64,000 nucleotides of DNA, from the sequence record OM339718.1; one strand, given 5' to 3'. The position numbers and the translations under genes are program-made. This document shows positions 1 to 64,000 of the stretch, piece by piece (the stretch's first letter is position 1; each line of letters opens with the position of its first letter). The notes under the pieces are model-generated. The model saw only the letters and a list, made by a program, of their open reading frames with translations. It did not search any database and was not told the origin of the DNA.

Positions 1-1
1 G

Positions 2-166
2 AAAATCGAAATTGTTGAAACCCCTTTTAATTCTGGCGTGGTTCGTGTAGAATATGAATTCAAGATTGGTAGTAAAGTTCCCGTAAAAATGGTGTATCAT
101 TGCTCAGACAAGATCACCTTCCTTATCGCAGAAGGAAAGTTTGAATCGGTAACCGGTGTAGAATAA
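2..166 (+). CDS. hypothetical protein, 5' truncated by window edge
   Basis: Open frame KIEIVETPF...VTGVE*; TAATG overlap with next ORF. Confidence 0.6.
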   Translation, partial: KIEIVETPFNSGVVRVEYEFKIGSKVPVKMVYHCSDKITFLIAEGKFESVTGVE

Positions 167-303
167 TGAAATATTTGGTAATAGGTACTTTACTTGGTAT
201 CTTGGCTATAGTAAACTCAGATGTATTCCAGAGCGAACAAGTTAGTCTGTTAGAAGACTCTGTATCTGGACTTAGTATTTTAATTGAACAAATGGAGAAA
301 TAG
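166..303 (+). CDS. small membrane protein (45 aa)
   Basis: MKYLVIGTLLGILAIV hydrophobic N-terminus; fills the gap; below ORF-track cutoff. Confidence 0.55.
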   Translation: MKYLVIGTLLGILAIVNSDVFQSEQVSLLEDSVSGLSILIEQMEK

Positions 304-305
304 AA

Positions 306-560
306 ATGAAAAAGATGATTATCGCAATTCTTGCTGTACTGTCCCTGTCTGCCTGTACTGATGCGGACGGCGCTCGCCGTGTGTTGACTCAAAACGGATA
401 TACCAACGTCCATGTGGGTGGATATGCTTGGTTTAGCTGTAGTGAAAAAGACACCTTTGCAACAAAATTTACCGCAATCAACGCAGCATCTGGTCAGGTT
501 GTAAACGGTGCTGTCTGTTCTGGTTTGCTCTTTAAAAATTCCACCATCCGGTTTGAATAA
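306..560 (+). CDS. phage lipoprotein
   Basis: Signal peptide with lipobox LSAC. Confidence 0.75.
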   Translation: MKKMIIAILAVLSLSACTDADGARRVLTQNGYTNVHVGGYAWFSCSEKDTFATKFTAINAASGQVVNGAVCSGLLFKNSTIRFE

Positions 561-570
561 GGCTGTTGAT

Positions 571-852
571 ATGAGTAATCATGTGTTGCGTGTGTATCGT
601 TGGAAGGATGAATCGTCGAAAGACAAATGGTCTATTTCCGCAGGTGGCTATCAAAAGCTAGTTGCAATCGCCAACGATGTGATGAATCTTGATGTTCTTG
701 TTTGTGGGTGTGATATCTACCAAGGCAGAAACCACGTAATGAAAATCGATGGGATTGATTACGATTATGGTATATCAATCTTCACAACCGACGACATCGA
801 GAAATTTTTGGTGGAATTATCGAAGGATGAAGTGGAGAAACTTTTCAAATGA
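571..852 (+). CDS. hypothetical protein
   Basis: ATG 571 preferred over upstream start; ATGA overlap with next gene. Confidence 0.65.
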   Translation: MSNHVLRVYRWKDESSKDKWSISAGGYQKLVAIANDVMNLDVLVCGCDIYQGRNHVMKIDGIDYDYGISIFTTDDIEKFLVELSKDEVEKLFK

Positions 853-1334
853 AAGTAAAATATTTTGTATGGAAAGATGATAAATCCAAAGAAGATTGGA
901 AAGAGGATTTTTATAAACAACTAGGATTTGATCTGGTACAGTACAAGCCAATAGTTGATGAGATTTACAATATTGATACCCCAATGAAATGCGTCATGAG
1001 TGACCGTTGGGAACAAACCGTTGACACGGTTAATGATATTGGGATCCCCGGTTGGTTGATGTTTAGTATGAATGATATTGTGGAAAAGGTTATCGTTGAG
1101 GTGAACCCGACACATCAAGAGGTTAATATGAAAGAGCCTAAACTGGTAGAGCAAGGGTTTATCCCGGAAAGCGGTATGTTTACTGCTGTGTGGATAGAAA
1201 ATGGTGTTATTCGTTCCGAGGATTTTATTGCCGAGGGTAATATGGTTGCAATCGCACGTATGCCTGAAATAAAATTCCCGTTGATTGAGTTAATTTTCCC
1301 TTCCAATTATAAAATTTTTGCTATCGAGGAATAA
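849..1334 (+). CDS. hypothetical protein, possibly two fused modules
   Basis: ORF track; internal GAGG + in-frame ATG at 1128. Confidence 0.65.
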   Translation: MKVKYFVWKDDKSKEDWKEDFYKQLGFDLVQYKPIVDEIYNIDTPMKCVMSDRWEQTVDTVNDIGIPGWLMFSMNDIVEKVIVEVNPTHQEVNMKEPKLVEQGFIPESGMFTAVWIENGVIRSEDFIAEGNMVAIARMPEIKFPLIELIFPSNYKIFAIEE

Positions 1335-1336
1335 AG

Positions 1337-1600
1337 ATGAAAGTACGTTTTAAAAGTGACCAATGCTATGATGAATTTATGTCTACAATTAGTGATGAAA
1401 TTGTGACGTCAGAAACCTCGTGGGCAAGCAAGGACGTACATGATATCTTTTCTAATATTGCACCAGACGAGGTATTTGAGGTAGAATTTACCGATAAAAA
1501 TGAAATCAAAGCGGTAAATGGGTTCCGACCGTTTGACGAAGGTTCCACATTCACAGTTATGTTCAAAGATGAAGTAGATAACTATCTAGATTTCGTTTAA
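1337..1600 (+). CDS. MKxxFK-family hypothetical protein
   Basis: N-terminus MKVRFKSDQCYDEF; GAGG SD. Confidence 0.7.
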   Translation: MKVRFKSDQCYDEFMSTISDEIVTSETSWASKDVHDIFSNIAPDEVFEVEFTDKNEIKAVNGFRPFDEGSTFTVMFKDEVDNYLDFV

Positions 1601-1609
1601 TTATGCCCC

Positions 1610-1690
1610 TAGGAAGCTCTACAATCAATTCTAAAAGTAATCCTATAACTTTGTATCGGTTTTGAATATAATTGATTGTAGAGCTTCCTA
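1610..1690. repeat. 21-bp perfect inverted repeat (39-nt spacer)
   Basis: TAGGAAGCTCTACAATCAATT 1610-1630 / AATTGATTGTAGAGCTTCCTA 1670-1690. Confidence 0.95.
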
Positions 1691-1726
1691 TGAGGTAGTA
1701 TCACTTGAAATCAAAATATAAAATCT

Positions 1727-1760
1727 CTATAAGTATTTATATAGAAGATCTATAATTAGA
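1727..1760 (+). repeat. 34-bp AT-rich core, identical copy at 43912-43945
   Basis: CTATAAGTATTTATATAGAAGATCTATAATTAGA in both places. Confidence 0.95.
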
Positions 1761-1816
1761 GAGCGAAGCGAACCGCCGAAGGCGTACTCACTACGTTCGT
1801 ATTTTAAGGAGTAAAA

Positions 1817-2197
1817 ATGTTAAATTGGTTCAAGAAAACTGATACACTAGATCTGGTTGTAGAGATCTCTTATTACGATTCCATGAATTGTCTGGTGTTA
1901 ATTGATACCCCAGAGATTCCTGTTACATTCACAAAAGGTTGTGACGTTAGGGAAACAATAAATTCCACAATCATCACGTTTGCAAAAAACGATAATAAGA
2001 TCCAAAGTGCATTTAAAGATATTCGTGTTCCATCATTTGTTCGTAGTGGTTGGTTGGACAATTATAGACAAATCCATGATGGAAATTTCGAAAAAGTAAA
2101 ATCAAATCGTAAATTTTGGAATCATACCATTATCGATGTATCCGGTGCAAAAACACGGTGGGGTAAAGATATTCAAAGGTCTATTAAGGGGAAATGA
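1817..2197 (+). CDS. hypothetical protein
   Basis: AAGGAG SD, ORF track. Confidence 0.7.
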   Translation: MLNWFKKTDTLDLVVEISYYDSMNCLVLIDTPEIPVTFTKGCDVRETINSTIITFAKNDNKIQSAFKDIRVPSFVRSGWLDNYRQIHDGNFEKVKSNRKFWNHTIIDVSGAKTRWGKDIQRSIKGK

Positions 2198-2673
2198 TGG
2201 CTCGTGAGATTGAAAGGAAATGGGTGGTTGATAGACCTATGATCCCATGGTATGCGATTGATATGTTCGAGGAAGAACTTGAACATCAAGAGCAATGGTA
2301 TATTGACGGTGTTCGTTATCGTCATTGTGAGGACTACTATGGTAGTCATTGGTATATAAAAACTATCAAAACCGGTTTCGGGCTAGATCGCGAAGAAATA
2401 GAAACTGATATGGGACATGATGAGTTTTGGGAAATCATCAATGGTCAAAATAGTAAACCAGTTCGGAAGACCAGATATAAGATCCCATGTGAAGATGTAA
2501 CGATTGAGGTTGACCTGATGGAAGATTTTCCATGCGTGTATGCGGAAATAGAGTTTAATAGTGTGGAAGAAGCATTGGCTTTTGATAAAATTCCATACTG
2601 GTTTAAGGAAGAGGTTACTAATGATACGAACCATTCCATGTATGCATATTTTATGAGGTATAACGATGAGTAG
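2194..2673 (+). CDS. CYTH-domain (triphosphate tunnel metalloenzyme / adenylate-cyclase-like) protein
   Basis: N-terminal EIERKW (ExExK), plus KTRY...EVD...AEIEF pattern. Confidence 0.85.
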   Translation: MMAREIERKWVVDRPMIPWYAIDMFEEELEHQEQWYIDGVRYRHCEDYYGSHWYIKTIKTGFGLDREEIETDMGHDEFWEIINGQNSKPVRKTRYKIPCEDVTIEVDLMEDFPCVYAEIEFNSVEEALAFDKIPYWFKEEVTNDTNHSMYAYFMRYNDE

Positions 2674-2977
2674 TATGGAATTTGTGAAGTGTAAGATAAT
2701 CACAACTGGGTTGGGTGTAGAGTCGTTTCTTGAAGCCAACGTTCCCAATTGGAGGGATGAAAGCGTTGACCCACGGGATGCATTTTATGAGCTGGTAACA
2801 GAAAAAGAATTCATGATCTTAAACGATACAGTGTATCGCGTTATTGATTATAAAGAACTAGACCCATGTGGTTATACTGACGTTGAGTGTAATGTAGATG
2901 GAACCATTGATTGTATTTCCTTGTGGTATAACGGTGGTGGATGTCTTTCCGAAACTATTGAAGGTGCTATGAAATGA
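2666..2977 (+). CDS. hypothetical protein
   Basis: ORF track, overlap junctions. Confidence 0.65.
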   Translation: MSSMEFVKCKIITTGLGVESFLEANVPNWRDESVDPRDAFYELVTEKEFMILNDTVYRVIDYKELDPCGYTDVECNVDGTIDCISLWYNGGGCLSETIEGAMK

Positions 2978-3252
2978 AAGTAGAAAAAAGTATTTTACGA
3001 GAGATGTGTTGGGGTGATTGTCCGGAAGGATGGGAAGTTTTGGATAATGAAGTGACTGGTTCCGGACGATGGTCTGAATACCATACAATGGTGTTTCGTA
3101 TGCTTGGTGACGACCGTTATTGGGCTGTTAATTATAGTGTTGGTCTTACAGAAATGCAGGATGAACGTCCATTCGAAAGTGAACCTGATATGGTTGAAGT
3201 ATTCGAAGTAAAACCAGTAGAAAAAGTCATCATTGAATATGTACGGGTGTAA
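2974..3252 (+). CDS. hypothetical protein
   Basis: ORF track, ATGA overlap. Confidence 0.7.
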   Translation: MKVEKSILREMCWGDCPEGWEVLDNEVTGSGRWSEYHTMVFRMLGDDRYWAVNYSVGLTEMQDERPFESEPDMVEVFEVKPVEKVIIEYVRV

Positions 3253-3253
3253 A

Positions 3254-3520
3254 ATGAAACGTGTTTCTCTTAAGGACCCATTAGGTCATGATTTCATTAT
3301 GTCCGCATACCCTTGCATTGAAACAATGAACATGAATATTAATATTGTTCGTTGGTTTTTCAATAATGAAAATAATATATTTGTTGAAAAAGATCCCAAT
3401 CAAACAAACCCACAGGGATATATCTTCTATGAAGATAATAAACAAGAACCATTTCTTTATCCCTTCTCTCTGTGTGTATATGAATGGGAACTAGAAAAAT
3501 TCTTCGATGTTTTTTGTTGA
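3254..3520 (+). CDS. hypothetical protein
   Basis: ATG 3254 directly after upstream stop. Confidence 0.65.
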   Translation: MKRVSLKDPLGHDFIMSAYPCIETMNMNINIVRWFFNNENNIFVEKDPNQTNPQGYIFYEDNKQEPFLYPFSLCVYEWELEKFFDVFC

Positions 3521-3545
3521 CATCCGATTGGGGCTATGAGACACT
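3517..3545 (+). promoter_or_regulatory. sigma70-like early promoter, G(-12) class
   Basis: TTGACA-17bp-GACACT with extended TG. Confidence 0.65.
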
Positions 3546-3572
3546 AGCCCCATCAAAACAAAGGAGACAGTT

Positions 3573-3809
3573 ATGAAAGATATTCTTGATTATCCATTTG
3601 GAACTCCCGGTAGTGAAGTTGAAAAGCATATGTTGGTTGCTCATGAACGTCGGTGTATGGAAACCATCGAAATTTCTTTTGGTGATGAGTCGTCATTCTA
3701 CGACTATATCAGTGGTAAGGCACCAGAAGATTGGGCCGAAGATTTCCGCAATCGTTACGAAGAAGTAACCGGTTTTTCTTTCCCTCGTAATATTAGGTTT
3801 GGAGAATAA
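3573..3809 (+). CDS. hypothetical protein
   Basis: AAGGAG SD downstream of promoter. Confidence 0.7.
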   Translation: MKDILDYPFGTPGSEVEKHMLVAHERRCMETIEISFGDESSFYDYISGKAPEDWAEDFRNRYEEVTGFSFPRNIRFGE

Positions 3810-3811
3810 GA

Positions 3812-4312
3812 ATGAAGAATTATCCGCATTTCCGTGGTTCTGTTTTTGATGTGTTCTGTAAGAAAACCGCTATGTATCCACCATCAGAAATTTTCGCTGG
3901 GTTAGTAAATCCAACAGGCCAACAGAAAAAGGCCGAAGTTCGTATCGCGACTATTTGTGAAGAATTATATGCACTGGAAGTTGGTGTGCTTCGGGATCTT
4001 CGTACGGTTATGAACGAAGTTCTTGTAATGGAACAGTTCCACAAAAATATTAAGTCAATCGTCTTCGTTGAAAAAACCGCAGAACTCCAAGCACATGTAA
4101 AGTATGCAATGGAACGTCTGAGTGGTATGATGAAGAAAGACCCTATTCTGAAAGACTACTTCGATTGGGGGTTGACCAAAGAAGAAATCAATAGTACAAT
4201 CTTCAACATGGTAAACGAAATTGTTGATGATATGGAAGCCAAGGATATTGCCAAAGCACAAACTCCGGTAATCGTGGCAGAATATAACCGCGTTAAAGGG
4301 GTAAAGAAATGA
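3812..4312 (+). CDS. hypothetical protein
   Basis: ORF track, tight junctions. Confidence 0.7.
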   Translation: MKNYPHFRGSVFDVFCKKTAMYPPSEIFAGLVNPTGQQKKAEVRIATICEELYALEVGVLRDLRTVMNEVLVMEQFHKNIKSIVFVEKTAELQAHVKYAMERLSGMMKKDPILKDYFDWGLTKEEINSTIFNMVNEIVDDMEAKDIAKAQTPVIVAEYNRVKGVKK

Positions 4313-4500
4313 GCGATATCATTTTTGAAGATTATCAATCCGGTGGGTGTTCCGTAGAAGAGATAAAAGTGAAAAATCTCCAACGTATTGAGATTAGTTA
4401 TGACGGAGGTCGTTTATCTGTTTACATCGATGGAGTCAAAGCGTATGGTAACATGTGTAGTGGCGATGATTTCCATCTAACAATTAATCCGAGGTATTGA
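4309..4500 (+). CDS. hypothetical protein
   Basis: ATGA overlap. Confidence 0.6.
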   Translation: MSDIIFEDYQSGGCSVEEIKVKNLQRIEISYDGGRLSVYIDGVKAYGNMCSGDDFHLTINPRY

Positions 4501-4501
4501 T

Positions 4502-4927
4502 ATGCGTTATGAAGATCTAAATGAAATGTGTGGTGGTGCAGTTGCTTGTGTGGAAACATACACATTTGGCAAAAACTATGTTATCTGGGATGTTTGTGGA
4601 TATGACAATGTGTATCACAAAGTTAAAGTACCACTCCAAAAGGTTACACGCGAACAGGCACTAGAACTGTTGGATTACTACGATCCAGAACGGATTGCTA
4701 ACTATGAATTGGAAATGGAACTCCACCGATACCACATAGGAATCTTTATCGACCACGACAAATATTCTGCTTGTAACTCTAAGTTTTCAGAACACACTGA
4801 CGATGTAGAAGACTGGTCTACGCTACCATCACCCGTAACTCTGATGAAGCGCATTCAATGTGAAGAGTTGAGGTCTGAGATTATTGATCTTGAACTCAAG
4901 ATCGAAAAAATTCAGGCAAGTATGTAA
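4502..4927 (+). CDS. hypothetical protein
   Basis: ORF track. Confidence 0.7.
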   Translation: MRYEDLNEMCGGAVACVETYTFGKNYVIWDVCGYDNVYHKVKVPLQKVTREQALELLDYYDPERIANYELEMELHRYHIGIFIDHDKYSACNSKFSEHTDDVEDWSTLPSPVTLMKRIQCEELRSEIIDLELKIEKIQASM

Positions 4928-4935
4928 TAAACAAG

Positions 4936-4964
4936 TTGACATCAAAATGATGGTATGAGATAGT
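4936..4964 (+). promoter_or_regulatory. sigma70-like early promoter, G(-12) class
   Basis: TTGACA-17bp-GATAGT with extended TG. Confidence 0.7.
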
Positions 4965-5002
4965 ATCCATACAACGAAATCAATCCTAATGAGGAATTTA
5001 TT

Positions 5003-5470
5003 ATGAATATTAAAATCACTAATTCTGGATTCTCTACTGTTGGTATGTTCGGTCAAAACCATCGTTTGATTGAGATTGATGGAACACCTTTGTTTTATAC
5101 TTGCACCGCATTCTCCCCGAATGACCATCGGATTTTTGTCCTAAAGTCGGATCGTCAACTGTGTCATTTTGTTCCTCGTGGTGTAGTCGTTGATGAAGAG
5201 TTTGTTTTTAATAACATCGATAAGTTGATGGAAGAATCGGAGTCACACAATAATGTGTATATTTATTGTGTGACAACCACCGGAATGATTGTTCGTCCTG
5301 TTAAAGAGTCTTTTTCGTGGGGAGCACCCAGTTACAAAGGTGGTTATTCTTCTGATGTATTTGATATGGAATCTGATTTGTTTTCTAACATTATGAAACA
5401 TGTCATTGAAGATGATAATATCAATCACTTCTATTTTGTTGATGCGGTTACTGGTCAGGAGATCAATTAA
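5003..5470 (+). CDS. hypothetical protein
   Basis: GAGG SD after promoter. Confidence 0.7.
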   Translation: MNIKITNSGFSTVGMFGQNHRLIEIDGTPLFYTCTAFSPNDHRIFVLKSDRQLCHFVPRGVVVDEEFVFNNIDKLMEESESHNNVYIYCVTTTGMIVRPVKESFSWGAPSYKGGYSSDVFDMESDLFSNIMKHVIEDDNINHFYFVDAVTGQEIN

Positions 5471-5688
5471 TGTTCAAATCACTATTTTGTAAACATGATA
5501 TGAAGGTTATCTTTGAATATACTTCTGAAAGTCCAGCAGAACAAATTTCTAGATTGACCGAACTCTTGGAACGACCAAAAAATGTAGAATCCCTTCTAAA
5601 AATGACACAAAAAGAACAAATTGTTATTGTGTGTTGTAAAGAATGTGGTAAAATGAAGACTGTTAAGACAAAATTTAATCAAGGATAA
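5470..5688 (+). CDS. hypothetical protein with CKH...CKECG putative Zn site
   Basis: TAATG overlap; Cys/His pattern. Confidence 0.65.
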   Translation: MFKSLFCKHDMKVIFEYTSESPAEQISRLTELLERPKNVESLLKMTQKEQIVIVCCKECGKMKTVKTKFNQG

Positions 5689-5692
5689 TCCC

Positions 5693-6310
5693 ATGTTTAA
5701 GAAAACTACCAAAACCGATAAATCTGTTGCTATCTCCAAACGTATTAGCCTCATCAAAACCCACGTCACCAACACAATGGAACTGTTTGACTTCCTGAGT
5801 GGTGTTATCAATAAAAATATTCTGGTTGGTGGTAAATCCGTCCAGTCTATTCTGGGGCCGTTGTACTACCCGTGTGCAAACAAAGCAGAACGAAACCAAT
5901 ATGTGTTTTCTCGTTTTGCCAATTGTACTTTAATTCGAGAAAAATATGGTGTGCGGATCACAACCAAGAACAAATATATCGCCAAAGATGTTGCAGATCT
6001 TCTTGGTCAGGTATTTAAAGTATCAACCATCAACGTTGGTGATTTAATTACCTTTGTTGTGAAGGTTGGCAAACCGTCAGGTAATGCGTCGTTCACCAAA
6101 AATGAACCGGCAATTCAAGAAGCAAAAGATAAACTGTTTGAGATCAGTTGTAAGCTTCGTGAACTTGACGAAGAACAAAAAAATCTAGATATCCGGTTGA
6201 GAGAAGTTAGTGATCTGTCTCGCCGTAATCGGACTACGTATCACAGTTTTCAACAAGAAGCATACAAGATCCGAACCGAAGCAAAAAATAAATATGATGT
6301 AACCATCTAA
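5693..6310 (+). CDS. hypothetical protein, C-terminal coiled coil
   Basis: ORF track. Confidence 0.7.
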   Translation: MFKKTTKTDKSVAISKRISLIKTHVTNTMELFDFLSGVINKNILVGGKSVQSILGPLYYPCANKAERNQYVFSRFANCTLIREKYGVRITTKNKYIAKDVADLLGQVFKVSTINVGDLITFVVKVGKPSGNASFTKNEPAIQEAKDKLFEISCKLRELDEEQKNLDIRLREVSDLSRRNRTTYHSFQQEAYKIRTEAKNKYDVTI

Positions 6311-6320
6311 GGGATATATC

Positions 6321-6758
6321 ATGAGTCTAAAAACTATAAACCAATCCCAGTTAGAAAGGGCTCTCGAAAACTATACCAAAATCATGTCTATGGTGAAAGA
6401 TGCCGTTGATATCCGGGTCAATCTCAGAATGAATGAAACTATGGTGGTTGGGTGGATTTTTAAACGTCGTGTCAATACATGTCAATATTTTCAAGATAAT
6501 AGCTTTGCTGGTGGGTTCTATACCGAGAAATATATCCGTGCCGAGGTAACAAAAAATCTATTACGAAAAATTGGTATTCTTCATATTGAGAAAGTATCTC
6601 TGTATCAGAGTATGGTAGTTATCGATGGCGCAGATCCTTTCATCCAAGCCGATGAGGAAATGTGTAACTTCATCGATTTGATGTTAGAGAAAACACCGCT
6701 GGTTGTCGAAAAAATAATTGCAAACTACCACGATTTGTATAGGGTCAGACACGAATGA
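6321..6758 (+). CDS. hypothetical protein
   Basis: ORF track, SD. Confidence 0.7.
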   Translation: MSLKTINQSQLERALENYTKIMSMVKDAVDIRVNLRMNETMVVGWIFKRRVNTCQYFQDNSFAGGFYTEKYIRAEVTKNLLRKIGILHIEKVSLYQSMVVIDGADPFIQADEEMCNFIDLMLEKTPLVVEKIIANYHDLYRVRHE

Positions 6759-7189
6759 AAAAATTTACCATTATTTTCTGGCTTTACACGTTCCTTGTTT
6801 TTGGGTATATCGTTGAAGGTCCAGAAATAAAATATGTTGATATTCCCGCCACATTAGAAGAGTGTTATTACGAACCAGAGCACACACAAAAGGGTATGCT
6901 TGTATGTGACTTTGATATCAGTGGATTCAGTAATTACGAGTCTGATAAGCTTATTGCTGAGTATGGTAAGTACATTACCAAGGAATATCCAAGACAAGAG
7001 GTTCGTAAAAAAGTTGATATGAAGGGTCATCAGTTCTTGATCAACGTAGAGACTTTGGAGACCAAAAAGTTTTTGGAAAATCTTGGGATAGCTGTAATCT
7101 TATGGTGTCTTGGTATTCTAATAGTCGTTGTTCGATTTATAGGTAATATGATTTATGGAGATTGTTATTATGAAACTAGTTTCTCATAA
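6755..7189 (+). CDS. membrane protein
   Basis: N- and C-terminal hydrophobic segments. Confidence 0.7.
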   Translation: MKKFTIIFWLYTFLVFGYIVEGPEIKYVDIPATLEECYYEPEHTQKGMLVCDFDISGFSNYESDKLIAEYGKYITKEYPRQEVRKKVDMKGHQFLINVETLETKKFLENLGIAVILWCLGILIVVVRFIGNMIYGDCYYETSFS

Positions 7190-7451
7190 TAAAGTATGCC
7201 CTACTTTCGGGGTTGATTTCCATGGGGTTAAGTTGACTTTACCCATGAAATACCTTTATGGTTTTCTGGCTATGAATTATGATGGAACCGTTGTGGCTTA
7301 CATACATCCCCCGTTATTCAATAACGGGTATTGGTCTGATACATATCCACACCGTGATGATATTTATGTTGCAAAAGTAGAGACGGATATCCATCCAAGT
7401 AAAACACTGGTATGTATTAGTGACAACCGTGTTAAAAAATATATGGAATAG
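7170..7451 (+). CDS. hypothetical protein (related to 10800 and 48049 ORFs)
   Basis: Shared LP.KY...A/V...DG.V/F.AY...P pattern. Confidence 0.6.
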   Translation: MKLVSHNKVCPTFGVDFHGVKLTLPMKYLYGFLAMNYDGTVVAYIHPPLFNNGYWSDTYPHRDDIYVAKVETDIHPSKTLVCISDNRVKKYME

Positions 7452-7455
7452 GAAA

Positions 7456-7722
7456 ATGAAACTGATTGTTAAAGAAGCCCATAAAGAAGATGGGATGACT
7501 GTAGGGCCTTACCAATGGATTGAGAAAACTGATGGTACTCTTTACGCTTGGCGCTTCCATCGAGTGATGTCCATCGAGCTGTATGATCGTATGGTCAATG
7601 AATTGCTTGATGGCAAACCACCGGTTGGTGATTCTAAAGATCTAGCAGCCCGTAAGTATCTCAAGTTCGGTATTATTACCGATCCATCAACTTTACCAAG
7701 TGAGAACAAGGACACACAATGA
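7456..7722 (+). CDS. hypothetical protein
   Basis: AGGA SD before ATG 7456. Confidence 0.65.
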   Translation: MKLIVKEAHKEDGMTVGPYQWIEKTDGTLYAWRFHRVMSIELYDRMVNELLDGKPPVGDSKDLAARKYLKFGIITDPSTLPSENKDTQ

Positions 7723-7898
7723 TGTCAAAAGATGAAGCTATAGAAAAGGCATTTTATGAGTTGTTGGAGATGGATGACGAGTATTTTGAACTACGTCTAA
7801 AAGAAACCATTACACAGGGTGGTGTATTTCAGAAAATGGCAGAAGACGGATTTGTTCCATCCTTAGTTTCTGGGAAGGATGATCCACATGTCTTTTAA
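7719..7898 (+). CDS. hypothetical protein (59 aa)
   Basis: MMSKDEAIEKAF...; fills gap with ATGA overlap. Confidence 0.55.
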   Translation: MMSKDEAIEKAFYELLEMDDEYFELRLKETITQGGVFQKMAEDGFVPSLVSGKDDPHVF

Positions 7899-8079
7899 AG
7901 TGGCAAACCATTATGAATTAGAGGAAGGTCGAGAGTATTTATTCAAGGACTCTCGTGATTGTTTCTATCTTGGTATTTACCATGATTCTTGTATAAATGG
8001 GTTTTATACAGATTCTTATAATTTCATAGAGATGGGCCGAGTTTGTGTTGTGTGGGAATTACCAAATGAAAATAGTTGA
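7888..8079 (+). CDS. hypothetical protein
   Basis: ORF track. Confidence 0.6.
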   Translation: MSFKVANHYELEEGREYLFKDSRDCFYLGIYHDSCINGFYTDSYNFIEMGRVCVVWELPNENS

Positions 8080-8290
8080 TACTATGCCCCAAAATGGTGC
8101 ATTCGTTATGGTATTGGAATGGGATGACGAACTACATAGTGATAGTTTCAAATATATTGACAACGTTCTTCATGTGTGGGATATTCCAGATATGGATACA
8201 TCACTTTCCGAATGGATTGAAGTAAACCTCAGTGATTATTATAATCGTTGTGTATTTGAAGAATGTAATGTAAAATATATTGTAAAGTGA
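8066..8290 (+). CDS. hypothetical protein
   Basis: ORF track. Confidence 0.6.
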   Translation: MKIVDTMPQNGAFVMVLEWDDELHSDSFKYIDNVLHVWDIPDMDTSLSEWIEVNLSDYYNRCVFEECNVKYIVK

Positions 8291-8354
8291 AAAAGAAAAT
8301 AGCCCATAGGATGTTCCGACCGGGCTTTACCTAAACTAAGTGAGGAAATGAAAG

Positions 8355-9086
8355 ATGTTTGATAAAATTGTTAAATTTGTAAATGAACTGGCTGAGAGTG
8401 GTTTCGTAAAAATAAGGAAAGACGATTATAGTTGGGTAATGAATAACTTCTATAATAATCCGGCTTCTCCTTTGTATCTCGAACAGGTAAAAGAATACCA
8501 AGAAAAACTTCTCATGCTTCCAGTTGGTAAACAATATTCTAAAATCACCAGTTGTAAAGGTCGATTGATTGTAGGTGGTAAAGAAAACAAGGTTTGGGAA
8601 TCTAGTTATCGCCACATGTTCAATCAGATTCTCAGTAAACATTATGGTGATGAAATTGTGTACGGTATGAAAATCAAGGATGTCATTGATACCCTTAATG
8701 AAGTACGCGAGCACATGCGAGGTGTATACGGGGTAGAAATCATTTCCCGTATTGTAGTGAATTCATTCTTTACCGCAGTTTACATAAATACAAATATTAT
8801 TGACGAAAAATTTAACGGTTATGTTAAAGATATGTTTGATAGTACAATCGATGCGATTGTAGAAGCCGGGGGATATCCAATCTTCTGTGAGTTGGATAAG
8901 TTCATCTACGTATCTCCAAACGTCGTTAAGTTCGAAAATAGCACCCATGACGACAGGCTGAAAAATATTATGGTTGTTGACGACTTTACTTATGTAACTG
9001 ATGTAGATCAGAAGAAGAGTAAACGTGTTCGTCCGGTGGATGTGGATAATCCGAAACATCTTCGATACTTTAACAATTTGAAATAG
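8355..9086 (+). CDS. degenerate family-B DNA polymerase palm-like protein (probably inactive)
   Basis: ESSYRHM ~ motif A, RIVVNSFF ~ motif B, PIFCELDKFIY ~ motif C, in correct order. Confidence 0.45.
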   Translation: MFDKIVKFVNELAESGFVKIRKDDYSWVMNNFYNNPASPLYLEQVKEYQEKLLMLPVGKQYSKITSCKGRLIVGGKENKVWESSYRHMFNQILSKHYGDEIVYGMKIKDVIDTLNEVREHMRGVYGVEIISRIVVNSFFTAVYINTNIIDEKFNGYVKDMFDSTIDAIVEAGGYPIFCELDKFIYVSPNVVKFENSTHDDRLKNIMVVDDFTYVTDVDQKKSKRVRPVDVDNPKHLRYFNNLK

Positions 9087-9131
9087 TTGACTTCATAATC
9101 CAAAGCCTGTATCTTAGCTGATATAGGCTTT
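9087..9131 (+). promoter_or_regulatory. promoter overlapped by a 12-bp stem-loop
   Basis: TTGACT-17bp-TATCTT; stem AAAGCCTGTATC/GATATAGGCTTT 9102-9131. Confidence 0.6.
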
Positions 9132-9153
9132 TGTTGTTTCTGAGGAATAGATT

Positions 9154-10230
9154 ATGTGTGGTCAGTACCCAGTAGATGATTTCATTGGACAAACTTTTCC
9201 TACTCCGAAAGGTGGGGTGTTGACTGTTGTTGGTGATAATGGATTGAAGGGCAATAAAAAGAGATATCAGTTGACTTGTTCTATCTGTTCTTTGGATGGG
9301 GAATTGTTTCCTGAATTATTCGAAAGTCATAAGGGCAATTTGGTAAATGGGGCCATCCCTTGTGGGTGCTCTAAGAAACCAGAATGGAAACCTTTCCAGA
9401 TTAATATTATTGTTTCTCGTCTATGTTTGGAATCTGGGTATGGATATATAGGTTTTCCGGAAGGGTACAAGAATCATCGTTCTAAGTTTGAATATAATTG
9501 TCCGATTCATGGGAAACAGAAAGCTTCTTACCAAGATTTTGTGAATGGTAATAGTCGGTGCCATCATTGTAGTGGAACCAAGAAGAAGACATTAAGTGAA
9601 GCTGAAACTATAGTAAAAGAAATTTGTACAAAAGAAGGGTACGGTTATCTTGATTTTCCAGAAGGATATAAAAATGCATACTCGAAATTTGAATATCTAT
9701 GCCCTGCTCATGGAAAACAAATAGTTTCTTATGATGGGTTCGTTAATCATAATAGTCGGTGTCCTTCTTGCTCAACGTCTGGTTACCAACCATCTAAACC
9801 CGGACACCTTTACGTTACCAATTGGATCAATAACAAGAAAGACACAAACGAGTTTTTCAAAATAGGTATCACAAACTTCTTAGATCAACGTATCAAACAA
9901 CAAGCTCGTAAAACGTCGTACAAGCCCCACCAGCTAATTGTATTCAAGTTCGAGGATGGTTCTATCCCACAAGAGCTAGAACGTCTCACAAAGCCATACA
10001 GGCAGGATATGGAGCATCCTATCATCACACAAGACGAGTTTGCTGATGGAACAACAGAAATCCTTCAAAACTGGATTGATATTATTAAAATTCTCCCAGA
10101 ACTGATTGACACAATCAGGGAGAAAGGACACACTCCTGAAATAGAAGTTGGTAAACGACTTTACAACAAGTTGATTAAGCTTGACAAAGACCAAATGGCT
10201 AAGGTAATCTTAGATCATCTTTATAAATGA
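9154..10230 (+). CDS. putative free-standing homing endonuclease (Zn-binding repeats + C-terminal GIY-YIG/T5orf172-like domain)
   Basis: Two repeats GY..FPEGYKN..SKFEY.CP.HGKQ..SY..FVN.NSRC..C; HLYV...FKIGIT...QRIKQ. Confidence 0.75.
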   Translation: MCGQYPVDDFIGQTFPTPKGGVLTVVGDNGLKGNKKRYQLTCSICSLDGELFPELFESHKGNLVNGAIPCGCSKKPEWKPFQINIIVSRLCLESGYGYIGFPEGYKNHRSKFEYNCPIHGKQKASYQDFVNGNSRCHHCSGTKKKTLSEAETIVKEICTKEGYGYLDFPEGYKNAYSKFEYLCPAHGKQIVSYDGFVNHNSRCPSCSTSGYQPSKPGHLYVTNWINNKKDTNEFFKIGITNFLDQRIKQQARKTSYKPHQLIVFKFEDGSIPQELERLTKPYRQDMEHPIITQDEFADGTTEILQNWIDIIKILPELIDTIREKGHTPEIEVGKRLYNKLIKLDKDQMAKVILDHLYK

Positions 10231-10240
10231 GAATCAGAAA

Positions 10241-10798
10241 ATGAAATATGAACTTGGTAAGAAATATAAAATCGTGTACATTCATGCAGATGCATCAGAT
10301 GAATTCGGCGTATCTACCGGTGATGTAATTGAATGCCATTACTTCGACGACCAAAATGGTTACTTATGGACTCGCGACGTTTCTTGTTATGGTAAACAGG
10401 TAAATCCTTATTATGATCATGGTGCATGGTGTTTCGCTGCCCCATCAGATCCAGAAATTATTTTGGAAGAATATGAACCAGAACCAAGCTTGTCAACCAT
10501 CTTCACTACCTCGGTTGAACTTGGACGAGTTGATACTTCCAAAAAGCGATCCTATGATTACGTTCTCTCCAAATGTATGGAAGAACTCGGGGAACTGTCT
10601 TTGGAGGTGCAGATCGAAAACGGTTTGTCTTACAAGGAACCGGGTAAGGATGGTATTCGCGGTGAAGCTGTAGATCTGGCTATTGCTGCTATGGATATGT
10701 TCGCTCTTGCCTGTGGTGATATGAGCAAGCAAGCTATCGAAAATCTTTTCCTTTCTACTATGGAAAAGAAAATTGTAAAATGGAAAGAGAAGGCTTAA
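10241..10798 (+). CDS. MazG-like all-alpha NTP pyrophosphohydrolase with unrelated N-terminal domain
   Basis: KCMEELGEL ... GEAVDLAIAAMD acidic motifs. Confidence 0.75.
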   Translation: MKYELGKKYKIVYIHADASDEFGVSTGDVIECHYFDDQNGYLWTRDVSCYGKQVNPYYDHGAWCFAAPSDPEIILEEYEPEPSLSTIFTTSVELGRVDTSKKRSYDYVLSKCMEELGELSLEVQIENGLSYKEPGKDGIRGEAVDLAIAAMDMFALACGDMSKQAIENLFLSTMEKKIVKWKEKA

Positions 10799-10799
10799 A

Positions 10800-11135
10800 A
10801 TGGCAAAGAAAGAGATCGTTGAAACTCGTTGTGGTATTGACTTTTACCTTAATAAGTTTAATGAAAAGTGTTCCACTCGAAATGAAATTATGGAATGTGA
10901 ACGAGATTGGATAGGTTGTTATCTTCCAAAGAAATACAAATATGTTGTTATGGAGTCCGATGGATTGTTCTATGCATATTCCAAAAAGCCGGTTCTTAAA
11001 CAATACTCATGTGGTCTTGGGTGGGGTGTAGACTCAGTACAAGGTACAGACGATAATAACGTTGAGGTATGGTTTAATGATAGTGATTTCGGTTGGAAAC
11101 CATGGTACAGTGGATATTGTAAAATCGAAGGTTAA
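10800..11135 (+). CDS. hypothetical protein
   Basis: ORF track. Confidence 0.65.
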   Translation: MAKKEIVETRCGIDFYLNKFNEKCSTRNEIMECERDWIGCYLPKKYKYVVMESDGLFYAYSKKPVLKQYSCGLGWGVDSVQGTDDNNVEVWFNDSDFGWKPWYSGYCKIEG

Positions 11136-11137
11136 AA

Positions 11138-11308
11138 ATGACACCAGTCAAGTATTGCGAAGAACACCGAGTTAGGTATTACGAATATGGGTGTCCTCAA
11201 TGTAAAATACGCAACGAAAGAGAAAACCGGGTCATAAGAGAGATGTCCATCAAGAAAACAAAAAATGGACTAACATGGCCGTTGAGTAAATCGGAAAAGA
11301 AGGTTTAA
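11138..11308 (+). CDS. small Cys/His protein (56 aa)
   Basis: CEEH...CPQC; fills gap. Confidence 0.55.
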   Translation: MTPVKYCEEHRVRYYEYGCPQCKIRNERENRVIREMSIKKTKNGLTWPLSKSEKKV

Positions 11309-11310
11309 AA

Positions 11311-11547
11311 ATGAATCAATATTTTGAAGTAACTGGTGATGACCCGCTGTTTTTGTGGTTGAAAGAATCAGAAAAAGCAAATGAAGCTTTAAAAGAAAAC
11401 AATTCTGATGAAAATTGGGAATGGTTGGAATCTTCTGAGAACAAAGTTGAAGAAATCCTACACAATCGTTATCCAGATTGTTTTGGTTGGCGGGCAGTTG
11501 TATCTCCTTTTGACGAAGACAGTTTCTTGGTGAAGATAAAAGGATAA
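11311..11547 (+). CDS. hypothetical protein
   Basis: ORF track. Confidence 0.65.
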   Translation: MNQYFEVTGDDPLFLWLKESEKANEALKENNSDENWEWLESSENKVEEILHNRYPDCFGWRAVVSPFDEDSFLVKIKG

Positions 11548-11631
11548 TTTTCAAAAGGGCTTGTAATTGTTCAAGCCCTTTGCTATTCTATCCTTGTTGA
11601 AACGAGAAACAAAACAGTTAAGGAGAATAAT

Positions 11632-11955
11632 ATGGCAGAATTTATCACAGAAACATCTAACAAGACTCACCACAAAGTGGTTCAACTTCGCAAGGCCATT
11701 CGCAAGGTTGATACCGCAAAGATTGCTATCTTCCGGAAAACAGATTTGACTGATGCATATCGTGAGTACAACTACGCAATGTATCGTGCAGTTGAGGAAA
11801 CCGGGAATCACAAAATTTATATCGACTTCAAATACAACCAACCAAAAGAGAACGTAATTGATCTGGTCGAAAAAATTTGTTCCATAGAAGACACCAAGGT
11901 AGAATGGAATGGTTCTATGGGTAGTTCCATCGTTGTTACTTTCAAAGTTAAATAA
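11632..11955 (+). CDS. hypothetical protein
   Basis: AAGGAG SD after promoter cassette. Confidence 0.7.
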   Translation: MAEFITETSNKTHHKVVQLRKAIRKVDTAKIAIFRKTDLTDAYREYNYAMYRAVEETGNHKIYIDFKYNQPKENVIDLVEKICSIEDTKVEWNGSMGSSIVVTFKVK

Positions 11956-11964
11956 GGAAAAATT

Positions 11965-12171
11965 ATGTTCGTTTCCTATATCGACGAAAACGAAAAGCTA
12001 GTCGTTCAATCTAAGTATGATTCCGGTGTCCATCTAGGTTTCACCGCAGGTGTCCAGAAAGATGGTGAATATACGCTGACTACTCTAGACAAAGAGCTTA
12101 CCGCCCAACAGATCTCGTATCTTGAGATGATGTTGATGTTGGAAATCAAAAAGATGTTGGACCCACGTTAA
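11965..12171 (+). CDS. hypothetical protein
   Basis: AAGGA SD. Confidence 0.65.
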   Translation: MFVSYIDENEKLVVQSKYDSGVHLGFTAGVQKDGEYTLTTLDKELTAQQISYLEMMLMLEIKKMLDPR

Positions 12172-12180
12172 GGAAAAATT

Positions 12181-12393
12181 ATGAAAGTCCAGTTTAAATC
12201 AGAAGAAGCTATGACTGAGTTTAAAACGTTAGATCGCAACAACGAAGAACTAGTAAATGCATATGGTATGAGTCCCATCCCTATTGGATTTGTAGATGAA
12301 GAATGGTGGGATATCTTTAATGAGAAAGATCTGCATTTTTACACCATCAACATCTCCGACGAATCCCATTTTTTCGAAATTTTGGAAAAATAA
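12181..12393 (+). CDS. MKxxFK-family hypothetical protein
   Basis: MKVQFKSEEAMTEF. Confidence 0.7.
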   Translation: MKVQFKSEEAMTEFKTLDRNNEELVNAYGMSPIPIGFVDEEWWDIFNEKDLHFYTINISDESHFFEILEK

Positions 12394-12510
12394 TTCAAAA
12401 ACGCTTGCTCTCGGGTAAGCGTTTTGTTATTCTATTCTTGTTGAAACGAGAGATGAAAGAAGGACAAACTGGTACTTTCCTTCTTTCCAAAACAAACCGA
12501 GGATAAATTT

Positions 12511-12726
12511 ATGGATATCGAAACCACTTACTATGCTTTCGTTGACAAAGGTTATGCAAACCCACAGTCAAATCTGTTTGACCCAGTTAGTAAGATCCCG
12601 AACGTTGTGTACACACCACATACTAAACTTGACGGAACCTATTGCAAGTTTGAGGATGGTTCTGGTATACTCTATGTATACCGTGGTGGGGCGGATTACG
12701 ATTTTATCCCCAAAGTATCTATCTAA
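12511..12726 (+). CDS. hypothetical protein (paralog of 21977)
   Basis: Shared YY.FVDKGYANPQ.NLF.P. Confidence 0.7.
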   Translation: MDIETTYYAFVDKGYANPQSNLFDPVSKIPNVVYTPHTKLDGTYCKFEDGSGILYVYRGGADYDFIPKVSI

Positions 12727-12734
12727 GGAATGAC

Positions 12735-12860
12735 ATGACCAACTTTGAATTTGCTATGAAACGCGCTAAGTTCCAAATCACCAAGCACAAAGAGACTTTG
12801 ATCTGTGCTGGTATTGTTGGTGTTGTTCTTTTCGTTATCATCCCTATGTTGAACGGTTAA
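12735..12860 (+). CDS. small membrane protein (41 aa)
   Basis: AAGGA SD; hydrophobic C-terminal half. Confidence 0.55.
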   Translation: MTNFEFAMKRAKFQITKHKETLICAGIVGVVLFVIIPMLNG

Positions 12861-12869
12861 GGAGTTATT

Positions 12870-13256
12870 ATGCTGAACAAACGTTATACTGTAAAAAAAG
12901 ATTTTGAGGATTTCCACAAAGAATTTCCCGAACTGGTTTTGGGTTCTTCTTTCACGGTAACAGAGACGGACGGACCCGGTATCATATCCATCATCATGGA
13001 TAGTGGAACTGAATATAACATCGACTCATATCCTTGGTGTTGGTGCTTCTACACAGAAGATATGGTAAAAGAATATCTTGTCCCAGTTGAAAACCTCACA
13101 GACGAAGAAAAGAACGACTTGATAGTTGCCAACTTGAAGAAGAAAGAAAAGGAGATGGAAGAAAAGAAAGCTTTGTTGTTGGCAAATTGGGAGAAGGAAG
13201 AAAAGGAGTTGATTGAAGCTCTGGAAAACCATCGCAAAAATAAGCCGGGGGTTTGA
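12870..13256 (+). CDS. hypothetical protein (paralog of 20908) with coiled-coil tail
   Basis: Shared MLNK...EFP..V.G..FTV.ET...MD.GT.YNI...WCFYT. Confidence 0.75.
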   Translation: MLNKRYTVKKDFEDFHKEFPELVLGSSFTVTETDGPGIISIIMDSGTEYNIDSYPWCWCFYTEDMVKEYLVPVENLTDEEKNDLIVANLKKKEKEMEEKKALLLANWEKEEKELIEALENHRKNKPGV

Positions 13257-13257
13257 T

Positions 13258-13497
13258 ATGATTTCTTTGGTAGCATTATCTTGTTATGCTCCGATATACT
13301 TCATTGTCCAGCTAGGGGAAAAGATCAATCGTGATGTGATTCTATCTTATATTCTCATGGTCTTTACTATCGTTCTAGTAGTCTGCACCACCACGATTAC
13401 CCTGAAATATGGAACAAACCCGGTGGTATTGTTTTGGATTTGTCAAACGAACATCCTTACTTGTCTGATGGCTAAAATAATTTCAAAAAGTCTTTGA
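13258..13497 (+). CDS. membrane protein
   Basis: Three hydrophobic segments. Confidence 0.6.
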   Translation: MISLVALSCYAPIYFIVQLGEKINRDVILSYILMVFTIVLVVCTTTITLKYGTNPVVLFWICQTNILTCLMAKIISKSL

Positions 13498-13521
13498 CTC
13501 TATAGCTAGTTCTGGTAATAT
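13494..13521 (+). promoter_or_regulatory. sigma70-like early promoter, TGG-TAATAT class
   Basis: TTGACT-16bp-TAATAT; near copies at 16794 and 19827. Confidence 0.7.
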
Positions 13522-13551
13522 ACCTATGTACCCACTGATGAGGAAATTGAA

Positions 13552-13833
13552 ATGAAAATTCTTTTTACCGACCACCAAGCCGAACTAATCAACCGCATCA
13601 AGGCTTATCACGACAGTCGTATCGCTCTGACAATTTCCCCTGAGTCTCGCGCATTTCGCGATATGATGGAAGGACAAGAGTTGTGCAATTCTCAATGTAT
13701 TGCGCTCCGCAACTTCTTCGGTCGGGTAATCGATTATGATGCATGTGATAATGATATCGCTGCTGATGAAATGACCAAATACATGTACGGTGTTATGCGT
13801 GACCACGTTCGTAACTGGCTGTTTGAGGAATAA
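13552..13833 (+). CDS. hypothetical protein
   Basis: GAGG SD after promoter. Confidence 0.7.
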   Translation: MKILFTDHQAELINRIKAYHDSRIALTISPESRAFRDMMEGQELCNSQCIALRNFFGRVIDYDACDNDIAADEMTKYMYGVMRDHVRNWLFEE

Positions 13834-13836
13834 GAT

Positions 13837-14067
13837 ATGAAAAAGATTATGGAAGCTCTGGGATATGTTTGGTTCGAAACCCGTGGCGATTTTGTTGCTA
13901 CTATCGGTCCATGGGAAGAGAGTTATACCTATTATGAAGAAACTGATTTCCCTTGCTGGTTGAAACTAGTGGATTCTCTCGATAGCCCATACAACGCAAA
14001 AACAATTATGATTTACGACCGTGTTTCTGAATCTCTGGTGGGAGAAATTAAGTTTGAAAAATTGTGA
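13837..14067 (+). CDS. hypothetical protein
   Basis: GAGG SD. Confidence 0.65.
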   Translation: MKKIMEALGYVWFETRGDFVATIGPWEESYTYYEETDFPCWLKLVDSLDSPYNAKTIMIYDRVSESLVGEIKFEKL

Positions 14068-14245
14068 TTTGATTAAGATTCTCCAAGAACGAGATCCAAA
14101 TGCAAAAGTAGAATTTGTTTTCTTCGGTAATCATTTTGACGTTGAAGGGTTAGTACATTTTGACCCAACCGGTTATAACGCTATCGAGCTGTATGGTAAG
14201 GCGTTACATGAGATGGAAATTGTTGTTACTTTCAACCAAGGATAA
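14054..14245 (+). CDS. hypothetical protein (TTG start inferred)
   Basis: GGAG SD at 14041; MKNCDLIKILQERDPNAKV. Confidence 0.55.
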   Translation: MKNCDLIKILQERDPNAKVEFVFFGNHFDVEGLVHFDPTGYNAIELYGKALHEMEIVVTFNQG

Positions 14246-14531
14246 AATATGTTCTATGCACTGAAAAACAAATATACTGGTAAAGTTGCTATGGTAGAGG
14301 TGTGTGGTGAAGCTGTTTATTTGGTAGATGATGAAGCAATTGGAGACCATGCAGTTGCTTTTGTCTACACCGAAACCACCTCACAGAAAATTCAAGATAC
14401 GTTGGATGGTGTCAACGACAATCTGTTTGTCCAAATCGATCCAGAACAATACGATATCGTGGAAATTCAAATTTAGAAGATGATTTTGTAAAATGGGAAT
14501 TGTTGTTACTTTCAATCAAGGATAAAATATG
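14213..14531 (+). repeat. 39-bp direct repeat marking a tandem gene duplication
   Basis: 14213-14251 vs 14493-14531, 37/39 identical. Confidence 0.9.
14249..14476 (+). CDS. hypothetical protein (tandem paralog of 14529)
   Basis: YALK.K.TGK.A...VCG...YLVDD. Confidence 0.75.
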   Translation: MFYALKNKYTGKVAMVEVCGEAVYLVDDEAIGDHAVAFVYTETTSQKIQDTLDGVNDNLFVQIDPEQYDIVEIQI

Positions 14532-14750
14532 ATTCTCTATGCGTTAAAACATAAGAAGACTGGTAAGTTGGCTCAACTGGATGTGTGTGGTGATTGCACT
14601 TATTTGGTGGATGATACCGATACCGCTTTGTTTCCCTATACAGAATCCAACATCAACGATGTAAAGGATGCGCTAGCTAATAGTAATGATGACATATACA
14701 CATACATCAAACCAGACGATTATGAAATCGTTAAATTCGTTCTGAAATAA
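14529..14750 (+). CDS. hypothetical protein (tandem paralog of 14249)
   Basis: YALK.K.TGK.A...VCG...YLVDD. Confidence 0.75.
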   Translation: MILYALKHKKTGKLAQLDVCGDCTYLVDDTDTALFPYTESNINDVKDALANSNDDIYTYIKPDDYEIVKFVLK

Positions 14751-14763
14751 AAGGATATAAGCT

Positions 14764-15291
14764 ATGAAGTATTGGTGTTTTCGATTGTCTCATCCGGTTG
14801 ATATTGCTATCGCATGTGACTATGTAAACCAGAAATTCCCTGATCGTATTGGTAATGTTCCTGCCCAATGTTGGTCTTGGTTGAACAAAACATCTGAACA
14901 GCAGATTCATTATTCGGATCGTCATTCAAGCAATATGATTGTTTTCGACCCTGTTAACAAATGTTGGCTACTACAGAGTAATAGTTCATATGAAGTCAAT
15001 CGCCATATGAAATCCGTAGCAGGACACTATGCCAATATTAGTAATGTAGCTAATGGCTACTGCGATATCCCGTTTGATGACCTTTACGAAAACCATATGG
15101 ATAACGCACGTAAAGAGTGTACTATTCCGGACTCGACTCTTTCTACTCTGGTGCGTGTTGCAAATCTGGAACTGGATATGCATAATCAAGAAGTTCGAGC
15201 TTATCACAATCGCCAGTGTGAACTCCGTGCGGAACGAGACAGCAGCAAAATGAGAAACTGGAATGGAGATTTGTTGAAGATATACCGATAA
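14764..15291 (+). CDS. hypothetical protein
   Basis: AAGGA SD. Confidence 0.7.
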   Translation: MKYWCFRLSHPVDIAIACDYVNQKFPDRIGNVPAQCWSWLNKTSEQQIHYSDRHSSNMIVFDPVNKCWLLQSNSSYEVNRHMKSVAGHYANISNVANGYCDIPFDDLYENHMDNARKECTIPDSTLSTLVRVANLELDMHNQEVRAYHNRQCELRAERDSSKMRNWNGDLLKIYR

Positions 15292-15322
15292 ATTAGTTGT
15301 TTTGAAAACTGGTTGTGCTACT

Positions 15323-15366
15323 ATATCCATATCGAAACGAGAGACGGAAAGGGAAAAATCATGAAA
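15323..15366 (+). repeat. promoter-leader cassette, near-identical copy at 16429-16472
   Basis: ATATCCATATCGAAACGAGAGACGGAAAGG..AAATCATGAAA, 42/44 identical. Confidence 0.9.
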
Positions 15367-15762
15367 GCATTCACCAAAGGTCAGGTTGTTATTCAGGTTG
15401 CAAGCGTAGACGGTAAAGGCACCTTCTCTTGGTTCCGAGCTGTTGTGAAATCCTGTGGTAAGAAGCAAATGACCCTGTGTCATCCAGAGACTGGTGCAAT
15501 GCTCGGTAACCACTTCCGTCCTGAGCACGGTGTTGATATCGCCAATGGTCGGAACTATGGTGTTGTTGCTGATATGACTGACGAACAGGCCGACAAATAC
15601 ACCCTAACCATTGCTCAACTCTACGTCACTCGTGAGCTGTTTGATCTGGAAGACCAGCTTGATGCTGCTAAAGCTCGCAAGGCACCGGTTGCTTTTGTTG
15701 AGTTGATGGAAAAGAATGTTGAAGAGTTCAAGAAAAACGTTGCTAAAGTTCAAAGGGGTTAA
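15361..15762 (+). CDS. hypothetical protein
   Basis: ATG at end of leader cassette. Confidence 0.7.
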   Translation: MKAFTKGQVVIQVASVDGKGTFSWFRAVVKSCGKKQMTLCHPETGAMLGNHFRPEHGVDIANGRNYGVVADMTDEQADKYTLTIAQLYVTRELFDLEDQLDAAKARKAPVAFVELMEKNVEEFKKNVAKVQRG

Positions 15763-15764
15763 TC

Positions 15765-15902
15765 ATGAAAATCAAAGACGGTAACGACATCATCACTTTC
15801 ACTGGGGAATATGGGGTTTATGAATCTGGTGAACCCTGTATGTCAAGTTTGTCGGATATGATAGTTCGTGTTAATTGTGGTTCCGCTGAAATTATTGGTT
15901 GA
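15765..15902 (+). CDS. hypothetical protein (45 aa)
   Basis: AGGGG SD; fills gap. Confidence 0.5.
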   Translation: MKIKDGNDIITFTGEYGVYESGEPCMSSLSDMIVRVNCGSAEIIG

Positions 15903-15957
15903 CTCAGTGATCTGTTCTGGTAAGATATCCATATCGAAATTAGCCGAGGGAATTAAC

Positions 15958-16185
15958 ATGAACTTCTTTAATTATATTGTTGTGATGAAAACTGTTAACG
16001 GTATGGAAAGCTTTCTGGTCTCTGCTATGGATCCTTCTAAGGCCAAGAAAAAGGTTATGGATTACTTGGTTGACGAATGCATTCCGTTCAGTTGTTCCTA
16101 TCCGAGAAATGAAACCATGCGAGTTGCAGATTCACAAGTGGAAGAAATGAAAAATCGCTCTGACATCAAAACCCTTTATGTTTAA
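15958..16185 (+). CDS. hypothetical protein
   Basis: GAGGG SD after promoter 15899-15926. Confidence 0.65.
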   Translation: MNFFNYIVVMKTVNGMESFLVSAMDPSKAKKKVMDYLVDECIPFSCSYPRNETMRVADSQVEEMKNRSDIKTLYV

Positions 16186-16194
16186 GGATCTATT

Positions 16195-16413
16195 ATGAAA
16201 ATCAAATTCAAATCCGAAGCACATATGAACGAGTTCGCAAATATCAACCTTGGTTGGTCTTCCCATAATAAAGATCTGGTTCGTCGTCATGGTATGAACC
16301 CTTTCGAGGTTGAGGTTGATATTACCGAATCTTGGTGGGATACAGTAGATGGTGATTTCACTATTCATAAAGAAGGTGAAGGAAAATATTTTGAAATAGT
16401 TGTTGCATCGTAG
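16195..16413 (+). CDS. MKxxFK-family hypothetical protein
   Basis: MKIKFKSEAHMNEF; close paralog of 21148. Confidence 0.75.
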   Translation: MKIKFKSEAHMNEFANINLGWSSHNKDLVRRHGMNPFEVEVDITESWWDTVDGDFTIHKEGEGKYFEIVVAS

Positions 16414-16466
16414 TCCAGTTCTGGTATTATATCCATATCGAAACGAGAGACGGAAAGGAAGAAATC

Positions 16467-16790
16467 ATGAAACTCAGCAAAGCCCAAAACGAAGTAGTTG
16501 CTATTTGTGTTGCGGAAGTTGAGCGTCTTTGGAACCAGTATCAAGTTGATTTGGTTCGCTGGGAAAACACTCCCAAGGGTAAGACCAAAGAAGAGATGAC
16601 TTTCCGTCTGGGTGCTGTTAACCGTGCTACTGTTCGCGCTCTCATTAAGGCCGGTGTTCTGATTGTTGACCACAAGTTCAGTGTCAAAGAACCCACTTTG
16701 AAGAAATACAACTATGGTCGTGACCGTGTTTATGGTGACAACTATTACGAAGAAAATATTTACCGTCTGAGCAAAGAATTTGTCAAATAA
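16467..16790 (+). CDS. hypothetical protein
   Basis: ATG at end of leader cassette. Confidence 0.7.
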   Translation: MKLSKAQNEVVAICVAEVERLWNQYQVDLVRWENTPKGKTKEEMTFRLGAVNRATVRALIKAGVLIVDHKFSVKEPTLKKYNYGRDRVYGDNYYEENIYRLSKEFVK

Positions 16791-16850
16791 CGTTTGACTC
16801 GATAAATGGTTCTGGTAATATGTCTGTACACCAACTGAGAAGGAAATACC

Positions 16851-17090
16851 ATGAACACCAAACTCCGCAATCGCCTGAATAACATGCTTGGTAATCAAAC
16901 TCTGGTTTGTACTTCCACAATCGGAACCATTACCATGAAGGCCGCGCTTGATAATGGTGGTATGGACTTTGTTGTTGATGTGAGCATCACCACCGAAAAT
17001 GGTGTAGAGAATAAAGGCCGTATGTACACCAAACAAGCGCTGGAAACTTACGGTGATTCCATCTCTCATATCGTTGTTAAGAATTATTAA
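16851..17090 (+). CDS. hypothetical protein
   Basis: AAGGA SD after promoter 16794-16821. Confidence 0.7.
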   Translation: MNTKLRNRLNNMLGNQTLVCTSTIGTITMKAALDNGGMDFVVDVSITTENGVENKGRMYTKQALETYGDSISHIVVKNY

Positions 17091-17098
17091 GGGATATC

Positions 17099-17308
17099 AT
17101 GGTCGCATTTACCCGAGTAATATTTCTTTGTATTATCTATGGTGTTGGGTCTAGCCAATGTGGGGAATATCATTGGGTTGGTACACTGTCGGTAACTCGT
17201 CGCGGGCTTGTGATAAAATATTGTCAAGGTAACAAATGGCGTGTTATGCTGGTAACAGCTCGTGGCCTTTACAAAAACATTCAATCTGGGATATGGAGAG
17301 TATTATGA
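17099..17308 (+). CDS. hypothetical protein, hydrophobic N-terminus
   Basis: ORF track. Confidence 0.55.
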   Translation: MVAFTRVIFLCIIYGVGSSQCGEYHWVGTLSVTRRGLVIKYCQGNKWRVMLVTARGLYKNIQSGIWRVL

Positions 17309-17460
17309 AAAGTTTTATCGTTTCCTTCAAAATTCAAAATGCATTTGGTGATAAAGTCCTTACTGAATACGTTTGGGCATACACCCCGAAATGTGCAGTC
17401 GAGAAGATCCAAGAAAAATACGTTGGCGTTTATCACGCTAAAGCAAAACTTGCCATCTAA
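17305..17460 (+). CDS. hypothetical protein
   Basis: GGAG SD before ATG 17305. Confidence 0.55.
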   Translation: MKSFIVSFKIQNAFGDKVLTEYVWAYTPKCAVEKIQEKYVGVYHAKAKLAI

Positions 17461-17469
17461 GGGGATAGT

Positions 17470-17646
17470 ATGAAAAATAAAATTCTTGTAGAACTAGTTG
17501 CAAAACAAACCAGTGATCTGATAAAATCTAATGGTCATCGAATGGCACTAGTGGCTTTGGGTAAATGGATTGAAGCCACACCATATATCACTGATGAGGA
17601 AATTAAGTTCCTCATGAATTTGGTCAAAGTATATCAGGAGCAATAA
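17470..17646 (+). CDS. hypothetical protein (58 aa)
   Basis: AAGGGG SD; fills gap. Confidence 0.55.
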   Translation: MKNKILVELVAKQTSDLIKSNGHRMALVALGKWIEATPYITDEEIKFLMNLVKVYQEQ

Positions 17647-17648
17647 TC

Positions 17649-18071
17649 ATGGCTAAAGGTAAAGTAACTGCAAAATCTCTCCGCGCTGGTCAGACTGTAT
17701 ATCGTGTATGCGGCCCTACTGGTTCTATCACTAAGATTCTTATCACATCACGTCCGTTCGCTTACAAGAAAAAAGATTCTGTACTGAATGGTACTCTGTG
17801 GGTGAACTATCGAAAGTGGTTCAAAACCAGTAGTTACAAATTCGGTGTTGTTCGGGAAGTGAATGACTTCTTTAATGATGATTTCAGCCTCACTGACGCT
17901 GGTATTGATGGTAGTCATCCGGGTGGTACTAATCGCACCTTCTACACTTACAACGCTGCTAAACGCTGGTCTGAGTACGTTAAATCGCTCCCCAAGAAAC
18001 AGGAGTGGTGGGAAGATGATGACGATATGTGGAGCCCAACCGATTATGATGATGTAGACAACACTTTCTAA
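17649..18071 (+). CDS. hypothetical protein, basic body with acidic C-terminal tail
   Basis: Ends WWEDDDDMWSPTDYDDVDNTF. Confidence 0.7.
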   Translation: MAKGKVTAKSLRAGQTVYRVCGPTGSITKILITSRPFAYKKKDSVLNGTLWVNYRKWFKTSSYKFGVVREVNDFFNDDFSLTDAGIDGSHPGGTNRTFYTYNAAKRWSEYVKSLPKKQEWWEDDDDMWSPTDYDDVDNTF

Positions 18072-18080
18072 GGGGATAGT

Positions 18081-18266
18081 ATGATGGTTTTGATTGATAC
18101 AAAGAATGCCCAACTGTCGTTGAAATGGATGACGCCAGAAAAGATTGGTGAATTACACCACGACCGGTCGGCTATCATCGAGTTAATTTTATCTCTTGAT
18201 AGTAACCTAGTTCCATATGTGCAATTGAACTCTGATGAGTATAATTTTCTCAAAAACCACTTGTGA
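18081..18266 (+). CDS. hypothetical protein
   Basis: AAGGGG SD. Confidence 0.6.
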   Translation: MMVLIDTKNAQLSLKWMTPEKIGELHHDRSAIIELILSLDSNLVPYVQLNSDEYNFLKNHL

Positions 18267-18319
18267 TAGTAATTGATTTATGGGATACTTTCCTTGTTGG
18301 AAAACACGAGGGAAGTATC

Positions 18320-18475
18320 ATGAAAGATTTCAAAGTGACTGTTAAAGGCTCTACCGGTTCTATTTCTTATGATGTTTACAAGACTCATAAAGGGGCTTTG
18401 AACTTCGGTAAGAAAATTGCTAAAGAAGCTTTTTATGGTGAACAGTGTGAAATTATGGTAGAGGAAATTATATGA
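18320..18475 (+). CDS. hypothetical protein
   Basis: GAGGG SD before ATG 18320. Confidence 0.6.
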   Translation: MKDFKVTVKGSTGSISYDVYKTHKGALNFGKKIAKEAFYGEQCEIMVEEII

Positions 18476-18693
18476 TGGATTTTATTAATAGCCAACTTGG
18501 TTTCGTTCTCATCACCACTATGTTCCTGTGTGGTATCGTGTTCAACGGTGTTGCAACCTATAATGACACGCGGAAAGGTGGGATGTTGGATAAAGTTCTT
18601 TGCTATGTTCTTCATTTTCTTACGTGTGGTTTGTCAATAACCGGGTATGTGGAACTTCTGAAAATTATGGATTTCAGCAAGATTCTGGGTTGA
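18472..18693 (+). CDS. membrane protein
   Basis: Two hydrophobic segments. Confidence 0.65.
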   Translation: MMDFINSQLGFVLITTMFLCGIVFNGVATYNDTRKGGMLDKVLCYVLHFLTCGLSITGYVELLKIMDFSKILG

Positions 18694-18766
18694 AAATAAA
18701 ATGAAAAATGGCTTGCTTCGGTGAGTCATTTGTTTTACTATGTGTATATCGAAACGGGAGGTTCTT

Positions 18767-19030
18767 ATGGTAAACGAAATGATGAATGCAATCACTATCA
18801 AGCTGGAAGAAGCAAAATCCAAAAAGCGTCAAGGTCTGGTTTATCGCAACGCATATGCGGTACTGGAAAACGGCCCGGATAGTTCTGACTATGTTGTTTC
18901 GGTCCACGTAGAGTCTACCGATGAATATGATGGAAAAGCGCGTGATGAAGCCCAACGCCGAGCTGATGTGATGCAAACAGAGCTGGGTTATCTTGGTTAC
19001 GGTTATACTGTTGTTCGTGTTGAAGTCTAA
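18767..19030 (+). CDS. hypothetical protein
   Basis: GGAGG SD after promoter. Confidence 0.7.
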   Translation: MVNEMMNAITIKLEEAKSKKRQGLVYRNAYAVLENGPDSSDYVVSVHVESTDEYDGKARDEAQRRADVMQTELGYLGYGYTVVRVEV

Positions 19031-19040
19031 GGAGAATATT

Positions 19041-19334
19041 ATGAACGTTTCTTACTTGCGTGAAGCTTTCGAATCCGTTAAATGTTTGTCCAAGAAATTT
19101 GATGTTTCTGACTGGGATTATGTTGATAACATGAATACCCTCTCCAACATCTACATCGCTGTTCCTATGGGTGAGGATGAGATCCGGGGTTATATTGATT
19201 CCGCCATTCGTAATATCGATGATGCAAAAACTGTTTTTGACCGTGGTGATTCTTATGAGGATGATCTGATTGGTATCCACCTTGATATGGCTCTGGTAAA
19301 TCTCCGAGCTGCAATTTATTACGCTTCCAAGTAA
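19041..19334 (+). CDS. hypothetical protein (resembles 41777)
   Basis: AAGGAG SD; C-terminal I.+D+.+.NLRAA shared with 41777. Confidence 0.7.
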   Translation: MNVSYLREAFESVKCLSKKFDVSDWDYVDNMNTLSNIYIAVPMGEDEIRGYIDSAIRNIDDAKTVFDRGDSYEDDLIGIHLDMALVNLRAAIYYASK

Positions 19335-19343
19335 GGAATCAAT

Positions 19344-19826
19344 ATGAAACTGAAATTCAAATCACCTATTATCCGCTCCAAATTCATTTCTCGTTTTGGA
19401 TTGACTGAATGGGGTAAGAAAGTTATCGATGCCATTGAGAATGGTGCTAATTGGCAGAAGGAATTGAAATATGATGGTTATTACACACGGGATTACTCGT
19501 TTGGTGCTGACTATCTGACCATTATTGAAAGTGTTCATTATTTTGAAGTTGGTGAATCTGATGGAAAAGCTTGGTTGATTGCTAATGAATATGGAGCTGT
19601 TACAACCACAGACGAGAAGGTTGCAGAACACTATTCCATCACCAACAAAACCCCGATGGTGGAAGTTCCATTTACTCGTATTGATGGTGAGCTTTATGTG
19701 TCCATCAGCGAGGTCAAGATGGATGAATCGGTAAAATCTCAAATCGATAAGCGGATCAAGAAACAGGAAGTTGCTAATAAAGCTGGTTTGTCAGTACAAG
19801 AAATGGAAAATCTTTTTCGGAATTGA
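19344..19826 (+). CDS. MKxxFK-family hypothetical protein with extra C-terminal domain
   Basis: MKLKFKSPIIRSKF. Confidence 0.65.
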   Translation: MKLKFKSPIIRSKFISRFGLTEWGKKVIDAIENGANWQKELKYDGYYTRDYSFGADYLTIIESVHYFEVGESDGKAWLIANEYGAVTTTDEKVAEHYSITNKTPMVEVPFTRIDGELYVSISEVKMDESVKSQIDKRIKKQEVANKAGLSVQEMENLFRN

Positions 19827-19890
19827 TTGACTCCATTTGGTGATCTGGTAATATACACATATACCCACTGAGGAAGAAAAGGAAATTGCC

Positions 19891-20151
19891 ATGAACTACG
19901 TCGCTTCCCTTGCCAAGAAAGTTATCAACGTTGCAGAGAACAATATCACTGATGAAGTGTATGATGCAGCTCAAACCGTTTGTGGTGTCGATTATGACTG
20001 GGCTTGCGAAATGATTTATCTCGGTGATGTGGAAGAGTGTATCGAAGTTATCCGGGCTTATATGGAGTTCCTGAATTGCTTCCCTGCTCAATACTGGATT
20101 AGCGATCTGAAAGATGAGATGGAAGAAATCAAAAATCTTTTGAAAAACTGA
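19891..20151 (+). CDS. hypothetical protein
   Basis: AAGGA SD after promoter 19827-19854. Confidence 0.7.
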   Translation: MNYVASLAKKVINVAENNITDEVYDAAQTVCGVDYDWACEMIYLGDVEECIEVIRAYMEFLNCFPAQYWISDLKDEMEEIKNLLKN

Positions 20152-20222
20152 TTGACTTAGAAATCATGTTTTGAGATACTAATCCCGTAGACAGAAACCC
20201 TCTCTTGAAAAAGGAAATCATC

Positions 20223-20441
20223 ATGACTGCACAAATCTTCTTCGCCACTCGTTCCGCTGCTCGTGTTGCTGGTTTTGGTAAAATGACTGACAATGGTACT
20301 CAGGCCACTAATCGCTGGGCTCGTACTGTCGATGTGAACTCTACTGGAAACAAAACCCTGTCTGTTGGTCGTGGTGTTCGCAAGAACGGTCACAAGGCCG
20401 TTACCATCATCACCAAGAAAGCAAAAACTCTGGTTCATTAA
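20223..20441 (+). CDS. small basic hypothetical protein
   Basis: AAGGA SD after promoter 20152-20180. Confidence 0.7.
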   Translation: MTAQIFFATRSAARVAGFGKMTDNGTQATNRWARTVDVNSTGNKTLSVGRGVRKNGHKAVTIITKKAKTLVH

Positions 20442-20450
20442 GGAGCTATT

Positions 20451-20693
20451 ATGAAAATCCATTTTAAAGATACCGACGCTCAATACGAATTCATGTGCAA
20501 GATCGATGCAAACGCGGCAATTGCAGACTATATGGGTATGGATACCCATGACGCCATTTCGTATGAAGAGTGTGGTAAGACCATCATTGCTCTGGTAGAC
20601 GTTAACGGCGACCCAATCACTGTTGGTGAATTCGACCAGTGGGAAGCACAGGTACATCAAGGTGAACAACAGTTCTTTATCATTGAGGAATAA
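20451..20693 (+). CDS. MKxxFK-family hypothetical protein
   Basis: MKIHFKDTDAQYEF...A.A.YMGMDTH.A shared with 21367. Confidence 0.75.
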   Translation: MKIHFKDTDAQYEFMCKIDANAAIADYMGMDTHDAISYEECGKTIIALVDVNGDPITVGEFDQWEAQVHQGEQQFFIIEE

Positions 20694-20697
20694 TTTA

Positions 20698-20874
20698 GTG
20701 TCAAAGACCAATCACATTCCGAGCATAAAAAGCGTCTGGGACCAAGGCCGTCATCCAGCAAACTCACGAATCATTGGCCTTGAATCATTAGCACGAAGTG
20801 GTTCAACTAGTGAGGTAAGGCGCAAGGCTATTGTAGCACTAAAGAGAGATTTCGGAATTGAATTCAAGGGGTGA
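20698..20874 (+). CDS. hypothetical protein (GTG start inferred)
   Basis: GAGG SD; fills gap. Confidence 0.45.
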   Translation: MSKTNHIPSIKSVWDQGRHPANSRIIGLESLARSGSTSEVRRKAIVALKRDFGIEFKG

Positions 20875-20907
20875 ATACTGTTCGTCAACTATTAGAGGAA
20901 TAAAGAT

Positions 20908-21147
20908 ATGCTGAACAAGAAATTCAAAATCATCGAAGAAGTAAGCCCTATCATGAAATCAGAGTTTCCGTTGATGGTAGTTGGTAACTATTTCACAGTA
21001 AAAGAAACCCTCAAATCTGGATATACCGAAGGGATTACGGTGATTGAAATGGATGATGGTACTATCTACAATATCCAAGATAGCTCAATGTCTTGGTGCT
21101 TCTACACCATTGGTATGATCCCGTGGCGTCTGGTGGAGATTAAGTAA
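20908..21147 (+). CDS. hypothetical protein (paralog of 12870)
   Basis: Sequence similarity to 12870. Confidence 0.75.
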   Translation: MLNKKFKIIEEVSPIMKSEFPLMVVGNYFTVKETLKSGYTEGITVIEMDDGTIYNIQDSSMSWCFYTIGMIPWRLVEIK

Positions 21148-21363
21148 ATGAAGATTCGTTTTAAAGATGAAAAAGCCATGGAAGAGTTTTCTAAACGGGA
21201 TCCGTCTTTCCACCGCCACAACCACAACATGGTTAAGAATTATGGTATGAAAACATTCAAAGTAGAGATTGACGATACCGGTGATTTCTGGGATACTATT
21301 GATGGAGATTTCACTATCCAAATTGAAGACGAAAGCCATTACTTCACTATTGTTGAGGAATAA
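21148..21363 (+). CDS. MKxxFK-family hypothetical protein
   Basis: MKIRFKDEKAMEEF. Confidence 0.75.
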   Translation: MKIRFKDEKAMEEFSKRDPSFHRHNHNMVKNYGMKTFKVEIDDTGDFWDTIDGDFTIQIEDESHYFTIVEE

Positions 21364-21366
21364 ATT

Positions 21367-21615
21367 ATGAAGATTCGTTTTAAAGATGAACAAGCCCATC
21401 AGGACTTCTCCAATTGTCGTGCTAACGTTGCTATTGCAAACTATATGGGAATGGATACACACGAAGCATACAATTATTGTAGCGGGGATATTGGGCTGAT
21501 AGATGATAATAATTGTGGTATCACTATTCCAGATCCATATATCTCTGGGTTTGAAGGGTGGAATGCGGTTATCCATAAGGGTGAGCGTCGTTACTTTGTT
21601 ATTGAAGGGGAATAA
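21367..21615 (+). CDS. MKxxFK-family hypothetical protein
   Basis: MKIRFKDEQAHQDF. Confidence 0.75.
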   Translation: MKIRFKDEQAHQDFSNCRANVAIANYMGMDTHEAYNYCSGDIGLIDDNNCGITIPDPYISGFEGWNAVIHKGERRYFVIEGE

Positions 21616-21618
21616 GAT

Positions 21619-21915
21619 ATGAAGATCCGTTTCAAGTCAGAACAACATCTACGCGATTTTAAAGCTGCATCGGTAGAAAATTTGGAAATCGCGGATTTTA
21701 TGAGAATGCACCCAGTTGAAGTAGTTAAGATCCATGGTCATTACTACATCGAAACCGACATTCTTGATTGTACTCTTATCCTCGAATCCGAACACGATTT
21801 CTTTGATTGGATTGAAGATGATCCCAAAACCCTTTTCGATATCATGTTAGAAAAGAAGGCTGAATACGACAAGGCTTTCAACGACTATATCCAATCGGTT
21901 AAAGAAAACAGTTGA
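21619..21915 (+). CDS. MKxxFK-family protein with KKAEY coiled-coil tail
   Basis: MKIRFKSEQHLRDF ... KKAEYDKA. Confidence 0.75.
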   Translation: MKIRFKSEQHLRDFKAASVENLEIADFMRMHPVEVVKIHGHYYIETDILDCTLILESEHDFFDWIEDDPKTLFDIMLEKKAEYDKAFNDYIQSVKENS

Positions 21916-21976
21916 CCGTTGAGACGGTTATCTGTATATTGGGACTTGTCAAAAATCTTAGGTAAGGGGAATTTAA

Positions 21977-22252
21977 ATGGATACTACATCTTTCATCGAA
22001 CCACTTCTGGGTGAGACTCAAACCATTAAGTCTATCTATTACTCATTCGTTGATAAAGGTTACGCTAATCCACAACATAACCTATTTGTCCCTATTGAGA
22101 ATCTTTCCTCTACCGGACACAAAGTAAAAATGAAAGTTGCAAATACCAGCTCAAATCTAGCCTTTACTTACGAGGACGATTCAGGTATTCTCAACGTGTA
22201 CATTGATGGGAAAGTAGATTTCTCTCCCATCCAAAATAGTAAAGGAGAATAA
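21977..22252 (+). CDS. hypothetical protein (paralog of 12511)
   Basis: YYSFVDKGYANPQHNLF. Confidence 0.7.
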   Translation: MDTTSFIEPLLGETQTIKSIYYSFVDKGYANPQHNLFVPIENLSSTGHKVKMKVANTSSNLAFTYEDDSGILNVYIDGKVDFSPIQNSKGE

Positions 22253-22255
22253 ATC

Positions 22256-22627
22256 ATGACAGATATTATGCGTATTCGTTTCCTCAGTGAAGAGGACAAA
22301 GAACATTTTGTATCCCGCAGTGTACACGCAAACACCCACATCGCAAACCATATGGGTATGGGCTGGAATCGTGTATCCTTCAATGGTCGTCGTTGGTCTC
22401 TGGTGGATGAGAACAATGAGGATGTGGTTATTGATGGTATTGATGTAGCCCCATCCATTCACCCATCTGAATACCAATTTTTCGAATGGGATATTCTCCC
22501 GGTAGAAAAGAAAAAATCTATCAAAGAACTCTGGGATATCGCACAACAGAAGAAAGCAGAGTATGATGATGCTATGACTGAATACAACAAAGCAGTGATG
22601 GAGAAGCTTGATGAAAGTGAGATTTAA
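22256..22627 (+). CDS. MKxxFK-family protein with KKAEY coiled-coil tail
   Basis: MRIRFLSEEDKEHF ... KKAEYDDA. Confidence 0.75.
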   Translation: MTDIMRIRFLSEEDKEHFVSRSVHANTHIANHMGMGWNRVSFNGRRWSLVDENNEDVVIDGIDVAPSIHPSEYQFFEWDILPVEKKKSIKELWDIAQQKKAEYDDAMTEYNKAVMEKLDESEI

Positions 22628-22868
22628 AAATATCGAATCCAAATATGCGTTTACCACTGGTGGACGAGCTAATATGTCCATCGCAGAATACATGGGTAAC
22701 GATTTCCATGAAGCTCAATCGTGCTTTGATGGAAGCATCGAACTCGTGGATAGTAAAGGGAATAATATTACTCTCAATACGTATGGTAAAGCTGTTCCGG
22801 ATAATGGATGGAATGCTTGCTTCTTTGAAGATGAAACTCAATATTTGGAGATGCATTATGAAGATTAA
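22611..22868 (+). CDS. MKxxFK-family hypothetical protein
   Basis: MKVRFKNIESKYAF. Confidence 0.75.
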   Translation: MKVRFKNIESKYAFTTGGRANMSIAEYMGNDFHEAQSCFDGSIELVDSKGNNITLNTYGKAVPDNGWNACFFEDETQYLEMHYED

Positions 22869-23208
22869 GTTTAAAGACGAACAGTCCCGTCATGAGTTCC
22901 GCCAGATTGAGCGGTTTAACAAAGTTATCGAAAACCATATTGGTAATGAACCACATGAAGTAATCTTAGATGGTGATGATTATTTCCTCTCTAAGGATGG
23001 TGAACTATTGAGGGTTGATTACTGTTATGCTTTTATTCGTAAAAGTGAAATGAAGTATTTTGATGTTATTGAAGACACTACCATGTCCATTGAGGGTGTA
23101 GAAGCTCTATGGAATGATGTACAAGAAAAGAAAGCTGAATACGAACGTAGTTTGGCGCTTTACTATCGAGAAGCATCCAAAATATACAATCGAATCATCA
23201 AACAATAG
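22858..23208 (+). CDS. MKxxFK-family protein with KKAEY coiled-coil tail
   Basis: GGAG SD; MKIKFKDEQSRHEF ... KKAEYERS. Confidence 0.75.
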   Translation: MKIKFKDEQSRHEFRQIERFNKVIENHIGNEPHEVILDGDDYFLSKDGELLRVDYCYAFIRKSEMKYFDVIEDTTMSIEGVEALWNDVQEKKAEYERSLALYYREASKIYNRIIKQ

Positions 23209-23297
23209 TGAGAGGGGTAAAATGCACTTTTTTGGTGCATTTTCTTTTATACAACCATCAAAACATTTTCTCTCTATCCCTTGTGGTATAAGGGATT

Positions 23298-23359
23298 CTG
23301 TTAATATTCTTTCACATTTCTTCATAACTTTTCATATCTGTTAACATTCTTTCATATTT
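23298..23359. repeat. 22-bp iteron-like direct repeat in AT-rich intergenic region
   Basis: CTGTTAAYATTCTTTCAYATTT at 23298-23319 and 23338-23359 (20/22). Confidence 0.85.
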
Positions 23360-23467
23360 GGATAATGTTTGGTTCTTAAATTAAAAAGTTTGATTCCAGA
23401 ACAAAAAAGTGTGGACACATCTTAGGTGGTGTAGTACCATGTTCTTACTGACTGATTGGAGATAGAT

Positions 23468-23749
23468 ATGAAAAACATTCGTGAAGTTGCGGCTGAAATG
23501 AAAACTTTGTTGAACTCTCGTGGTTATGGCATTACTTCTGTTTTTGGTATGTACCTTGATAACAATGCTATGATGGTTATCAAAGGCCGTGAGTTGGAAA
23601 AGGTAGCGCGTGACTTTGCGTTAGTTCGTGGTATTCATTCTATTGTTATCGTAGAAGAATTTTGCTATGATTCAGTTGACTTTGAAGATCCGACTAGTGA
23701 AGCTGAGTTGGTTCGTGTGTTGAAGTGCTGTATCGATTACGTGGAGTGA
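23468..23749 (+). CDS. hypothetical protein
   Basis: GGAG SD. Confidence 0.65.
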   Translation: MKNIREVAAEMKTLLNSRGYGITSVFGMYLDNNAMMVIKGRELEKVARDFALVRGIHSIVIVEEFCYDSVDFEDPTSEAELVRVLKCCIDYVE

Positions 23750-23755
23750 GATGAT

Positions 23756-24115
23756 ATGGAATATATTGTGATTGGTGTTGTTGTTTCTCTGGTATGGTGT
23801 TTCTTGATGTTTTCTTATATCACCGAAAACAAGTTTAGGAACGAACGGGATTCTATTCGTGATTGGTTGAAGTATCATGGATTTGGTGTTCATATTCATC
23901 GCAATGACTTTCTTCTTGATAGTTGCCAAATGGTTCGTCTTGGTGGTACAACTCGATGTGATAAATGTTTTTCTTGGATTGTGTACTGGAAACTTTATAA
24001 TATCCGCCGAAAGAAATTGAGTCGTGAAGATACTATTAAGAAACTGAATAAGTTGGTTAATGGTATGGTTGTTAAACGTATAGAGAGTGAGAAGAAAGAT
24101 TTTTGGAAGGATTAG
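23756..24115 (+). CDS. membrane-anchored hypothetical protein
   Basis: N-terminal TM segment. Confidence 0.65.
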   Translation: MEYIVIGVVVSLVWCFLMFSYITENKFRNERDSIRDWLKYHGFGVHIHRNDFLLDSCQMVRLGGTTRCDKCFSWIVYWKLYNIRRKKLSREDTIKKLNKLVNGMVVKRIESEKKDFWKD

Positions 24116-24424
24116 ATGAAGAAACTTATTGCTGTGTTGGCTGTTATTGGTTTGGTTGGTTGTGTCCCTAAAGTAGTTCGCGAAGAAACTTATCGAGATA
24201 CTGTTGTTGTTACTGAGTTTGTGAAGAGGCATAAGCGACAGCGGATTAAGGTACTAACATCTGATGGTATTTCGATTAATCAATATGTTGCTAAACGCTG
24301 TAGTGGGTGTTATGCTTATAAGGGTGATAAGTTCTCTGTGACTGTTACTAAGAAAACTTGGGATGATGGTGATGTTACTTATAGTATCAACCGTTATGAG
24401 ACTAAAGAATTTTTGAGGAAGTGA
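24116..24424 (+). CDS. lipoprotein, paralog family A
   Basis: Lipobox LVGC; RCSGCY..GDK. Confidence 0.8.
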   Translation: MKKLIAVLAVIGLVGCVPKVVREETYRDTVVVTEFVKRHKRQRIKVLTSDGISINQYVAKRCSGCYAYKGDKFSVTVTKKTWDDGDVTYSINRYETKEFLRK

Positions 24425-24426
24425 TT

Positions 24427-24726
24427 ATGACTGCTGCTGAATTAGTAAAGGCCGTTCGCGAGAAAGAACAAGCTCGTGTAGAACTTCGTAAGGCTATTGT
24501 GCAAGGGATTTATGATGAGACGGTTGAATCCATGCTGAATCTAGATGAATTAGAAACAGACCTCAGTATTTATGATATCGAGCGCATTTGTAATGTTGAA
24601 CTTGATGGGGTTATGTTCTATGATCTTATCCGCGATGACATCATCCCGTTGTTTGTTAAGAATGGTTTCTCTGCTGTCTGGGAAGATGGTAAAAACTATG
24701 TAGAGATTAATGCACTTGGAGAGTAA
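24427..24726 (+). CDS. hypothetical protein
   Basis: GAGG SD. Confidence 0.65.
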   Translation: MTAAELVKAVREKEQARVELRKAIVQGIYDETVESMLNLDELETDLSIYDIERICNVELDGVMFYDLIRDDIIPLFVKNGFSAVWEDGKNYVEINALGE

Positions 24727-24727
24727 T

Positions 24728-25009
24728 ATGAAAGTTATTGACTATATCAAAATGTATCCTAACGCTTATGCATGTGCTTGTGTTGAACGTTCACACACTA
24801 CTCCCAATTATGTTAACTATCTTAACCATTGTGCACTGGCTACCTTCATCAAGGCTGAGTCATGGGATAAGGTTGAGGAACTGATTAACAGCTCTGATTA
24901 CTATAAGCCTCTTGAGGGTGTTGTTCTTGCTGCTGCTGATTATATGGATGATGACAATGATGATCGCTGGAAAGCTTATGATGCATATCAATCGGGGGAA
25001 ATTGTGTGA
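24728..25009 (+). CDS. hypothetical protein
   Basis: GGAG SD. Confidence 0.65.
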   Translation: MKVIDYIKMYPNAYACACVERSHTTPNYVNYLNHCALATFIKAESWDKVEELINSSDYYKPLEGVVLAAADYMDDDNDDRWKAYDAYQSGEIV

Positions 25010-25317
25010 AAGCACTAATTGTTGGTCTAACTTTGCTGTTGGTTGGGTGTATGCCTGTTTCTGTGGTTAACACTTTTAGCGTTAGGGAATCAGTAACCGT
25101 TATCAAATGGGATCCAACTAATCGGTTTATTAGTTTTGTTTCTGATAGTGGGTTAGTGGTGACTGACGTTTATATCTGGAAAGCGTGTGAAGGGTGTTAT
25201 TCTATCATTGGTGACAAGATGGATGTTACTATCACCCAACAGGTGAAAAGCGACAATACAACCGAACTTGTTGTAGATTCAAACGAGGTCGGAAAACAGA
25301 TGAGAAAGTTTAAATGA
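25006..25317 (+). CDS. lipoprotein, paralog family A
   Basis: Lipobox LVGC; ACEGCY..GDK. Confidence 0.8.
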   Translation: MKALIVGLTLLLVGCMPVSVVNTFSVRESVTVIKWDPTNRFISFVSDSGLVVTDVYIWKACEGCYSIIGDKMDVTITQQVKSDNTTELVVDSNEVGKQMRKFK

Positions 25318-25547
25318 AGAAGAAATATAGCCAGAAAGAGATAAACGCGCTACTTAAACTTGCAAAGGGTATCAAAGCTGGTGACCAGATTGAAGCAACT
25401 GACAAGATGCTCTCTGACTTGGGTAAGATTTCTTTTCCATTGTTTCGTGAGCCTTGTACTGGTAAAATGTTTTTTGCTTGGAGAGGTTGTTCATATGTAT
25501 TCAAAGACCGTATTAATGAGATGCTGGATTCACTGAGAATGGAATAA
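25314..25547 (+). CDS. hypothetical protein
   Basis: ATGA overlap. Confidence 0.6.
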   Translation: MKKKYSQKEINALLKLAKGIKAGDQIEATDKMLSDLGKISFPLFREPCTGKMFFAWRGCSYVFKDRINEMLDSLRME

Positions 25548-25618
25548 AGTAGTTGCATCGGTCTTTGGTTATGGTATTATATCTACATCGAAACGAGATA
25601 CCTAACTGAGGAAAGATT

Positions 25619-25966
25619 ATGAAACACGTACTGATTGCTCTGATTGCTTTGTTCGTTCTGGTTGGTTGCAAGAAAGAAGTTAGCGAAGTTTCTTTCGTTG
25701 ACACCGTGACTGTTACCAAGTTCGTTAAGAAGCATTCTGATAGCCAGCGCGTGAGTGTTACCACTTCCGAAGGTATCGAGATGAACAACCACGTTGTTTC
25801 TCAGAAGGGTACAAACTGCCTTGGTTGCTATGCTAAAGCTGGTGATAAGCTGGAAGTCACTGTTAAGAAAACTACCTATGAGGATGGTTCTGTTCATTAC
25901 TCTTTCAATAAATCTGAAATGAAAACCGCTCTGAAACTGAACCGTCGTAACAACTATGCCAACTAA
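25619..25966 (+). CDS. lipoprotein, paralog family A
   Basis: Lipobox LVGC; NCLGCY..GDK; own promoter 25553-25580. Confidence 0.8.
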   Translation: MKHVLIALIALFVLVGCKKEVSEVSFVDTVTVTKFVKKHSDSQRVSVTTSEGIEMNNHVVSQKGTNCLGCYAKAGDKLEVTVKKTTYEDGSVHYSFNKSEMKTALKLNRRNNYAN

Positions 25967-25973
25967 GGGGGTA

Positions 25974-26366
25974 ATGATGAAACTAATTGAACTGATTGAG
26001 ATTGTTAGTAGTGGACAGTCTGAGGTTTTGGTTGACCAATCGGGCTTTCATAATGTCTTAACCAAGCTTGGTATTAATGATTGTGTGTTTGAGGACTTCA
26101 TTGCCGCCGAAATTTGGGTAGAGAAAAACATTGTTCTTCATAAGGTGGATGGAGTTATCTATCTGTTTTATAAGGATTTGTATCTCGCCAAGTGGAATTC
26201 CTATTGCAATCAATCCGGTTGTAATCTGTGTAACCGCGCTACACTTGAAAGTAAACAAAACCGTAACATTTCTAAGTTCATGTATGACCTGATGGAACTG
26301 TATATGGACAAAGATGTTTATAAACAAAATCCATTCAAAAACTTGGAAATGAATGACGAAATTTAG
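25974..26366 (+). CDS. hypothetical protein
   Basis: AAGGGGG SD. Confidence 0.65.
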   Translation: MMKLIELIEIVSSGQSEVLVDQSGFHNVLTKLGINDCVFEDFIAAEIWVEKNIVLHKVDGVIYLFYKDLYLAKWNSYCNQSGCNLCNRATLESKQNRNISKFMYDLMELYMDKDVYKQNPFKNLEMNDEI

Positions 26367-26395
26367 TTGACGGGGTATCTCATATGTGGGATACT
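26367..26395 (+). promoter_or_regulatory. sigma70-like early promoter, G(-12) class
   Basis: TTGACG-17bp-GATACT with TG. Confidence 0.7.
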
Positions 26396-26434
26396 CTCTT
26401 CGTCGATTGGGACATAACTATTGAGGAAGAAATC

Positions 26435-27289
26435 ATGACTATGAACAAATGGGAATCTCAAGGTGTTGGTAAGGCTCCGTTCCGTTGTGTTGGTATGTTC
26501 AAGATGCCTAACAAGGATACTGCTACCATGCAGGACTATGCGGCGCTTCCTCAAGGTTATGGTGCTGGCTCCTGTCATGTGTGTGGTACTGGTATCATTT
26601 ACAACTACATGATCCACGATGCAGACGGCCAGAAATTTGTGGTTGGTTGTGAGTGTGTGAACTACACCAACGACACTACATTGATTGATGCTGTCAAGGC
26701 CGAGCGTAAAGCTTTCAACAACGCACAGAAGGCCGCAGAAACTCGCAAACGCAACGAAGAGGAACGAGCGCGTAATGGTGGTCTAACTGATAAAGAAATG
26801 GCTCAGAAGGCCGTACAGGACGAATGGGACGCAAAGCGTAAAGTTTATCGTGAGACCAACAAAGAACTGTTCGATGCTGGGTTGGCTACTGGTTACGAAT
26901 GGATTGAAGAGATCATCGAGTCCTGTATCCATTACTGCTCCATGTCCGAGGCCCAAAAGACTGCAATTGAAAACGGTATTGCTGACTTTGAGTTCAAGAA
27001 AAATCAGTTGAATGAATTCTTTGGTGCTGTTGGTGACCGAGTGAAGAAAGTAGAACTCACCACCACCTTTGAGATGTGTGTTAAACAAGCTCAATATTAC
27101 GGTGATTATGATGTTTACCTCGCTGTGTTGATTGACTCGGAAGGTCGGACTTACAAATACATGGGTTCATCTTTGAAGTCCATCCCAACTAAGGGAAATA
27201 CCGCCGTGATGTCATTCTCTATCAAGGCTCACGAAGAATATAAAGGGGTCAACCAGACTGTAATCCAGCGTCCTAAAATGCACGATTGA
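26435..27289 (+). CDS. Zn-ribbon + coiled coil + C-terminal OB-fold-like protein
   Basis: CHVCG...GCECV; FGAVGDRVK...IKAHEEYKGVNQTVIQRPK. Confidence 0.6.
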   Translation: MTMNKWESQGVGKAPFRCVGMFKMPNKDTATMQDYAALPQGYGAGSCHVCGTGIIYNYMIHDADGQKFVVGCECVNYTNDTTLIDAVKAERKAFNNAQKAAETRKRNEEERARNGGLTDKEMAQKAVQDEWDAKRKVYRETNKELFDAGLATGYEWIEEIIESCIHYCSMSEAQKTAIENGIADFEFKKNQLNEFFGAVGDRVKKVELTTTFEMCVKQAQYYGDYDVYLAVLIDSEGRTYKYMGSSLKSIPTKGNTAVMSFSIKAHEEYKGVNQTVIQRPKMHD

Positions 27290-27352
27290 TAGTTGACAAA
27301 GAATTCGGGAGTGTGTAACAATACTCCCGAAAATTTAAAAGAGGATTTAAAA

Positions 27353-27634
27353 ATGATTAGTTCAGTTCATGATTTGGAAACTGCTCTTGTTTTGAATGGT
27401 GTGTGGCGGGCAATCACAGAAACCAATAAAATTGGAGTTGTTGATCTGTATGTACCAAAGACAAGTTATTGGCGAGTAAAAGAATTGATGTCGCGGGTCC
27501 CAATGGGGATTCAATGCAACATCAAGGTAATGAATCTCCCTCTTCGTTACCTCAAAAAATATGAATATATGCACTACACCAAGGTCGATCTCAAACGTGT
27601 TGTAAACAAGTGGACATACACAAAAGTACCTTGA
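27353..27634 (+). CDS. hypothetical protein
   Basis: GAGG SD after promoter/stem-loop 27296-27331. Confidence 0.65.
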   Translation: MISSVHDLETALVLNGVWRAITETNKIGVVDLYVPKTSYWRVKELMSRVPMGIQCNIKVMNLPLRYLKKYEYMHYTKVDLKRVVNKWTYTKVP

Positions 27635-27685
27635 TATAGTTACATTCGTAAGAATTAACCAAATAAAGATACATAAGGAAATATT

Positions 27686-28147
27686 ATGAAGACTATCAAA
27701 GAAGTTTACGAAGAATATAAATCAAAAGAAAATGCAAGCATCCATATTGATCTTCTGGAACAAATTCGCAACCAAACTGAATACAATTTTTATCGTGGTG
27801 TCGATGGTGCCGCTGATTTCTTTGAAGATCAATCAGGGACTATGTTTATTGATGTAGATGGGAAAAATTGGTTTGTTTCTGCTCCACAAGTCAACATCCA
27901 ACCCCGAATCTGGGCAACTAATCTCAAGGCTGATGAACCGTATGATATTGTTGCTCTTATCGATGGTGTTCTTTATGAAAGCCCAGAGACATATTCGCGA
28001 AAAGAGTTTGTTATCGCATCTGTCAATCGTCTTAGGGAAGAACTGACAAAAGAATTTGTCAAGGAGAACTGGAACAAAACAGGTTATAACAAACTGACTT
28101 TCGATGTAGCAATTAAAGATTGGGATGATGATAATGCGAACTCTTAA
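27686..28147 (+). CDS. hypothetical protein
   Basis: AAGGA SD. Confidence 0.7.
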   Translation: MKTIKEVYEEYKSKENASIHIDLLEQIRNQTEYNFYRGVDGAADFFEDQSGTMFIDVDGKNWFVSAPQVNIQPRIWATNLKADEPYDIVALIDGVLYESPETYSRKEFVIASVNRLREELTKEFVKENWNKTGYNKLTFDVAIKDWDDDNANS

Positions 28148-28724
28148 CATTTATGAAATCGGGGTGGACGAACCACCAATCCCCGGTTTAGAGATCTGTT
28201 ATTTGGATCGTGGTTATTCGTTTGGTTTTGTGAACGACCATCTTAAAATGGGTATTGTTGGTGTAGCCTGTAAGCCCGGTGATGAAGACCGCGATGATTA
28301 CTTTTACGGTGAAATCGATTGGGCCGACTGTGATGAACAGTTCTTTAACGAAGAAGGATATCCCCATACCCCATATCTCTATATTGATGATATGGAGAAC
28401 CAACTTGAGGAAGGTGACAAGTGGGCTTACTTCCACGAATATAATGATGCGTTTGGAGTGACTGATATTTTCCCTTTCCAAGAGGGTGAATCGTTGGAGA
28501 TCGCAATCAAGTATGGTATCGTAGAGGAACTAAGTAGGAAACAGACTGTTATCAAGAAAGGATCTATTAGTAACGATGGACGTCCACGACCAGACTGTGA
28601 TTTGTATTACACAGACATTAAAGTTTGGTACAATGGGAAACGATATCTGTTGAAATTTAGCTCAACAAAACCAGATGTTCCGTGTGGTCGTTTGTTTAGT
28701 TATGAATCTATTGTTGAGGGATAA
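28134..28724 (+). CDS. acidic hypothetical protein
   Basis: ORF track; D/E-rich middle. Confidence 0.7.
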   Translation: MRTLNIYEIGVDEPPIPGLEICYLDRGYSFGFVNDHLKMGIVGVACKPGDEDRDDYFYGEIDWADCDEQFFNEEGYPHTPYLYIDDMENQLEEGDKWAYFHEYNDAFGVTDIFPFQEGESLEIAIKYGIVEELSRKQTVIKKGSISNDGRPRPDCDLYYTDIKVWYNGKRYLLKFSSTKPDVPCGRLFSYESIVEG

Positions 28725-28726
28725 AA

Positions 28727-29362
28727 ATGAGTAGTGGAAAAGCAGTATTACGCAACGCAGCGAAGCAAGTGAGATGGGAGAGGAATACAAGTCGCCTTAT
28801 CAAGAAATATCTTCTCTGTGGCTATGATGGTGAATTTAGTTACATTTCCGCAAGGGATCGATTTAAAGATCTTATTATCCATTCAAACATGTGTGGGGGA
28901 GATGTTCTATGTGAATATGAGAAATCCATAGGTATTGGTAAAAAGATTAATACGCTTTGCACAAAGAAAGGGATAGATACAAAACTTTTTAATTTTTCAA
29001 AGTGTATGGTGAATGGACCATTCCTATTCGTTTATGGGCATAGTAAAGAATTCTTAAAGTTTCTAGACCTGATTGATATCAAGTATAATTTTGAAACCAT
29101 TGGTGAGTCTCGAATTAGTATTCTTTTGAATCAGGATATTGGTGACAAGGTTAACAAATTTCATGTCAAAAAGACGGTTGATGTCATCAATGTCGCCATT
29201 ACCGTACCTCATCAAAGTAAATCAGAGTTTGAATACATCAAAGATACAATCGATAATATCATCAAAGAGAAAGCGATTGCAGAAAACAAAGTAATTTTCC
29301 TTAACTCTCAACTCGAAGAGGCAAAGGGTATGATGCGCCGATTGGTAAAGGATTACATCTGA
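28727..29362 (+). CDS. hypothetical protein
   Basis: GAGGG SD. Confidence 0.7.
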   Translation: MSSGKAVLRNAAKQVRWERNTSRLIKKYLLCGYDGEFSYISARDRFKDLIIHSNMCGGDVLCEYEKSIGIGKKINTLCTKKGIDTKLFNFSKCMVNGPFLFVYGHSKEFLKFLDLIDIKYNFETIGESRISILLNQDIGDKVNKFHVKKTVDVINVAITVPHQSKSEFEYIKDTIDNIIKEKAIAENKVIFLNSQLEEAKGMMRRLVKDYI

Positions 29363-29631
29363 TGTGTTCGAAGGAAGAACTTAGATTTTTCTTAATGTCA
29401 AACTATCGACATTCAAGGTTCAAAGATAGAAATACTGGATTTTGGATTGACTATCAGGATATTATCACTGATAATCACAACGAGGCTCTGTTGAAGTATG
29501 GGAGGTCGATGATCTCCCAACATGATAGTATCAATGGACAGATCTTAGTGTTTGACAAAGACCTAAACAAAAAGTATATTGATTATGTAGAGACCCCGAA
29601 ACAGTCTCAAACCCTTACACACTTATTTTGA
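29362..29631 (+). CDS. hypothetical protein
   Basis: TGATG overlap. Confidence 0.6.
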   Translation: MCSKEELRFFLMSNYRHSRFKDRNTGFWIDYQDIITDNHNEALLKYGRSMISQHDSINGQILVFDKDLNKKYIDYVETPKQSQTLTHLF

Positions 29632-29639
29632 GGTTAAGA

Positions 29640-29867
29640 ATGAAACTTGTTCAAGTTGATGGTATTCCGGAAAAAGGTTACTTTGTTGTTACTGGTATCA
29701 GTAATTTTCAAGAAACTCCGTTCCCGTTTGGTGAATCTTATTATGCAAATGGGGAAGGTCGTATTTTTGAATATGAAAATGAATATGACACATGGGAACA
29801 TGATATTACCGATTCGCTTTATTTCAAGGACTGGACTGACGTAAAATATTTTGTAATCGAGGAATAA
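29640..29867 (+). CDS. hypothetical protein
   Basis: GAGG SD. Confidence 0.65.
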   Translation: MKLVQVDGIPEKGYFVVTGISNFQETPFPFGESYYANGEGRIFEYENEYDTWEHDITDSLYFKDWTDVKYFVIEE

Positions 29868-29869
29868 TT

Positions 29870-30076
29870 ATGGATTTCATTATTCGTTACTGTCATATGT
29901 TCGCCTCTTTTCTGTTCGCCTTTCTGAACTCTATTTATTATTGGGTTCCTGCTTATGGTATCGAATGGATTACGATCATCGTTGTAATCACTATCATTGG
30001 TGTTGGTGTTGGGAAAAAATACGAACAAAAGAAACAACAAGATGAGCAATTCGATTTCGGAACTCCATTGAAATAA
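29870..30076 (+). CDS. membrane protein
   Basis: Two hydrophobic segments. Confidence 0.65.
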   Translation: MDFIIRYCHMFASFLFAFLNSIYYWVPAYGIEWITIIVVITIIGVGVGKKYEQKKQQDEQFDFGTPLK

Positions 30077-30085
30077 GGGTTTGAT

Positions 30086-30547
30086 ATGTATATTCAACAT
30101 AATCTAAAAGTGGATGAACTGGTTAGGATGATCGATGAGATCTCCCCAGACCTAGCGCGTCGAGTTGATGATATGATTGAATCAGAAATCGAATCGGCGA
30201 TGGATTCTTGGGGTGATCAGGAAGAGTTTGAGAAGGGATGTCATAAGGAATCTGTTCGTTCTGCAATCCATTTCTCCAAGGATCCTGAATGGTTGAAAGA
30301 CAACAACGCATCAAAAGAAACGTATTACGTGAACTACGTATATCGTCCTTTTCATATGGACAATCATAACGTGTCTATAACGCGATTTAACAACGACACA
30401 TGGTCAATTGATATCAGTATGGGTGCAGTTGGTCAAGATGGTTGGAAAGGCTTTCTGAGGGGTTCTGTTGAGGATGTACAGCGCGAAGTAGTTGACACGG
30501 TTCTTGATTTACTTCAAGATGGTTTGTATCTAAAAATTAATGATTGA
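30086..30547 (+). CDS. hypothetical protein
   Basis: ORF track. Confidence 0.65.
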   Translation: MYIQHNLKVDELVRMIDEISPDLARRVDDMIESEIESAMDSWGDQEEFEKGCHKESVRSAIHFSKDPEWLKDNNASKETYYVNYVYRPFHMDNHNVSITRFNNDTWSIDISMGAVGQDGWKGFLRGSVEDVQREVVDTVLDLLQDGLYLKIND

Positions 30548-30801
30548 GGGACTTTATGATCGTATTTATTGGTTTTGATGATGATATGAATGTGGTTGAA
30601 ATTACAGAATGTACCCCTACTCGTATTGAAGTTATGGACATGATGGTAAAATCTCACCATGCCGTTTGTGTGGTTGTTGATGTAGAAGAAGAACAGATAG
30701 ACACTTGGATTGATAGCGACTGTTCGACTCTTGGTGATGACCTAGTAGACCTAGATATGTGCGGTATGGTAATAGCAAAAATTGACAATCGGAAATTTTA
30801 A
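30544..30801 (+). CDS. acidic hypothetical protein
   Basis: ORF track; start may be ATG 30556. Confidence 0.6.
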   Translation: MRDFMIVFIGFDDDMNVVEITECTPTRIEVMDMMVKSHHAVCVVVDVEEEQIDTWIDSDCSTLGDDLVDLDMCGMVIAKIDNRKF

Positions 30802-30802
30802 A

Positions 30803-31348
30803 ATGAAAAAATTAGAACTCCCAATCGGGACTGTGATCCCCCGTGGTTACATTGTGGGGATCACTAGTTGGGAAAACGACGGTGATTATTACCATACCAT
30901 TTACCACACTGGTCTGACTCGCGATGATGTCGATTTCTTCCGTGTTATTGCTCCGTTTTTTAACAGCGCAAATGATTGGAAAGAGCCGGGTTATGGTAAT
31001 GATCCTTACACAGATGCATTAGTTTTTGAGTTGTTTGATAAACTCGAAGAAAATCCGCATATGGCTAACCAGTTCAAACGCTTTCTTGATATTGATTACA
31101 ATGTGATTGATGAAGATGAAGGGGTGCCTATGTGGGTAACTATCCTAGAAACTATCAAGAAAAATATCACTCATGAAGCAACCTATTATGACGGTGATTT
31201 TATTCGTGTGGTAGAAAATATTGATGTTTGGTTCATTCATGATGAATTTGAGATCAAAGAAATTCCAGCTAATTTTGTAGAGAGTATAAATGAAAATGTT
31301 TTCAACTGTAACAAATCTGTTGACTGTACGAAATATAAACTTCTTTGA
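30803..31348 (+). CDS. hypothetical protein
   Basis: ATG directly after upstream stop. Confidence 0.7.
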   Translation: MKKLELPIGTVIPRGYIVGITSWENDGDYYHTIYHTGLTRDDVDFFRVIAPFFNSANDWKEPGYGNDPYTDALVFELFDKLEENPHMANQFKRFLDIDYNVIDEDEGVPMWVTILETIKKNITHEATYYDGDFIRVVENIDVWFIHDEFEIKEIPANFVESINENVFNCNKSVDCTKYKLL

Positions 31349-31628
31349 GTTTTACATCAAAGATATTAGTAGTGGTGAACTTAGTTGGTTTACTTATGAC
31401 GGTTTTGCATATTTATTCAAAAAAGATACAAACGAATTCATCGATTGCGAAATAGATTATGATGATCCGGAAGAACCACAACGGGTTGTAGATAAGTTTA
31501 TCAACAGTCCTTGTGACCTTCCACATCGATTCTCTCTTGTAGACCAGATTAATCAACTCCAAGAGGAACTGAAAGGCCGGTTGTATCAAGATTTTCGTTT
31601 TAATCGCGACATGACAGATAAAAAGTAG
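31290..31628 (+). CDS. hypothetical protein (start uncertain; overlaps upstream ORF by 59 nt)
   Basis: ORF track. Confidence 0.55.
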   Translation: MKMFSTVTNLLTVRNINFFEFYIKDISSGELSWFTYDGFAYLFKKDTNEFIDCEIDYDDPEEPQRVVDKFINSPCDLPHRFSLVDQINQLQEELKGRLYQDFRFNRDMTDKK

Positions 31629-31685
31629 TTGACGTAGATTAGGGGGTATGAGATTATACCCCTGTACCAACAAAGGAGAGAAAAG

Positions 31686-31865
31686 ATGATTAACGCAGAA
31701 TTCAAAAAAGCAGTTGCTGAGTTTTTCAACACTCATATCGAAGATCAGAAACTGACCTTCGGATCCTTTGATGCCAAAGTTTTGTGGTGTGGTAAGCAGA
31801 TCAATGATAAAACTCCTGTTGGTCGTGCGGCCATTATGTTTGCAATGTCTAAAGTAAAGGTGTAA
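31686..31865 (+). CDS. hypothetical protein (59 aa)
   Basis: AAGGAG SD after promoter 31629-31657. Confidence 0.6.
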   Translation: MINAEFKKAVAEFFNTHIEDQKLTFGSFDAKVLWCGKQINDKTPVGRAAIMFAMSKVKV

Positions 31866-31867
31866 TC

Positions 31868-32227
31868 ATGAAATTTAAAGAAAATCAAGAGATTGTATGT
31901 GTTAATAACCTTGAGATGGAAGGTGTTTTAGTTGTAGGTAAAACATATGTTGTTGACAAATACATAAGTCTTATGGCTGGTGACCTTGTTCAACTATCTG
32001 GGGTTAAAATTCAATTATCCCCAACTCGTTTTCTTCCGATTGGTCATAAAAACGAGTTGGAGATTATGAGTCTGTATTATAAAGTTCGTGAACTTGATGG
32101 CGAAATTGAAGAATGTTTTAATATTGAAGCATTGACAGGGGTTGACCATTATTGGAAGCGGGAAAAACTCCGTGGGCAGATTGATGATATCGAACAAGAC
32201 GTCGAAAAATTGAGGGAAGACGTATGA
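31868..32227 (+). CDS. hypothetical protein, SH3-like N-terminus + coiled coil
   Basis: KFKENQEIVC...LVVGKTYVV pattern. Confidence 0.65.
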   Translation: MKFKENQEIVCVNNLEMEGVLVVGKTYVVDKYISLMAGDLVQLSGVKIQLSPTRFLPIGHKNELEIMSLYYKVRELDGEIEECFNIEALTGVDHYWKREKLRGQIDDIEQDVEKLREDV

Positions 32228-32736
32228 TTTTCTGGAAAAAGAATACTTGGGGGCGGTTAGCTATCGGTGACTCGTTTAATGATGGTAACCTTAAGTCTAA
32301 AATCGTTGATATAAACCATATGTATGGTCAGATCAAACTAGAGAGTGGTGTAGAGATCAAATTTGATTCTGTGCACAGTTACTATTACAAAACACAAACA
32401 TCTCACTGTAACACAACGCAGTGGCATTACGCCTTTATTGACGGCTGTTTGTATACGTTTGGTGAACGTGAAGAACTTAAGGTTGGTGACGTTGTACGAG
32501 CTTCTTATTATGACGACGCAGACCGTCTTAAACATGTGTGTTTTGTGGTAAAAGATTTCTTTAAGTCCGACTCTATTATCGTTGAAATTGAAGGTAATGA
32601 AGAGATCTTGACGGTCGGTTATGGTCATTTGATTACACTTTACAACGACGACCTACCTTCTTATTTTTGTAACGACCTTGAGGTTGGTGTTGGTGGTCTG
32701 GTTGAGAGGATCCGAGATGAACGACGGGCTTGTTAA
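32224..32736 (+). CDS. hypothetical protein
   Basis: ATGA overlap. Confidence 0.65.
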   Translation: MIFWKKNTWGRLAIGDSFNDGNLKSKIVDINHMYGQIKLESGVEIKFDSVHSYYYKTQTSHCNTTQWHYAFIDGCLYTFGEREELKVGDVVRASYYDDADRLKHVCFVVKDFFKSDSIIVEIEGNEEILTVGYGHLITLYNDDLPSYFCNDLEVGVGGLVERIRDERRAC

Positions 32737-32926
32737 ACTTGAGGTTGAAGGTAAAGAGGAATGGGTTGACTCATTCCTCAACCTGAATAAAATTCCTTAT
32801 GTATCAATTGGTTCGGCTAGAATCTTTAAGATGAACAAAGAAAGTGCTTGCTATATGACGAAATGTAGTTCATCATACGTTACCGATGACGATATTGAAC
32901 TTTACAAAAGAGAATATGGGGTGTAA
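32717..32926 (+). CDS. hypothetical protein
   Basis: GAGG SD. Confidence 0.6.
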   Translation: MNDGLVKLEVEGKEEWVDSFLNLNKIPYVSIGSARIFKMNKESACYMTKCSSSYVTDDDIELYKREYGV

Positions 32927-33125
32927 AGTGCATTATACATTGTGGTTTGACTACTGGAATAATTCAGCTTCTGTGTTTGAAACTCATCTCGAACTATCAG
33001 GAATAAAATACGAATGGGAAGAACGAGAGGGGGATGAATCCACCATGGGGCTGGATGGTCTTGTTTATGGGTTTTTCAGTGAAGAAGACCTAGAAAAAGC
33101 AAGTAATATTTATTTGGATATGTGA
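32916..33125 (+). CDS. hypothetical protein
   Basis: ORF track. Confidence 0.55.
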   Translation: MGCKVHYTLWFDYWNNSASVFETHLELSGIKYEWEEREGDESTMGLDGLVYGFFSEEDLEKASNIYLDM

Positions 33126-33294
33126 GATTTTATGACATTTCTTAATGTTTTTGTTCTTGAAACCGTGATCGGTGTTGTAGTAATATTTGGTCTGTTGGTC
33201 TGGCTTGAAGTTCGTAAGGAAAAATAATAATTTATTGTTGCTTTTTGAAAATAGATAGATTACATTATCCATATCGAAACCAGAGGAAGAAACC

Positions 33295-33678
33295 ATGACT
33301 GCTAACGAATATGAAGTAAACAAGGCCACCCGTATCGCAGAAATGCAAAAGAATGCGGATTATATCCTTTCTAAGGTAGATCCTGTTCTTCTCCCATACA
33401 TTCAGGCATATCCTAGCTGGTGTATTGGGCAAGCCGATACTACCGTTGCATTCATTGCAACTGGTAAAGAGGTTGAAACTGGAGTCGAATACTTCAATGG
33501 GCGAATCATTCAATTCATCATGCACGAAGATGAAACAAAGTTTAAAGTCCTTTTGAGTAGTGTTGGTAAGCCGGTACTTCGTAAGAAGAAAACCCAACTC
33601 GAAGCATGTGATGCAGTAATCAAGTTCTTTAATGAAAACGTCGAAAACTTTATGGCTGTTGTAGCCAAATTTAACTGA
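33295..33678 (+). CDS. hypothetical protein
   Basis: GAGG SD in leader cassette. Confidence 0.7.
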   Translation: MTANEYEVNKATRIAEMQKNADYILSKVDPVLLPYIQAYPSWCIGQADTTVAFIATGKEVETGVEYFNGRIIQFIMHEDETKFKVLLSSVGKPVLRKKKTQLEACDAVIKFFNENVENFMAVVAKFN

Positions 33679-33688
33679 GGAAATTATT

Positions 33689-33919
33689 ATGTTCGAATCT
33701 ATCAATACTTGGTTGTTTACTTTGTCTGGTTGGGAATGTTTTTCTCTGGCACTTATGGTTATTGGTACATACTTCTATTGGAATTCCCCAATTCTTCGTA
33801 TTGCGATAATCAACAACAAGCTGTTTGGTGATGGAAAACTGACGATCAATCAACACCCAATTGGTACTATTACCGAGATCCTTTGGTATTACGGCATCTA
33901 TTACTTTGTTACTCTGTAA
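33689..33919 (+). CDS. membrane protein
   Basis: Hydrophobic segments, GAGG SD. Confidence 0.65.
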   Translation: MFESINTWLFTLSGWECFSLALMVIGTYFYWNSPILRIAIINNKLFGDGKLTINQHPIGTITEILWYYGIYYFVTL

Positions 33920-33925
33920 GGACTT

Positions 33926-34375
33926 GTGATGAATATAAAGCTAAATGATTTTGTCAAGAAATTGACTTTCGGTTATTACACTGTTTTTATGAAAGGTGAT
34001 ATACAACTTTTAGTCCGTGTTTCCGAGGGTCGTCAAATCACACCTAATCCATTCGGAAACAAACCTGTCTATATGTCAAGTACCGAGTTTCAAGAAAAAT
34101 ACGGTGATGATATCGTACATGTAGAACATGGGGTCAACACTCCATCGGGTCATGCTGTAAACAGGGTGATAACAAATAGACTAAAAGTAGGATCAACCGG
34201 GAAAATAACCGAATATGGATATGATGATGTATACGATTTCTTTGTATCTGAAATGTGCATACAAGGCGAAGATGTTTTAGTAATGACATACTACACCAGT
34301 AAGGATAATATCAAGTCTTGTTCTATTGATACAGTCAATGACATCATACAGTCATATTCAGAGGTACAACTATGA
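33926..34375 (+). CDS. hypothetical protein
   Basis: ORF track. Confidence 0.6.
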   Translation: MMNIKLNDFVKKLTFGYYTVFMKGDIQLLVRVSEGRQITPNPFGNKPVYMSSTEFQEKYGDDIVHVEHGVNTPSGHAVNRVITNRLKVGSTGKITEYGYDDVYDFFVSEMCIQGEDVLVMTYYTSKDNIKSCSIDTVNDIIQSYSEVQL

Positions 34376-34614
34376 AAGACATAATCGAAAAAATTGATAT
34401 CGGTACTGAGTTTTGGGATGGTCGTTTTGGTCCATTCAAATGCACAAAGAAACCAGAATTTACCAAAGTCAATGCAAATAGAGACGATGGGTATATCTGG
34501 AAAGCATCAGATAAATTTGGTCTGGAACATGAATTTTTGTGGGTTGAGAAATATTCTCATTATGGTCCAAAAATTTATCTATATCAGGCTTATATGAATT
34601 CGGATAGTTTCTAA
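34372..34614 (+). CDS. hypothetical protein
   Basis: ATGA overlap. Confidence 0.65.
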   Translation: MKDIIEKIDIGTEFWDGRFGPFKCTKKPEFTKVNANRDDGYIWKASDKFGLEHEFLWVEKYSHYGPKIYLYQAYMNSDSF

Positions 34615-34678
34615 AAATAGTAGTTGCATTATAAGCCCGTTCGTGTAGAATGGGCTTTGTTGATTCGGAGGAAACGAT

Positions 34679-34879
34679 ATGAACCATTACGTTGAACTGA
34701 ACATGAGAAAGTTAGAATCACTTGGTAAACAGGCCGCGTACTGTCGAAGTATGTTGTCAAAAGAAATTGACAATAACACCAAAAAAGAATATGCTGGTCT
34801 TCTCGCTGATTACGAGCAAGAGATTAAAGAAATCCAAGCTCGTTTAGAAGAAATGATTAACGACCCATGGTTCAACTAA
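34679..34879 (+). CDS. hypothetical coiled-coil protein
   Basis: GGAGG SD after promoter/stem-loop. Confidence 0.65.
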   Translation: MNHYVELNMRKLESLGKQAAYCRSMLSKEIDNNTKKEYAGLLADYEQEIKEIQARLEEMINDPWFN

Positions 34880-34890
34880 GAGGTAATATC

Positions 34891-35127
34891 ATGAAAAATT
34901 TCGAACTCCTTCCTACCGGTGCTTATGCAGTTGAAGTCAAATGGTTATCTGGACACTGCGAAGAAATGGCAGAACGTTTCTTCAAGCGTCACGATATCAA
35001 TTACCAAAAGGTATCCATCGGGTGGGGTAACTCTTTCGTCATCACAGACGGTCAGTATAAAGGGTTCTATGATGTTCACGCAGATCCAGCAAACCGAACC
35101 ATTCTCATCCTTCAAGACCTCGGATAA
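34891..35127 (+). CDS. hypothetical protein
   Basis: GAGG SD. Confidence 0.65.
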   Translation: MKNFELLPTGAYAVEVKWLSGHCEEMAERFFKRHDINYQKVSIGWGNSFVITDGQYKGFYDVHADPANRTILILQDLG

Positions 35128-35141
35128 TTAGGAGATACAAT

Positions 35142-35360
35142 ATGACTTACGAACAATCCCATAAAATCATTGATCAGATCAAAGTTTTGGAAGATATTAT
35201 CAAGAACGGTATTTCGGTAACAACTTCTGGTGGAACAGACAACCATTGGATCTATAGCAATACTATCCGAGAAGAAGTTAATAAGGCTGCCAAGGCTCAA
35301 GCTCGTATCGAACTTGACCAATGCAAAGAACAACTGAAACAATTTTTGAACGGGAAATAA
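35142..35360 (+). CDS. hypothetical protein
   Basis: AGGAG SD. Confidence 0.65.
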   Translation: MTYEQSHKIIDQIKVLEDIIKNGISVTTSGGTDNHWIYSNTIREEVNKAAKAQARIELDQCKEQLKQFLNGK

Positions 35361-35361
35361 G

Positions 35362-35847
35362 ATGAAAAAGAAATATAAGTTTAAAAGTCAAGCCACTTGG
35401 GATTTGTTTGTCATCAACAATAACGATGATTTGTACAATAGTATCATTTCCGTATGTGAATACCCCAAATGGTTTACTATTGAAGAGGATGAATTATTTC
35501 GACCGGTTGTCATTAGTGAAGATCGAAAAACCGTGAATTATCATCCGGGGTACAGAATGCCATTTACCAAAACCGAGATGGAATCTTTTCTTGATTCAGA
35601 AGAAATTATTTTGGGTGGACAACCTGAATTTACAAAGACTATGATGATGGAATGGGCTATGAATGACCCAGAAGTATCTGAGTACATCAAGGATAAATTC
35701 ACTCGTAGTCATATTAAAAGTAAAGAAAGTATGTTGACAAAAGAGATCAAACAACTTAAGATTCGAGAACGTGATATTTACAAAGAACTTAAGTCGATTG
35801 GTTCTCATATCACACCATCAAATTTTTATATTAATCTTGAGGAATAA
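35362..35847 (+). CDS. hypothetical protein, distant MKxxFK-like N-terminus
   Basis: MKKKYKFKSQATWDLF. Confidence 0.65.
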   Translation: MKKKYKFKSQATWDLFVINNNDDLYNSIISVCEYPKWFTIEEDELFRPVVISEDRKTVNYHPGYRMPFTKTEMESFLDSEEIILGGQPEFTKTMMMEWAMNDPEVSEYIKDKFTRSHIKSKESMLTKEIKQLKIRERDIYKELKSIGSHITPSNFYINLEE

Positions 35848-35850
35848 AAT

Positions 35851-36102
35851 ATGCGCAATTTTAAAAGCGACCAACCTTGGTTCTTCCGTCACTTCAACAA
35901 GATCTTTACCGTATTTTTTATCGGTGTTCTCTTGATGATTGCAGCACAAATCGCTCTCGTAGGTTATGCTGCCGTTAACGTGCAGGAACAGGGCATTAAA
36001 GGCGTAGCTGAGTCTATCTGGTGTGGTAGCAACCAAAACACAGAAGAATGCAAGGAATCGATTCGTGGTGCGTTTACCGATATGTTGAAAGAAGGTAAGT
36101 GA
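35851..36102 (+). CDS. membrane protein
   Basis: TM segment IFTVFFIGVLLMIAAQIALVG. Confidence 0.7.
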   Translation: MRNFKSDQPWFFRHFNKIFTVFFIGVLLMIAAQIALVGYAAVNVQEQGIKGVAESIWCGSNQNTEECKESIRGAFTDMLKEGK

Positions 36103-36333
36103 ATGGAGATTAGTCTGAGTAATTTTTCACCTCATACACCAAAAACCCCCGGAACCTACTTGTGGAATAGCGGAACCACGAACAAGCCAGATATTCGCTC
36201 TATTATTGTTGTTCTTTTTCCACAGAAATCTCAGTACGGAATTGATTGGGATGCATATCTGGGTGTTCCGTCTATGGGTGGTCGAAACGTCGGTCATCTC
36301 CAAGGGTCTTTCCTTAAATTGGAGTTTGTGTAA
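36103..36333 (+). CDS. hypothetical protein
   Basis: ORF track. Confidence 0.6.
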   Translation: MEISLSNFSPHTPKTPGTYLWNSGTTNKPDIRSIIVVLFPQKSQYGIDWDAYLGVPSMGGRNVGHLQGSFLKLEFV

Positions 36334-36635
36334 TGCAATATATTTTGACAGAAGAAGAGTACAAAGAACTGAAATCCGTTCAAAAACGTAATGTGATGGA
36401 CAATAAGAAGAAGCTTCAAAAACTTTGCACCAAGATTGCTAACACAATGCCAATCTTCTACTGGGGAAAGGAAGAGGCTGATATTTGGGGTTGTATTCAT
36501 AATGAAGAAATTGACCCAGATGAATGGGAAGATGTAACCGTACCCGGTAAGGAAGTAATGCATACTTCCGGTTACTGCGATGAATGTCCTGTTCAAGACA
36601 TTTGCCCAACTGAATACAAGCGATGGAGTAAATGA
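36333..36635 (+). CDS. conserved Cys-rich phage protein
   Basis: MQYILTEEEY...WGC...GYCDECPVQDICP..K.WSK. Confidence 0.7.
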   Translation: MQYILTEEEYKELKSVQKRNVMDNKKKLQKLCTKIANTMPIFYWGKEEADIWGCIHNEEIDPDEWEDVTVPGKEVMHTSGYCDECPVQDICPTEYKRWSK

Positions 36636-36638
36636 TCA

Positions 36639-37355
36639 ATGGCTAAGATCAGCAAACAGGCGTTGAAACTCCATAATAAGGCTATGGATCTTGTTCACTC
36701 TGATAAAGTCCTCTCATGGGATGAACGTCGTTTTATCCTTGAGAATTACCAAGAGGGAGCAACCCAGATGAATGGCCTTGCTGGTGCATTCTTCACCCCA
36801 GTTATGTTAGCTCGTGATGCTATGATCGAAGTTAACCAAGACCGTTCTGTGTTGGACCTGTGTGCTGGTATTGGTGGCCTGTCTTTCTGGTTGTATGACA
36901 ACGACATTACTTGCGTTGAATTGAACCACGAATATTTTGAGGTTGGTAAACGAGTCGTACCTAATGCAAACTGGATCCGTGGTGATGCACTGGAATACTG
37001 TGATAGCACTAATGACCGGTTCGATTTTTGTATTAGCAACCCACCTTTTGGCAACATCAATACATCTGGTTATAAAGGTCGGTATACTGGCGCAGAATTC
37101 GAATATAAGGTAATAGAGGCCGCTAGTAAGGTATCTGAATTCGGGGTCTTTATTATCCCCCAAATGAGTGCTGGATTTAAATACAGTGGTGTACGTTCAT
37201 TTTGTGACAAAGAGCCGTCAAATAAGTATTTGAAGTTCACCGAACAAACCGGTATCCGCCTTGATCCGGGATGTGGTGTAGACACTTCGATTTATCTTTC
37301 TGAGTGGCATGGTGTAAGTCCCATGGTTGAAATAGCAACAGCGGAATTTTACTGA
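36639..37355 (+). CDS. SAM-dependent amino (m6A/m4C-type) DNA methyltransferase
   Basis: GAFFTP, motif I VLDLCAGIGGL, motif IV ISNPPFG. Confidence 0.85.
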   Translation: MAKISKQALKLHNKAMDLVHSDKVLSWDERRFILENYQEGATQMNGLAGAFFTPVMLARDAMIEVNQDRSVLDLCAGIGGLSFWLYDNDITCVELNHEYFEVGKRVVPNANWIRGDALEYCDSTNDRFDFCISNPPFGNINTSGYKGRYTGAEFEYKVIEAASKVSEFGVFIIPQMSAGFKYSGVRSFCDKEPSNKYLKFTEQTGIRLDPGCGVDTSIYLSEWHGVSPMVEIATAEFY

Positions 37356-37633
37356 TGAAACATACATACCAAGTAGTAACAACAAAAACAATTGATATTA
37401 CAGTTTCCCAATTTGTCAAGAAATATCTGAAAGAAATTCGTGTGTGGGAAGATGAATATGATTTCTTTGTTGATGACCCAACGAGTCGCGGTGATGGGTT
37501 TTTAATGCGCAAATTTTCTCTCCCAAAAAGTCTTTTTTCTATGGATATCAGACACTTTAGTTGGGAAAAGGATAAGAACAAAGCTATGGTTTCTCATATC
37601 ATTGATATTCTTGAAAAGAATTATAAGGGGTAA
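37355..37633 (+). CDS. hypothetical protein
   Basis: TGATG overlap. Confidence 0.6.
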   Translation: MKHTYQVVTTKTIDITVSQFVKKYLKEIRVWEDEYDFFVDDPTSRGDGFLMRKFSLPKSLFSMDIRHFSWEKDKNKAMVSHIIDILEKNYKG

Positions 37634-37636
37634 AAG

Positions 37637-37822
37637 ATGAGTCAGATGAAAGAATATGAGGTAAGAAAAGAGATCAGTGGATACGTTCGCGGACACAAAA
37701 CTGCTTATGTATATGCAAACTCAGAAGAGGAAGCAATCGACATTGCGAAGAAAACTGATTGTTGGGGTGAACTAGATGTAGTTCGGGATGACACAGAGAC
37801 TCAAGATATTTGGTGTTTGTAA
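37637..37822 (+). CDS. hypothetical protein
   Basis: AAGGGG SD. Confidence 0.6.
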   Translation: MSQMKEYEVRKEISGYVRGHKTAYVYANSEEEAIDIAKKTDCWGELDVVRDDTETQDIWCL

Positions 37823-37890
37823 ACAGTATAAGTAGTTGACAAAAGGTGTATTGGATGAGACCATATCAATACACCGACAAAGGAGAGAGT

Positions 37891-38133
37891 ATGGTTTATA
37901 TCACTTCGTATTATAGTAATGTACTTGGGAAAACCACGATCAGCCTTTCTGGGAAAAAGGTTCGTGGGAAAACTCATAGTGTTAAAGATGACCTCAAGGA
38001 GATTCGGAAGGAAATTAACCGCCATGTTCCTGTTGAGGATCGAATGGTTAAAGGTGTTGATACCTTGACAATTACGTACTTCCCACATATGGATATCGAA
38101 AGTTATATGGTTTCCCCAAGTATCCAATTTTAA
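37891..38133 (+). CDS. hypothetical protein
   Basis: AAGGAG SD after promoter 37836-37864. Confidence 0.65.
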   Translation: MVYITSYYSNVLGKTTISLSGKKVRGKTHSVKDDLKEIRKEINRHVPVEDRMVKGVDTLTITYFPHMDIESYMVSPSIQF

Positions 38134-38141
38134 GGTGATTT

Positions 38142-38456
38142 ATGATTGATTTTGATAATATAAACGAGTTTTATGGCGAAAGTTGGCATGTAGATTCATA
38201 TAAGTATGTTAAGTGTGAATATGCGTTGGCTAACCTGAAAGGGTTGTTTCCTAACATCAGGTGGGTTTATGTTCTGAAACAGATCCCGTTTGATGGTCAA
38301 GAGGTTTATAATCCACCAACAGTAGATGGTGATTGTTTAGATATTTGTGCTCGTGATTACGTGATTGTCACAGAAGAAGGAAAAATAATCTCCTTGGGTA
38401 CTAGTGAATGGGGTCATCTCGAAGAGATGAACACTGACGGATTTAAGGAAGTATAA
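38142..38456 (+). CDS. hypothetical protein
   Basis: AAGGTG SD. Confidence 0.65.
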   Translation: MIDFDNINEFYGESWHVDSYKYVKCEYALANLKGLFPNIRWVYVLKQIPFDGQEVYNPPTVDGDCLDICARDYVIVTEEGKIISLGTSEWGHLEEMNTDGFKEV

Positions 38457-38457
38457 C

Positions 38458-38910
38458 ATGATTGTTGACTATGGTGATGTAAAGGTTTATTCTGGGTCTC
38501 ATATCAAAGAGATCTGTCAATATCTTTTAGATAAGAAAATGTATGTTGAAGGGTGGTCATTGAAACCATATCTCGTACAAGTTATCAAATTTGAAAAGAG
38601 GTTTATCACCAAAGTTGCAATCAAGTACAAGGACGGTAACCCCGTTGGACTAGCAACCCGTGGGCTCATGAGTGGTTATAAAAACTTTATGATGTGTTAC
38701 GTCAAAGATGAATTTCGTAACTCGGGTGTCGGTTCCGAACTAGTAAACAGATTGAAGGTTGACGGTGAAAGTCATTGGGCTTATACTGGATATTCTTATT
38801 CTGTTTTATTTTGGGAATCTCTTGGTGTTGTTCCACATACACAACATCGGTCGTGTTGTGGTGATAAATTTACATCTATATTCTTAAAAATTAACAATAA
38901 AAAGAGGTAG
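38458..38910 (+). CDS. GNAT-family acetyltransferase-like protein
   Basis: Motif A CYVKDEFRNSGVGSELV; later S..FWE.LG. Confidence 0.7.
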   Translation: MIVDYGDVKVYSGSHIKEICQYLLDKKMYVEGWSLKPYLVQVIKFEKRFITKVAIKYKDGNPVGLATRGLMSGYKNFMMCYVKDEFRNSGVGSELVNRLKVDGESHWAYTGYSYSVLFWESLGVVPHTQHRSCCGDKFTSIFLKINNKKR

Positions 38911-38912
38911 TA

Positions 38913-39266
38913 ATGGCTAAAGAAAAAGTAGAAGCACATGCACATCTAGTTGATAAATGGGTTTTAACCGAATCCATTAATGTCGGTGGTGTTGTTGCGT
39001 CAAAACCTCGTCTTGTAACCAAAGTTTCCGGGGATCGAGTTTATATTTCACGACGAATCCCAGCAGGTTTGAATCGACAATCTACTGAATTAGAGGAAGA
39101 TTCTTTTGTGAGTTCTAGGAAAGTTCTGTATGTGTTTGATACGGAAGAGATTGCGATTGAGGCAGCCAATCAATGCTATACTTTGTGGAGTTCTTGGTTT
39201 TTTAATCAGAAACAAGATATGATTAATGAAAGTCAGAGGATCCTAAAGGAACTCAGTAATGGATAA
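38913..39266 (+). CDS. hypothetical protein
   Basis: GAGG SD. Confidence 0.65.
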   Translation: MAKEKVEAHAHLVDKWVLTESINVGGVVASKPRLVTKVSGDRVYISRRIPAGLNRQSTELEEDSFVSSRKVLYVFDTEEIAIEAANQCYTLWSSWFFNQKQDMINESQRILKELSNG

Positions 39267-39642
39267 GGTTTATACTTATAAATTTTATGAACACCCGATA
39301 ACACAGCTATATCGGATCCGAATTTATGACGGACATCCAAAAGGTGGCTGGTATCGTCAACTCACCTCTATCGAGGGGTTTGTTGGTCGTATCCTAAACC
39401 GTTGGTATGACAAACATATGGGTGTCATTGACAAGGGTGTATTCGGTCGGTATGATACGAGCGATCCCGGTAGTAATGAACGGCTGAACAAATCTATTGG
39501 AGAAACAGATTACTACAAAAATCAAGAAATTTATTTTGATAGTGTATGGGACTTTTATGATCACATAGGTTATGATCGTGGTGACAAAAAGGTGAGTACA
39601 TTAGATAATCTCATCATCAACTGGAAAATTGAAAAGGAATAA
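39259..39642 (+). CDS. hypothetical protein
   Basis: ORF track. Confidence 0.65.
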   Translation: MDKVYTYKFYEHPITQLYRIRIYDGHPKGGWYRQLTSIEGFVGRILNRWYDKHMGVIDKGVFGRYDTSDPGSNERLNKSIGETDYYKNQEIYFDSVWDFYDHIGYDRGDKKVSTLDNLIINWKIEKE

Positions 39643-39644
39643 AA

Positions 39645-40079
39645 ATGAATATTAATAAATCAAGCTGGCATTATCGACTACTTAACACATTGTTCAACAA
39701 AATCCCTACTAGTTTGTGTCCATATTTTTGGAAAACTGTTTGGGCTTTGGTTATGGTATCTGGATTAACAACCCTATTTATTTCTGCAATGGCGGGTGTT
39801 GGATTGGCTACTTTAAAAGCATTTGGTATCACCAGTGGTCTTGTTTTGGTAACTTCTCCTTTGATTGGTACTGTATTGATTGCAATTATGGTTGCAATTA
39901 TGGTTGGGGTAGCCATTCTATACGACCACGTTAAGAGTTACGCCCGTCAAAAGAAATGGCAGCGGAACGAGAAGAAACGAGAAGAAATCGCCAACAGGGA
40001 ATACAAAGAATCGTTGATTGTATCTTTCCTGAAAGCGAAGAAAGAAAAAATCTGTCCTTCTCTGAAATTTGTTGATTAA
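39645..40079 (+). CDS. membrane protein
   Basis: Two TM segments then charged tail. Confidence 0.7.
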   Translation: MNINKSSWHYRLLNTLFNKIPTSLCPYFWKTVWALVMVSGLTTLFISAMAGVGLATLKAFGITSGLVLVTSPLIGTVLIAIMVAIMVGVAILYDHVKSYARQKKWQRNEKKREEIANREYKESLIVSFLKAKKEKICPSLKFVD

Positions 40080-40153
40080 ACATGTTGACAAGAGGATATC
40101 AATAAAGGTATCCTCTCTTTGTTGAAACAAAACACACTTAAAGGAAATTGATT

Positions 40154-40567
40154 ATGAGCGTATGTACTTCTATTTTTGTTGACATCAGCAACCACAACAT
40201 GAACATCACCAACATCGGCCACGTTGTTCATAAGCTTGTTCAACGGGTTCACGCAAAACAAAAAGTTGTTGGTGGTTGTATTGCAACAATTCATTCTTAC
40301 GACTTCCAAAGCTTTTCCATTGTCTTTGATTCAGATAGCGGAAAACGAAGCATGTTTATGTGTACCGTTTCTCAGAAAGAGGAAATCGATGGATTTGTTT
40401 ATGAGGGTGATAAGGTTTACATCTCTATTGGTCATAACCAAGAAGGTATCAAGATCATGAAGATGGTCGCAGAAAATCTTGTTCAAGAATTCAATGATCT
40501 TCCGGTATTCTTCCGTGAATCAGACTCGATTTATCACGAAAACAACGAATGGGTACAAGTAAAATGA
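40154..40567 (+). CDS. hypothetical protein
   Basis: AAGGA SD after promoter at 40085. Confidence 0.65.
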   Translation: MSVCTSIFVDISNHNMNITNIGHVVHKLVQRVHAKQKVVGGCIATIHSYDFQSFSIVFDSDSGKRSMFMCTVSQKEEIDGFVYEGDKVYISIGHNQEGIKIMKMVAENLVQEFNDLPVFFRESDSIYHENNEWVQVK

Positions 40568-40944
40568 AAAACTTTGACAAATGGCCTAATGCTAAAGTAG
40601 TAATGGAACATATGGATAACCTTATGTGGTTGATTGGTTATCGTCCAAACAACGGGAAAGGTTGGACAGGATACTACAACACTCGCGGTGGTCAACAGAA
40701 GGCGATGAATAACCTATCTTGGCAAGAAGCTCGCTCATTGTGCACTAACGTGTTTGACACAGTGTCTATGCCCTTGGGGAGAGTCGTAAATGGTGTTAAA
40801 ATCTCAGCAGATTCTATGATGGACATCGACGTATATATTCGAAATCACGTTAAAGAAGTTGATGTGATTCGCCAACTGGTGTACCATAAGAAAGAACGTA
40901 AAATCTCTCTTGTTGGTTACAACGAGTTCAAAATCGAGGGTTAA
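40564..40944 (+). CDS. hypothetical protein
   Basis: ATGA overlap. Confidence 0.65.
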   Translation: MKNFDKWPNAKVVMEHMDNLMWLIGYRPNNGKGWTGYYNTRGGQQKAMNNLSWQEARSLCTNVFDTVSMPLGRVVNGVKISADSMMDIDVYIRNHVKEVDVIRQLVYHKKERKISLVGYNEFKIEG

Positions 40945-41501
40945 TGATGAAGATTGGTTACTGTCACTACAGCACGTTCATGAGTCAATGGACTGTTTGG
41001 ATCGGTGAAAGTGGTGAATTCAAAGACGCAGTTAGGTACAATCCGGATGATTGTGTTGTCGATCACAAAGCCGGGATAATCGAGATAAACAGCGATGGTG
41101 TTATCTCTCGTTGGGAATTTGAACCTAACTCTCCTATTGGAGATACCGTTTATAAAGCATTTGTTCGTGAAGAAAAAGAATATATTGTAGGTCGCGAATA
41201 TACCAAGGTATGGATTACCTCAGAAATGAGTATCACTATCCCAACCGAATTTCTGAAACGAACTAAATTCCGTTCTCAGGAATGGTTCATCAAGGAATAC
41301 AAACGGTATATCGGTAGCAAATACCCCAGTGACATCAAGACAATTACCAGTAGTGTCATTGATATGATGATTCGCCATCACATGTATCGTCATCGGGGTT
41401 TGGAGGAACATCAAACCATCCCAGCAGTATACAAAACGGTTGATATCCTCAAAGAAGCATTGGGTTCCATCAATTTCACTATGGAAGATGTATTTGTATG
41501 A
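40944..41501 (+). CDS. hypothetical protein
   Basis: TAATG overlap. Confidence 0.7.
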   Translation: MMKIGYCHYSTFMSQWTVWIGESGEFKDAVRYNPDDCVVDHKAGIIEINSDGVISRWEFEPNSPIGDTVYKAFVREEKEYIVGREYTKVWITSEMSITIPTEFLKRTKFRSQEWFIKEYKRYIGSKYPSDIKTITSSVIDMMIRHHMYRHRGLEEHQTIPAVYKTVDILKEALGSINFTMEDVFV

Positions 41502-41704
41502 AACAATATTCGTGGAATCAAGGGGTTACATTCATCCCACTGGAATTTGACGATCAAGCATATCTGATTGATAATTTCCAGCTAATGATCGATATGTTGA
41601 CAGAACATCTGGAAAAGAATCCGGACCCTGTTCATCGTCACTGGTTAGATTGCTTAGAAGCACGATATAAAAATATTTGCAAACAATCGCAATTAGAGCG
41701 TTGA
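41498..41704 (+). CDS. hypothetical protein
   Basis: ATGA overlap. Confidence 0.6.
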   Translation: MKQYSWNQGVTFIPLEFDDQAYLIDNFQLMIDMLTEHLEKNPDPVHRHWLDCLEARYKNICKQSQLER

Positions 41705-41776
41705 CATCCAGTCGTATTCTGATAATATAGGTCTTGTCGAAACGGGGAGTGGTTCCCCGTCTAATGAGGAATTACT

Positions 41777-42094
41777 ATGACTCACATCACTATGCAAAGC
41801 CTTCGTGAATCCATTATGGACATTCAATCCACTCTGGTAATGGTTAATGCCAAAGTGGTTACGGGAACGAGTTCCAACTTTACTTTCGTACAGACTGCTA
41901 CCGACATACAAGAATTGATGAAAAATTTGGGTCCATATGTATCTCGTGACTACGTAGAGAAGGCGGCTGTTGAGTTTGTAAACTGCCACAATGAGTGTGC
42001 GGCCCACGACGGAGAAATTACCGAAGTGTTTAGCATTTACATGGATCTGGTTGTTGCCAATCTTCGGGCTGCTTACATCAACCTCGGAAAATAA
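41777..42094 (+). CDS. hypothetical protein (resembles 19041)
   Basis: GAGG SD after promoter 41701-41728. Confidence 0.7.
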   Translation: MTHITMQSLRESIMDIQSTLVMVNAKVVTGTSSNFTFVQTATDIQELMKNLGPYVSRDYVEKAAVEFVNCHNECAAHDGEITEVFSIYMDLVVANLRAAYINLGK

Positions 42095-42171
42095 TTTAAA
42101 AAGTTGTTGATCGGTATTCCGGCCTATGAGATACTAACTGTGTCGGGAAATGGTTCCCAAAGGAGATTAAG

Positions 42172-42399
42172 ATGGATAACGTATTGCTTGCTCTGCATGA
42201 TGTTAAAGGTTTCAAGCATATTGATCTGACTCAATTTGAGGACAAGATCGTTGTTGTTCTTGAATCTGGTGTCGAAATGGTGTATGAAAGCTATTACGAT
42301 GAAGATTTTGAGGGTGATGTACATTGCTACTATGACAAAGTGACTGGTGGTGGTGTTGAATCCTTTGACTTTCAAGATGTTCTGGATTACGAGGTCTGA
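42172..42399 (+). CDS. small, very acidic hypothetical protein
   Basis: AAGGAG SD after promoter 42107-42135; about a quarter D/E. Confidence 0.7.
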   Translation: MDNVLLALHDVKGFKHIDLTQFEDKIVVVLESGVEMVYESYYDEDFEGDVHCYYDKVTGGGVESFDFQDVLDYEV

Positions 42400-42400
42400 T

Positions 42401-42712
42401 ATGAAAAAGAAAATCATTGATGATATCAATAGTGCAATCGATATTTTCGAAAACGAATCTCGGTTCAAAGGTACTAATGATTGTATTGGTGTGACGATTT
42501 TCTCTTTGAATGGCGGCCCTTATTTCGAACACCATACATTTGCTTTTCAGGCTTTAGTACGGGCAAGTGAAGTTTTCAATAAGTACCAGATCGCAACAGA
42601 AAACGAATTTTTTAATGTTCAAGATGTGGATGTACGACAAGCGTACTTTGATGTAATCGTTTCTGAACTAAAATTGGCTAAAACTTTTGTAGAAAAGTAC
42701 TTGATCGAATAA
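42401..42712 (+). CDS. hypothetical protein
   Basis: GAGG SD. Confidence 0.65.
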   Translation: MKKKIIDDINSAIDIFENESRFKGTNDCIGVTIFSLNGGPYFEHHTFAFQALVRASEVFNKYQIATENEFFNVQDVDVRQAYFDVIVSELKLAKTFVEKYLIE

Positions 42713-42761
42713 TCACGTTATGAGATACTATCCCTGTTGAGACGAGACACCAATTAGGAGA

Positions 42762-43145
42762 ATGACTATGATGAATCAAATCGAAGTAATGGTTGCTGAA
42801 ATGATGGCCTTCTCAGAAGAAGTATACTTCAACAAGGTTATCCCTGATATGAAAGAACGTTTCGATGAGGAACATGTTGAGTCTTTCGTTAGTCAAAACC
42901 TGAATCGCAATTCTTACTCCATCATGAAAGGTCGTAAGTTTGCCCGAATCGTCCGTCACGACTTTGGACGTGAGGATACTACCGGTTCCGTTGTCTGGTT
43001 TGTTAACATGGAAAACGGTAATATCCACAAGGCAAACGGTTGGGCTTCTGCATCCAAATATGTTCGTGGTAACGTGAGCAACTGGAAAGACGCTATGCAT
43101 GTTGGTTCTCGCTCCGGTATCTACGGTTTCATCGCGATTCGCTAA
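42762..43145 (+). CDS. conserved phage hypothetical protein
   Basis: GRKFARI...SVVWFV....G.I.KA.GW.....VRGN motif; promoter 42701-42729. Confidence 0.7.
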   Translation: MTMMNQIEVMVAEMMAFSEEVYFNKVIPDMKERFDEEHVESFVSQNLNRNSYSIMKGRKFARIVRHDFGREDTTGSVVWFVNMENGNIHKANGWASASKYVRGNVSNWKDAMHVGSRSGIYGFIAIR

Positions 43146-43156
43146 GAGGAAAAATT

Positions 43157-43414
43157 ATGATTATTAGTCTGAATATGCATGAGTTTTATGAACTTTACCC
43201 GTGTTATCAAGAGTGGGTTTGTAATGAATCCCCTTCCCAATATTCTATCAATGCGGTTTATAATCGTATGATGCATAAGAAATCTCTAAACGTTATGGAA
43301 GCTAAGGAAGTTATGGCGTTTATTGCTTGGGTTGAAAACAACTCTTGCAAAGAAGATCTAGAAATCCTCAAATCAACTATCCAATATATGAAAGGTGTAT
43401 TAAATGCTGCTTGA
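43157..43414 (+). CDS. hypothetical protein
   Basis: GAGG SD. Confidence 0.65.
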   Translation: MIISLNMHEFYELYPCYQEWVCNESPSQYSINAVYNRMMHKKSLNVMEAKEVMAFIAWVENNSCKEDLEILKSTIQYMKGVLNAA

Positions 43415-43883
43415 ACAAATTAAGAAAGACCAAATTAAAGCCCGTAAATCAGAAGACCGTTCTACCCATCACGGGAAAGTTCGTATCAACGCTCTAACAA
43501 CCCTAATTGGTGAAGCAAGTCCTTCCGGTAATCAGGTAGTAACTGACGAACAAGTCCAATCGGTTATTCGCAAATTCGTTAAAAACATTGACGAAGCAGT
43601 TACCGAGATCCGCAAAAGGGTTGTATCCGTATCAAACGATATGACTAATCAAGAAGTGATGGATATTCTTAAAACTGATATCAAATTCACGGACTTGATG
43701 ATCGAACGTGAACTGCTGAGTTCCTATCTTCCGAAGGTGTTTGGTGAAGAACATATCAAAGAGGTACTTAGTCAGCTCGTTGGTGGTTCTAACATCGGTC
43801 AAGTCATGGGCGCTTGTAAGAAAGCAGCTTCTGCCAAAGGTCTTTTGTTTGATGGTGCCCTTGTCAAAAAGGTACTGGGCTAG
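43404..43883 (+). CDS. YqeY/GatB-domain protein
   Basis: LLEQIKKDQIKARK...LTTLIGE...E.ELL.SYLP...IGQVMG...DG.LV. Confidence 0.8.
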   Translation: MLLEQIKKDQIKARKSEDRSTHHGKVRINALTTLIGEASPSGNQVVTDEQVQSVIRKFVKNIDEAVTEIRKRVVSVSNDMTNQEVMDILKTDIKFTDLMIERELLSSYLPKVFGEEHIKEVLSQLVGGSNIGQVMGACKKAASAKGLLFDGALVKKVLG

Positions 43884-43911
43884 TATCATATGAAATCAAA
43901 TTATAGATTTC

Positions 43912-43945
43912 CTATAAGTATTTATATAGAAGATCTATAATTAGA
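43912..43945 (+). repeat. 34-bp AT-rich core, identical to 1727-1760
   Basis: Exact match; upstream TGAAATCAAA also shared. Confidence 0.95.
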
Positions 43946-43995
43946 ACGAGTGAAACGAGTACGGCGTAGCCGGTTCGCTAAAGCTCACCAATCTT

Positions 43996-44061
43996 TCTAG
44001 AATCAATTCCTCGTTATCTCATACAATGTTTATTGTATTCTCCATAGGAATTGATTCTAGA
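43996..44061. repeat. 16-bp perfect inverted repeat with inner 7-bp hairpin
   Basis: TCTAGAATCAATTCCT 43996-44011 / AGGAATTGATTCTAGA 44046-44061. Confidence 0.95.
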
Positions 44062-44082
44062 CACCATACACGAGGTTTAATC

Positions 44083-44331
44083 ATGGTTTCTATAGAGAGT
44101 TTCGTAAACATTAAGAAAAGTGAAGGCTATAAGGAAGTAATACCGTTTGTGTCTGGTTATACAAGCCTTCAATTAAAGGTTAAAGACTGGGTATATTCCT
44201 TTCATGTGAATCACGATACCAAAGACGTCGAATATCGTGTTGTTACCCCATATGAAACCAAAGGGTTCATCATTTATAATTTGGATCATGTACTGGTTCG
44301 AGACGGAAAATTTTTTCGGGTGGGTGAATGA
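44083..44331 (+). CDS. hypothetical protein
   Basis: GAGG SD before ATG 44083. Confidence 0.65.
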   Translation: MVSIESFVNIKKSEGYKEVIPFVSGYTSLQLKVKDWVYSFHVNHDTKDVEYRVVTPYETKGFIIYNLDHVLVRDGKFFRVGE

Positions 44332-44519
44332 GATATCAACCATACGATGAGGATGAAGGCCCTAGGCTGATGGATACTCACGACCGTTATGGCAATAAAA
44401 GAGATATACCAGAAGAAATGTATCACCCGGAATCAATGATGACCACTCCCACCGGTTGGTTTATTAAAATATTGGGTCTTGGTATTGTCTTGTTTTTAAT
44501 TTTTAATATGGTGAAATAA
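44328..44519 (+). CDS. small membrane protein
   Basis: C-terminal TM segment. Confidence 0.6.
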   Translation: MRYQPYDEDEGPRLMDTHDRYGNKRDIPEEMYHPESMMTTPTGWFIKILGLGIVLFLIFNMVK

Positions 44520-44923
44520 TGAAAAAGAATTTAACTACAAAGGAGCTTGTCAAGTCTGGTGCGGTTGTTGTTGGTAACTTTAATGGTATCAACCTTAACG
44601 AAACTGGTGATGTAACAAAAGAGGGGTTTTACTTCATATCTGCCCCTGCTAGTTCTGTTGTTTATATGACCCATGTTGGAAATCAACAGCGAAAACGTGG
44701 TTTTGGTGAAACCATGATCCGACTTCGAAAACCACGTACTGGTCAGGCTAAAGATGTTCACGATTACCTGATGACAGGTAAAACCGTAAAACTCTATTTC
44801 CTTAAATATAGCCAAGCCCGTCACCTTCTTGGGATCGAAGAATACGGACAGATGAATAATGGTCATGAGTTGACTGGCAAGATCCGAAACAAATTTATCA
44901 TCCATGGTCGAATGGTAAGTTAG
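44519..44923 (+). CDS. ndd: nucleoid disruption protein Ndd-like
   Basis: T.+L..GA.V+G...GFYF...VGNQ..K.GF...R pattern as in T4 Ndd; lies upstream of gene 52 as in T4. Confidence 0.65.
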   Translation: MKKNLTTKELVKSGAVVVGNFNGINLNETGDVTKEGFYFISAPASSVVYMTHVGNQQRKRGFGETMIRLRKPRTGQAKDVHDYLMTGKTVKLYFLKYSQARHLLGIEEYGQMNNGHELTGKIRNKFIIHGRMVS

Positions 44924-45006
44924 AACAAAGCCCGTCTTTTGATGGGCTTTACAGTTTATATTCATATGTGGTATGATACATAAAATAAATTAAAATAAGG
45001 AATGAT

Positions 45007-46347
45007 ATGAAATTCGTAGATCGTACTATTTCAAGTTATATTCATAATGAAGCAAAAGAATATACATTTTATACCATCGTAAACCGTGCATTACCTTCTA
45101 TGGTAGATGGGTTCAAACCATCCCAGCGTTTTGTTTTGTACTCAACAATCAAAAACGCAAGTAAGGACTTCAAGAAGTCTGCATTCCTTTGTGGTGTTAT
45201 CTCTGACTATGGATATCCCCATGGTGAAGCAAGTGGGTATGATGTTCTAGCTGGTATGGCAACACAATACGCAAACAACTTCCCTGTGATCACCGGGCGG
45301 GGTAACTTTGGTTCACGACAAAACCCAGCAGCAGCGGAACCACGTTACATCTTTGGTAAACTGGATGATAATTTTGACCTTTTGTTCAAAGATTTGGATT
45401 TGGTTTTACCTAGCGAAATCGATTCTTATTCTATTCCAAAATTTTATCTCCCTGTCATTCCGTTTGTGTTGATCAATGGGATTCGTGGTGTTGCAACTGG
45501 TTATGCAACTCATATCCTACCACATGATATTCACAGTGTTATTGACGAATGTATTTCTTATGTGAAGACTGGGAAGTGCAACGAACCCCAAATCAAGTTT
45601 CCGTCTTTTATTGGGAAGGTTAACACCACCGGAGAACAATGGACAAACGAAGGAGTTTACGAACTTCAAGGTAAAACCAAACTTCTGATCACAGAGATCC
45701 CAGTTAGTTTCAATCGAATCAAATATGTGGCGATTTTAAATAATCTTATTGAAAAAGACCAGATTGTTAGTTATGATGAGATTGAAGGTGAAGGTGATTT
45801 TACATTCAGGGTCACTTTGAAACGTGATTTTGATACTTCTCATGAAAATATCATGAAACAATTCTCTCTGTCTGAGAATATCTATCAGAATATCAACGTG
45901 ATTGGTCCAAACTCCAACATGGTTACAGGGGATATGGATCTGCGAAAATACGAAAATACTAGTCAACTCATTTGCGAATTTGTCGATTATCGTATGACCG
46001 TCGTTGAACGTCGTATTGAAAACATGATCAAAAATCTAACCGATTTGATCCCAGAACTTAAAGCGAAAGCAGAATTTATTCGGCTAGCCAGAGATGGGAA
46101 AATCAGTTATAATCAACCTAAGAAGTCTATGATCCAGCAAGTTAAAACTCTTCTGGAACCAGAACTTGCGGTTTATTCTGATAAGGTGGTTGGCCTCCCA
46201 ATCTTTAACATGACAGAAGACGAAGTAGAAAAACTGGTTAAAGAATATGAGCAAGCAGAAAAAGACCTTGCTTATTGGAAAACAACAAACTCCAAAAAAG
46301 AATATCTGAAAGATTTGACTACTTTGAAAAATAAATTGAAGGTTTGA
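45007..46347 (+). CDS. 52: type II DNA topoisomerase medium subunit (T4 gp52, GyrA/ParC-like)
   Basis: RALPSMVDGFKPSQR, YPHGE, active-site A.PRYIF, INGIRGVATGY. Confidence 0.95.
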   Translation: MKFVDRTISSYIHNEAKEYTFYTIVNRALPSMVDGFKPSQRFVLYSTIKNASKDFKKSAFLCGVISDYGYPHGEASGYDVLAGMATQYANNFPVITGRGNFGSRQNPAAAEPRYIFGKLDDNFDLLFKDLDLVLPSEIDSYSIPKFYLPVIPFVLINGIRGVATGYATHILPHDIHSVIDECISYVKTGKCNEPQIKFPSFIGKVNTTGEQWTNEGVYELQGKTKLLITEIPVSFNRIKYVAILNNLIEKDQIVSYDEIEGEGDFTFRVTLKRDFDTSHENIMKQFSLSENIYQNINVIGPNSNMVTGDMDLRKYENTSQLICEFVDYRMTVVERRIENMIKNLTDLIPELKAKAEFIRLARDGKISYNQPKKSMIQQVKTLLEPELAVYSDKVVGLPIFNMTEDEVEKLVKEYEQAEKDLAYWKTTNSKKEYLKDLTTLKNKLKV

Positions 46348-46350
46348 TAT

Positions 46351-46779
46351 ATGACCATAGAGATAAATATTATAAAACAAGCAAAAGAAGAAACAAATGC
46401 AATGTTACCAATGATTATCCCATCTTGTATGGGAGCATTGATAGCAAGTGTGCTTGTTGGTTGTGGGTATATACCCGATATTCCTACATATGTGTTTTTG
46501 TGTGCACTTTGTTATGCCCTCGTTGATCTTGGAATAATGGTAGTAAACTGGATTAAACGACCAGATTATGGTAAAGAGTTTAAACATCCTCTATCTATGT
46601 GTATGCTTTATTCCTTCTGTGATAATAATGTTGGGGAATATCTCCATATTTATAAAAATACATCAAACTTTAATCTACGAATTACTCTTGCTGGAATCGT
46701 AATATTCGTTGGTGTTTTTGTATTTTATTCGGTAATAGTTGGTGTCCCTGTAATGGTATCATCTTGGTTGTTCCTCTAA
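46351..46779 (+). CDS. multi-pass membrane protein
   Basis: 3 TM segments. Confidence 0.7.
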   Translation: MTIEINIIKQAKEETNAMLPMIIPSCMGALIASVLVGCGYIPDIPTYVFLCALCYALVDLGIMVVNWIKRPDYGKEFKHPLSMCMLYSFCDNNVGEYLHIYKNTSNFNLRITLAGIVIFVGVFVFYSVIVGVPVMVSSWLFL

Positions 46780-46806
46780 ATATAGTTTTGTAAAAAGGAA
46801 AATGAA

Positions 46807-47256
46807 ATGTCTATTGAAACTCGTGTAACAAAAGTAAAACAACGTATTCATGAAGAAACCCAACGGGTTAAATCGAATGCAATTGTTACTTGGGGCCTGT
46901 TCTTCATGGCAGCAGCCCTTGCATCAATCCCTGCATCCACTATGTATGGCCCTATTATCATAGGTGCTATCGTGATGGTGATGTTCCAGTATCTGACCAT
47001 GATCTCTTATGCTAAAGAACGGGTAGGTTATCTTGGTAAAGCGTATGCTAACCCAATGGCACTGATCTACATCGAGAGTGGTATTGATGGGGTTAAAGAC
47101 CTCGAAGAGTCAATTCGGAAGTGGGAAGCAATGACCGACGATGAGCGAGAAGCCGCCAACAAACGAATCAATGTGATCACGGTTGTGGCTCTTTTGGCTC
47201 TCATTGCTGCCGTTTCTGGCTTCTTCTGTGGTCTTTTCTGGCTTCTTCCAGTATAA
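46807..47256 (+). CDS. multi-pass membrane protein
   Basis: 3 TM segments. Confidence 0.7.
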   Translation: MSIETRVTKVKQRIHEETQRVKSNAIVTWGLFFMAAALASIPASTMYGPIIIGAIVMVMFQYLTMISYAKERVGYLGKAYANPMALIYIESGIDGVKDLEESIRKWEAMTDDEREAANKRINVITVVALLALIAAVSGFFCGLFWLLPV

Positions 47257-47340
47257 ACCACTTGCAAACATGTATTGGTTATGAGACTATAACCACATCA
47301 AGGGGGGTTCGCCCCCTCTTTCATAACATAAGGAATAGAA

Positions 47341-47451
47341 ATGAATCCAGTAGCTAAACATAATTTCAACCGTCCTTCTGTTATGAAGGATAAGAAAGAG
47401 AATTCCAAGAAAATTCGTGGTAAAAAGCATAAGAAATCGGAAGGTTGGTGA
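47341..47451 (+). CDS. small basic peptide (36 aa) resembling short T4-family peptides near arn/asiA
   Basis: MNPVAKHNFN...KDKK...KHK; AAGGA SD; promoter 47262-47290. Confidence 0.6.
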   Translation: MNPVAKHNFNRPSVMKDKKENSKKIRGKKHKKSEGW

Positions 47452-47453
47452 TT

Positions 47454-47693
47454 ATGATTGATATGACATTATTTGGTGGTGGGGTAGTGTCTGGTCTTAC
47501 AAAAGATGGAAAACCTACCCATATCAACCTTAAAGACCATTCAATGGAAACGGTCAAACTGTCTATCCAAAAAGATGTGTTTGGGTATGAAGTAAGTATT
47601 ATTATTTTTCCATGTGGTAGTACTGCAAGATTTATTGGTGATGTTCGAAATCGAACTGATGTGATCCTAAGAGATAAAGATTATAAAATATGA
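47454..47693 (+). CDS. hypothetical protein
   Basis: Overlap junction with asiA. Confidence 0.55.
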   Translation: MIDMTLFGGGVVSGLTKDGKPTHINLKDHSMETVKLSIQKDVFGYEVSIIIFPCGSTARFIGDVRNRTDVILRDKDYKI

Positions 47694-47962
47694 AAATTAC
47701 AAAAGTTGAATTGATGAAAGATATTGTAGCTACCGCATCTATCTTGGCAAAGTATGGCTGTGATGATATTCTAGATACTCAATCTGGGTTTGTAGATTTT
47801 CTAAATGAACTGGGGTTTACTACCGTGCGAGGTAAACCATTAACGATTTTTAATTTCAGAGTTATGGTTAGTAGTCTAACCCCATATCAGAAAAAAGAGA
47901 TTATAAAAGAATTTGATGCTGGTAGAATTGACCATTTGATTAACTGTATGGTTGACGAATAA
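47690..47962 (+). CDS. asiA: anti-sigma70 factor AsiA
   Basis: 90 aa; +++I+A.ASIL.K+...DI++...F+.FLNE+G...G+.L...FR..+S.LT...KK.+I.EF pattern of T4 AsiA. Confidence 0.88.
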   Translation: MKITKVELMKDIVATASILAKYGCDDILDTQSGFVDFLNELGFTTVRGKPLTIFNFRVMVSSLTPYQKKEIIKEFDAGRIDHLINCMVDE

Positions 47963-47989
47963 AAAAGGGATCCCGTGAGGATCCCTTTT
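47963..47989. terminator. bidirectional intrinsic terminator
   Basis: AAAAGGGATCC-cgtga-GGATCCCTTTT. Confidence 0.85.
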
Positions 47990-48048
47990 GTTTTATGTAA
48001 ACTGATAATATATATCATCAGTTGCTCATTTATATTTAGGGTACTAAA

Positions 48049-48420
48049 ATGTATACACCACCTTTTAAGAGTTTTAACATTCCTGTTATAATTGATAATT
48101 TGGTTCTCGACCTCCCAGTAAACGAACACAAATATGACAAATTTGCTGTAACTGTAAACAATGATGGTCTGGTTGAACTTTGGCCCGAATCTTGCGTTTG
48201 TGTTGGTATTGTTTACAGTAAACAGTGTGGTTTCTATGTATGTGATGATTACAAAGGGTTTTGTTACGACAGTGAGATCCCAGTGGGTCGTGTTGACCAT
48301 GAAGATCCCAGTTCACTGGGATATCTAAATTGCATTTGGTTGTTTGAACGTCCAGATGATGGGGTAATAAATTTTATTTCTAAAAACATATTGACACCAG
48401 ACGAAGAAAGTGTAGAATAA
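48049..48420 (+). CDS. hypothetical protein
   Basis: ORF track; related to 7170/10800. Confidence 0.6.
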   Translation: MYTPPFKSFNIPVIIDNLVLDLPVNEHKYDKFAVTVNNDGLVELWPESCVCVGIVYSKQCGFYVCDDYKGFCYDSEIPVGRVDHEDPSSLGYLNCIWLFERPDDGVINFISKNILTPDEESVE

Positions 48421-48447
48421 GGGTTGTAACGTTGATGGAGAGAAGAT

Positions 48448-48786
48448 ATGACAACCATTCACTGCAAACCAGATTATGTTGAGTTCTATCATGGTTCCTG
48501 TACTCTTGGTTTGAAAGGTAATATGTTGCTTCCTCCTGAGATGACTGATACAATTTCAGAGAAAGGTCGTAAGAAAAACTTAGACCGTGTGTTCTTCACT
48601 AAAGACCGTGGACTGGCAAAAGTATACGCACGGCGGGCGGCTCGTTCGATTGGTGGAGAACCAACTTTATTTCGTGTTGTGGCTCCAGTTGATACTGTGT
48701 TTATGAGTGAAACCCCCGGTGCTACCGTTTATCATGCCGCTTGGGCTTTTGTTGAACAAATCCCGTTCGGTAAACTTAGTGATTAA
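48448..48786 (+). CDS. Arr-like ADP-ribosyltransferase-fold protein
   Basis: FYHGS...G..LLP...GR...RVFFT...A..YA..AA...G...+FRV.P, collinear with rifampin ART Arr. Confidence 0.65.
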   Translation: MTTIHCKPDYVEFYHGSCTLGLKGNMLLPPEMTDTISEKGRKKNLDRVFFTKDRGLAKVYARRAARSIGGEPTLFRVVAPVDTVFMSETPGATVYHAAWAFVEQIPFGKLSD

Positions 48787-48795
48787 GAGGAAATT

Positions 48796-49173
48796 ATGAT
48801 GAAATTTGGACTTGATGAAGCTAACCTTGTTGTGAACCACCTGTTTCTTGACCAATCAGATGAAATTTTGGAAAAGATCCGGGACACTCGAAAGGGTGAT
48901 ATCAAGGATGAACCTTTCAAACTGACTGTCTTGATCAACGGCATCGAGATCGAACATGTCGAATCTTACGAAAACTTCATGAAATACCAGTATGAGGTTA
49001 TGGAAAATCGGGTTAAAAAACAATACAACGTAGAAGCATTTGATCAACGGGTGCGAGAAGCGGCAGAACAACTTATCAAATCTAAATTTGGCGATTTGAT
49101 GAACAAAATGTATGATTTCGAAAATTCTGTTGATTTTTGTAATGATGTAATTGAAAAAGAATGGGGTATGTAA
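48796..49173 (+). CDS. hypothetical protein
   Basis: GAGG SD. Confidence 0.7.
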   Translation: MMKFGLDEANLVVNHLFLDQSDEILEKIRDTRKGDIKDEPFKLTVLINGIEIEHVESYENFMKYQYEVMENRVKKQYNVEAFDQRVREAAEQLIKSKFGDLMNKMYDFENSVDFCNDVIEKEWGM

Positions 49174-49676
49174 TGAAAAAACTTCATGTAGAAAAACAAG
49201 TCATGAAAGACGTTGAAGGGGTTGTTGTTGAAGAGGGTAGCGGATTCAACCATAAATCCAAGCGTCTAGTTGTCTCCGTCATTAACAAAAAGAATGGTGT
49301 TGTGTCGCAACTTATTGCGTGTGTTACCGGGTTAACTGTTATTTTAGACCAGTTTAATATTCTTGGTGGTGTTCGCGTTACAGAGCATCATTCCAGTGGT
49401 ACTGTTACTTATGTAACTGATGTGTCTGAGTTTGGAATGACTCTGAACGGTGATCTGTTTACAACCAAGAAAGAGAAAGTAACAGAATTTAAGGAACTGG
49501 AAGTTGGTGACCTTCTTACTATTGGTCTTCGTCGAAACAAAAATCCAAAAGATATTTCTGTTTCGTTTATTGGTCTGGATGGTTCTGCACTGGCAACTGA
49601 TTACAATGGTAAATCATACTTCATCAACCGAAACGACCAAGACCAACTAAAGTCTCTGAAATTGAAACTAATGTAA
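49173..49676 (+). CDS. hypothetical protein
   Basis: TAATG overlap. Confidence 0.7.
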   Translation: MKKLHVEKQVMKDVEGVVVEEGSGFNHKSKRLVVSVINKKNGVVSQLIACVTGLTVILDQFNILGGVRVTEHHSSGTVTYVTDVSEFGMTLNGDLFTTKKEKVTEFKELEVGDLLTIGLRRNKNPKDISVSFIGLDGSALATDYNGKSYFINRNDQDQLKSLKLKLM

Positions 49677-49739
49677 TAAAGTGATTGACATAACCAATCA
49701 CACTCTGATATTCTCTATCTCGTAAACAACAACGAGGAA

Positions 49740-50306
49740 ATGACTATGAAAGAAGGTAGCAACGTACAGATCAATAATGATGTGATGAATGATGAAAGTC
49801 AGCGTCATTTGTTTGGTGTTGTTGGTGTGGTTTCATACTACAACCCAGAGGTTTGGGTTGAGGTTACTTGGCCCAATGGTACTATCAGTGCATACGAAGA
49901 GAATGAACTGATCTGTCTTGACAAAGAAGAGAAGAAACCATTACCGGAAGTAGTACAACCAGAATCTGGATATGACGTTTCTTTTGTTGAAAAAGTAATC
50001 GAGAAAATCAATGATTATCATCGGGATTACCTTGAGCGTCATCCCCACGATTGGGACTGTTGTGGATTTTCCTCCGTGTATGTTGAATTCGGAAGAAAGA
50101 AAAAAGTGAAAGACCTTGTTTTGGGTCTCGGGTTTGACATTGCGTATAAATCAGGTAAAGAATCTTTCTTGGAACCAAAATTTAGAATTCCGTATTGTGG
50201 TCATCAGTCTTTGACTTACAAAGAGGAAATCATGCAGATCATTTGTGACGAAATTAATAGTGTGGTTGGTGAAAAAGTTGCATATCGCAGCTCTTACATG
50301 GACTAA
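49740..50306 (+). CDS. two-module hypothetical protein (SH3-like + DCCGF...QS..YKE domain)
   Basis: GAGG SD after promoter; C-terminal motif common in phage hypotheticals. Confidence 0.7.
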   Translation: MTMKEGSNVQINNDVMNDESQRHLFGVVGVVSYYNPEVWVEVTWPNGTISAYEENELICLDKEEKKPLPEVVQPESGYDVSFVEKVIEKINDYHRDYLERHPHDWDCCGFSSVYVEFGRKKKVKDLVLGLGFDIAYKSGKESFLEPKFRIPYCGHQSLTYKEEIMQIICDEINSVVGEKVAYRSSYMD

Positions 50307-50320
50307 TAAAAGGAAAAAGA

Positions 50321-50902
50321 ATGAAAGCATTTGTTTATAAATTCAAAACTCCAAAAGACCGGAAAGAGTTTATCGGTCTAGCCAAAATTAATGATTGGAT
50401 TGTTTCTAATTATCTGGTTGATTATCGTCTGACAGTTAACCAAGATAGCTTGAACAGACTTAACAGCGATGGTTATATTAGCCGTTTTATTGTTAATGGT
50501 GTATTGAAGGTGGACGAATTCAACACTATTGAGAGTGACGAATTTTATAAATATTTCGTACTTGATAAAGAGATTGAAATTGAAGATCTTCCGAAGCCTC
50601 GTCAGATTAGTGATGAGGAACTAATGGGTGGGGTCTGTAATGAGATTATTCTCAATAAAACACCAGTCGTTTCTAAGTTCGAGGGGAACAAACCCACATT
50701 TTCTGGGGATGTAACTAAACCTTTGAAGAAAAACGACGAAGGTCTTAACATAACAGGTAACCTAAAAATTGGTAATTGTCAGTTGACACCACTCGATCAA
50801 GCAATTTTCAATCTAGTTAACACACAAGGTAAACTTTCTCAAGATATGGAAATCAAAATTTCCATTAAAAATGGTAAGGTGACATTCAGTGTATCCAAAT
50901 GA
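50321..50902 (+). CDS. hypothetical protein, distant MKxxFK-like N-terminus
   Basis: YKFKTPKDRKEF. Confidence 0.65.
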   Translation: MKAFVYKFKTPKDRKEFIGLAKINDWIVSNYLVDYRLTVNQDSLNRLNSDGYISRFIVNGVLKVDEFNTIESDEFYKYFVLDKEIEIEDLPKPRQISDEELMGGVCNEIILNKTPVVSKFEGNKPTFSGDVTKPLKKNDEGLNITGNLKIGNCQLTPLDQAIFNLVNTQGKLSQDMEIKISIKNGKVTFSVSK

Positions 50903-50915
50903 TCAATACCCACGT

Positions 50916-51170
50916 ATGAACTTTGATACCATTTACCGTTTTCGGTCTGTCGAAGCGGCTCAAGAATATCGCACCAGTTGTGAACGTAATTTTTATAATT
51001 ATGAAATTCTTAAGAATGGATTCATTGTATTTCACATCGATGATGATGAAAACGTAATCGCGGTTTGTGATATTGAAGATAAAGAAAAGAAAAATCCAAT
51101 CTATATCAATGATGGAACCGTTTTTATTAACCAAAAAGAGAGTTTTCTTTTTATTCCGTGTCGGTGTTAA
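50916..51170 (+). CDS. hypothetical protein, distant MKxxFK-like
   Basis: YRFRSVEAAQEY; start uncertain. Confidence 0.55.
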   Translation: MNFDTIYRFRSVEAAQEYRTSCERNFYNYEILKNGFIVFHIDDDENVIAVCDIEDKEKKNPIYINDGTVFINQKESFLFIPCRC

Positions 51171-51172
51171 AT

Positions 51173-51439
51173 ATGACAGTTAAAGAATTGAAGGATAAAG
51201 CCCGGTCTTTCGGGCTTGCTGCTGAAATTATTTTGAACAATGCAAAATATCGCGGATTCAACGATTGGATGTATGATTTCGTAACCCTTGACGAATCTCG
51301 TGGAATTACAGAAACAAACGTAGTTAAATTTTATTTTGTTAGCGGTGTTCATACCATTTCCCATCCAGTCAATATGGTGGTGTTGGGCCATTCACCAGAA
51401 AAAGTTATTGGTGAATTTCATAAGGAGGTTATCGAATGA
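51173..51439 (+). CDS. hypothetical protein
   Basis: ORF track. Confidence 0.6.
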   Translation: MTVKELKDKARSFGLAAEIILNNAKYRGFNDWMYDFVTLDESRGITETNVVKFYFVSGVHTISHPVNMVVLGHSPEKVIGEFHKEVIE

Positions 51440-52095
51440 CCATAAAATGGAGGGATTACGAACTATCTCTCTGCGAGAGAAAAGAAATAAAAGATTTTGT
51501 GGAAACTCATCATTATTCTCATAATATAAATGGTCTAAAAACTTCTTATTGTTTTCGTATTACTGATAAAAACGGGAAGTTGGTTGGTGCTGTTATATTT
51601 GGACAATTAAGTACAACTGCATGGAAAAAATTTTCTGATAAAGAATGTGACGTCTTGGAATTACGACGTCTTGTATTATTGGATGAATTACCTCATAATT
51701 CCGAATCATGGGTTATTGGTTCGTGTTTGAGAATATTAAAAAAATTAAAAACTCATAAAGTTGTAATTAGTTATGCAGATCCGTTTCATGACCATGTTGG
51801 TATTATATATCAAGCAACAAACTGGATATACGTTGGGGAAACTCCCAAAGATAAACTACTAAAGACACCAGATGGTAAGTTATATCACAGTAGGGCAATG
51901 AGAACGAAATATAAAGGTATGTTGAAACCTTTTGCACAAAGATTACAAGATATGAAAAATGATGGTCTTCTAGAAGAAGTGGTAGTACCGGGAAAACATA
52001 GTTATGTTTATCCGTTAGTTCACATTAAAAAACTTGATAAAGTTAACAAGATGGAACAAAAACAATATCCAAAGCAAAGAGATATAGAAAAATGA
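51436..52095 (+). CDS. Mom-like DNA-modification protein (GNAT fold)
   Basis: HHYSH, LVGAVIFG, LELRRL, ES.VIG..L..L, ISYADP..HVGIIYQATNW.Y.G. Confidence 0.8.
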   Translation: MTIKWRDYELSLCERKEIKDFVETHHYSHNINGLKTSYCFRITDKNGKLVGAVIFGQLSTTAWKKFSDKECDVLELRRLVLLDELPHNSESWVIGSCLRILKKLKTHKVVISYADPFHDHVGIIYQATNWIYVGETPKDKLLKTPDGKLYHSRAMRTKYKGMLKPFAQRLQDMKNDGLLEEVVVPGKHSYVYPLVHIKKLDKVNKMEQKQYPKQRDIEK

Positions 52096-52586
52096 AAATT
52101 CGTTATGTTAAAGGTGATATGATCGCCATGATGAAAGACCCAGAAGAATTGAAGATCCCAACTCTGTTCGTTCATGGGTGTAATTGTCATACTGCTATGG
52201 GATCTGGTATTGCGGCTGGTATTGCAATGAACTTCCCAGACGCACCAATTGTAGATGCACATTTCCAACGGCTGTTTAAGACAAACGGTCAAGTGGATAT
52301 TGGAATGTTGGGTCAATATAGCTGGACTCCCTTAGATTATGACTCTCGATTGATTAACCTATACACACAATATTTCCCCGGTCGAGATCTTCGTTTGGAT
52401 GCATTAGAGAATGGTTTCGTCCACTTAGCGGAAGATTTTGGATATGAAGGGTATCGACTTATATTCCCAAAGATTGGGGCTGGTGTTGCCGGTGGGGATT
52501 GGGATGTTATCTCACAAGTAATTGAAAATTGTTTTGACGAAGACGACTTTGAAGAATTGATTTGTGTCGAATGGGATAAAAAGTAA
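52092..52586 (+). CDS. macrodomain (ADP-ribose binding/hydrolase) protein, T4 Tk.4-like
   Basis: VKGD, VHGCNC...MGSGIA, INLYTQ, FPKIGAGVAGGDW. Confidence 0.9.
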   Translation: MKIRYVKGDMIAMMKDPEELKIPTLFVHGCNCHTAMGSGIAAGIAMNFPDAPIVDAHFQRLFKTNGQVDIGMLGQYSWTPLDYDSRLINLYTQYFPGRDLRLDALENGFVHLAEDFGYEGYRLIFPKIGAGVAGGDWDVISQVIENCFDEDDFEELICVEWDKK

Positions 52587-52599
52587 TCATTAATCTCCC

Positions 52600-52634
52600 A
52601 AAGGCTCCATCCTAAATAAGGTTGGAGCCTTTTT
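52600..52634 (+). terminator. terminator hairpin whose loop carries a late-promoter-like CTAAATA (52612-52618)
   Basis: AAAGGCTCCA...TGGAGCCTTTTT. Confidence 0.75.
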
Positions 52635-52651
52635 ATTTGGAGAGATTAACA

Positions 52652-53029
52652 ATGGTAAGATACAAGGCAATTATATTTGGGATTCTTCTTATTTTGGCTG
52701 GTGGGTCTGTTTGGTATATGTTCAACAAGATCGAATCACAGGCAATAACAATCGGAGAGATGACCCAACAACTAGAAACAATGACATCCAAATTATCCGC
52801 CATGGAATTGAGTATAAGCGATTTCAAACAACAGTCCAGCGAGTATAGTCAGACGGAAGAGAAATCGAATAGAGAGCTTTCTAAGCGCATTGGTACGCTG
52901 GAATCTAATGCTAGTCGCGGTAAGGATGCAATAGACAAGAAACCTAAGCTAGTAGAGAAGATAATCCAGAATGATTATGAAGAGTTTGGAAGCAGAATGG
53001 ATTGCCTTACTCTGGGGGAATGTAAATGA
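52652..53029 (+). CDS. pseT.3: inner-membrane spanin (Rz-like)
   Basis: GGAG SD, N-terminal TM, coiled coil, C-terminal Cys; overlaps o-spanin. Confidence 0.75.
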   Translation: MVRYKAIIFGILLILAGGSVWYMFNKIESQAITIGEMTQQLETMTSKLSAMELSISDFKQQSSEYSQTEEKSNRELSKRIGTLESNASRGKDAIDKKPKLVEKIIQNDYEEFGSRMDCLTLGECK

Positions 53030-53325
53030 AAAAAATTCTAATTATGATGTGTATAGTGGTTCTTGCTGCATGTTCAACACCACCGAGACCAGACCCGGTA
53101 TTAGTGTTTCATCCAAATAGACCAATCCCTGTAAAAACTTATATTCCTAAATGGACTGTTATTAAGGAAGGTGAAACAACTTATGTCGGGATGACATATG
53201 AGGACAGTTTAAGGTATAGGGCTTGGCTTGAAAAAATAGGTGTTTATATAGATTCACAAAATAGAATGTTATGTTCTTATAGAAAGGATCTGAAAGAACC
53301 ACAATGTCAAAAAGTCCCCAAATAA
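53026..53325 (+). CDS. pseT.2: outer-membrane lipoprotein spanin (Rz1-like)
   Basis: Lipobox LAAC, Pro-rich linker, MLCSYRKDLKEPQC. Confidence 0.8.
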   Translation: MKKILIMMCIVVLAACSTPPRPDPVLVFHPNRPIPVKTYIPKWTVIKEGETTYVGMTYEDSLRYRAWLEKIGVYIDSQNRMLCSYRKDLKEPQCQKVPK

Positions 53326-53348
53326 GGGACTTTTTTGTTACCTAAATA
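53310..53348 (+). promoter_or_regulatory. terminator hairpin followed by late-promoter-like CTAAATA (53342-53348)
   Basis: AAAAGTCCC/GGGACTTTT then CCTAAATA upstream of tail fibre gene. Confidence 0.7.
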
Positions 53349-53386
53349 AAAGAGTAGAAACAATTTCAAAATAGAGGAATTTAAAA

Positions 53387-56300
53387 ATGGCAGACCTTAA
53401 GAGTTCGTCTACCGCTGGGGGTGGATTAGTTTGGACACAGACTAACCTACCATTTTCCCCGCAAGACGTTAAGCTGTTTTATAATGGTAATGAGGTTATT
53501 GATAGTGTTAGTAATCAATCTATTGGTGGGGATAAAACCTTTACCGGAACATTGACATATAAAACTCCTGTCAATTCTAATGAAGTTGCCATTAAAGGTT
53601 ATGTTGATAACCTAGATAGTACATCGGTGAAATCTGTAACCGGGACTCTCCCAATCGTCGTTACTACTGGTGTAAGTCCGCGAGTTTCAATTAATAACGC
53701 AACGCAATCCGCCCATGGGGCAATGAGTAAAGAAGACAAAACAAAACTTGACGGTTTGCCTGTTCGAGCTGTTAATAGAGATGGTGATACCATGACTGGA
53801 AACCTAATGGTTAATGGTCAGGTTGAAGCAAATAGAATTAAGTCCAACGGTCAAGTTGAAGTTTATGATTCTGCTACCAATACATATGCACAACGTCTAG
53901 TTGCATCTGGTTCCTTACTTTATTTCCAAGGTGGTAAAGTAGATAGAGACGTTACGGATCAACGAATTGCTTTTAGTGGTTGGTATGGTACACCACTAAC
54001 TCAAGTAAGATTTAATATGGCTGCCGGGGTTAATCCTCAAGTGTCTTATGGAAATACAAACTATGATATTTTCCATAAAGGTAATTTGCCTAGTGCGGAA
54101 GAAGTAAAGGCAATGGCGGTATATGATCGTCCACCAGAAGATGATTGCGATAAAGCAATTATGCCCGGTAACTATGGTGTTTTCGCCAATACTAAAAATA
54201 CTCCATTAGGAACTGGTCCTAGTGGTTCAACCCTTCTCGTTACCAAGTGGGGTAATGGTGCAAACGCTCAGATATTCTTTTCTTATACTGAAAACCGTGT
54301 ATGGGTGCGCAGACAATATGTCAGTGTGTGGCAGCCATGGGCGGAAATGTATACATCACTCAATAAGCAACCTGTCGGTGGTATGGGTCTTGGTGTCGGC
54401 GATAGCCCTAACGCGATTACTGTAACTGGTGGGGTTCGTGACTTTAATCTAATCAAGACGACTGGGGTGTTTACAGTCGATGGTAACTGGTCTAATGGTG
54501 TTGATAACACTCCAACTGCAACAAGCCATAATGGTGTTGTTGAGGTAAAACAAAGGTTTTATGATAACTTCACGATTCAGAAATTCAGTAACTGGGTAAC
54601 AGTCGGTGGATTCGTAGAACCAAGAGAGTTTACAAGGGTATGGATCAACGCAGTTGAAGGTTGGCAACCATGGATACCAACTGGTTTGTGGGAACAGGTA
54701 AACACATACAGAACTGGTATTCTGAGACACAACAACTCTACTAATGACGATAGTGTTTATCCTTACGTATCTTATACCAAGGAAAAATATCGCGATGGAG
54801 TTGCTGTTGGTATTCCATATACCATTGGTGAAATTGGTTTTAGAGCTGGTTCTACAAATAGATATGATCCTCATACTGGCGACCAATTATCTAGAATTAT
54901 AGGTCAAGCCACCAACACATCCACATCAGGTGAATATGAAGGCACTTTGTTCTTAGCTTCTAGATATCGCAGAGGGTCTGATGGTTCGACTGCTGATACT
55001 AGTACACTAAGAATAAGTAGAGATGTTGGTGCTGAATTCACCCATGCTGGTAAGAAAGTACAAATCGAAAATGGTAATGTAAATGCAGAGAAGTTTATTG
55101 CAACTACATCTGGTTATGCACTTCAATATTCCGGTAATGTAAGCCAAGGAATCTACTTAGATAATAGAACAATTATTGGGGGTGGTTCATCTGGTGTTGT
55201 GATTCGTCCGAATGGTTCTGGTACTCCAACTGGTGAAACTGTATTTAATACAACTGGTACTATATCAAATAACCAAGCACCAACTGTATCAAACCATTTA
55301 ACAAACAAGGCTTATGTTGATGGTGTTGCTCTTGGTGGTTTTAGTTCTATTATCACACTGAGAGATACAGATAACCTCAACGATATTAAAACCGCTGGTA
55401 TATATAGCCAAGTTGCTAACGCTAAAGCATTAACTAGTTTGAACTATCCAGTTGAAAAAGCCGGAAACTTGATTGTTACTACTTCTGCTGGTGTAATTCA
55501 AAAATATTGGGTATATAACTCATCCGAGGTTTGGTCTCGTGCTCAATATAATACGGGTGCATGGAAACCATGGTATCGTGATTATAACGAAGAGTTTAAA
55601 CCTACATCCGCTGATGTTGGGGCGCTGTCTCTGACTGGTGGTACTGTAACCGGAGACGTTAGATTTAACTCTGGTAACACCACTAGATTGACTCTTGGTA
55701 GTGGTTCTGATTATTACGTCGAACGCTCACCATCTGGATTGACATTAGCTTCTGGAACTGTCAATCCGAAGGTTAAAGTTAATAACACAGATTATGACAT
55801 ATATCATACCGGCAATAAACCATCAGCCGCCGACGTTGGTACATTAACAACTGCACAGATAAACACAGAGCTTAACAAAAAGCTTAATCTGTCTGGTGGT
55901 ATCATGACTGGTGCAATTCGTTGGGATGCAACAGATGAATATATCAACGCCGCGAGCAACAATATATATCTGGCTGCTAAGACTGGTACTGTATATCTTG
56001 AAAGCAAAAATAACCCAATGGTGAGGATTGGAAGTAACGATTACACCATATATCACACTGGTAATAAACCTGCTGCTGGTGATTTTAATGCATACACAAA
56101 AACTGAAACAGATAATTTACTTAATACTAAATTAAATCTGTCTGGTGGTACTCTAACTGGAGCGGTAACTACTGCAACCATAAAGAATGCTGTTATGATT
56201 AATAATGGTGCATCGATTAGTTTTCAAGATGGTTCTAATGCTAGATTTCATATATTAGCAGAAGGAAACACATTTAAACTAAAACATGGTAACTCAGGTG

Positions 56301-57331
56301 AAAACCAGATAATACAAGTTAGCACAACAGTAACAGAATTACAAAACCAATTGAGTGCAAGAACTGCAATGTTTGTAAGTGGTGCAGATGGTACTAGGGT
56401 ATTTGGGCTTGGAGCACAAGAATCTTCTGGTATAAACCCATACATATATGTAAGAAGATCTGGAGACACTGCAAACATACGTGTAATGACGTTTAATGAT
56501 GGCGAGATTATTGCTAACCAAGACAGAATTGCCGCACCATCTTTCCGGGTTATCAATAATGCTGGTCTGATATTCACCCCGTTCGAAAACAAACAAGGTT
56601 TGTCTTGGGGGATGGGTATGGATCTATCTAATGGTAACCTTGGTATCCATCGTTATCAAGATGGTGTATGGAATCTCCAACCATTTATGATAGGTTCGAA
56701 CGGTGTGGTTACTATGAGTACGGGTTTCAACACAGCCAGCGGAACAATGTCTGGTTCCCTAAGTGTTAATGGAAACATTGAGGTTGGTGGATCTGTAGGT
56801 ATTAATAGTGGTTATGCCTCTATCATTAGCAATAGTAATAACAGACTGGAATTTCATCGTCCCGGATTTTGGGCAACAATGATTTACATGAACACAGACG
56901 GTCAACTTCGATTTACATCAAGTAATGGTGCCGGTGGTGAAACTAAACTCAGAATGTCTATTGATAACAATGGTAATACCGGAATAGCAGGTTCTGTTAA
57001 CGCTAATGGTGGTGTTCACGACGTAGGTCAACGAGTTTATTCACCAAGTAACCCAATTCCAGATGGTGTAATACTGAGATCAGTCGTCAATGGCGGCGGC
57101 AATATGGATATTGGTTCATATGCGATGGTCACAGTCAAATCCAACCTTGGTCCACAAGGTCCGGGGACTGTTCTCCAAGGTACTCAGATTGCATTCTCGA
57201 ACGCGGAAGGTACTAATATGGTTGCTTGTAACTATGGTACATGGCGTCTGATGGGTGTTTCAAGAGCAAATTCCCAAAACGGCGACGGTTGGGGTTCTTG
57301 GAACGTAACATTGGCACAGAGGATAACTTAA
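53387..57331 (+). CDS. long distal tail fibre protein (T4 gp36-like N-terminus, repeated knob/shaft modules)
   Basis: MADLKSSSTAGG.+W.Q.N+P ~ T4 gp36; repeats YHTGNKP.A.D, LSGG..TG; three D.N.....G.Y...W..W knob-like units. Confidence 0.9.
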   Translation: MADLKSSSTAGGGLVWTQTNLPFSPQDVKLFYNGNEVIDSVSNQSIGGDKTFTGTLTYKTPVNSNEVAIKGYVDNLDSTSVKSVTGTLPIVVTTGVSPRVSINNATQSAHGAMSKEDKTKLDGLPVRAVNRDGDTMTGNLMVNGQVEANRIKSNGQVEVYDSATNTYAQRLVASGSLLYFQGGKVDRDVTDQRIAFSGWYGTPLTQVRFNMAAGVNPQVSYGNTNYDIFHKGNLPSAEEVKAMAVYDRPPEDDCDKAIMPGNYGVFANTKNTPLGTGPSGSTLLVTKWGNGANAQIFFSYTENRVWVRRQYVSVWQPWAEMYTSLNKQPVGGMGLGVGDSPNAITVTGGVRDFNLIKTTGVFTVDGNWSNGVDNTPTATSHNGVVEVKQRFYDNFTIQKFSNWVTVGGFVEPREFTRVWINAVEGWQPWIPTGLWEQVNTYRTGILRHNNSTNDDSVYPYVSYTKEKYRDGVAVGIPYTIGEIGFRAGSTNRYDPHTGDQLSRIIGQATNTSTSGEYEGTLFLASRYRRGSDGSTADTSTLRISRDVGAEFTHAGKKVQIENGNVNAEKFIATTSGYALQYSGNVSQGIYLDNRTIIGGGSSGVVIRPNGSGTPTGETVFNTTGTISNNQAPTVSNHLTNKAYVDGVALGGFSSIITLRDTDNLNDIKTAGIYSQVANAKALTSLNYPVEKAGNLIVTTSAGVIQKYWVYNSSEVWSRAQYNTGAWKPWYRDYNEEFKPTSADVGALSLTGGTVTGDVRFNSGNTTRLTLGSGSDYYVERSPSGLTLASGTVNPKVKVNNTDYDIYHTGNKPSAADVGTLTTAQINTELNKKLNLSGGIMTGAIRWDATDEYINAASNNIYLAAKTGTVYLESKNNPMVRIGSNDYTIYHTGNKPAAGDFNAYTKTETDNLLNTKLNLSGGTLTGAVTTATIKNAVMINNGASISFQDGSNARFHILAEGNTFKLKHGNSGENQIIQVSTTVTELQNQLSARTAMFVSGADGTRVFGLGAQESSGINPYIYVRRSGDTANIRVMTFNDGEIIANQDRIAAPSFRVINNAGLIFTPFENKQGLSWGMGMDLSNGNLGIHRYQDGVWNLQPFMIGSNGVVTMSTGFNTASGTMSGSLSVNGNIEVGGSVGINSGYASIISNSNNRLEFHRPGFWATMIYMNTDGQLRFTSSNGAGGETKLRMSIDNNGNTGIAGSVNANGGVHDVGQRVYSPSNPIPDGVILRSVVNGGGNMDIGSYAMVTVKSNLGPQGPGTVLQGTQIAFSNAEGTNMVACNYGTWRLMGVSRANSQNGDGWGSWNVTLAQRIT

Positions 57332-57337
57332 TAATTT

Positions 57338-57355
57338 GGACTCCTTCGGGAGTCC
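57338..57355 (+). terminator. C(UUCG)G hairpin after tail fibre
   Basis: GGACTCC-TTCG-GGAGTCC; weak U tract. Confidence 0.7.
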
Positions 57356-57377
57356 ATAATTTTAGAGAGAATATTAT

Positions 57378-57878
57378 ATGTTAGAAAAAATGCTTAAATT
57401 CGACGAGGGTTCGAAGCTTACTGTTTATTGGGATACCGAAGGATATCCGACTATCGGTATTGGTCATTTAATAAAGAAACTTCGTACGAAAGATATGGGG
57501 GAAATTAACCGTGAGTTAAGTTCCCATGTTGGGAGGGTTATTACCGACGGTAAGATTACTCAATCAGAAGAAAGTCAACTTTTTGCTAAAGATCTTGAGG
57601 TAGTTAGAAATTCTATGAAAGGGTATGTCGATTTATGGTCTACATATGTTGGATTAGATGAAGTCAGAAAAACCGCATTGGAAAATATGGTTTTTCAGAT
57701 GGGGGCTAAAGGTGTAAATGGTTTCCCATCAATGCTTCGCGCTATGCGCTCCAAGAACTGGGTAGAAGCCAAGAAACATGGGCTTGCTAGTGCTTGGGCG
57801 AGACAAACGCCAAATCGCGCTAAGAGAGTTACAGACGTTATTGAGACTGGTACTTACAAAGGTTATCCATTCGCATAA
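57378..57878 (+). CDS. T4-type lysozyme (GH24), probable endolysin
   Basis: FDEG...YWDTEGYPTIGIGHL catalytic E/D/T; NMVFQMG; S.W.RQTPNRAKRV. Confidence 0.92.
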   Translation: MLEKMLKFDEGSKLTVYWDTEGYPTIGIGHLIKKLRTKDMGEINRELSSHVGRVITDGKITQSEESQLFAKDLEVVRNSMKGYVDLWSTYVGLDEVRKTALENMVFQMGAKGVNGFPSMLRAMRSKNWVEAKKHGLASAWARQTPNRAKRVTDVIETGTYKGYPFA

Positions 57879-57881
57879 AAC

Positions 57882-57910
57882 AAAAGGGATCCCATATCGG
57901 GATCCCTTTT
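57882..57910. terminator. bidirectional terminator between convergent lysozyme and tk
   Basis: AAAAGGGATCCC-atatc-GGGATCCCTTTT. Confidence 0.9.
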
Positions 57911-58485
57911 TATTTTCCACTCATACCAGCAACCCAGTGTTTACGACAAACAGAAATATATCTATCGTTTCCACCAATACAAACCTGATCACCAATAACT
58001 TTTTTACCGTTCTCATCAACACGAAGGTTCATTGTTGCTTTAGAACCACACCAACAAATTGTTTTATGTTCCACAATTTGTTCAGCCATAACCACAAGTT
58101 GACGACTTGCATCAAACATCTCTCCATTGGAGTCAGACATAAGACCATAACACATAACAGGAACATCGTAGTTATCAACAATAAAAGCCAGTTGCTTTAC
58201 TTGTTCGACCGTCATAAATTGGGCTTCATCGATAAGAATACAATCTATTTTCTTTCCGATCTTATAACTCAAATAAAGATCAGTTAAATTCTCCTTATCA
58301 GAAAACATAATTGATGGACGAGAAACCCCCAATCGTGAAGAAACCATTTCCCCATCACGAGTATCAATGCAAGGTTTTAAAACTAAAACTCCCATTCCTC
58401 GTTCTTCATAATTATAAGCAACTTGCAATAAATGAGAACTCTTTCCCGCATTCATTGCGGAATGATGGAAATGCAAACTAGACAT
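57910..58485 (-). CDS. tk: thymidine kinase
   Basis: AMNAGKSS, ILIDEAQF, CYGL.SD, IC.CG..AT.NLR, YISVCRKH. Confidence 0.95.
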   Translation of the reverse strand: MSSLHFHHSAMNAGKSSHLLQVAYNYEERGMGVLVLKPCIDTRDGEMVSSRLGVSRPSIMFSDKENLTDLYLSYKIGKKIDCILIDEAQFMTVEQVKQLAFIVDNYDVPVMCYGLMSDSNGEMFDASRQLVVMAEQIVEHKTICWCGSKATMNLRVDENGKKVIGDQVCIGGNDRYISVCRKHWVAGMSGK

Positions 58486-58493
58486 ATCATACC

Positions 58494-58910
58494 TCAGATA
58501 AAATCAGAAAACTTTTTACGACTCTCTTTGAGCCCTTTATAAAATGTTAATGGAAACTTATGAGCCGCAATCAATAGATCCACAATATCACAACGAACCC
58601 GATATATTTCAATCAGGTTATCACCATCATTGGCTAACAATGCACTATACCGATGGTGTCCGTCTAGAATGTAGTTATCATCAGAAACAACAATAGGTTT
58701 TGATAACACACTATATGGTGCACTTCTCATCTTTTCCACTTTTTCTTCATTATACTCTGATTGAGTCGGAAGTAAAGTCTTTACTTTAACCCTTTCCTTA
58801 ATAAACCCAACCCCGTTTGTTGTACACCAATCCAAAAATCCGGGGACGTTCTCGGCGGCGATTTGAGGCATATTTTGTCTATCTATACCTTTACTGTGTT
58901 TGTATTTCAT
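58494..58910 (-). CDS. ParB/Srx-like domain protein
   Basis: LLPTQ...KPIVVS.DNYILDGHHRY.A; CTAAATA upstream (58933-58939). Confidence 0.75.
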   Translation of the reverse strand: MKYKHSKGIDRQNMPQIAAENVPGFLDWCTTNGVGFIKERVKVKTLLPTQSEYNEEKVEKMRSAPYSVLSKPIVVSDDNYILDGHHRYSALLANDGDNLIEIYRVRCDIVDLLIAAHKFPLTFYKGLKESRKKFSDFI

Positions 58911-58952
58911 TTCAACTCTCCTTAATATAACATATTTAGAGATTAAGAAATG

Positions 58953-58976
58953 AAAAAGAGCCCGAAGGCTCTTTTT
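58953..58976 (-). terminator. C(UUCG)G terminator after hoc-like gene
   Basis: On - strand AAAAAGAGCC-TTCG-GGCTCTTTTT. Confidence 0.85.
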
Positions 58977-59742
58977 ATTTTAAGTCACTAACCTTTAGAA
59001 TCCGACCATTTCTGGATTCTTGAAGTTCAACTTCTCCATATTCATCAAACGCTTTAACTATGGTTTCTATTTCGTCTTTATATTTCAGAGAACTATAGTC
59101 TGTAAACCAAGATGGATTTTTCTTTATTTCGTCAATAACCCAGTACCCAATCCAAGTAAAGCTAGTTCCTCTATACTCAAGAGGGATAACTTTCCATAAA
59201 GACTCAAGAACCTTCGTAATAACGGTTAGGTCAACCATTCTAGTCGAAATCATTTGCCCAGAAGTAGTTTTATCCATAAGAGTCGTTTCGACCAGATAAT
59301 TACCAGAGTCCGCAACAACGACGTTGCTTTTTGTTAATACCGCAGAAGTTGCACCGGATACGTTAATGGGTCCTTTCTTCCATTGATATTTGATCGTAAA
59401 ATCAGACTTGTTATCACCAGCGGTATCAGGGGTAAATTTAACGACTGCTGTCATAGTAGACGAAAAACTATCACCTTCCTCAAGGGTAATGGTCTGTAGT
59501 GGTTGTGGTGTAAGTTCCAATTCAGCCATACCGATTTCAAAAACAGTGTCTGTGTCGGTAGTATCTACCGTTGCAGTTACTGTATAAGTGGCAACATCAG
59601 AAGCACCGAAAGAACTAAGAATAAGGTCTTTTTCTGTTTTACCGGAAATGACAGTAGATCCCTTTTTCCACACATAGGTTGCACCTTCTGTGGTAATTTC
59701 TGAACTCAAGGTGACAGACGAACCTTTAGAATAAAATTTCAT
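58975..59742 (-). CDS. hoc: Hoc-like head decoration protein (two Ig-like domains + Hoc C-terminal domain)
   Basis: Y.WKKG/YQWKKG Ig motifs; PL..R.TSF.WIG+WV.DEI and QESRNG as in T4 Hoc; CTAAATA upstream (59784-59790). Confidence 0.8.
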   Translation of the reverse strand: MKFYSKGSSVTLSSEITTEGATYVWKKGSTVISGKTEKDLILSSFGASDVATYTVTATVDTTDTDTVFEIGMAELELTPQPLQTITLEEGDSFSSTMTAVVKFTPDTAGDNKSDFTIKYQWKKGPINVSGATSAVLTKSNVVVADSGNYLVETTLMDKTTSGQMISTRMVDLTVITKVLESLWKVIPLEYRGTSFTWIGYWVIDEIKKNPSWFTDYSSLKYKDEIETIVKAFDEYGEVELQESRNGRILKVSDLK

Positions 59743-59795
59743 TTATAATACCTCAAAACGATAAAGGGGCATTATGCCCCTTTTATTTAGTACCT

Positions 59796-60647
59796 TTATT
59801 TCTTCATTACCATAGCCCATGTTTCTGGGTTTGGAATATAATCAGAAATCTTATTCACAATCTGTTTATCAAGTTCAGTTGCTTTCATCGGAGCTTTACC
59901 CTGTTGTTTAACTCTTATGTAGTTTGCTTCTTTAACATAAGAACCACCTTTACCAGATTTAACAATAGAAGAGTCAACACCAATTTTATTGAATGCAATA
60001 TACCAATCACCATCGGCATAACTCCGGGCACCTTCACCCATAGCCATTAGGTTTTTGAAGGTCATACTCGCACCCTCATGGGTTGCAACAAGAATTTCAA
60101 CCGGTACAGTACGGGAACGTTCGGCGTTTTGTTTCATAGCAACGTTGATATCATTCATCACCCACACGATATGAACGTTTTCCTTGTTATAACCTAGTTC
60201 ACGAACCTGTTTTGCAATTTGAGCCATCTTACCCATATCTTTAAGGGTAACGTCAAAGATCAAATTAGGTTTACGATCCTCTGGTGCAGCCAATACACCA
60301 TTAAAAACACGTTTATCCATGTTCTTGGTTGTCTTGTATACATCAGATAGAAGGCTATGCAGAGTAGAAACGTTTTCTGGCTTCTTCAAGTCAAACTTGG
60401 ATATATCGTGCCCGGTTTCTGCTTTAATGCGCCCTGCTAGCTTTGTGGAAGCCATAGCAAGCTCTTTTACACGGTCTACGTCTAGGGTAATACCTTCTAG
60501 ACCAACAAGTTTAGAAGTAACAAACCCCTTCCCAGATCCAGCCCCACCAGCCAAGATCAAGACGTTGTTAAACTTAGGGTATGCCTTCTTTCCGAATACC
60601 ATCAATTTTTCTTCCAATTGAACGAATTCACTAAATTTCATTTTCAT
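59796..60647 (-). CDS. P-loop NTPase/kinase-like protein with putative capsid-targeting N-terminus
   Basis: Walker A GGAGSGKG, LIFDVT; N-terminus MKFSEFVQLEE; CTAAATA at 60678-60684. Confidence 0.7.
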   Translation of the reverse strand: MKMKFSEFVQLEEKLMVFGKKAYPKFNNVLILAGGAGSGKGFVTSKLVGLEGITLDVDRVKELAMASTKLAGRIKAETGHDISKFDLKKPENVSTLHSLLSDVYKTTKNMDKRVFNGVLAAPEDRKPNLIFDVTLKDMGKMAQIAKQVRELGYNKENVHIVWVMNDINVAMKQNAERSRTVPVEILVATHEGASMTFKNLMAMGEGARSYADGDWYIAFNKIGVDSSIVKSGKGGSYVKEANYIRVKQQGKAPMKATELDKQIVNKISDYIPNPETWAMVMKK

Positions 60648-60680
60648 TTTTGTTTTCCTATAGGTTGGTTACCTTGGTAT

Positions 60681-60974
60681 TTAGGCATCTACCCAATAAG
60701 AAAACTCTTCAATAGTTTTAAAAACAATATTTTTCTTGTCTTTATACCGAGTAACTACAATACCAGATTCCATTATGCTGATAATATACTCACATACCAG
60801 TTCACATGGTTCATCAATAAAGCAAGCTTTAGTATAGAAAGATTTGATCTTGGTATAGTTACCCATATCAACAACTTCTACCTTTTCGTAAGCTTCTTCG
60901 CAGATTTCAATAACACGTTTTACATCGTACATCTTTATATTCCTTTTTATTCTTATAGTTTCTTCACTATACAC
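60681..60974 (-). CDS. hypothetical protein (start may be 60932)
   Basis: ORF track. Confidence 0.55.
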   Translation of the reverse strand: MYSEETIRIKRNIKMYDVKRVIEICEEAYEKVEVVDMGNYTKIKSFYTKACFIDEPCELVCEYIISIMESGIVVTRYKDKKNIVFKTIEEFSYWVDA

Positions 60975-61010
60975 AAACGAAAATCCCCCGTCAATAGACA
61001 GGGGATGTTT

Positions 61011-61388
61011 TTATTTGAAACGTTTTACCTTGTAGATCACCAACTTAATGAATTCCAACGAATCCTCAAGTGCGTTTAGGGTTCCTTTGAACTCTGGTTT
61101 TCCATCAAGTAACTCAGCCAACTCAGAACCGTTGTCGTAAAGTCCCTGTAACACACCCAGAGCGTCGTCTGACGCAACTTCAAAGTGATTGTATACCAAC
61201 TCGATGTCGTTAGCCAAGGCGCTCTCTGCAACCGAATCTAGGTAGTCATCTGGGAATTCCTTATAGAACTCATCAAGTGCCATATGGAGCGCATAATTGT
61301 TGGTTGTAAGATGGAGATAGTGGATCTTTGCAACCGTCTTTAATCCAAGAGTCACAAATCTAGATACTCTATCTGAGATTCGTTTCAT
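61011..61388 (-). CDS. ferritin-like (Dps-related) four-helix protein
   Basis: IHYLH.....YALHMALDEFY......DSVAE iron-ligand-like pattern. Confidence 0.65.
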   Translation of the reverse strand: MKRISDRVSRFVTLGLKTVAKIHYLHLTTNNYALHMALDEFYKEFPDDYLDSVAESALANDIELVYNHFEVASDDALGVLQGLYDNGSELAELLDGKPEFKGTLNALEDSLEFIKLVIYKVKRFK

Positions 61389-61408
61389 ATCATATTTATA
61401 AGCTATTT

Positions 61409-61963
61409 TCATTGCATTCCTAATTTAACGATTAATGATTCCATCCTGAATGCGGCATAACTAATTAGACCGTATGTGGTATTTATTTGTTTACCACCAT
61501 CCAAGTGATATGAACAACTACTACGATTAGTGAATTGTCTCTGACCATTGGTACATGTGAAATAAGGTTCATCAATAATGATCATACTATATTTTTCAAT
61601 CCTACTTCCATGAATAACATGATTGTATGTACCACGAGAATAAAACCTATTAACAAAGTCGCTAATTGACAACACTTGGTCTTTTAAATGTGGTGCCACC
61701 GACAATATAGATCTGATAGTAGGATGGTTGTGAACAACATACAAAGCGTCTTTATGTTCTTCTAACAACATAATAGCAGCAGATGTTTTTCCTGTTTGTC
61801 TTCCCATATCCAAGCATATAGTCCCCAACTCTTGTTGGAATGCATCAGGAGATATCATCAATCGACTCCTGTCTAGATATTCGGAACTTTTAAATAATTT
61901 TAATTTTTTGTTTACCATACTAACATATTCGTCTCTAAAGAAACTGTTTGGCGATATCATCAT
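61409..61963 (-). CDS. P-loop-containing protein of T4-like phages
   Basis: GRQTGKT Walker A, IIIDEP Walker B, ends GMQ. Confidence 0.65.
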   Translation of the reverse strand: MMISPNSFFRDEYVSMVNKKLKLFKSSEYLDRSRLMISPDAFQQELGTICLDMGRQTGKTSAAIMLLEEHKDALYVVHNHPTIRSILSVAPHLKDQVLSISDFVNRFYSRGTYNHVIHGSRIEKYSMIIIDEPYFTCTNGQRQFTNRSSCSYHLDGGKQINTTYGLISYAAFRMESLIVKLGMQ

Positions 61964-61991
61964 ATCTGTTTTACCTTCTTATTAGTTTATT

Positions 61992-62201
61992 TTAATAAGC
62001 CATCGCGAACATACGACGCTGTTTTGCTCGAAGGTCTTCACCTTCTTTCTCTTTCAACAGTTCATCCGGCTTTGCATCCAGACTAACCTGTTTGGCTTCT
62101 ACGTTTTCCCACAGTTTGGAGTTATACCATTTTTCATTACCACCATTGGCACCACCACGACCCTCACGGGCATGACTTTTCTCATGAATATTCTTAGCCA
62201 T
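61992..62201 (-). CDS. hypothetical late protein
   Basis: AGGAG SD; CTAAATA at 62231-62237. Confidence 0.65.
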   Translation of the reverse strand: MAKNIHEKSHAREGRGGANGGNEKWYNSKLWENVEAKQVSLDAKPDELLKEKEGEDLRAKQRRMFAMAY

Positions 62202-62240
62202 TTAAAACTCTCCTATAGTTGATATGAACATATTTAGGGA

Positions 62241-62426
62241 TTAAAGACTACGAATAATCGACATAGCAATCAAAACGGGCCAAATTGCTGATACAGAAAG
62301 ATAATCCATAACTTCTTTAAAAGTAGGGGTCCTATCCTCTTCTCGGTCTTGATGATCGGTAATCACAAATGCGGTAATGAATACCAGAACACCAATCAAA
62401 TACACAATAAAAATTCCAGTCAACAT
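62241..62426 (-). CDS. small two-TM membrane protein
   Basis: Two hydrophobic segments; GGAG SD. Confidence 0.65.
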   Translation of the reverse strand: MLTGIFIVYLIGVLVFITAFVITDHQDREEDRTPTFKEVMDYLSVSAIWPVLIAMSIIRSL

Positions 62427-62441
62427 ATCAAATTCTCCGTT

Positions 62442-62690
62442 AATAAAAAGAAAAACGGGGACTATATCAAGCCAGTCAAAGCAAGATAAAGTCCCCGTTG
62501 CCGAACGTTGTCTTTGGTGTCAGACAACAACCTTGTGATAGTGGTAGGTCACACCACCCTCTTTAAAACGGGGACCATAATCGAGGCAATATGGTCTCTT
62601 TTCGTCTAGTGACAATACAGGGTATCACCTTTACCCTTGACTCGTATTGTTTGACGCCGCTGCGCCACTCTTGGGGCGCGTACACTTTAA
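62442..62690 (-). ncRNA. candidate structured non-coding RNA or leader ending in an intrinsic terminator
   Basis: Six consecutive stem-loops, GC-richer than flanks, no credible ORF; final stem + U tract. Confidence 0.5.
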
Positions 62691-62694
62691 AATC

Positions 62695-62946
62695 TTAACT
62701 ATATTGATAACCGGCGTTAGCCTTTTTCATTTCGTAATCATCATCAACAAAAACATCGTGATTACCGTGCATGATATCATGTTTCAATTTACGATCTCGC
62801 TGACGACTCAATGTATTATAACGATCTTTGACACCCGATTCTGGATAACTAGGATATTTATCTCCCAGATCCCGATTCACTTTAAGTTCATCACCATACC
62901 AACTGTCCAGATGTTTTTCATTTTTACGACGAAATGTCTTACCCAT
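62695..62946 (-). CDS. basic hypothetical protein, MGKT.RRK family of T4-like phages
   Basis: MGKTFRRK...R.LK......DD......KK.N..Y.YS. Confidence 0.7.
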   Translation of the reverse strand: MGKTFRRKNEKHLDSWYGDELKVNRDLGDKYPSYPESGVKDRYNTLSRQRDRKLKHDIMHGNHDVFVDDDYEMKKANAGYQYS

Positions 62947-62956
62947 ATATCATTCC

Positions 62957-63301
62957 TTACAGGCTTTCTATGTATTTAATCACACGGTTTAGTATTTCAT
63001 TTGAATCATTTATCTCAATATCATCAAATGCATACTTTATCTTTTTTATTACAGTTTCTTTCTTCCATCCGATCTTGAAAGCATCATTAACGAAAGAAAC
63101 CCAATCAATAATATAACCGGAATTATAAAATTTCTCTATCAGAATATCCAACGGAATACCATTTGTTTCAAACTGATAAAATATATTACATAAAACCGGA
63201 ATACCACTATTGGTATAACCATTTACAAAAACACTATTTTTACCTTTACGTCCTAACGGCTTGCGTTTAGCGGTGACATATACAACCTCTCTTTTTAAGT
63301 T
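62957..63301 (-). CDS. AlaRS-fragment-like phage protein; frame open 50 codons upstream of the first start codon (possible frameshift or pseudogene)
   Basis: F..FET.G.PLD...ID W..F..DA...GWK motif; no in-frame ATG/GTG/TTG between 63301 and 63152. Confidence 0.5.
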   Translation of the reverse strand, partial: NLKREVVYVTAKRKPLGRKGKNSVFVNGYTNSGIPVLCNIFYQFETNGIPLDILIEKFYNSGYIIDWVSFVNDAFKIGWKKETVIKKIKYAFDDIEINDSNEILNRVIKYIESL

Positions 63302-63309
63302 TTAGCTTC

Positions 63310-63364
63310 ATGTGCGGCTGCAAAGCAGGTCGAACCACCAAGGCACATACTTGTTTCGTGGTTC
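63310..63364 (-). other. predicted RNA pseudoknot immediately 3' of tRNA-Trp
   Basis: GAACCAC/GUGGUUC + CAAG/CUUG stem; loop AUGUGC pairs with downstream GCACAU; inserted CUGC/GCAG hairpin. Confidence 0.55.
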
Positions 63365-63371
63365 CGTAAAT

Positions 63372-63446
63372 TGGCAGGGCGTTGAGGATTCGAACCCCAG
63401 TCGCACGGATTTGGAATCCGGCATAATACCACTATACTAACACCCT
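63372..63446 (-). tRNA. trnW: tRNA-Trp (CCA)
   Basis: Cloverleaf; anticodon loop UU-CCA-AA; GGGG-UUCGAAU T arm; encoded 3' CCA. Confidence 0.92.
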
Positions 63447-63858
63447 AGAATCGATCCGGTCGCACCACCACCAGACTTAATAGCATTGGCTACCCGAGCC
63501 CACACATGTAAACCTCAAACACCCCAATGAGTTAAGCCTACAAGAAGGTCTTGCTCGTTACTTTTACGCTTAGGCCCTTACGGGAATCTAAGCCTTTTAT
63601 GTTTAACGTCATAACAGACGCGCTCATGTGATGGCTTGAATCAGTGGTCATTCACAAGCAATACTCCCTATGTAACCTTTTACCCGTCACGGACTGGAAC
63701 CTTATTACAGGAAAGGAACCTACATCACCATTTGAGTAATGGGAGAGGTCGGGGTTCGGTTTTTATTTTCTAGCTTTCACTAGATTTTTTACAAATACCG
63801 GTGGGCTACTTAAAGCGTCGATTCTCATAGACCGGACTATTGACGAGAATCCAAAATT
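63447..63858 (-). ncRNA. candidate large ornate structured ncRNA between two tRNAs
   Basis: At least 8 helices, GNRA tetraloops, long-range 5'/3' pairings; no ORF. Confidence 0.65.
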
Positions 63859-63934
63859 TGGAGCCGAGTGTGGGACTCAAACCCACGACCTACGGATTAC
63901 AAGACCGTCGCTCTATCAACTGAGCTAACCCGGC
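63859..63934 (-). tRNA. trnT: tRNA-Thr (UGU)
   Basis: Cloverleaf; G1-C72, C2-G71; anticodon loop CU-UGU-AA; encoded CCA; atypical U31.U39 and UUUGA T loop. Confidence 0.88.
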
Positions 63935-64000
63935 AGAGGATTATAATCAGGATCGTTAGACTGTGATTATATCCTAATGTAGTTGACATGCTATCACAAG

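Follow-up and report, generated by a model that had tools for sequence, protein, structure and literature searches.

Two composite non-coding elements in a 64,000-nucleotide stretch of phage DNA, which we refer to in its full length as the window, raise the question of what a promoter-like, AT-rich sequence joined to a set of small GC-rich hairpins does in a T4-like genome, and whether the two copies have anything to do with the small genes around them. The window is 100% identical to record positions 124001-188000 of Aeromonas phage P19 (OM339718.1), a T4-like phage (Ceceduovirus, Emmerichvirinae, Straboviridae) with a genome of 228,236 bp. Transcription is nearly all on the + strand from ~38.5 kb to 182 kb of this record, with small genes of unknown function between ~68 kb and 168 kb, i.e., starting well upstream of the window.

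A family of six intergenic elements

A first-pass annotation of the window, made from the sequence alone, had described the two elements as twins, a duplicated pair that brackets a 42-kb small-gene region. Our whole-genome scan showed instead that the core of the element is present in six copies (n = 6), at record positions 12745(-), 37311(+), 78261(-), 125727(+), 167912(+), and 198729(+). Given six copies genome-wide, with the pair in the window the divergent ones, we reject the view that the elements bracket the small-gene region, which itself extends beyond the start of the window. We class the two window elements as members of a family of six composite elements, each ~120 bp long, and number their sites s4 and s5 (Table 1). 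Four of the six P19 copies have ~120 bp in common at 93-96% identity, with the window copies being the most divergent two, and the 34-mer found in both window copies is kept in five of the six, two of those with one mismatch.

We compared the sites across three genomes, i.e., P19, phage 65 (Ishigurovirus), and most of ZPAH1. All six intergenic sites are syntenic and occupied in all three, and between P19 and phage 65 they are collinear in both order and orientation. At s4, a DNA comparison of the region showed that phage 65 matches P19 only at the element and at the start of the downstream gene. Half of the sites are found among core or late genes (gp24/inh, gp35/nrdA, and gp54/gp26). Given this location, a total of six copies, and positions fixed across genera, the earlier suggestion that the elements are recombination ends of the hyperplastic region is not supported. 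The search for the 34-mer in the full genome and in relatives, which returned the six P19 copies, also confirmed its conservation in relatives: by BLAST against GenBank the element is present in 21 records, all of them Emmerichvirinae Aeromonas phages, at 4-9 places per record. It is annotated in none of these 21 records, and the P19 genome paper makes no mention of it. A pattern scan of IMG/VR for wider relatives recovered only phages 65, CC2, and AS-zj, a looser scan for the AT-rich pattern gave only chance matches among the matches listed, and a pattern scan of metagenomes identified one short contig, whose element is identical to that of phage 65 s3 over the stretch compared.

The sites are regularly spaced, with gaps of 25-47 kb in P19 (CV 0.205), which is more even than random placement (P ~0.001); the corresponding CV in phage 65 is 0.225. 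A co-oriented open reading frame (ORF) comes after four of the six sites, s1 and s2 each have a separate sigma-70-type promoter downstream, and s3 and s6 are oriented against their flanking genes in P19, phage 65, and ZPAH1. No motif part of the AT-rich core occurs elsewhere in the P19 genome beyond the six sites. We regard as secure the descriptive result that this is a previously unreported element family, with six copies that are syntenic and evenly spaced, each made up of an unwinding-prone, promoter-like dyad and an invertible mini-hairpin module.

The ORF just downstream of s2 encodes 39 amino acids with a hydrophobic C-terminus (record positions 37462-37581, +), is unannotated in P19, and is conserved with 65p047 and ZPAH1_orf00235, with which it has an EW.F motif in common. 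It has its own promoter, GTTTAC-N18-TACTAT, and its end overlaps the 3′ end of a convergent gene for a SegE-like homing endonuclease. This neighbor was considered as a HUH/Rep-type nuclease encoded beside a site; however, it is a GIY-YIG enzyme, and it was not found at the other sites.

Table 1. Sites of the element family and features of the two window copies (positions are those of the window)
Feature	Position	Strand	Description
Site s1			Near gp24/inh; P19, phage 65, ZPAH1
Site s2			After gp35 tail-fiber gene, before nrd block (gp35/nrdA); P19, phage 65, ZPAH1
Site s3			Between alc and vs.1; P19, phage 65, ZPAH1
Site s4			Window copy 1, small-gene block; P19, phage 65, ZPAH1
Site s5			Window copy 2, small-gene block, upstream of ndd and gp52; P19, phage 65, ZPAH1
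Site s6			Between gp54 and gp26; P19, phage 65, ZPAH1
Long inverted repeat upstream of copy 1 (s4)	1610-1690	.	21-bp perfect arms, 1610-1630 and 1670-1690; 39-nt spacer; fold z -8.3
AT-rich dyad core, copy 1 (s4)	1696-1760	+	~21% GC; iteron-like TCT(N)CTATA motifs and palindrome CTATA-N8-TATAG
Sigma-70 -10 hexamer TATAAT, copy 1	1751-1756	+	Perfect; no -35, no TG extension
GC-rich module, copy 1, direct	1759-1799	+	GAGAG, GCGAAGC (1763-1769), CGAAC, CGCC-GAA-GGCG (1774-1784), CTCAC, GTTCG
P19_0215, first gene after copy 1	1817-2197	+	Unknown function, PHROG 16660; Shine-Dalgarno 12 nt past module
AT-rich dyad core, copy 2 (s5)	43881-43945	+	TATAAT at 43936-43941
GC-rich module, copy 2, inverted relative to core	43944-43988	-	Hairpin CGGC-GTA-GCCG at 43962-43972
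Inverted repeat downstream of copy 2 (s5)	43996-44061	.	16-bp arms, 43996-44011 and 44046-44061; fold z -7.1
P19_0336, first gene after copy 2	44083-44331	+	Followed by ndd and gp52 topoisomerase subunit

The AT-rich core and the invertible hairpin module

The core is ~65 bp long at 21% GC and forms an imperfect dyad that contains the palindrome and three to four of the TCT(N)CTATA-like motifs in mixed orientation. Several observations of the first-pass annotation were confirmed at this level: TGAAATCAAA is present in both window copies, and the 34-mers at 1727-1760 and 43912-43945 are identical, where zero chance matches are expected. The full stretch common to the two window copies is 70 bp at 87% identity (1691-1760 vs 43876-43945). 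In every copy the -10 hexamer is TATAAT, TACAGT, or TATAGT, all of which fit TAnnnT. For the TATAAT of copy 1, the hexamer 16-18 bp upstream matches the -35 consensus TTGACA at only two of six positions, and a two-hexamer scan made no call. Ranked among the least stable 60-bp duplex regions of the 228-kb genome, the six cores take places 1, 2, 3, 4, 8, and 13, with copy 2 the least stable of all and copy 1 the second. As the copies have one sequence in common, these ranks do not count as six independent values, and promoters are in general AT-rich and unstable.

The dyad evolves in concert, in that ~12 concerted differences separate the phage 65 type from the P19 type across all sites, and phage 65 and avDM6 have a dyad version that differs from that of P19 and is uniform across their own sites. 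This pattern indicates gene conversion, a binding protein with which the dyad co-evolves, or the two together. The core of ZPAH1 s2 is fully symmetric. At phage 65 s6, between gp54 and gp26 (segment 2150-2350), we observed two convergent cores around a different center of ~100 bp, which contains the GC triloop hairpins CGGGC-TTT-GCCCG and CGCC-AAA-GGCG and in which the usual module is missing.

The GC-rich module that adjoins the core is 40-45 nt long at ~60% GC, and runs in the order GTGAG, a GNA mini-hairpin (hairpin 1), CGAAC, a GC hairpin of 3-5 bp with a 3-4-nt loop (hairpin 2), CTCAC, and GTTCG. The GNA-triloop mini-hairpins reported in both window copies are indeed present. Hairpin 1 occurs as GCGAAGC, GTGAAAC, GCGTAGC, or TCGTAGA, and most loops of hairpin 2 are not GNA. 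The mini-hairpin of the GCGNAGC type (GCGNAGC / GCGNNAGC, i.e., a two-pair stem closing a GNA loop) is found as GCGAAGC in P19 and CC2 and as GCGTAGC in ZPAH1. GTGAAAC and TCGTAGA, the phage 65 variants, keep both the pairing and the GNA loop, and they do not appear as stable mini-hairpin variants in the part of the review PMC13037366 available to us. Among nine distinct copies in direct orientation, hairpin 1 pairs as UA in five rows and as CG in four, with no row unpaired, and two pairs of hairpin 2 have changed on both sides. The covariation score of the two hairpins was reached in 0 of 500 shuffles. In total, only ~13 distinct module sequences, from closely related phages, were available.

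Two pairs of long-range complementary 5-mers in the module never covary, and their mismatches favor different strands; we therefore considered and set aside a pseudoknot, which a "permuted" order of segments had brought up, as the long-range helices lack covariation and the permuted order is simply the module inverted, and so adds nothing toward a pseudoknot. This comparison supports only the two small hairpins as predicted structure within the module. Wobble pairs gave a contradictory answer as to which strand is structured, with the T-G cases indicating the GNA strand and the CGAAC/GCTCG cases of phage 65 the other, and the assignment was dropped. Nearest-neighbor fold energies of the module are unremarkable as RNA and as DNA on both strands (z -0.1 to -2.0), and its 5′ half is 65-76% purine on the RNA-like strand, at most a hint that a transcript from the element may form a lasting RNA-DNA hybrid. 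A search of the window against Rfam 15 returned only two tRNAs at the gathering score, and relaxed searches with s2 and s4 gave only generic hairpin matches far below threshold.

What the first-pass annotation had called a related GC-rich segment in copy 2 is related, as stated there, and proves to be the same module in inverted orientation: it aligns to the reverse-complemented canonical module with a score of 42.5, vs 24 in direct orientation. Similarly, the module at ZPAH1 s1 is the exact reverse complement of ZPAH1's own direct module, and that at ZPAH1 s5 aligns, like window copy 2, to the inverted canonical module. From these alignments, we class the module as able to flip its orientation relative to the core. 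That inversion is tolerated argues for a role at the level of DNA over one as a sequence-specific RNA.

The longer inverted repeats described at each window copy are real, and the arms of both contain CTA(C/G)AATCAATTC (13-mer), as had been reported. The repeat at s4 lies outside the six-copy unit, and that of copy 2 lies inside the 5′ leader of P19_0336. ZPAH1 s4 has an inverted repeat of ~27 bp with the same arms as P19, and phage 65 s4 has one of ~13 bp with different arms, with the spacer motif CTATAACTTTGTAT in common with P19. Downstream of s5, a comparable repeat with AATCAATT is present in ZPAH1 and a weak one in phage 65; AATCAATT is found in the arms of the accessory repeats of both s4 and s5 in P19 and ZPAH1. 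As RNA, these perfect accessory stems of 16-27 bp would suit as substrates of RNase III-type enzymes.

Transcription context and comparison with known systems

P19 and phage 65 both encode AsiA (tblastn, E ~1e-13), with asiA at 47690-47962 of the window. A tblastn search with T4 MotA found no homolog in either genome (E above 2), and a Pfam domain search for MotA between gp52 and asiA came back empty. With AsiA present and MotA undetectable, activator-type initiation that is independent of a -35 becomes plausible. Ordinary early promoters in the window are of strong -35/TGn-10 types, and P19 late genes (gp19, gp20, gp22, gp23, gp24, gp34, wac, gp13, gp15, gp36, and gp26) are preceded by (C)CTAAATA, unlike T4's TATAAATA. 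As judged from these motifs, we place the element in neither the early-promoter nor the late-promoter class of P19. We also considered, and rejected, a late promoter on the reverse strand: the P19 core contains TATAAATA, but the core of phage 65 does not, and P19 late genes use CTAAATA. Only 20 occurrences of TATAAATA are present in the whole P19 genome, six of which are inside the elements, on the reverse strand.

At least five origins, with no common motif, lie in the 169 kb of phage T4, and two of these, oriF and oriG, are each ~100 bp and consist of a MotA-dependent promoter and an AT-rich unwinding element located downstream of the promoter (PMC3016281). The P19 elements resemble these R-loop origins, oriF (ori uvsY) and oriG (ori 34), in their size of ~100 bp, in combining a sigma-70 -10 without use of a -35 with an easily unwound AT-rich element, in being present several times per genome at a similar density, and in that some may double as gene promoters. 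In addition, three of the six have the genes that mark T4 oriE, oriF, and oriG within 5-8 kb, which is weak evidence. There are also differences. The six elements are near-identical, whereas T4 origins have no sequence motif in common; they lack a MotA box (TGCTT-type), with the palindrome CTATA-N8-TATAG there instead, in genomes with no detectable MotA gene; and their AT-rich part covers the -10 and the sequence before it, while what follows is GC-rich. The invertible GC hairpin module has no counterpart in T4. T4 oriE is comparable in a different respect, as its iterons are also short repeated motifs at an origin candidate, syntenic in relatives, although here the motifs number three to four, are TCT(N)CTATA-like and in mixed orientation, and are repeated at six loci.

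The hairpins recall another set of replication signals. According to a review (PMC13037366), d(GCGAAGC) melts at 76.5 C and the RNA counterpart of a related 8-mer, r(GCGAAAGC), at only 39 C, and GNA mini-hairpins are located at the priming origins of G4 and St-1 and, as CCGAAGG, in ssiA of RSF1010. The earlier statement that d(GCGAAGC)-type hairpins have been reported at phage origins is correct. The module has mini-hairpins of the GCGNAGC and CCGAAGG types in common with these complementary-strand origins and ssiA, with a literal CCGAAGG at window positions 1776-1782, and the role proposed is also the same, i.e., a landmark for primase that is free of single-strand-binding protein. The G4, St-1, and ssiA signals, however, function on the single-stranded DNA of a phage or plasmid, where the primase is that of the host or the plasmid, whereas the hairpins described here are in a double-stranded T4-like genome, beside a promoter-like dyad.

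The third comparison is with the PeSL and PmSL cassettes of T4-type phages (Arbiol 2010; Comeau 2014), which are also repeated intergenic motifs of a promoter and a stem-loop, and between whose copies recombination is likewise possible. In a PeSL, a terminator stem-loop precedes a complete sigma-70 promoter (-35/N17/-10), and PeSLs are numerous and concentrated in hyperplastic regions (PMC4122927). The P19 element has no -35, and its hairpins are downstream of the promoter; its six copies are fixed and syntenic, and half are located among core genes, whereas PeSLs are numerous and loosely conserved. When we looked for a terminator-like stem-loop upstream, only s4 had an upstream inverted repeat, without a T-run, and the canonical copies had none of their own. 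We therefore rejected membership in the PeSL class, as the element lacks the full promoter, the upstream terminator stem-loop, and the many copies in hyperplastic regions beside variable ORFs.

Candidate replication origins and alternative explanations

The reading that we favor, tentatively and at less than even confidence, is that the six elements are candidate replication origins, priming sites, or entry sites for a primosome, opened by a transcript or by a protein, of the same kind as T4 oriF and oriG. The grounds for it are the number of copies, their spacing, and an orientation that does not follow that of the genes, together with a core duplex of extreme instability, a -10 that is conserved, hairpins that are stable as DNA and weak as RNA, and a module whose inversion is tolerated. 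The corresponding suggestion of the first-pass annotation, replication origins or protein-loading sites, thereby gains circumstantial support from six even, syntenic copies, from the easiest-melting DNA of the genome, and from a conserved -10 and covarying GNA mini-hairpins. Counted against it are the missing MotA box, the lack of any common motif among T4 origins and the downstream position of their unwinding element, the instability of promoters in general, the unremarkable fold energies of the module, and the plain location of four of the six copies ahead of a co-oriented ORF.

As a mechanism, we propose that host RNA polymerase, modified by AsiA and probably aided by a putative phage protein that binds the dyad, would open or transcribe the AT-rich region. 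Once the strands separate, the adjacent GNA-type mini-hairpins would fold on one strand and keep the region open and free of single-strand-binding protein, and either the transcript or a phage primase could then prime DNA synthesis. Four of the six copies may additionally act as promoters for the next gene, as T4 oriF does for uvsY. In its most specific form, in which the elements would be the replication origins of the Emmerichvirinae, with an unwinding dyad that contains a promoter, is bound by a protein, and is coupled to an invertible module of mini-hairpins marking the start and the direction of priming, the proposal is a possible one that we hold still more cautiously. GC skew was also examined as an origin marker, and was uninformative, as it tracks only the coding strand.

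The main competitor, which we consider somewhat unlikely, is that the elements are a class of activator-dependent phage promoters with a hairpin leader and have no replication role. A phage protein bound to the dyad would recruit AsiA-modified RNA polymerase to a TATAAT without a -35, and the 5′ hairpins would stabilize the mRNA or pause the polymerase. The perfect and conserved -10, AsiA without MotA, and the co-oriented ORFs after four of six copies (including the conserved, unannotated 39-aa ORF after s2) are all as expected of such promoters, and a purely structural 5′ hairpin would both covary and withstand inversion of the module. A temporal promoter class, however, would number in tens, and any part of the motif is found at six sites only; moreover, s3 and s6 are directed against the neighboring genes and have no ORF downstream, an arrangement conserved across genera, s1 and s2 have their own sigma-70-type promoters after them, and a 2-bp GNA hairpin is weak as RNA. 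Promoters alone also leave the even spacing unexplained, which would be accounted for if the elements were bound by a phage protein with a DNA-architectural, topoisomerase, clamp-loading, or nicking activity that gives the genome a regular organization without initiating replication. The dyad and iteron symmetry of the core, its concerted evolution, and an orientation independent of the flanking genes would fit this as well; we nevertheless think it improbable, since it has no need of a conserved -10 or of hairpin covariation and no candidate protein was found.

Two further explanations are less probable again. The element could be a PeSL-like mobile regulatory cassette, or a recombination end that shuffles the hyperplastic region, and it is true that it is a repeated intergenic motif of promoter plus hairpin, that its concerted evolution implies exchange between copies, and that two GenBank records break at it. 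In AS-sw (MF498775.1, a partial record; segment 2501-2568) the upstream flank of s1 is joined to the downstream flank of s4 exactly inside the common core, with a normal s1 also kept, and in AP1 (MT713136.1; segment 2486-2613), a patchwork record, homology breaks at the same core. These junctions are either real recombinants between copies or mis-joins induced by the repeat, and given that one record is partial and the other a patchwork, both are possibly assembly artifacts. With six positions fixed across genera, P19 and phage 65 collinear, three sites outside hyperplastic regions, and the features that define PeSLs absent, we judge this explanation highly improbable. We give the lowest probability of all to the elements being six genes, each transcribed from a promoter of its own, for one small structured RNA such as a decoy or a regulator. 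A conserved, structured segment of 40-45 nt does come after a promoter-like core, with T-runs after the module in some copies, but the inverted module at s5 and at ZPAH1 s1 would give the complementary RNA, no consistent terminator or Rfam family match was found, and the fold z-scores are weak.

To our knowledge, the origins of T4-like phages have been experimentally mapped only in T4 itself, and since T4 origins have no common motif, origins have not been predictable in the hundreds of T4-like phages that have been sequenced. A short consensus at six conserved, evenly spaced sites would provide directly testable origin candidates, and would, if these are true origins, give the first T4-like phage whose multiple origins have one consensus in common. 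The element may also serve as a handle for finding the initiator protein that would co-evolve with the dyad, and as a natural case of DNA mini-hairpins that may act in a double-stranded phage genome. If the elements are only promoters, they would still define a MotA-independent, AsiA-era promoter class. Of practical note, homology breaks at the repeats, possibly through mis-joining, in two GenBank assemblies of phages studied for aquaculture biocontrol. A further record, that of AS-szw, begins inside the inverted repeat of s4.

Our examination of the window also identified features of the genes near these sites. The gene after P19_0215 (2197-2673) encodes a CYTH domain (E 5e-5), and the gene that ends at copy 2 (43404-43883) encodes a YqeY-like protein that matches a PHROG annotated as tRNA amidotransferase. 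At 12181-22904 and 20508-22701, small adjacent genes have their first ~45 nt in common (ATGAA.AT..G.TTTAAA...), together with an internal 34-nt block, which indicates that the small-gene region holds putative families of tandem paralogues; a 54-bp tandem duplication is located at 13104-13211 in the same region. In addition, a different intergenic repeat is present in at least nine copies between 11565 and 42751 (for example, at 15300-15350, 16406-16456, and 25556-25606), and consists of an early promoter with a -35 and a TGn-extended -10, followed by a conserved leader that ends in ATCGAAACGAGAGACGG and a ribosome-binding site. Some of these repeats follow a stem-loop and are, in this respect, PeSL-like.

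Follow-up and report, generated by a model that had tools for sequence, protein, structure and literature searches.

The window analysed here, a stretch of 64,000 nt, is 100% identical over the query to OM339718.1, Aeromonas phage P19, a T4-like phage (Straboviridae, Emmerichvirinae, Ceceduovirus). At one end of the window two tRNA genes enclose a long spacer:

63859-63934, minus strand: tRNA-Thr (anticodon UGU), found by ARAGORN and by the Rfam tRNA model (66.1 bits), and annotated in OM339718.1
63372-63446, minus strand: tRNA-Trp (anticodon CCA), found by ARAGORN and Rfam

The spacer, 63447-63858, begins directly behind the encoded CCA of tRNA-Thr, its upstream boundary, and its last base is the one just before +1 of tRNA-Trp. 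The ARAGORN and Rfam tRNA coordinates bear out the first-pass annotation, which had the interval ending flush with base 1 of tRNA-Trp. A promoter-like site lies at 63967-63940, upstream of tRNA-Thr, and no terminator-like sites were found between 62900 and 64000. The window edge is 66 nt upstream of tRNA-Thr, and the P19 tRNA array has further long inter-tRNA gaps, of 255 and 283 nt.

P19 was compared with 14 related Aeromonas phages using blastn and MAFFT. Judged by this comparison, the interval is not one RNA; it is composed of three independently inherited, locally folded modules, A, B and C:

63769-63858, minus strand: module A
about 63598-63768, minus strand: module B (B1 + B2), absent from phage 65 and avDM6
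63664-63757, minus strand: B1 motif, about 94 nt (the central 96 nt of the interval in database matches)
63598-63663, minus strand: B2, two hairpins
63447-63597, minus strand: module C, structured, about 150 nt

Phage 65 and avDM6 lack B1 and B2 (about 172 nt), and the GNRA hairpin of module A is joined straight to module C at a junction resembling a deletion between short AAA repeats. ZPAH1 and Aswh_1 carry B and C after a different upstream sequence, without module A. Six relatives (phage 65, avDM6, Asswx_1, Aszh-1, AS-sw and G2) precisely lack tRNA-Trp 3' of module C. The flush 3' boundary is therefore not conserved, neither is the proposed "clamp" by tRNA-Trp, and tRNA-Trp is a presence/absence cassette at this position. 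Further rearrangements include an additional insertion of about 134 nt inside module C of CC2 and Assk, with a duplicated hairpin, and an 85-nt insertion separating B from C in ZPAH1.

Module A contains two hairpins:

63851-63845 with 63826-63820, minus strand: 5' hairpin GAUUCUC/GAGAAUC, with the invariant loop UCCGGUC
63784-63769, minus strand: GNRA hairpin UCUAGU-GAAA-GCUAGA

An A/U-rich trailer (AAAUUUU) comes right after the CCA, followed by the first hairpin, which starts 8 nt past the CCA, a linker and the GNRA hairpin. The 5' hairpin is real as first described: phage 65 and avDM6 have C-G in place of one U-A pair, a compensatory change, and G.U variants also occur. In these two phages, where the preceding tRNAs are Thr, (Ile), Ser and Asp, module A comes after tRNA-Asp instead of tRNA-Thr as in P19. 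The alignments for modules A and C comprise closely related phages only, so that the independent compensatory events in both are few (about 1-3 lineages).

Module C has the following helices:

63593-88 with 63573-68, inner 63584-82 with 63577-75, minus strand: helix
63557-53 with 63499-95, minus strand: CGAGC/GCUCG
63542-34 with 63515-07, minus strand: UGUAGGCUU/GAGGUUUACA, from RNAalifold, with covariation
63532-29 with 63524-21, minus strand: helix
63494-89 with 63484-79, minus strand: helix
63476-70 with 63460-54, minus strand: terminal hairpin GUCUGGU/ACCGGAU, with C-G, U-A and U.G states

Module C occurs in 12/12 aligned relatives and is retained where no tRNA comes after it. No other stretch of the neighbourhood is as well conserved: identity is 93% with phage 65 and 98% with ZPAH1, compared with 81-86% for its flanks (tRNA, spacer and ORF sequence). 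RNAalifold on eight relatives pairs UGUAGGCUU with GAGGUUUACA, where three positions vary on both sides and are still paired; a GCAAGA/UCUUGU hairpin was dropped in favour of this covariation-supported helix. With this fold, module C is 98.8% paired overall, with four both-sided pair changes (three in one helix and one in the terminal hairpin) and a folding z of -1.0.

The first-pass annotation had read the interval as a single, highly pseudoknotted 412-nt RNA. Its complementary segments are all present, at or no more than one base from where they had been placed, and its local hairpins are real. The complementarities are at chance level: 4 perfect matches of at least 7 bp were observed in the 412 nt against 3.56 +/- 1.78 expected, and 1 of at least 8 bp against 0.87, the expectation being taken from 300 dinucleotide shuffles of the interval. 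The three long-range pairings behind the pseudoknot model are exactly those chance-level matches. Folding of the whole interval gives an MFE z of -1.42, and 8 of 100 shuffles fold equally well. For scans of this kind, 7-base complementarities over a 400-nt AT-rich spacer should thus be read as chance expectation, not as pseudoknots.

Helices were tested on an alignment of 12 phages (A3). The central pseudoknot, UCCGGUC with GACCGGA, does not covary; in AP1, AS-szw and avDM6 a G-to-A change at 63457 disrupts it, with no compensating change (columns 61-665; CG in 7 sequences, other in 5). The same 3' base pairs with 63473 as C-G, U-A or U.G within the terminal hairpin of module C (columns 649-665; CG 5, UA 5, UG 2; 100% paired), and the variation at 63457 is, on this alignment, best accounted for by the local hairpin and not by the pseudoknot. 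The proposed helix AGGCUUAA/UUAAGUCU fares no better, with uncompensated changes in 5-6 of the 12 sequences that an alternative local helix absorbs as compensated pairs. AGCCCAC/GUGGGCU, which would join module A to module C, is neither supported nor excluded because its bases are invariant among the 12 phages; its 3' strand is partly taken up by a local module C helix. The remaining local hairpins of the interval also show no variation in this alignment.

A discrete RNA of about 412 nt with long-range pseudoknots, either GOLLD/ROOL-like or a new large ornate RNA, is a highly improbable reading: the parts of the mosaic separate in relatives, and the pseudoknot is contradicted. Phage 65 and avDM6 have no module B, which lies between the supposed pairing partners, ZPAH1 and Aswh_1 have no module A, and six relatives have no tRNA-Trp; the base that breaks the pseudoknot in three phages with both strands covaries locally. 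What speaks for such an RNA, besides the presence of the complementary segments, is that thermodynamic folding of the phage 65 sequence gives a centroid in which the hairpin loop is paired to the 3' GACCGGA, and that tRNA processing at both ends in P19 would first yield a fragment of this size.

We compared P19 63200-64000 with Rfam 15 (4227 families) at the gathering score and at E <= 10; the two tRNAs alone reach threshold, and the best non-tRNA hits have E > 1. The interval has no Rfam match to tmRNA, RNase P RNA, group I introns, self-cleaving ribozymes or riboswitches. This cmscan search, which the first-pass annotation had proposed for GOLLD, ROOL, tmRNA, RNase P and group I families, gave no match to the interval, and GOLLD and ROOL also had no hit at E <= 10 in phage 65, whose modules A and C adjoin each other. 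ARAGORN found no tmRNA in the P19 region. GOLLD and ROOL are non-coding RNAs that are at times phage-borne and at times near tRNA genes. The P19 interval is likewise non-coding, close to tRNAs and phage-borne, but it is a mosaic of small local domains in contrast to one large multi-junction fold.

Theta ribozymes are minimal HDV-like ribozymes beside phage tRNA genes, with a role in tRNA end formation (PMC10879173). HDV-like ribozymes form a nested double pseudoknot, P1-P2-P3-P1.1(-P4), whose catalytic C is the first residue of J4/2 and which is cleaved at the 5' end of P1. The module A hairpin near the CCA, with its nested hairpin and a complementary tract on the 3' side (CGUC/GACG), loosely resembles this nested pseudoknot. 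However, module A leaves no room for J4/2 and the catalytic cytosine between P1 and the 3' strand of P2, and the HDV-type families of Rfam do not match the P19 interval. A strict descriptor gave 0 hits from tRNA-Thr to tRNA-Trp, and a loose one matched the module A hairpin at a rate also found in shuffles; both descriptors were written for this analysis in place of the published RNArobo file. A fit to the HDV-like fold by hand was rejected as well, since CGUC/GACG abuts P1 directly, leaving no J4/2.

The interval had also been described as free of ORFs. It contains no long ORFs, but there are ORFs of 21-45 aa on both strands. These are not conserved, as indels of 1, 2 and 5 nt fall inside them in relatives, and such frame-breaking indels bear out the claim that the interval is non-coding. 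Its assignment to the tRNA-sense strand likewise stands: the G.U pairs in the helices fit the tRNA strand only, which rules out a function from the opposite strand. It is hardly credible that the interval represents relics of lost tRNA genes or small ORFs with incidental hairpins. These arrays do freely gain and lose tRNA genes, the short ORFs include some of 37 and 45 aa, and one relative annotates a 34-aa CDS over B1. However, the indels are not multiples of three, neither ARAGORN nor Rfam at E <= 10 finds a tRNA, tRNA pseudogene or tRNA-like signal within 63447-63858, and there are compensatory base-pair changes and conservation above background.

The central part of the interval, B1, is built from the following elements:

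63758-63767, minus strand: A-rich run AAAAUAAAAA before B1; an A-run of at least 4 is found in 23/25 aligned copies
63753-51 with 63668-66, minus strand: P_a
63742-38 with 63732-28, minus strand: P_b, a variable hairpin
63724-20 with 63675-71, minus strand: P_c
63716-12 with 63680-76, minus strand: P_d
63711-63698, minus strand: invariant 14-mer CCUGUAAUAAGGUU
63697-63684, minus strand: P_e hairpin

All copies share the 5'-to-3' order A-run, YGACC, variable hairpin, CCUGUAA-N-AAGGUU, hairpin and GUAAAAG. The hairpin after the 14-mer is 13-15 nt long, and its stem differs by lineage (GUC/GAC, GAC/GUC, GCC/GGC or CCC/GGG). A covariance model of B1 (R1) recovers 25 copies, scoring 41-114 bits, and has no other hit in the 64-kb window, in the phage 65, avDM6 and T4 loci, or among about 200 chance pattern matches. 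With the 25 sequences aligned, 87.8% of cells are paired versus 77.3% in column shuffles and 31-56% with slid partners, and 14 pairs have both-sided changes; the alignment used for this counting was fitted to R1, which favours the model. P_a and P_e, with covariation, had already emerged when RNAalifold was run on a plain MAFFT alignment.

Based on these comparisons, P_a, P_d and P_e are well supported. P_b has a hairpin of varying length, with GNRA loops in several copies. P_c is not separable from an alternative helix, P_x (75% versus 65% paired), and the P_f pairs do not vary among copies. Folding of single B1 sequences gives a z of about 0, no better than shuffles. From the pattern of substitutions, the covariation shows that the B1 fold is maintained by selection for base pairing, and comparison among relatives has likewise shown module C and the B1 core to be under such selection on the tRNA strand. 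The general expectation that RNA structure is under selection in this interval is therefore upheld, through the compensatory changes in the 5' hairpin, module C and B1. The invariant loop contains CUGUAA, the first six bases of CUGUAAA, the anticodon loop of the phages' own tRNA-Tyr, which faintly suggests mimicry of a GUN-anticodon loop. The six-base likeness may be a coincidence.

Several look-alikes of B1 were rejected. For a decayed tRNA or tRNA-like fold, no cloverleaf is detected, and a T-arm-like GGUUCCAGUCC is not kept in other copies. P19 B1 also resembles what we take to be part of E. coli RNase P RNA (CAGUCCGUG...GGUAAA), but the hairpin concerned differs in other copies and the RNase P models have no hit. 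A CRISPR-repeat mimic was suggested only by CRISPR-DR37, at 16.3 bits (gathering score 40) and E = 8.6, and P_e, the hairpin under this hit, varies freely between B1 copies. Rfam searches of eight other B1 loci returned only tRNAs and unrelated group I introns, with no match to the B1 copies themselves.

B2 consists of two hairpins:

63659-63634, minus strand: hairpin 1, GCUU-GU-GAAU...AUUCAAGC
63621-63606, minus strand: hairpin 2, GCGUC-UGUUAU-GACGU

The first had been written as GCUUG.GAAU/AUUC.AAGC; that helix exists, but it really consists of GCUU/AAGC and GAAU/AUUC with a one-sided GU bulge. B2 accompanies B1 in Ceceduovirus and in ZPAH1/Aswh_1 and not in other B1 phages. Its helices are invariant, so that covariation is uninformative.

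B1 extends well beyond the relatives of P19. The T5-like Aeromonas phages Akh-2, AhSzw-1 and AhP_Mru1 (Demerecviridae, Shenzhenvirus) match the central 96 nt with 84-85% identity and carry B1 within their own tRNA arrays, between tRNA-Glu and tRNA-Ile. Additional copies were obtained from shorter matches and from pattern scans of IMG/VR, JGI metagenomes and 185,579 genomes; looser DNA patterns gave mostly chance matches, which were filtered with R1. B1 is also present in Aeromonas phage Ahp1_CNU-2021, between the lysozyme gene and the first tRNA in Citrobacter phage Ci1 and Cronobacter phages LPCS28 and S13, near tRNAs in Shewanella phages 1/4 and 1/40, and in several IMG/VR and metagenome contigs. 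Copies without a nearby tRNA lie beside terL or portal genes in L020, L257, L222 and Shewanella phage KASIA, the last of these between terL and portal. B1 occurs as a single copy per genome, and most copies are in tRNA arrays.

Across all of these collections B1 lineages are rare, amounting to a handful. Among the 185,579 bacterial and archaeal genomes there were two true hits, both on phage-like contigs in one Phocaeicola MAG; a host origin was rejected on this result, with no copy in a bacterial chromosome, and B1 is therefore phage-borne and rare. A literature search gave no earlier description of the invariant 14-mer or of such a tRNA-cluster RNA motif. B1 resembles published sets of phage structured-RNA motifs (PMC10690425; Weinberg/Breaker) in being short and intergenic, with conserved sequence and covariation, and differs in matching none of the 4227 Rfam 15 families. 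By these searches, B1 is an undescribed motif of unrelated phage lineages (T4-like, T5-like and siphovirus-type).

Another reading is that B1 is the RNA or scar of a small mobile or selfish element, of ribozyme or homing-associated type, which would spread among phage genomes at hot spots of recombination and bring the phage no benefit. The 83-93% identity of B1 over unrelated phage families would fit a mobile element, as would its presence in some Ishigurovirus members and absence from others, where the junction falls at a short AAA repeat. Homing endonucleases and group I introns are plentiful around B1 (the P19 HEG and the introns of KASIA terL and of L222), and in L020 it adjoins an ORF with a treble-clef zinc finger. 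However, each genome has one copy, no endonuclease gene consistently adjoins it, no known self-cleaving ribozyme family matches and the strict HDV-like descriptor is empty, and the covariation indicates a maintained fold. We consider a selfish origin quite improbable.

The first-pass annotation had pointed to the small stable RNAs of the T4 tRNA cluster, and this parallel is borne out: rnaC and rnaD sit in the T4 cluster, and RNAC and RNAD (species 1 and 2) are 119-139 nt long, tRNA-adjacent and on the tRNA strand. They come from tRNA-region transcripts and their roles are unknown (PMC3014915, PMC9697503). The P19 modules are also encoded inside a tRNA cluster on the tRNA strand, and as RNAs they would fall in the same size class, with about 150 nt for C and about 94 nt for B1. 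Nevertheless, blastn at word size 7 gave only chance matches of 7-10 nt to rnaC/rnaD (E >= 0.8), R1 finds nothing at the T4 locus, and rnaC ends in a tRNA-like T-arm, GGGUUCGAAUCCC, which the P19 modules lack. T4 RNAC/RNAD are the closest analogy. The P19 modules are, as far as comparison allows, small structured RNAs embedded in a phage tRNA cluster, a known kind of RNA, and the B1 motif itself appears to be new.

With moderate confidence, we propose a "beads on a string" arrangement for the interval: a spacer in a polycistronic tRNA precursor, in which A-rich single-stranded linkers connect three structured modules. Given the promoter-like site upstream and the lack of a terminator-like site, the modules are probably co-transcribed with the tRNAs, by read-through of the region from the promoter upstream of tRNA-Thr. 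Host tRNA-processing nucleases would then cut the transcript. RNase E-type cuts may fall in the A/U-rich trailer past the CCA and in the A-rich linkers, a placement that rests on established E. coli tRNA 3' processing, and RNase P would cut at +1 of tRNA-Trp where that gene is present. The folded modules would be freed as small stable RNAs, in the manner of T4 RNAC/RNAD. The likeliest role for module C and B1 is that of small RNAs, each separate, or of elements that bind proteins, and the invariant B1 loop is likeliest to be the contact surface for a trans-acting partner.

It is possible, albeit doubtful, that the modules are instead purely cis-acting, steering or blocking RNase E, RNase III, RNase P or 3' exonucleases or insulating neighbouring tRNAs against misfolding, and are then degraded, with no function of their own. 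Processing would be needed because there is no terminator, and module A directly abuts the CCA of the tRNA in front of it, be that tRNA-Thr as in P19 or tRNA-Asp as in phage 65. The linkers that separate the modules are A-rich, as is typical for RNase E sites, and the weak thermodynamic z-scores suit simple hairpins. However, module C is more conserved than the surrounding tRNAs and genes and is kept without a following tRNA, B1 has an invariant 14-mer and copies away from tRNAs (KASIA, L020, L257 and L222), and other tRNA pairs of these arrays are merely 3-10 nt apart, without such a spacer.

A further, more specific reading is unlikely. B1 would be a trans-acting phage RNA of a new class, exchanged horizontally, that resides in tRNA arrays because it works with them, for example as a tRNA-Tyr-like UGU/CUGUAA decoy or inhibitor; module C would represent another RNA, specific to its clade and of the RNAC/RNAD type. 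A decoy of this sort could target a host enzyme whose substrates are tRNAs with GUN anticodons, for instance a defence anticodon nuclease or tRNA-guanine transglycosylase.

Phage tRNA arrays are now viewed as a counter to host tRNA-targeting defences and to codon mismatch. To our knowledge, the non-tRNA RNAs in these arrays, such as T4 RNAC and RNAD, have had no known function since the 1970s. The P19 locus adds two RNAs of this kind, both with comparative structural support. B1 has moved among T4-like, T5-like and siphovirus-type genomes with an invariant 14-mer, which suggests a portable function, and the presence/absence variants within a single genus open this function to simple experiments. 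If B1 were the trans-acting RNA described above, the role of such RNAs would be testable in natural B-plus (ZPAH1/Aswh_1) versus B-minus (phage 65/avDM6) phages.

Just upstream of tRNA-Thr, at window positions 63940-63967 on the minus strand, ATCACA and TATAAT with a 16-nt spacer match a sigma-70-like promoter at 10/12 positions. No terminator-like site was found in window 62900-64000. Elsewhere in the same tRNA array, outside the window, P19 carries an annotated putative homing endonuclease gene between tRNA-Gly and tRNA-Asn (L001, 2595-3098), reminiscent of segB in the T4 tRNA cluster. Group I introns were found by Rfam models in the Shewanella phage KASIA and in locus L222, 1.5-2.5 kb from their copies of B1 (the ~94-nt RNA motif of the P19 interval), which in both phages lie outside tRNA arrays. 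In another locus, L020, B1 is followed by a treble-clef zinc-finger/DUF723 ORF and terL.

Group I introns near B1 copies, with Rfam scores.
KASIA terL (L018), 87-430, same strand as B1, 59.8 bits
L222, 239-471, same strand as B1, 86.6 bits
L222, 765-990, same strand as B1, 37.5 bits

Insertions were identified in and beside module C, the structured RNA domain at the 3' end of the interval. Phages CC2 (L003, about 1940-2040) and Assk (L005, same site, where its record also has a run of N) carry a ~134-nt insertion within the first hairpin of this domain, composed of a second copy of that hairpin with GUAAAAG, plus new sequence with AAGGAG. ZPAH1 has an additional 85-nt insertion with its own hairpins between B2, the preceding pair of hairpins, and module C (L011, 2668-2752), which its close relative Aswh_1 lacks.

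Several other matches were recorded in tRNA arrays. Positions 1009-1127 of Akh-2 (L014), inside a T5-like array, gave a weak match to YrlA (Y RNA-like; 27.1 bits against a gathering score of 69, E = 0.083), adjoining an odd ARAGORN call, tRNA-???, at 938-1010. This may be a further non-tRNA RNA of the array, or chance. In four related IMG/VR contigs (L027, L028, L030 and L035), CCTGTAATAAGG followed by GTAAAA occurs ~46 nt 3' of a tRNA gene; this is probably a coincidence, because the B1 covariance model found no match in L027 or L028. Two Aeromonas-phage-like contigs of the MAG 'Phocaeicola sp. WFFMC_MAG_101' were evidently binned wrongly into a Bacteroidota genome: L069, with a Shenzhenvirus-like array of 23 tRNAs, and L085, an Ishigurovirus-like fragment. 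The former encodes a tRNA with a CUA anticodon (334-408; amber-suppressor type), labelled tRNA-Pyl by ARAGORN.

The set and order of tRNAs differ in almost all relatives compared. Judged by sequence comparison, tRNA-Trp (window 63372-63446) is cassette-like in its behaviour. It is cleanly absent 3' of module C in six relatives (phage 65, avDM6, Asswx_1, Aszh-1, AS-sw and G2; L002, L007, L008, L009, L010 and L012), and phage 65 and avDM6 have their own tRNA-Trp elsewhere in the array, at 86% identity. The ~75 nt 3' of tRNA-Trp (window 63300-63371, minus strand), which include a GAACCAC...GUGGUUC hairpin, are 92-97% identical among relatives. Since the equivalent stretch directly abuts module C where tRNA-Trp is lacking, the conserved block may reach past the reported interval.
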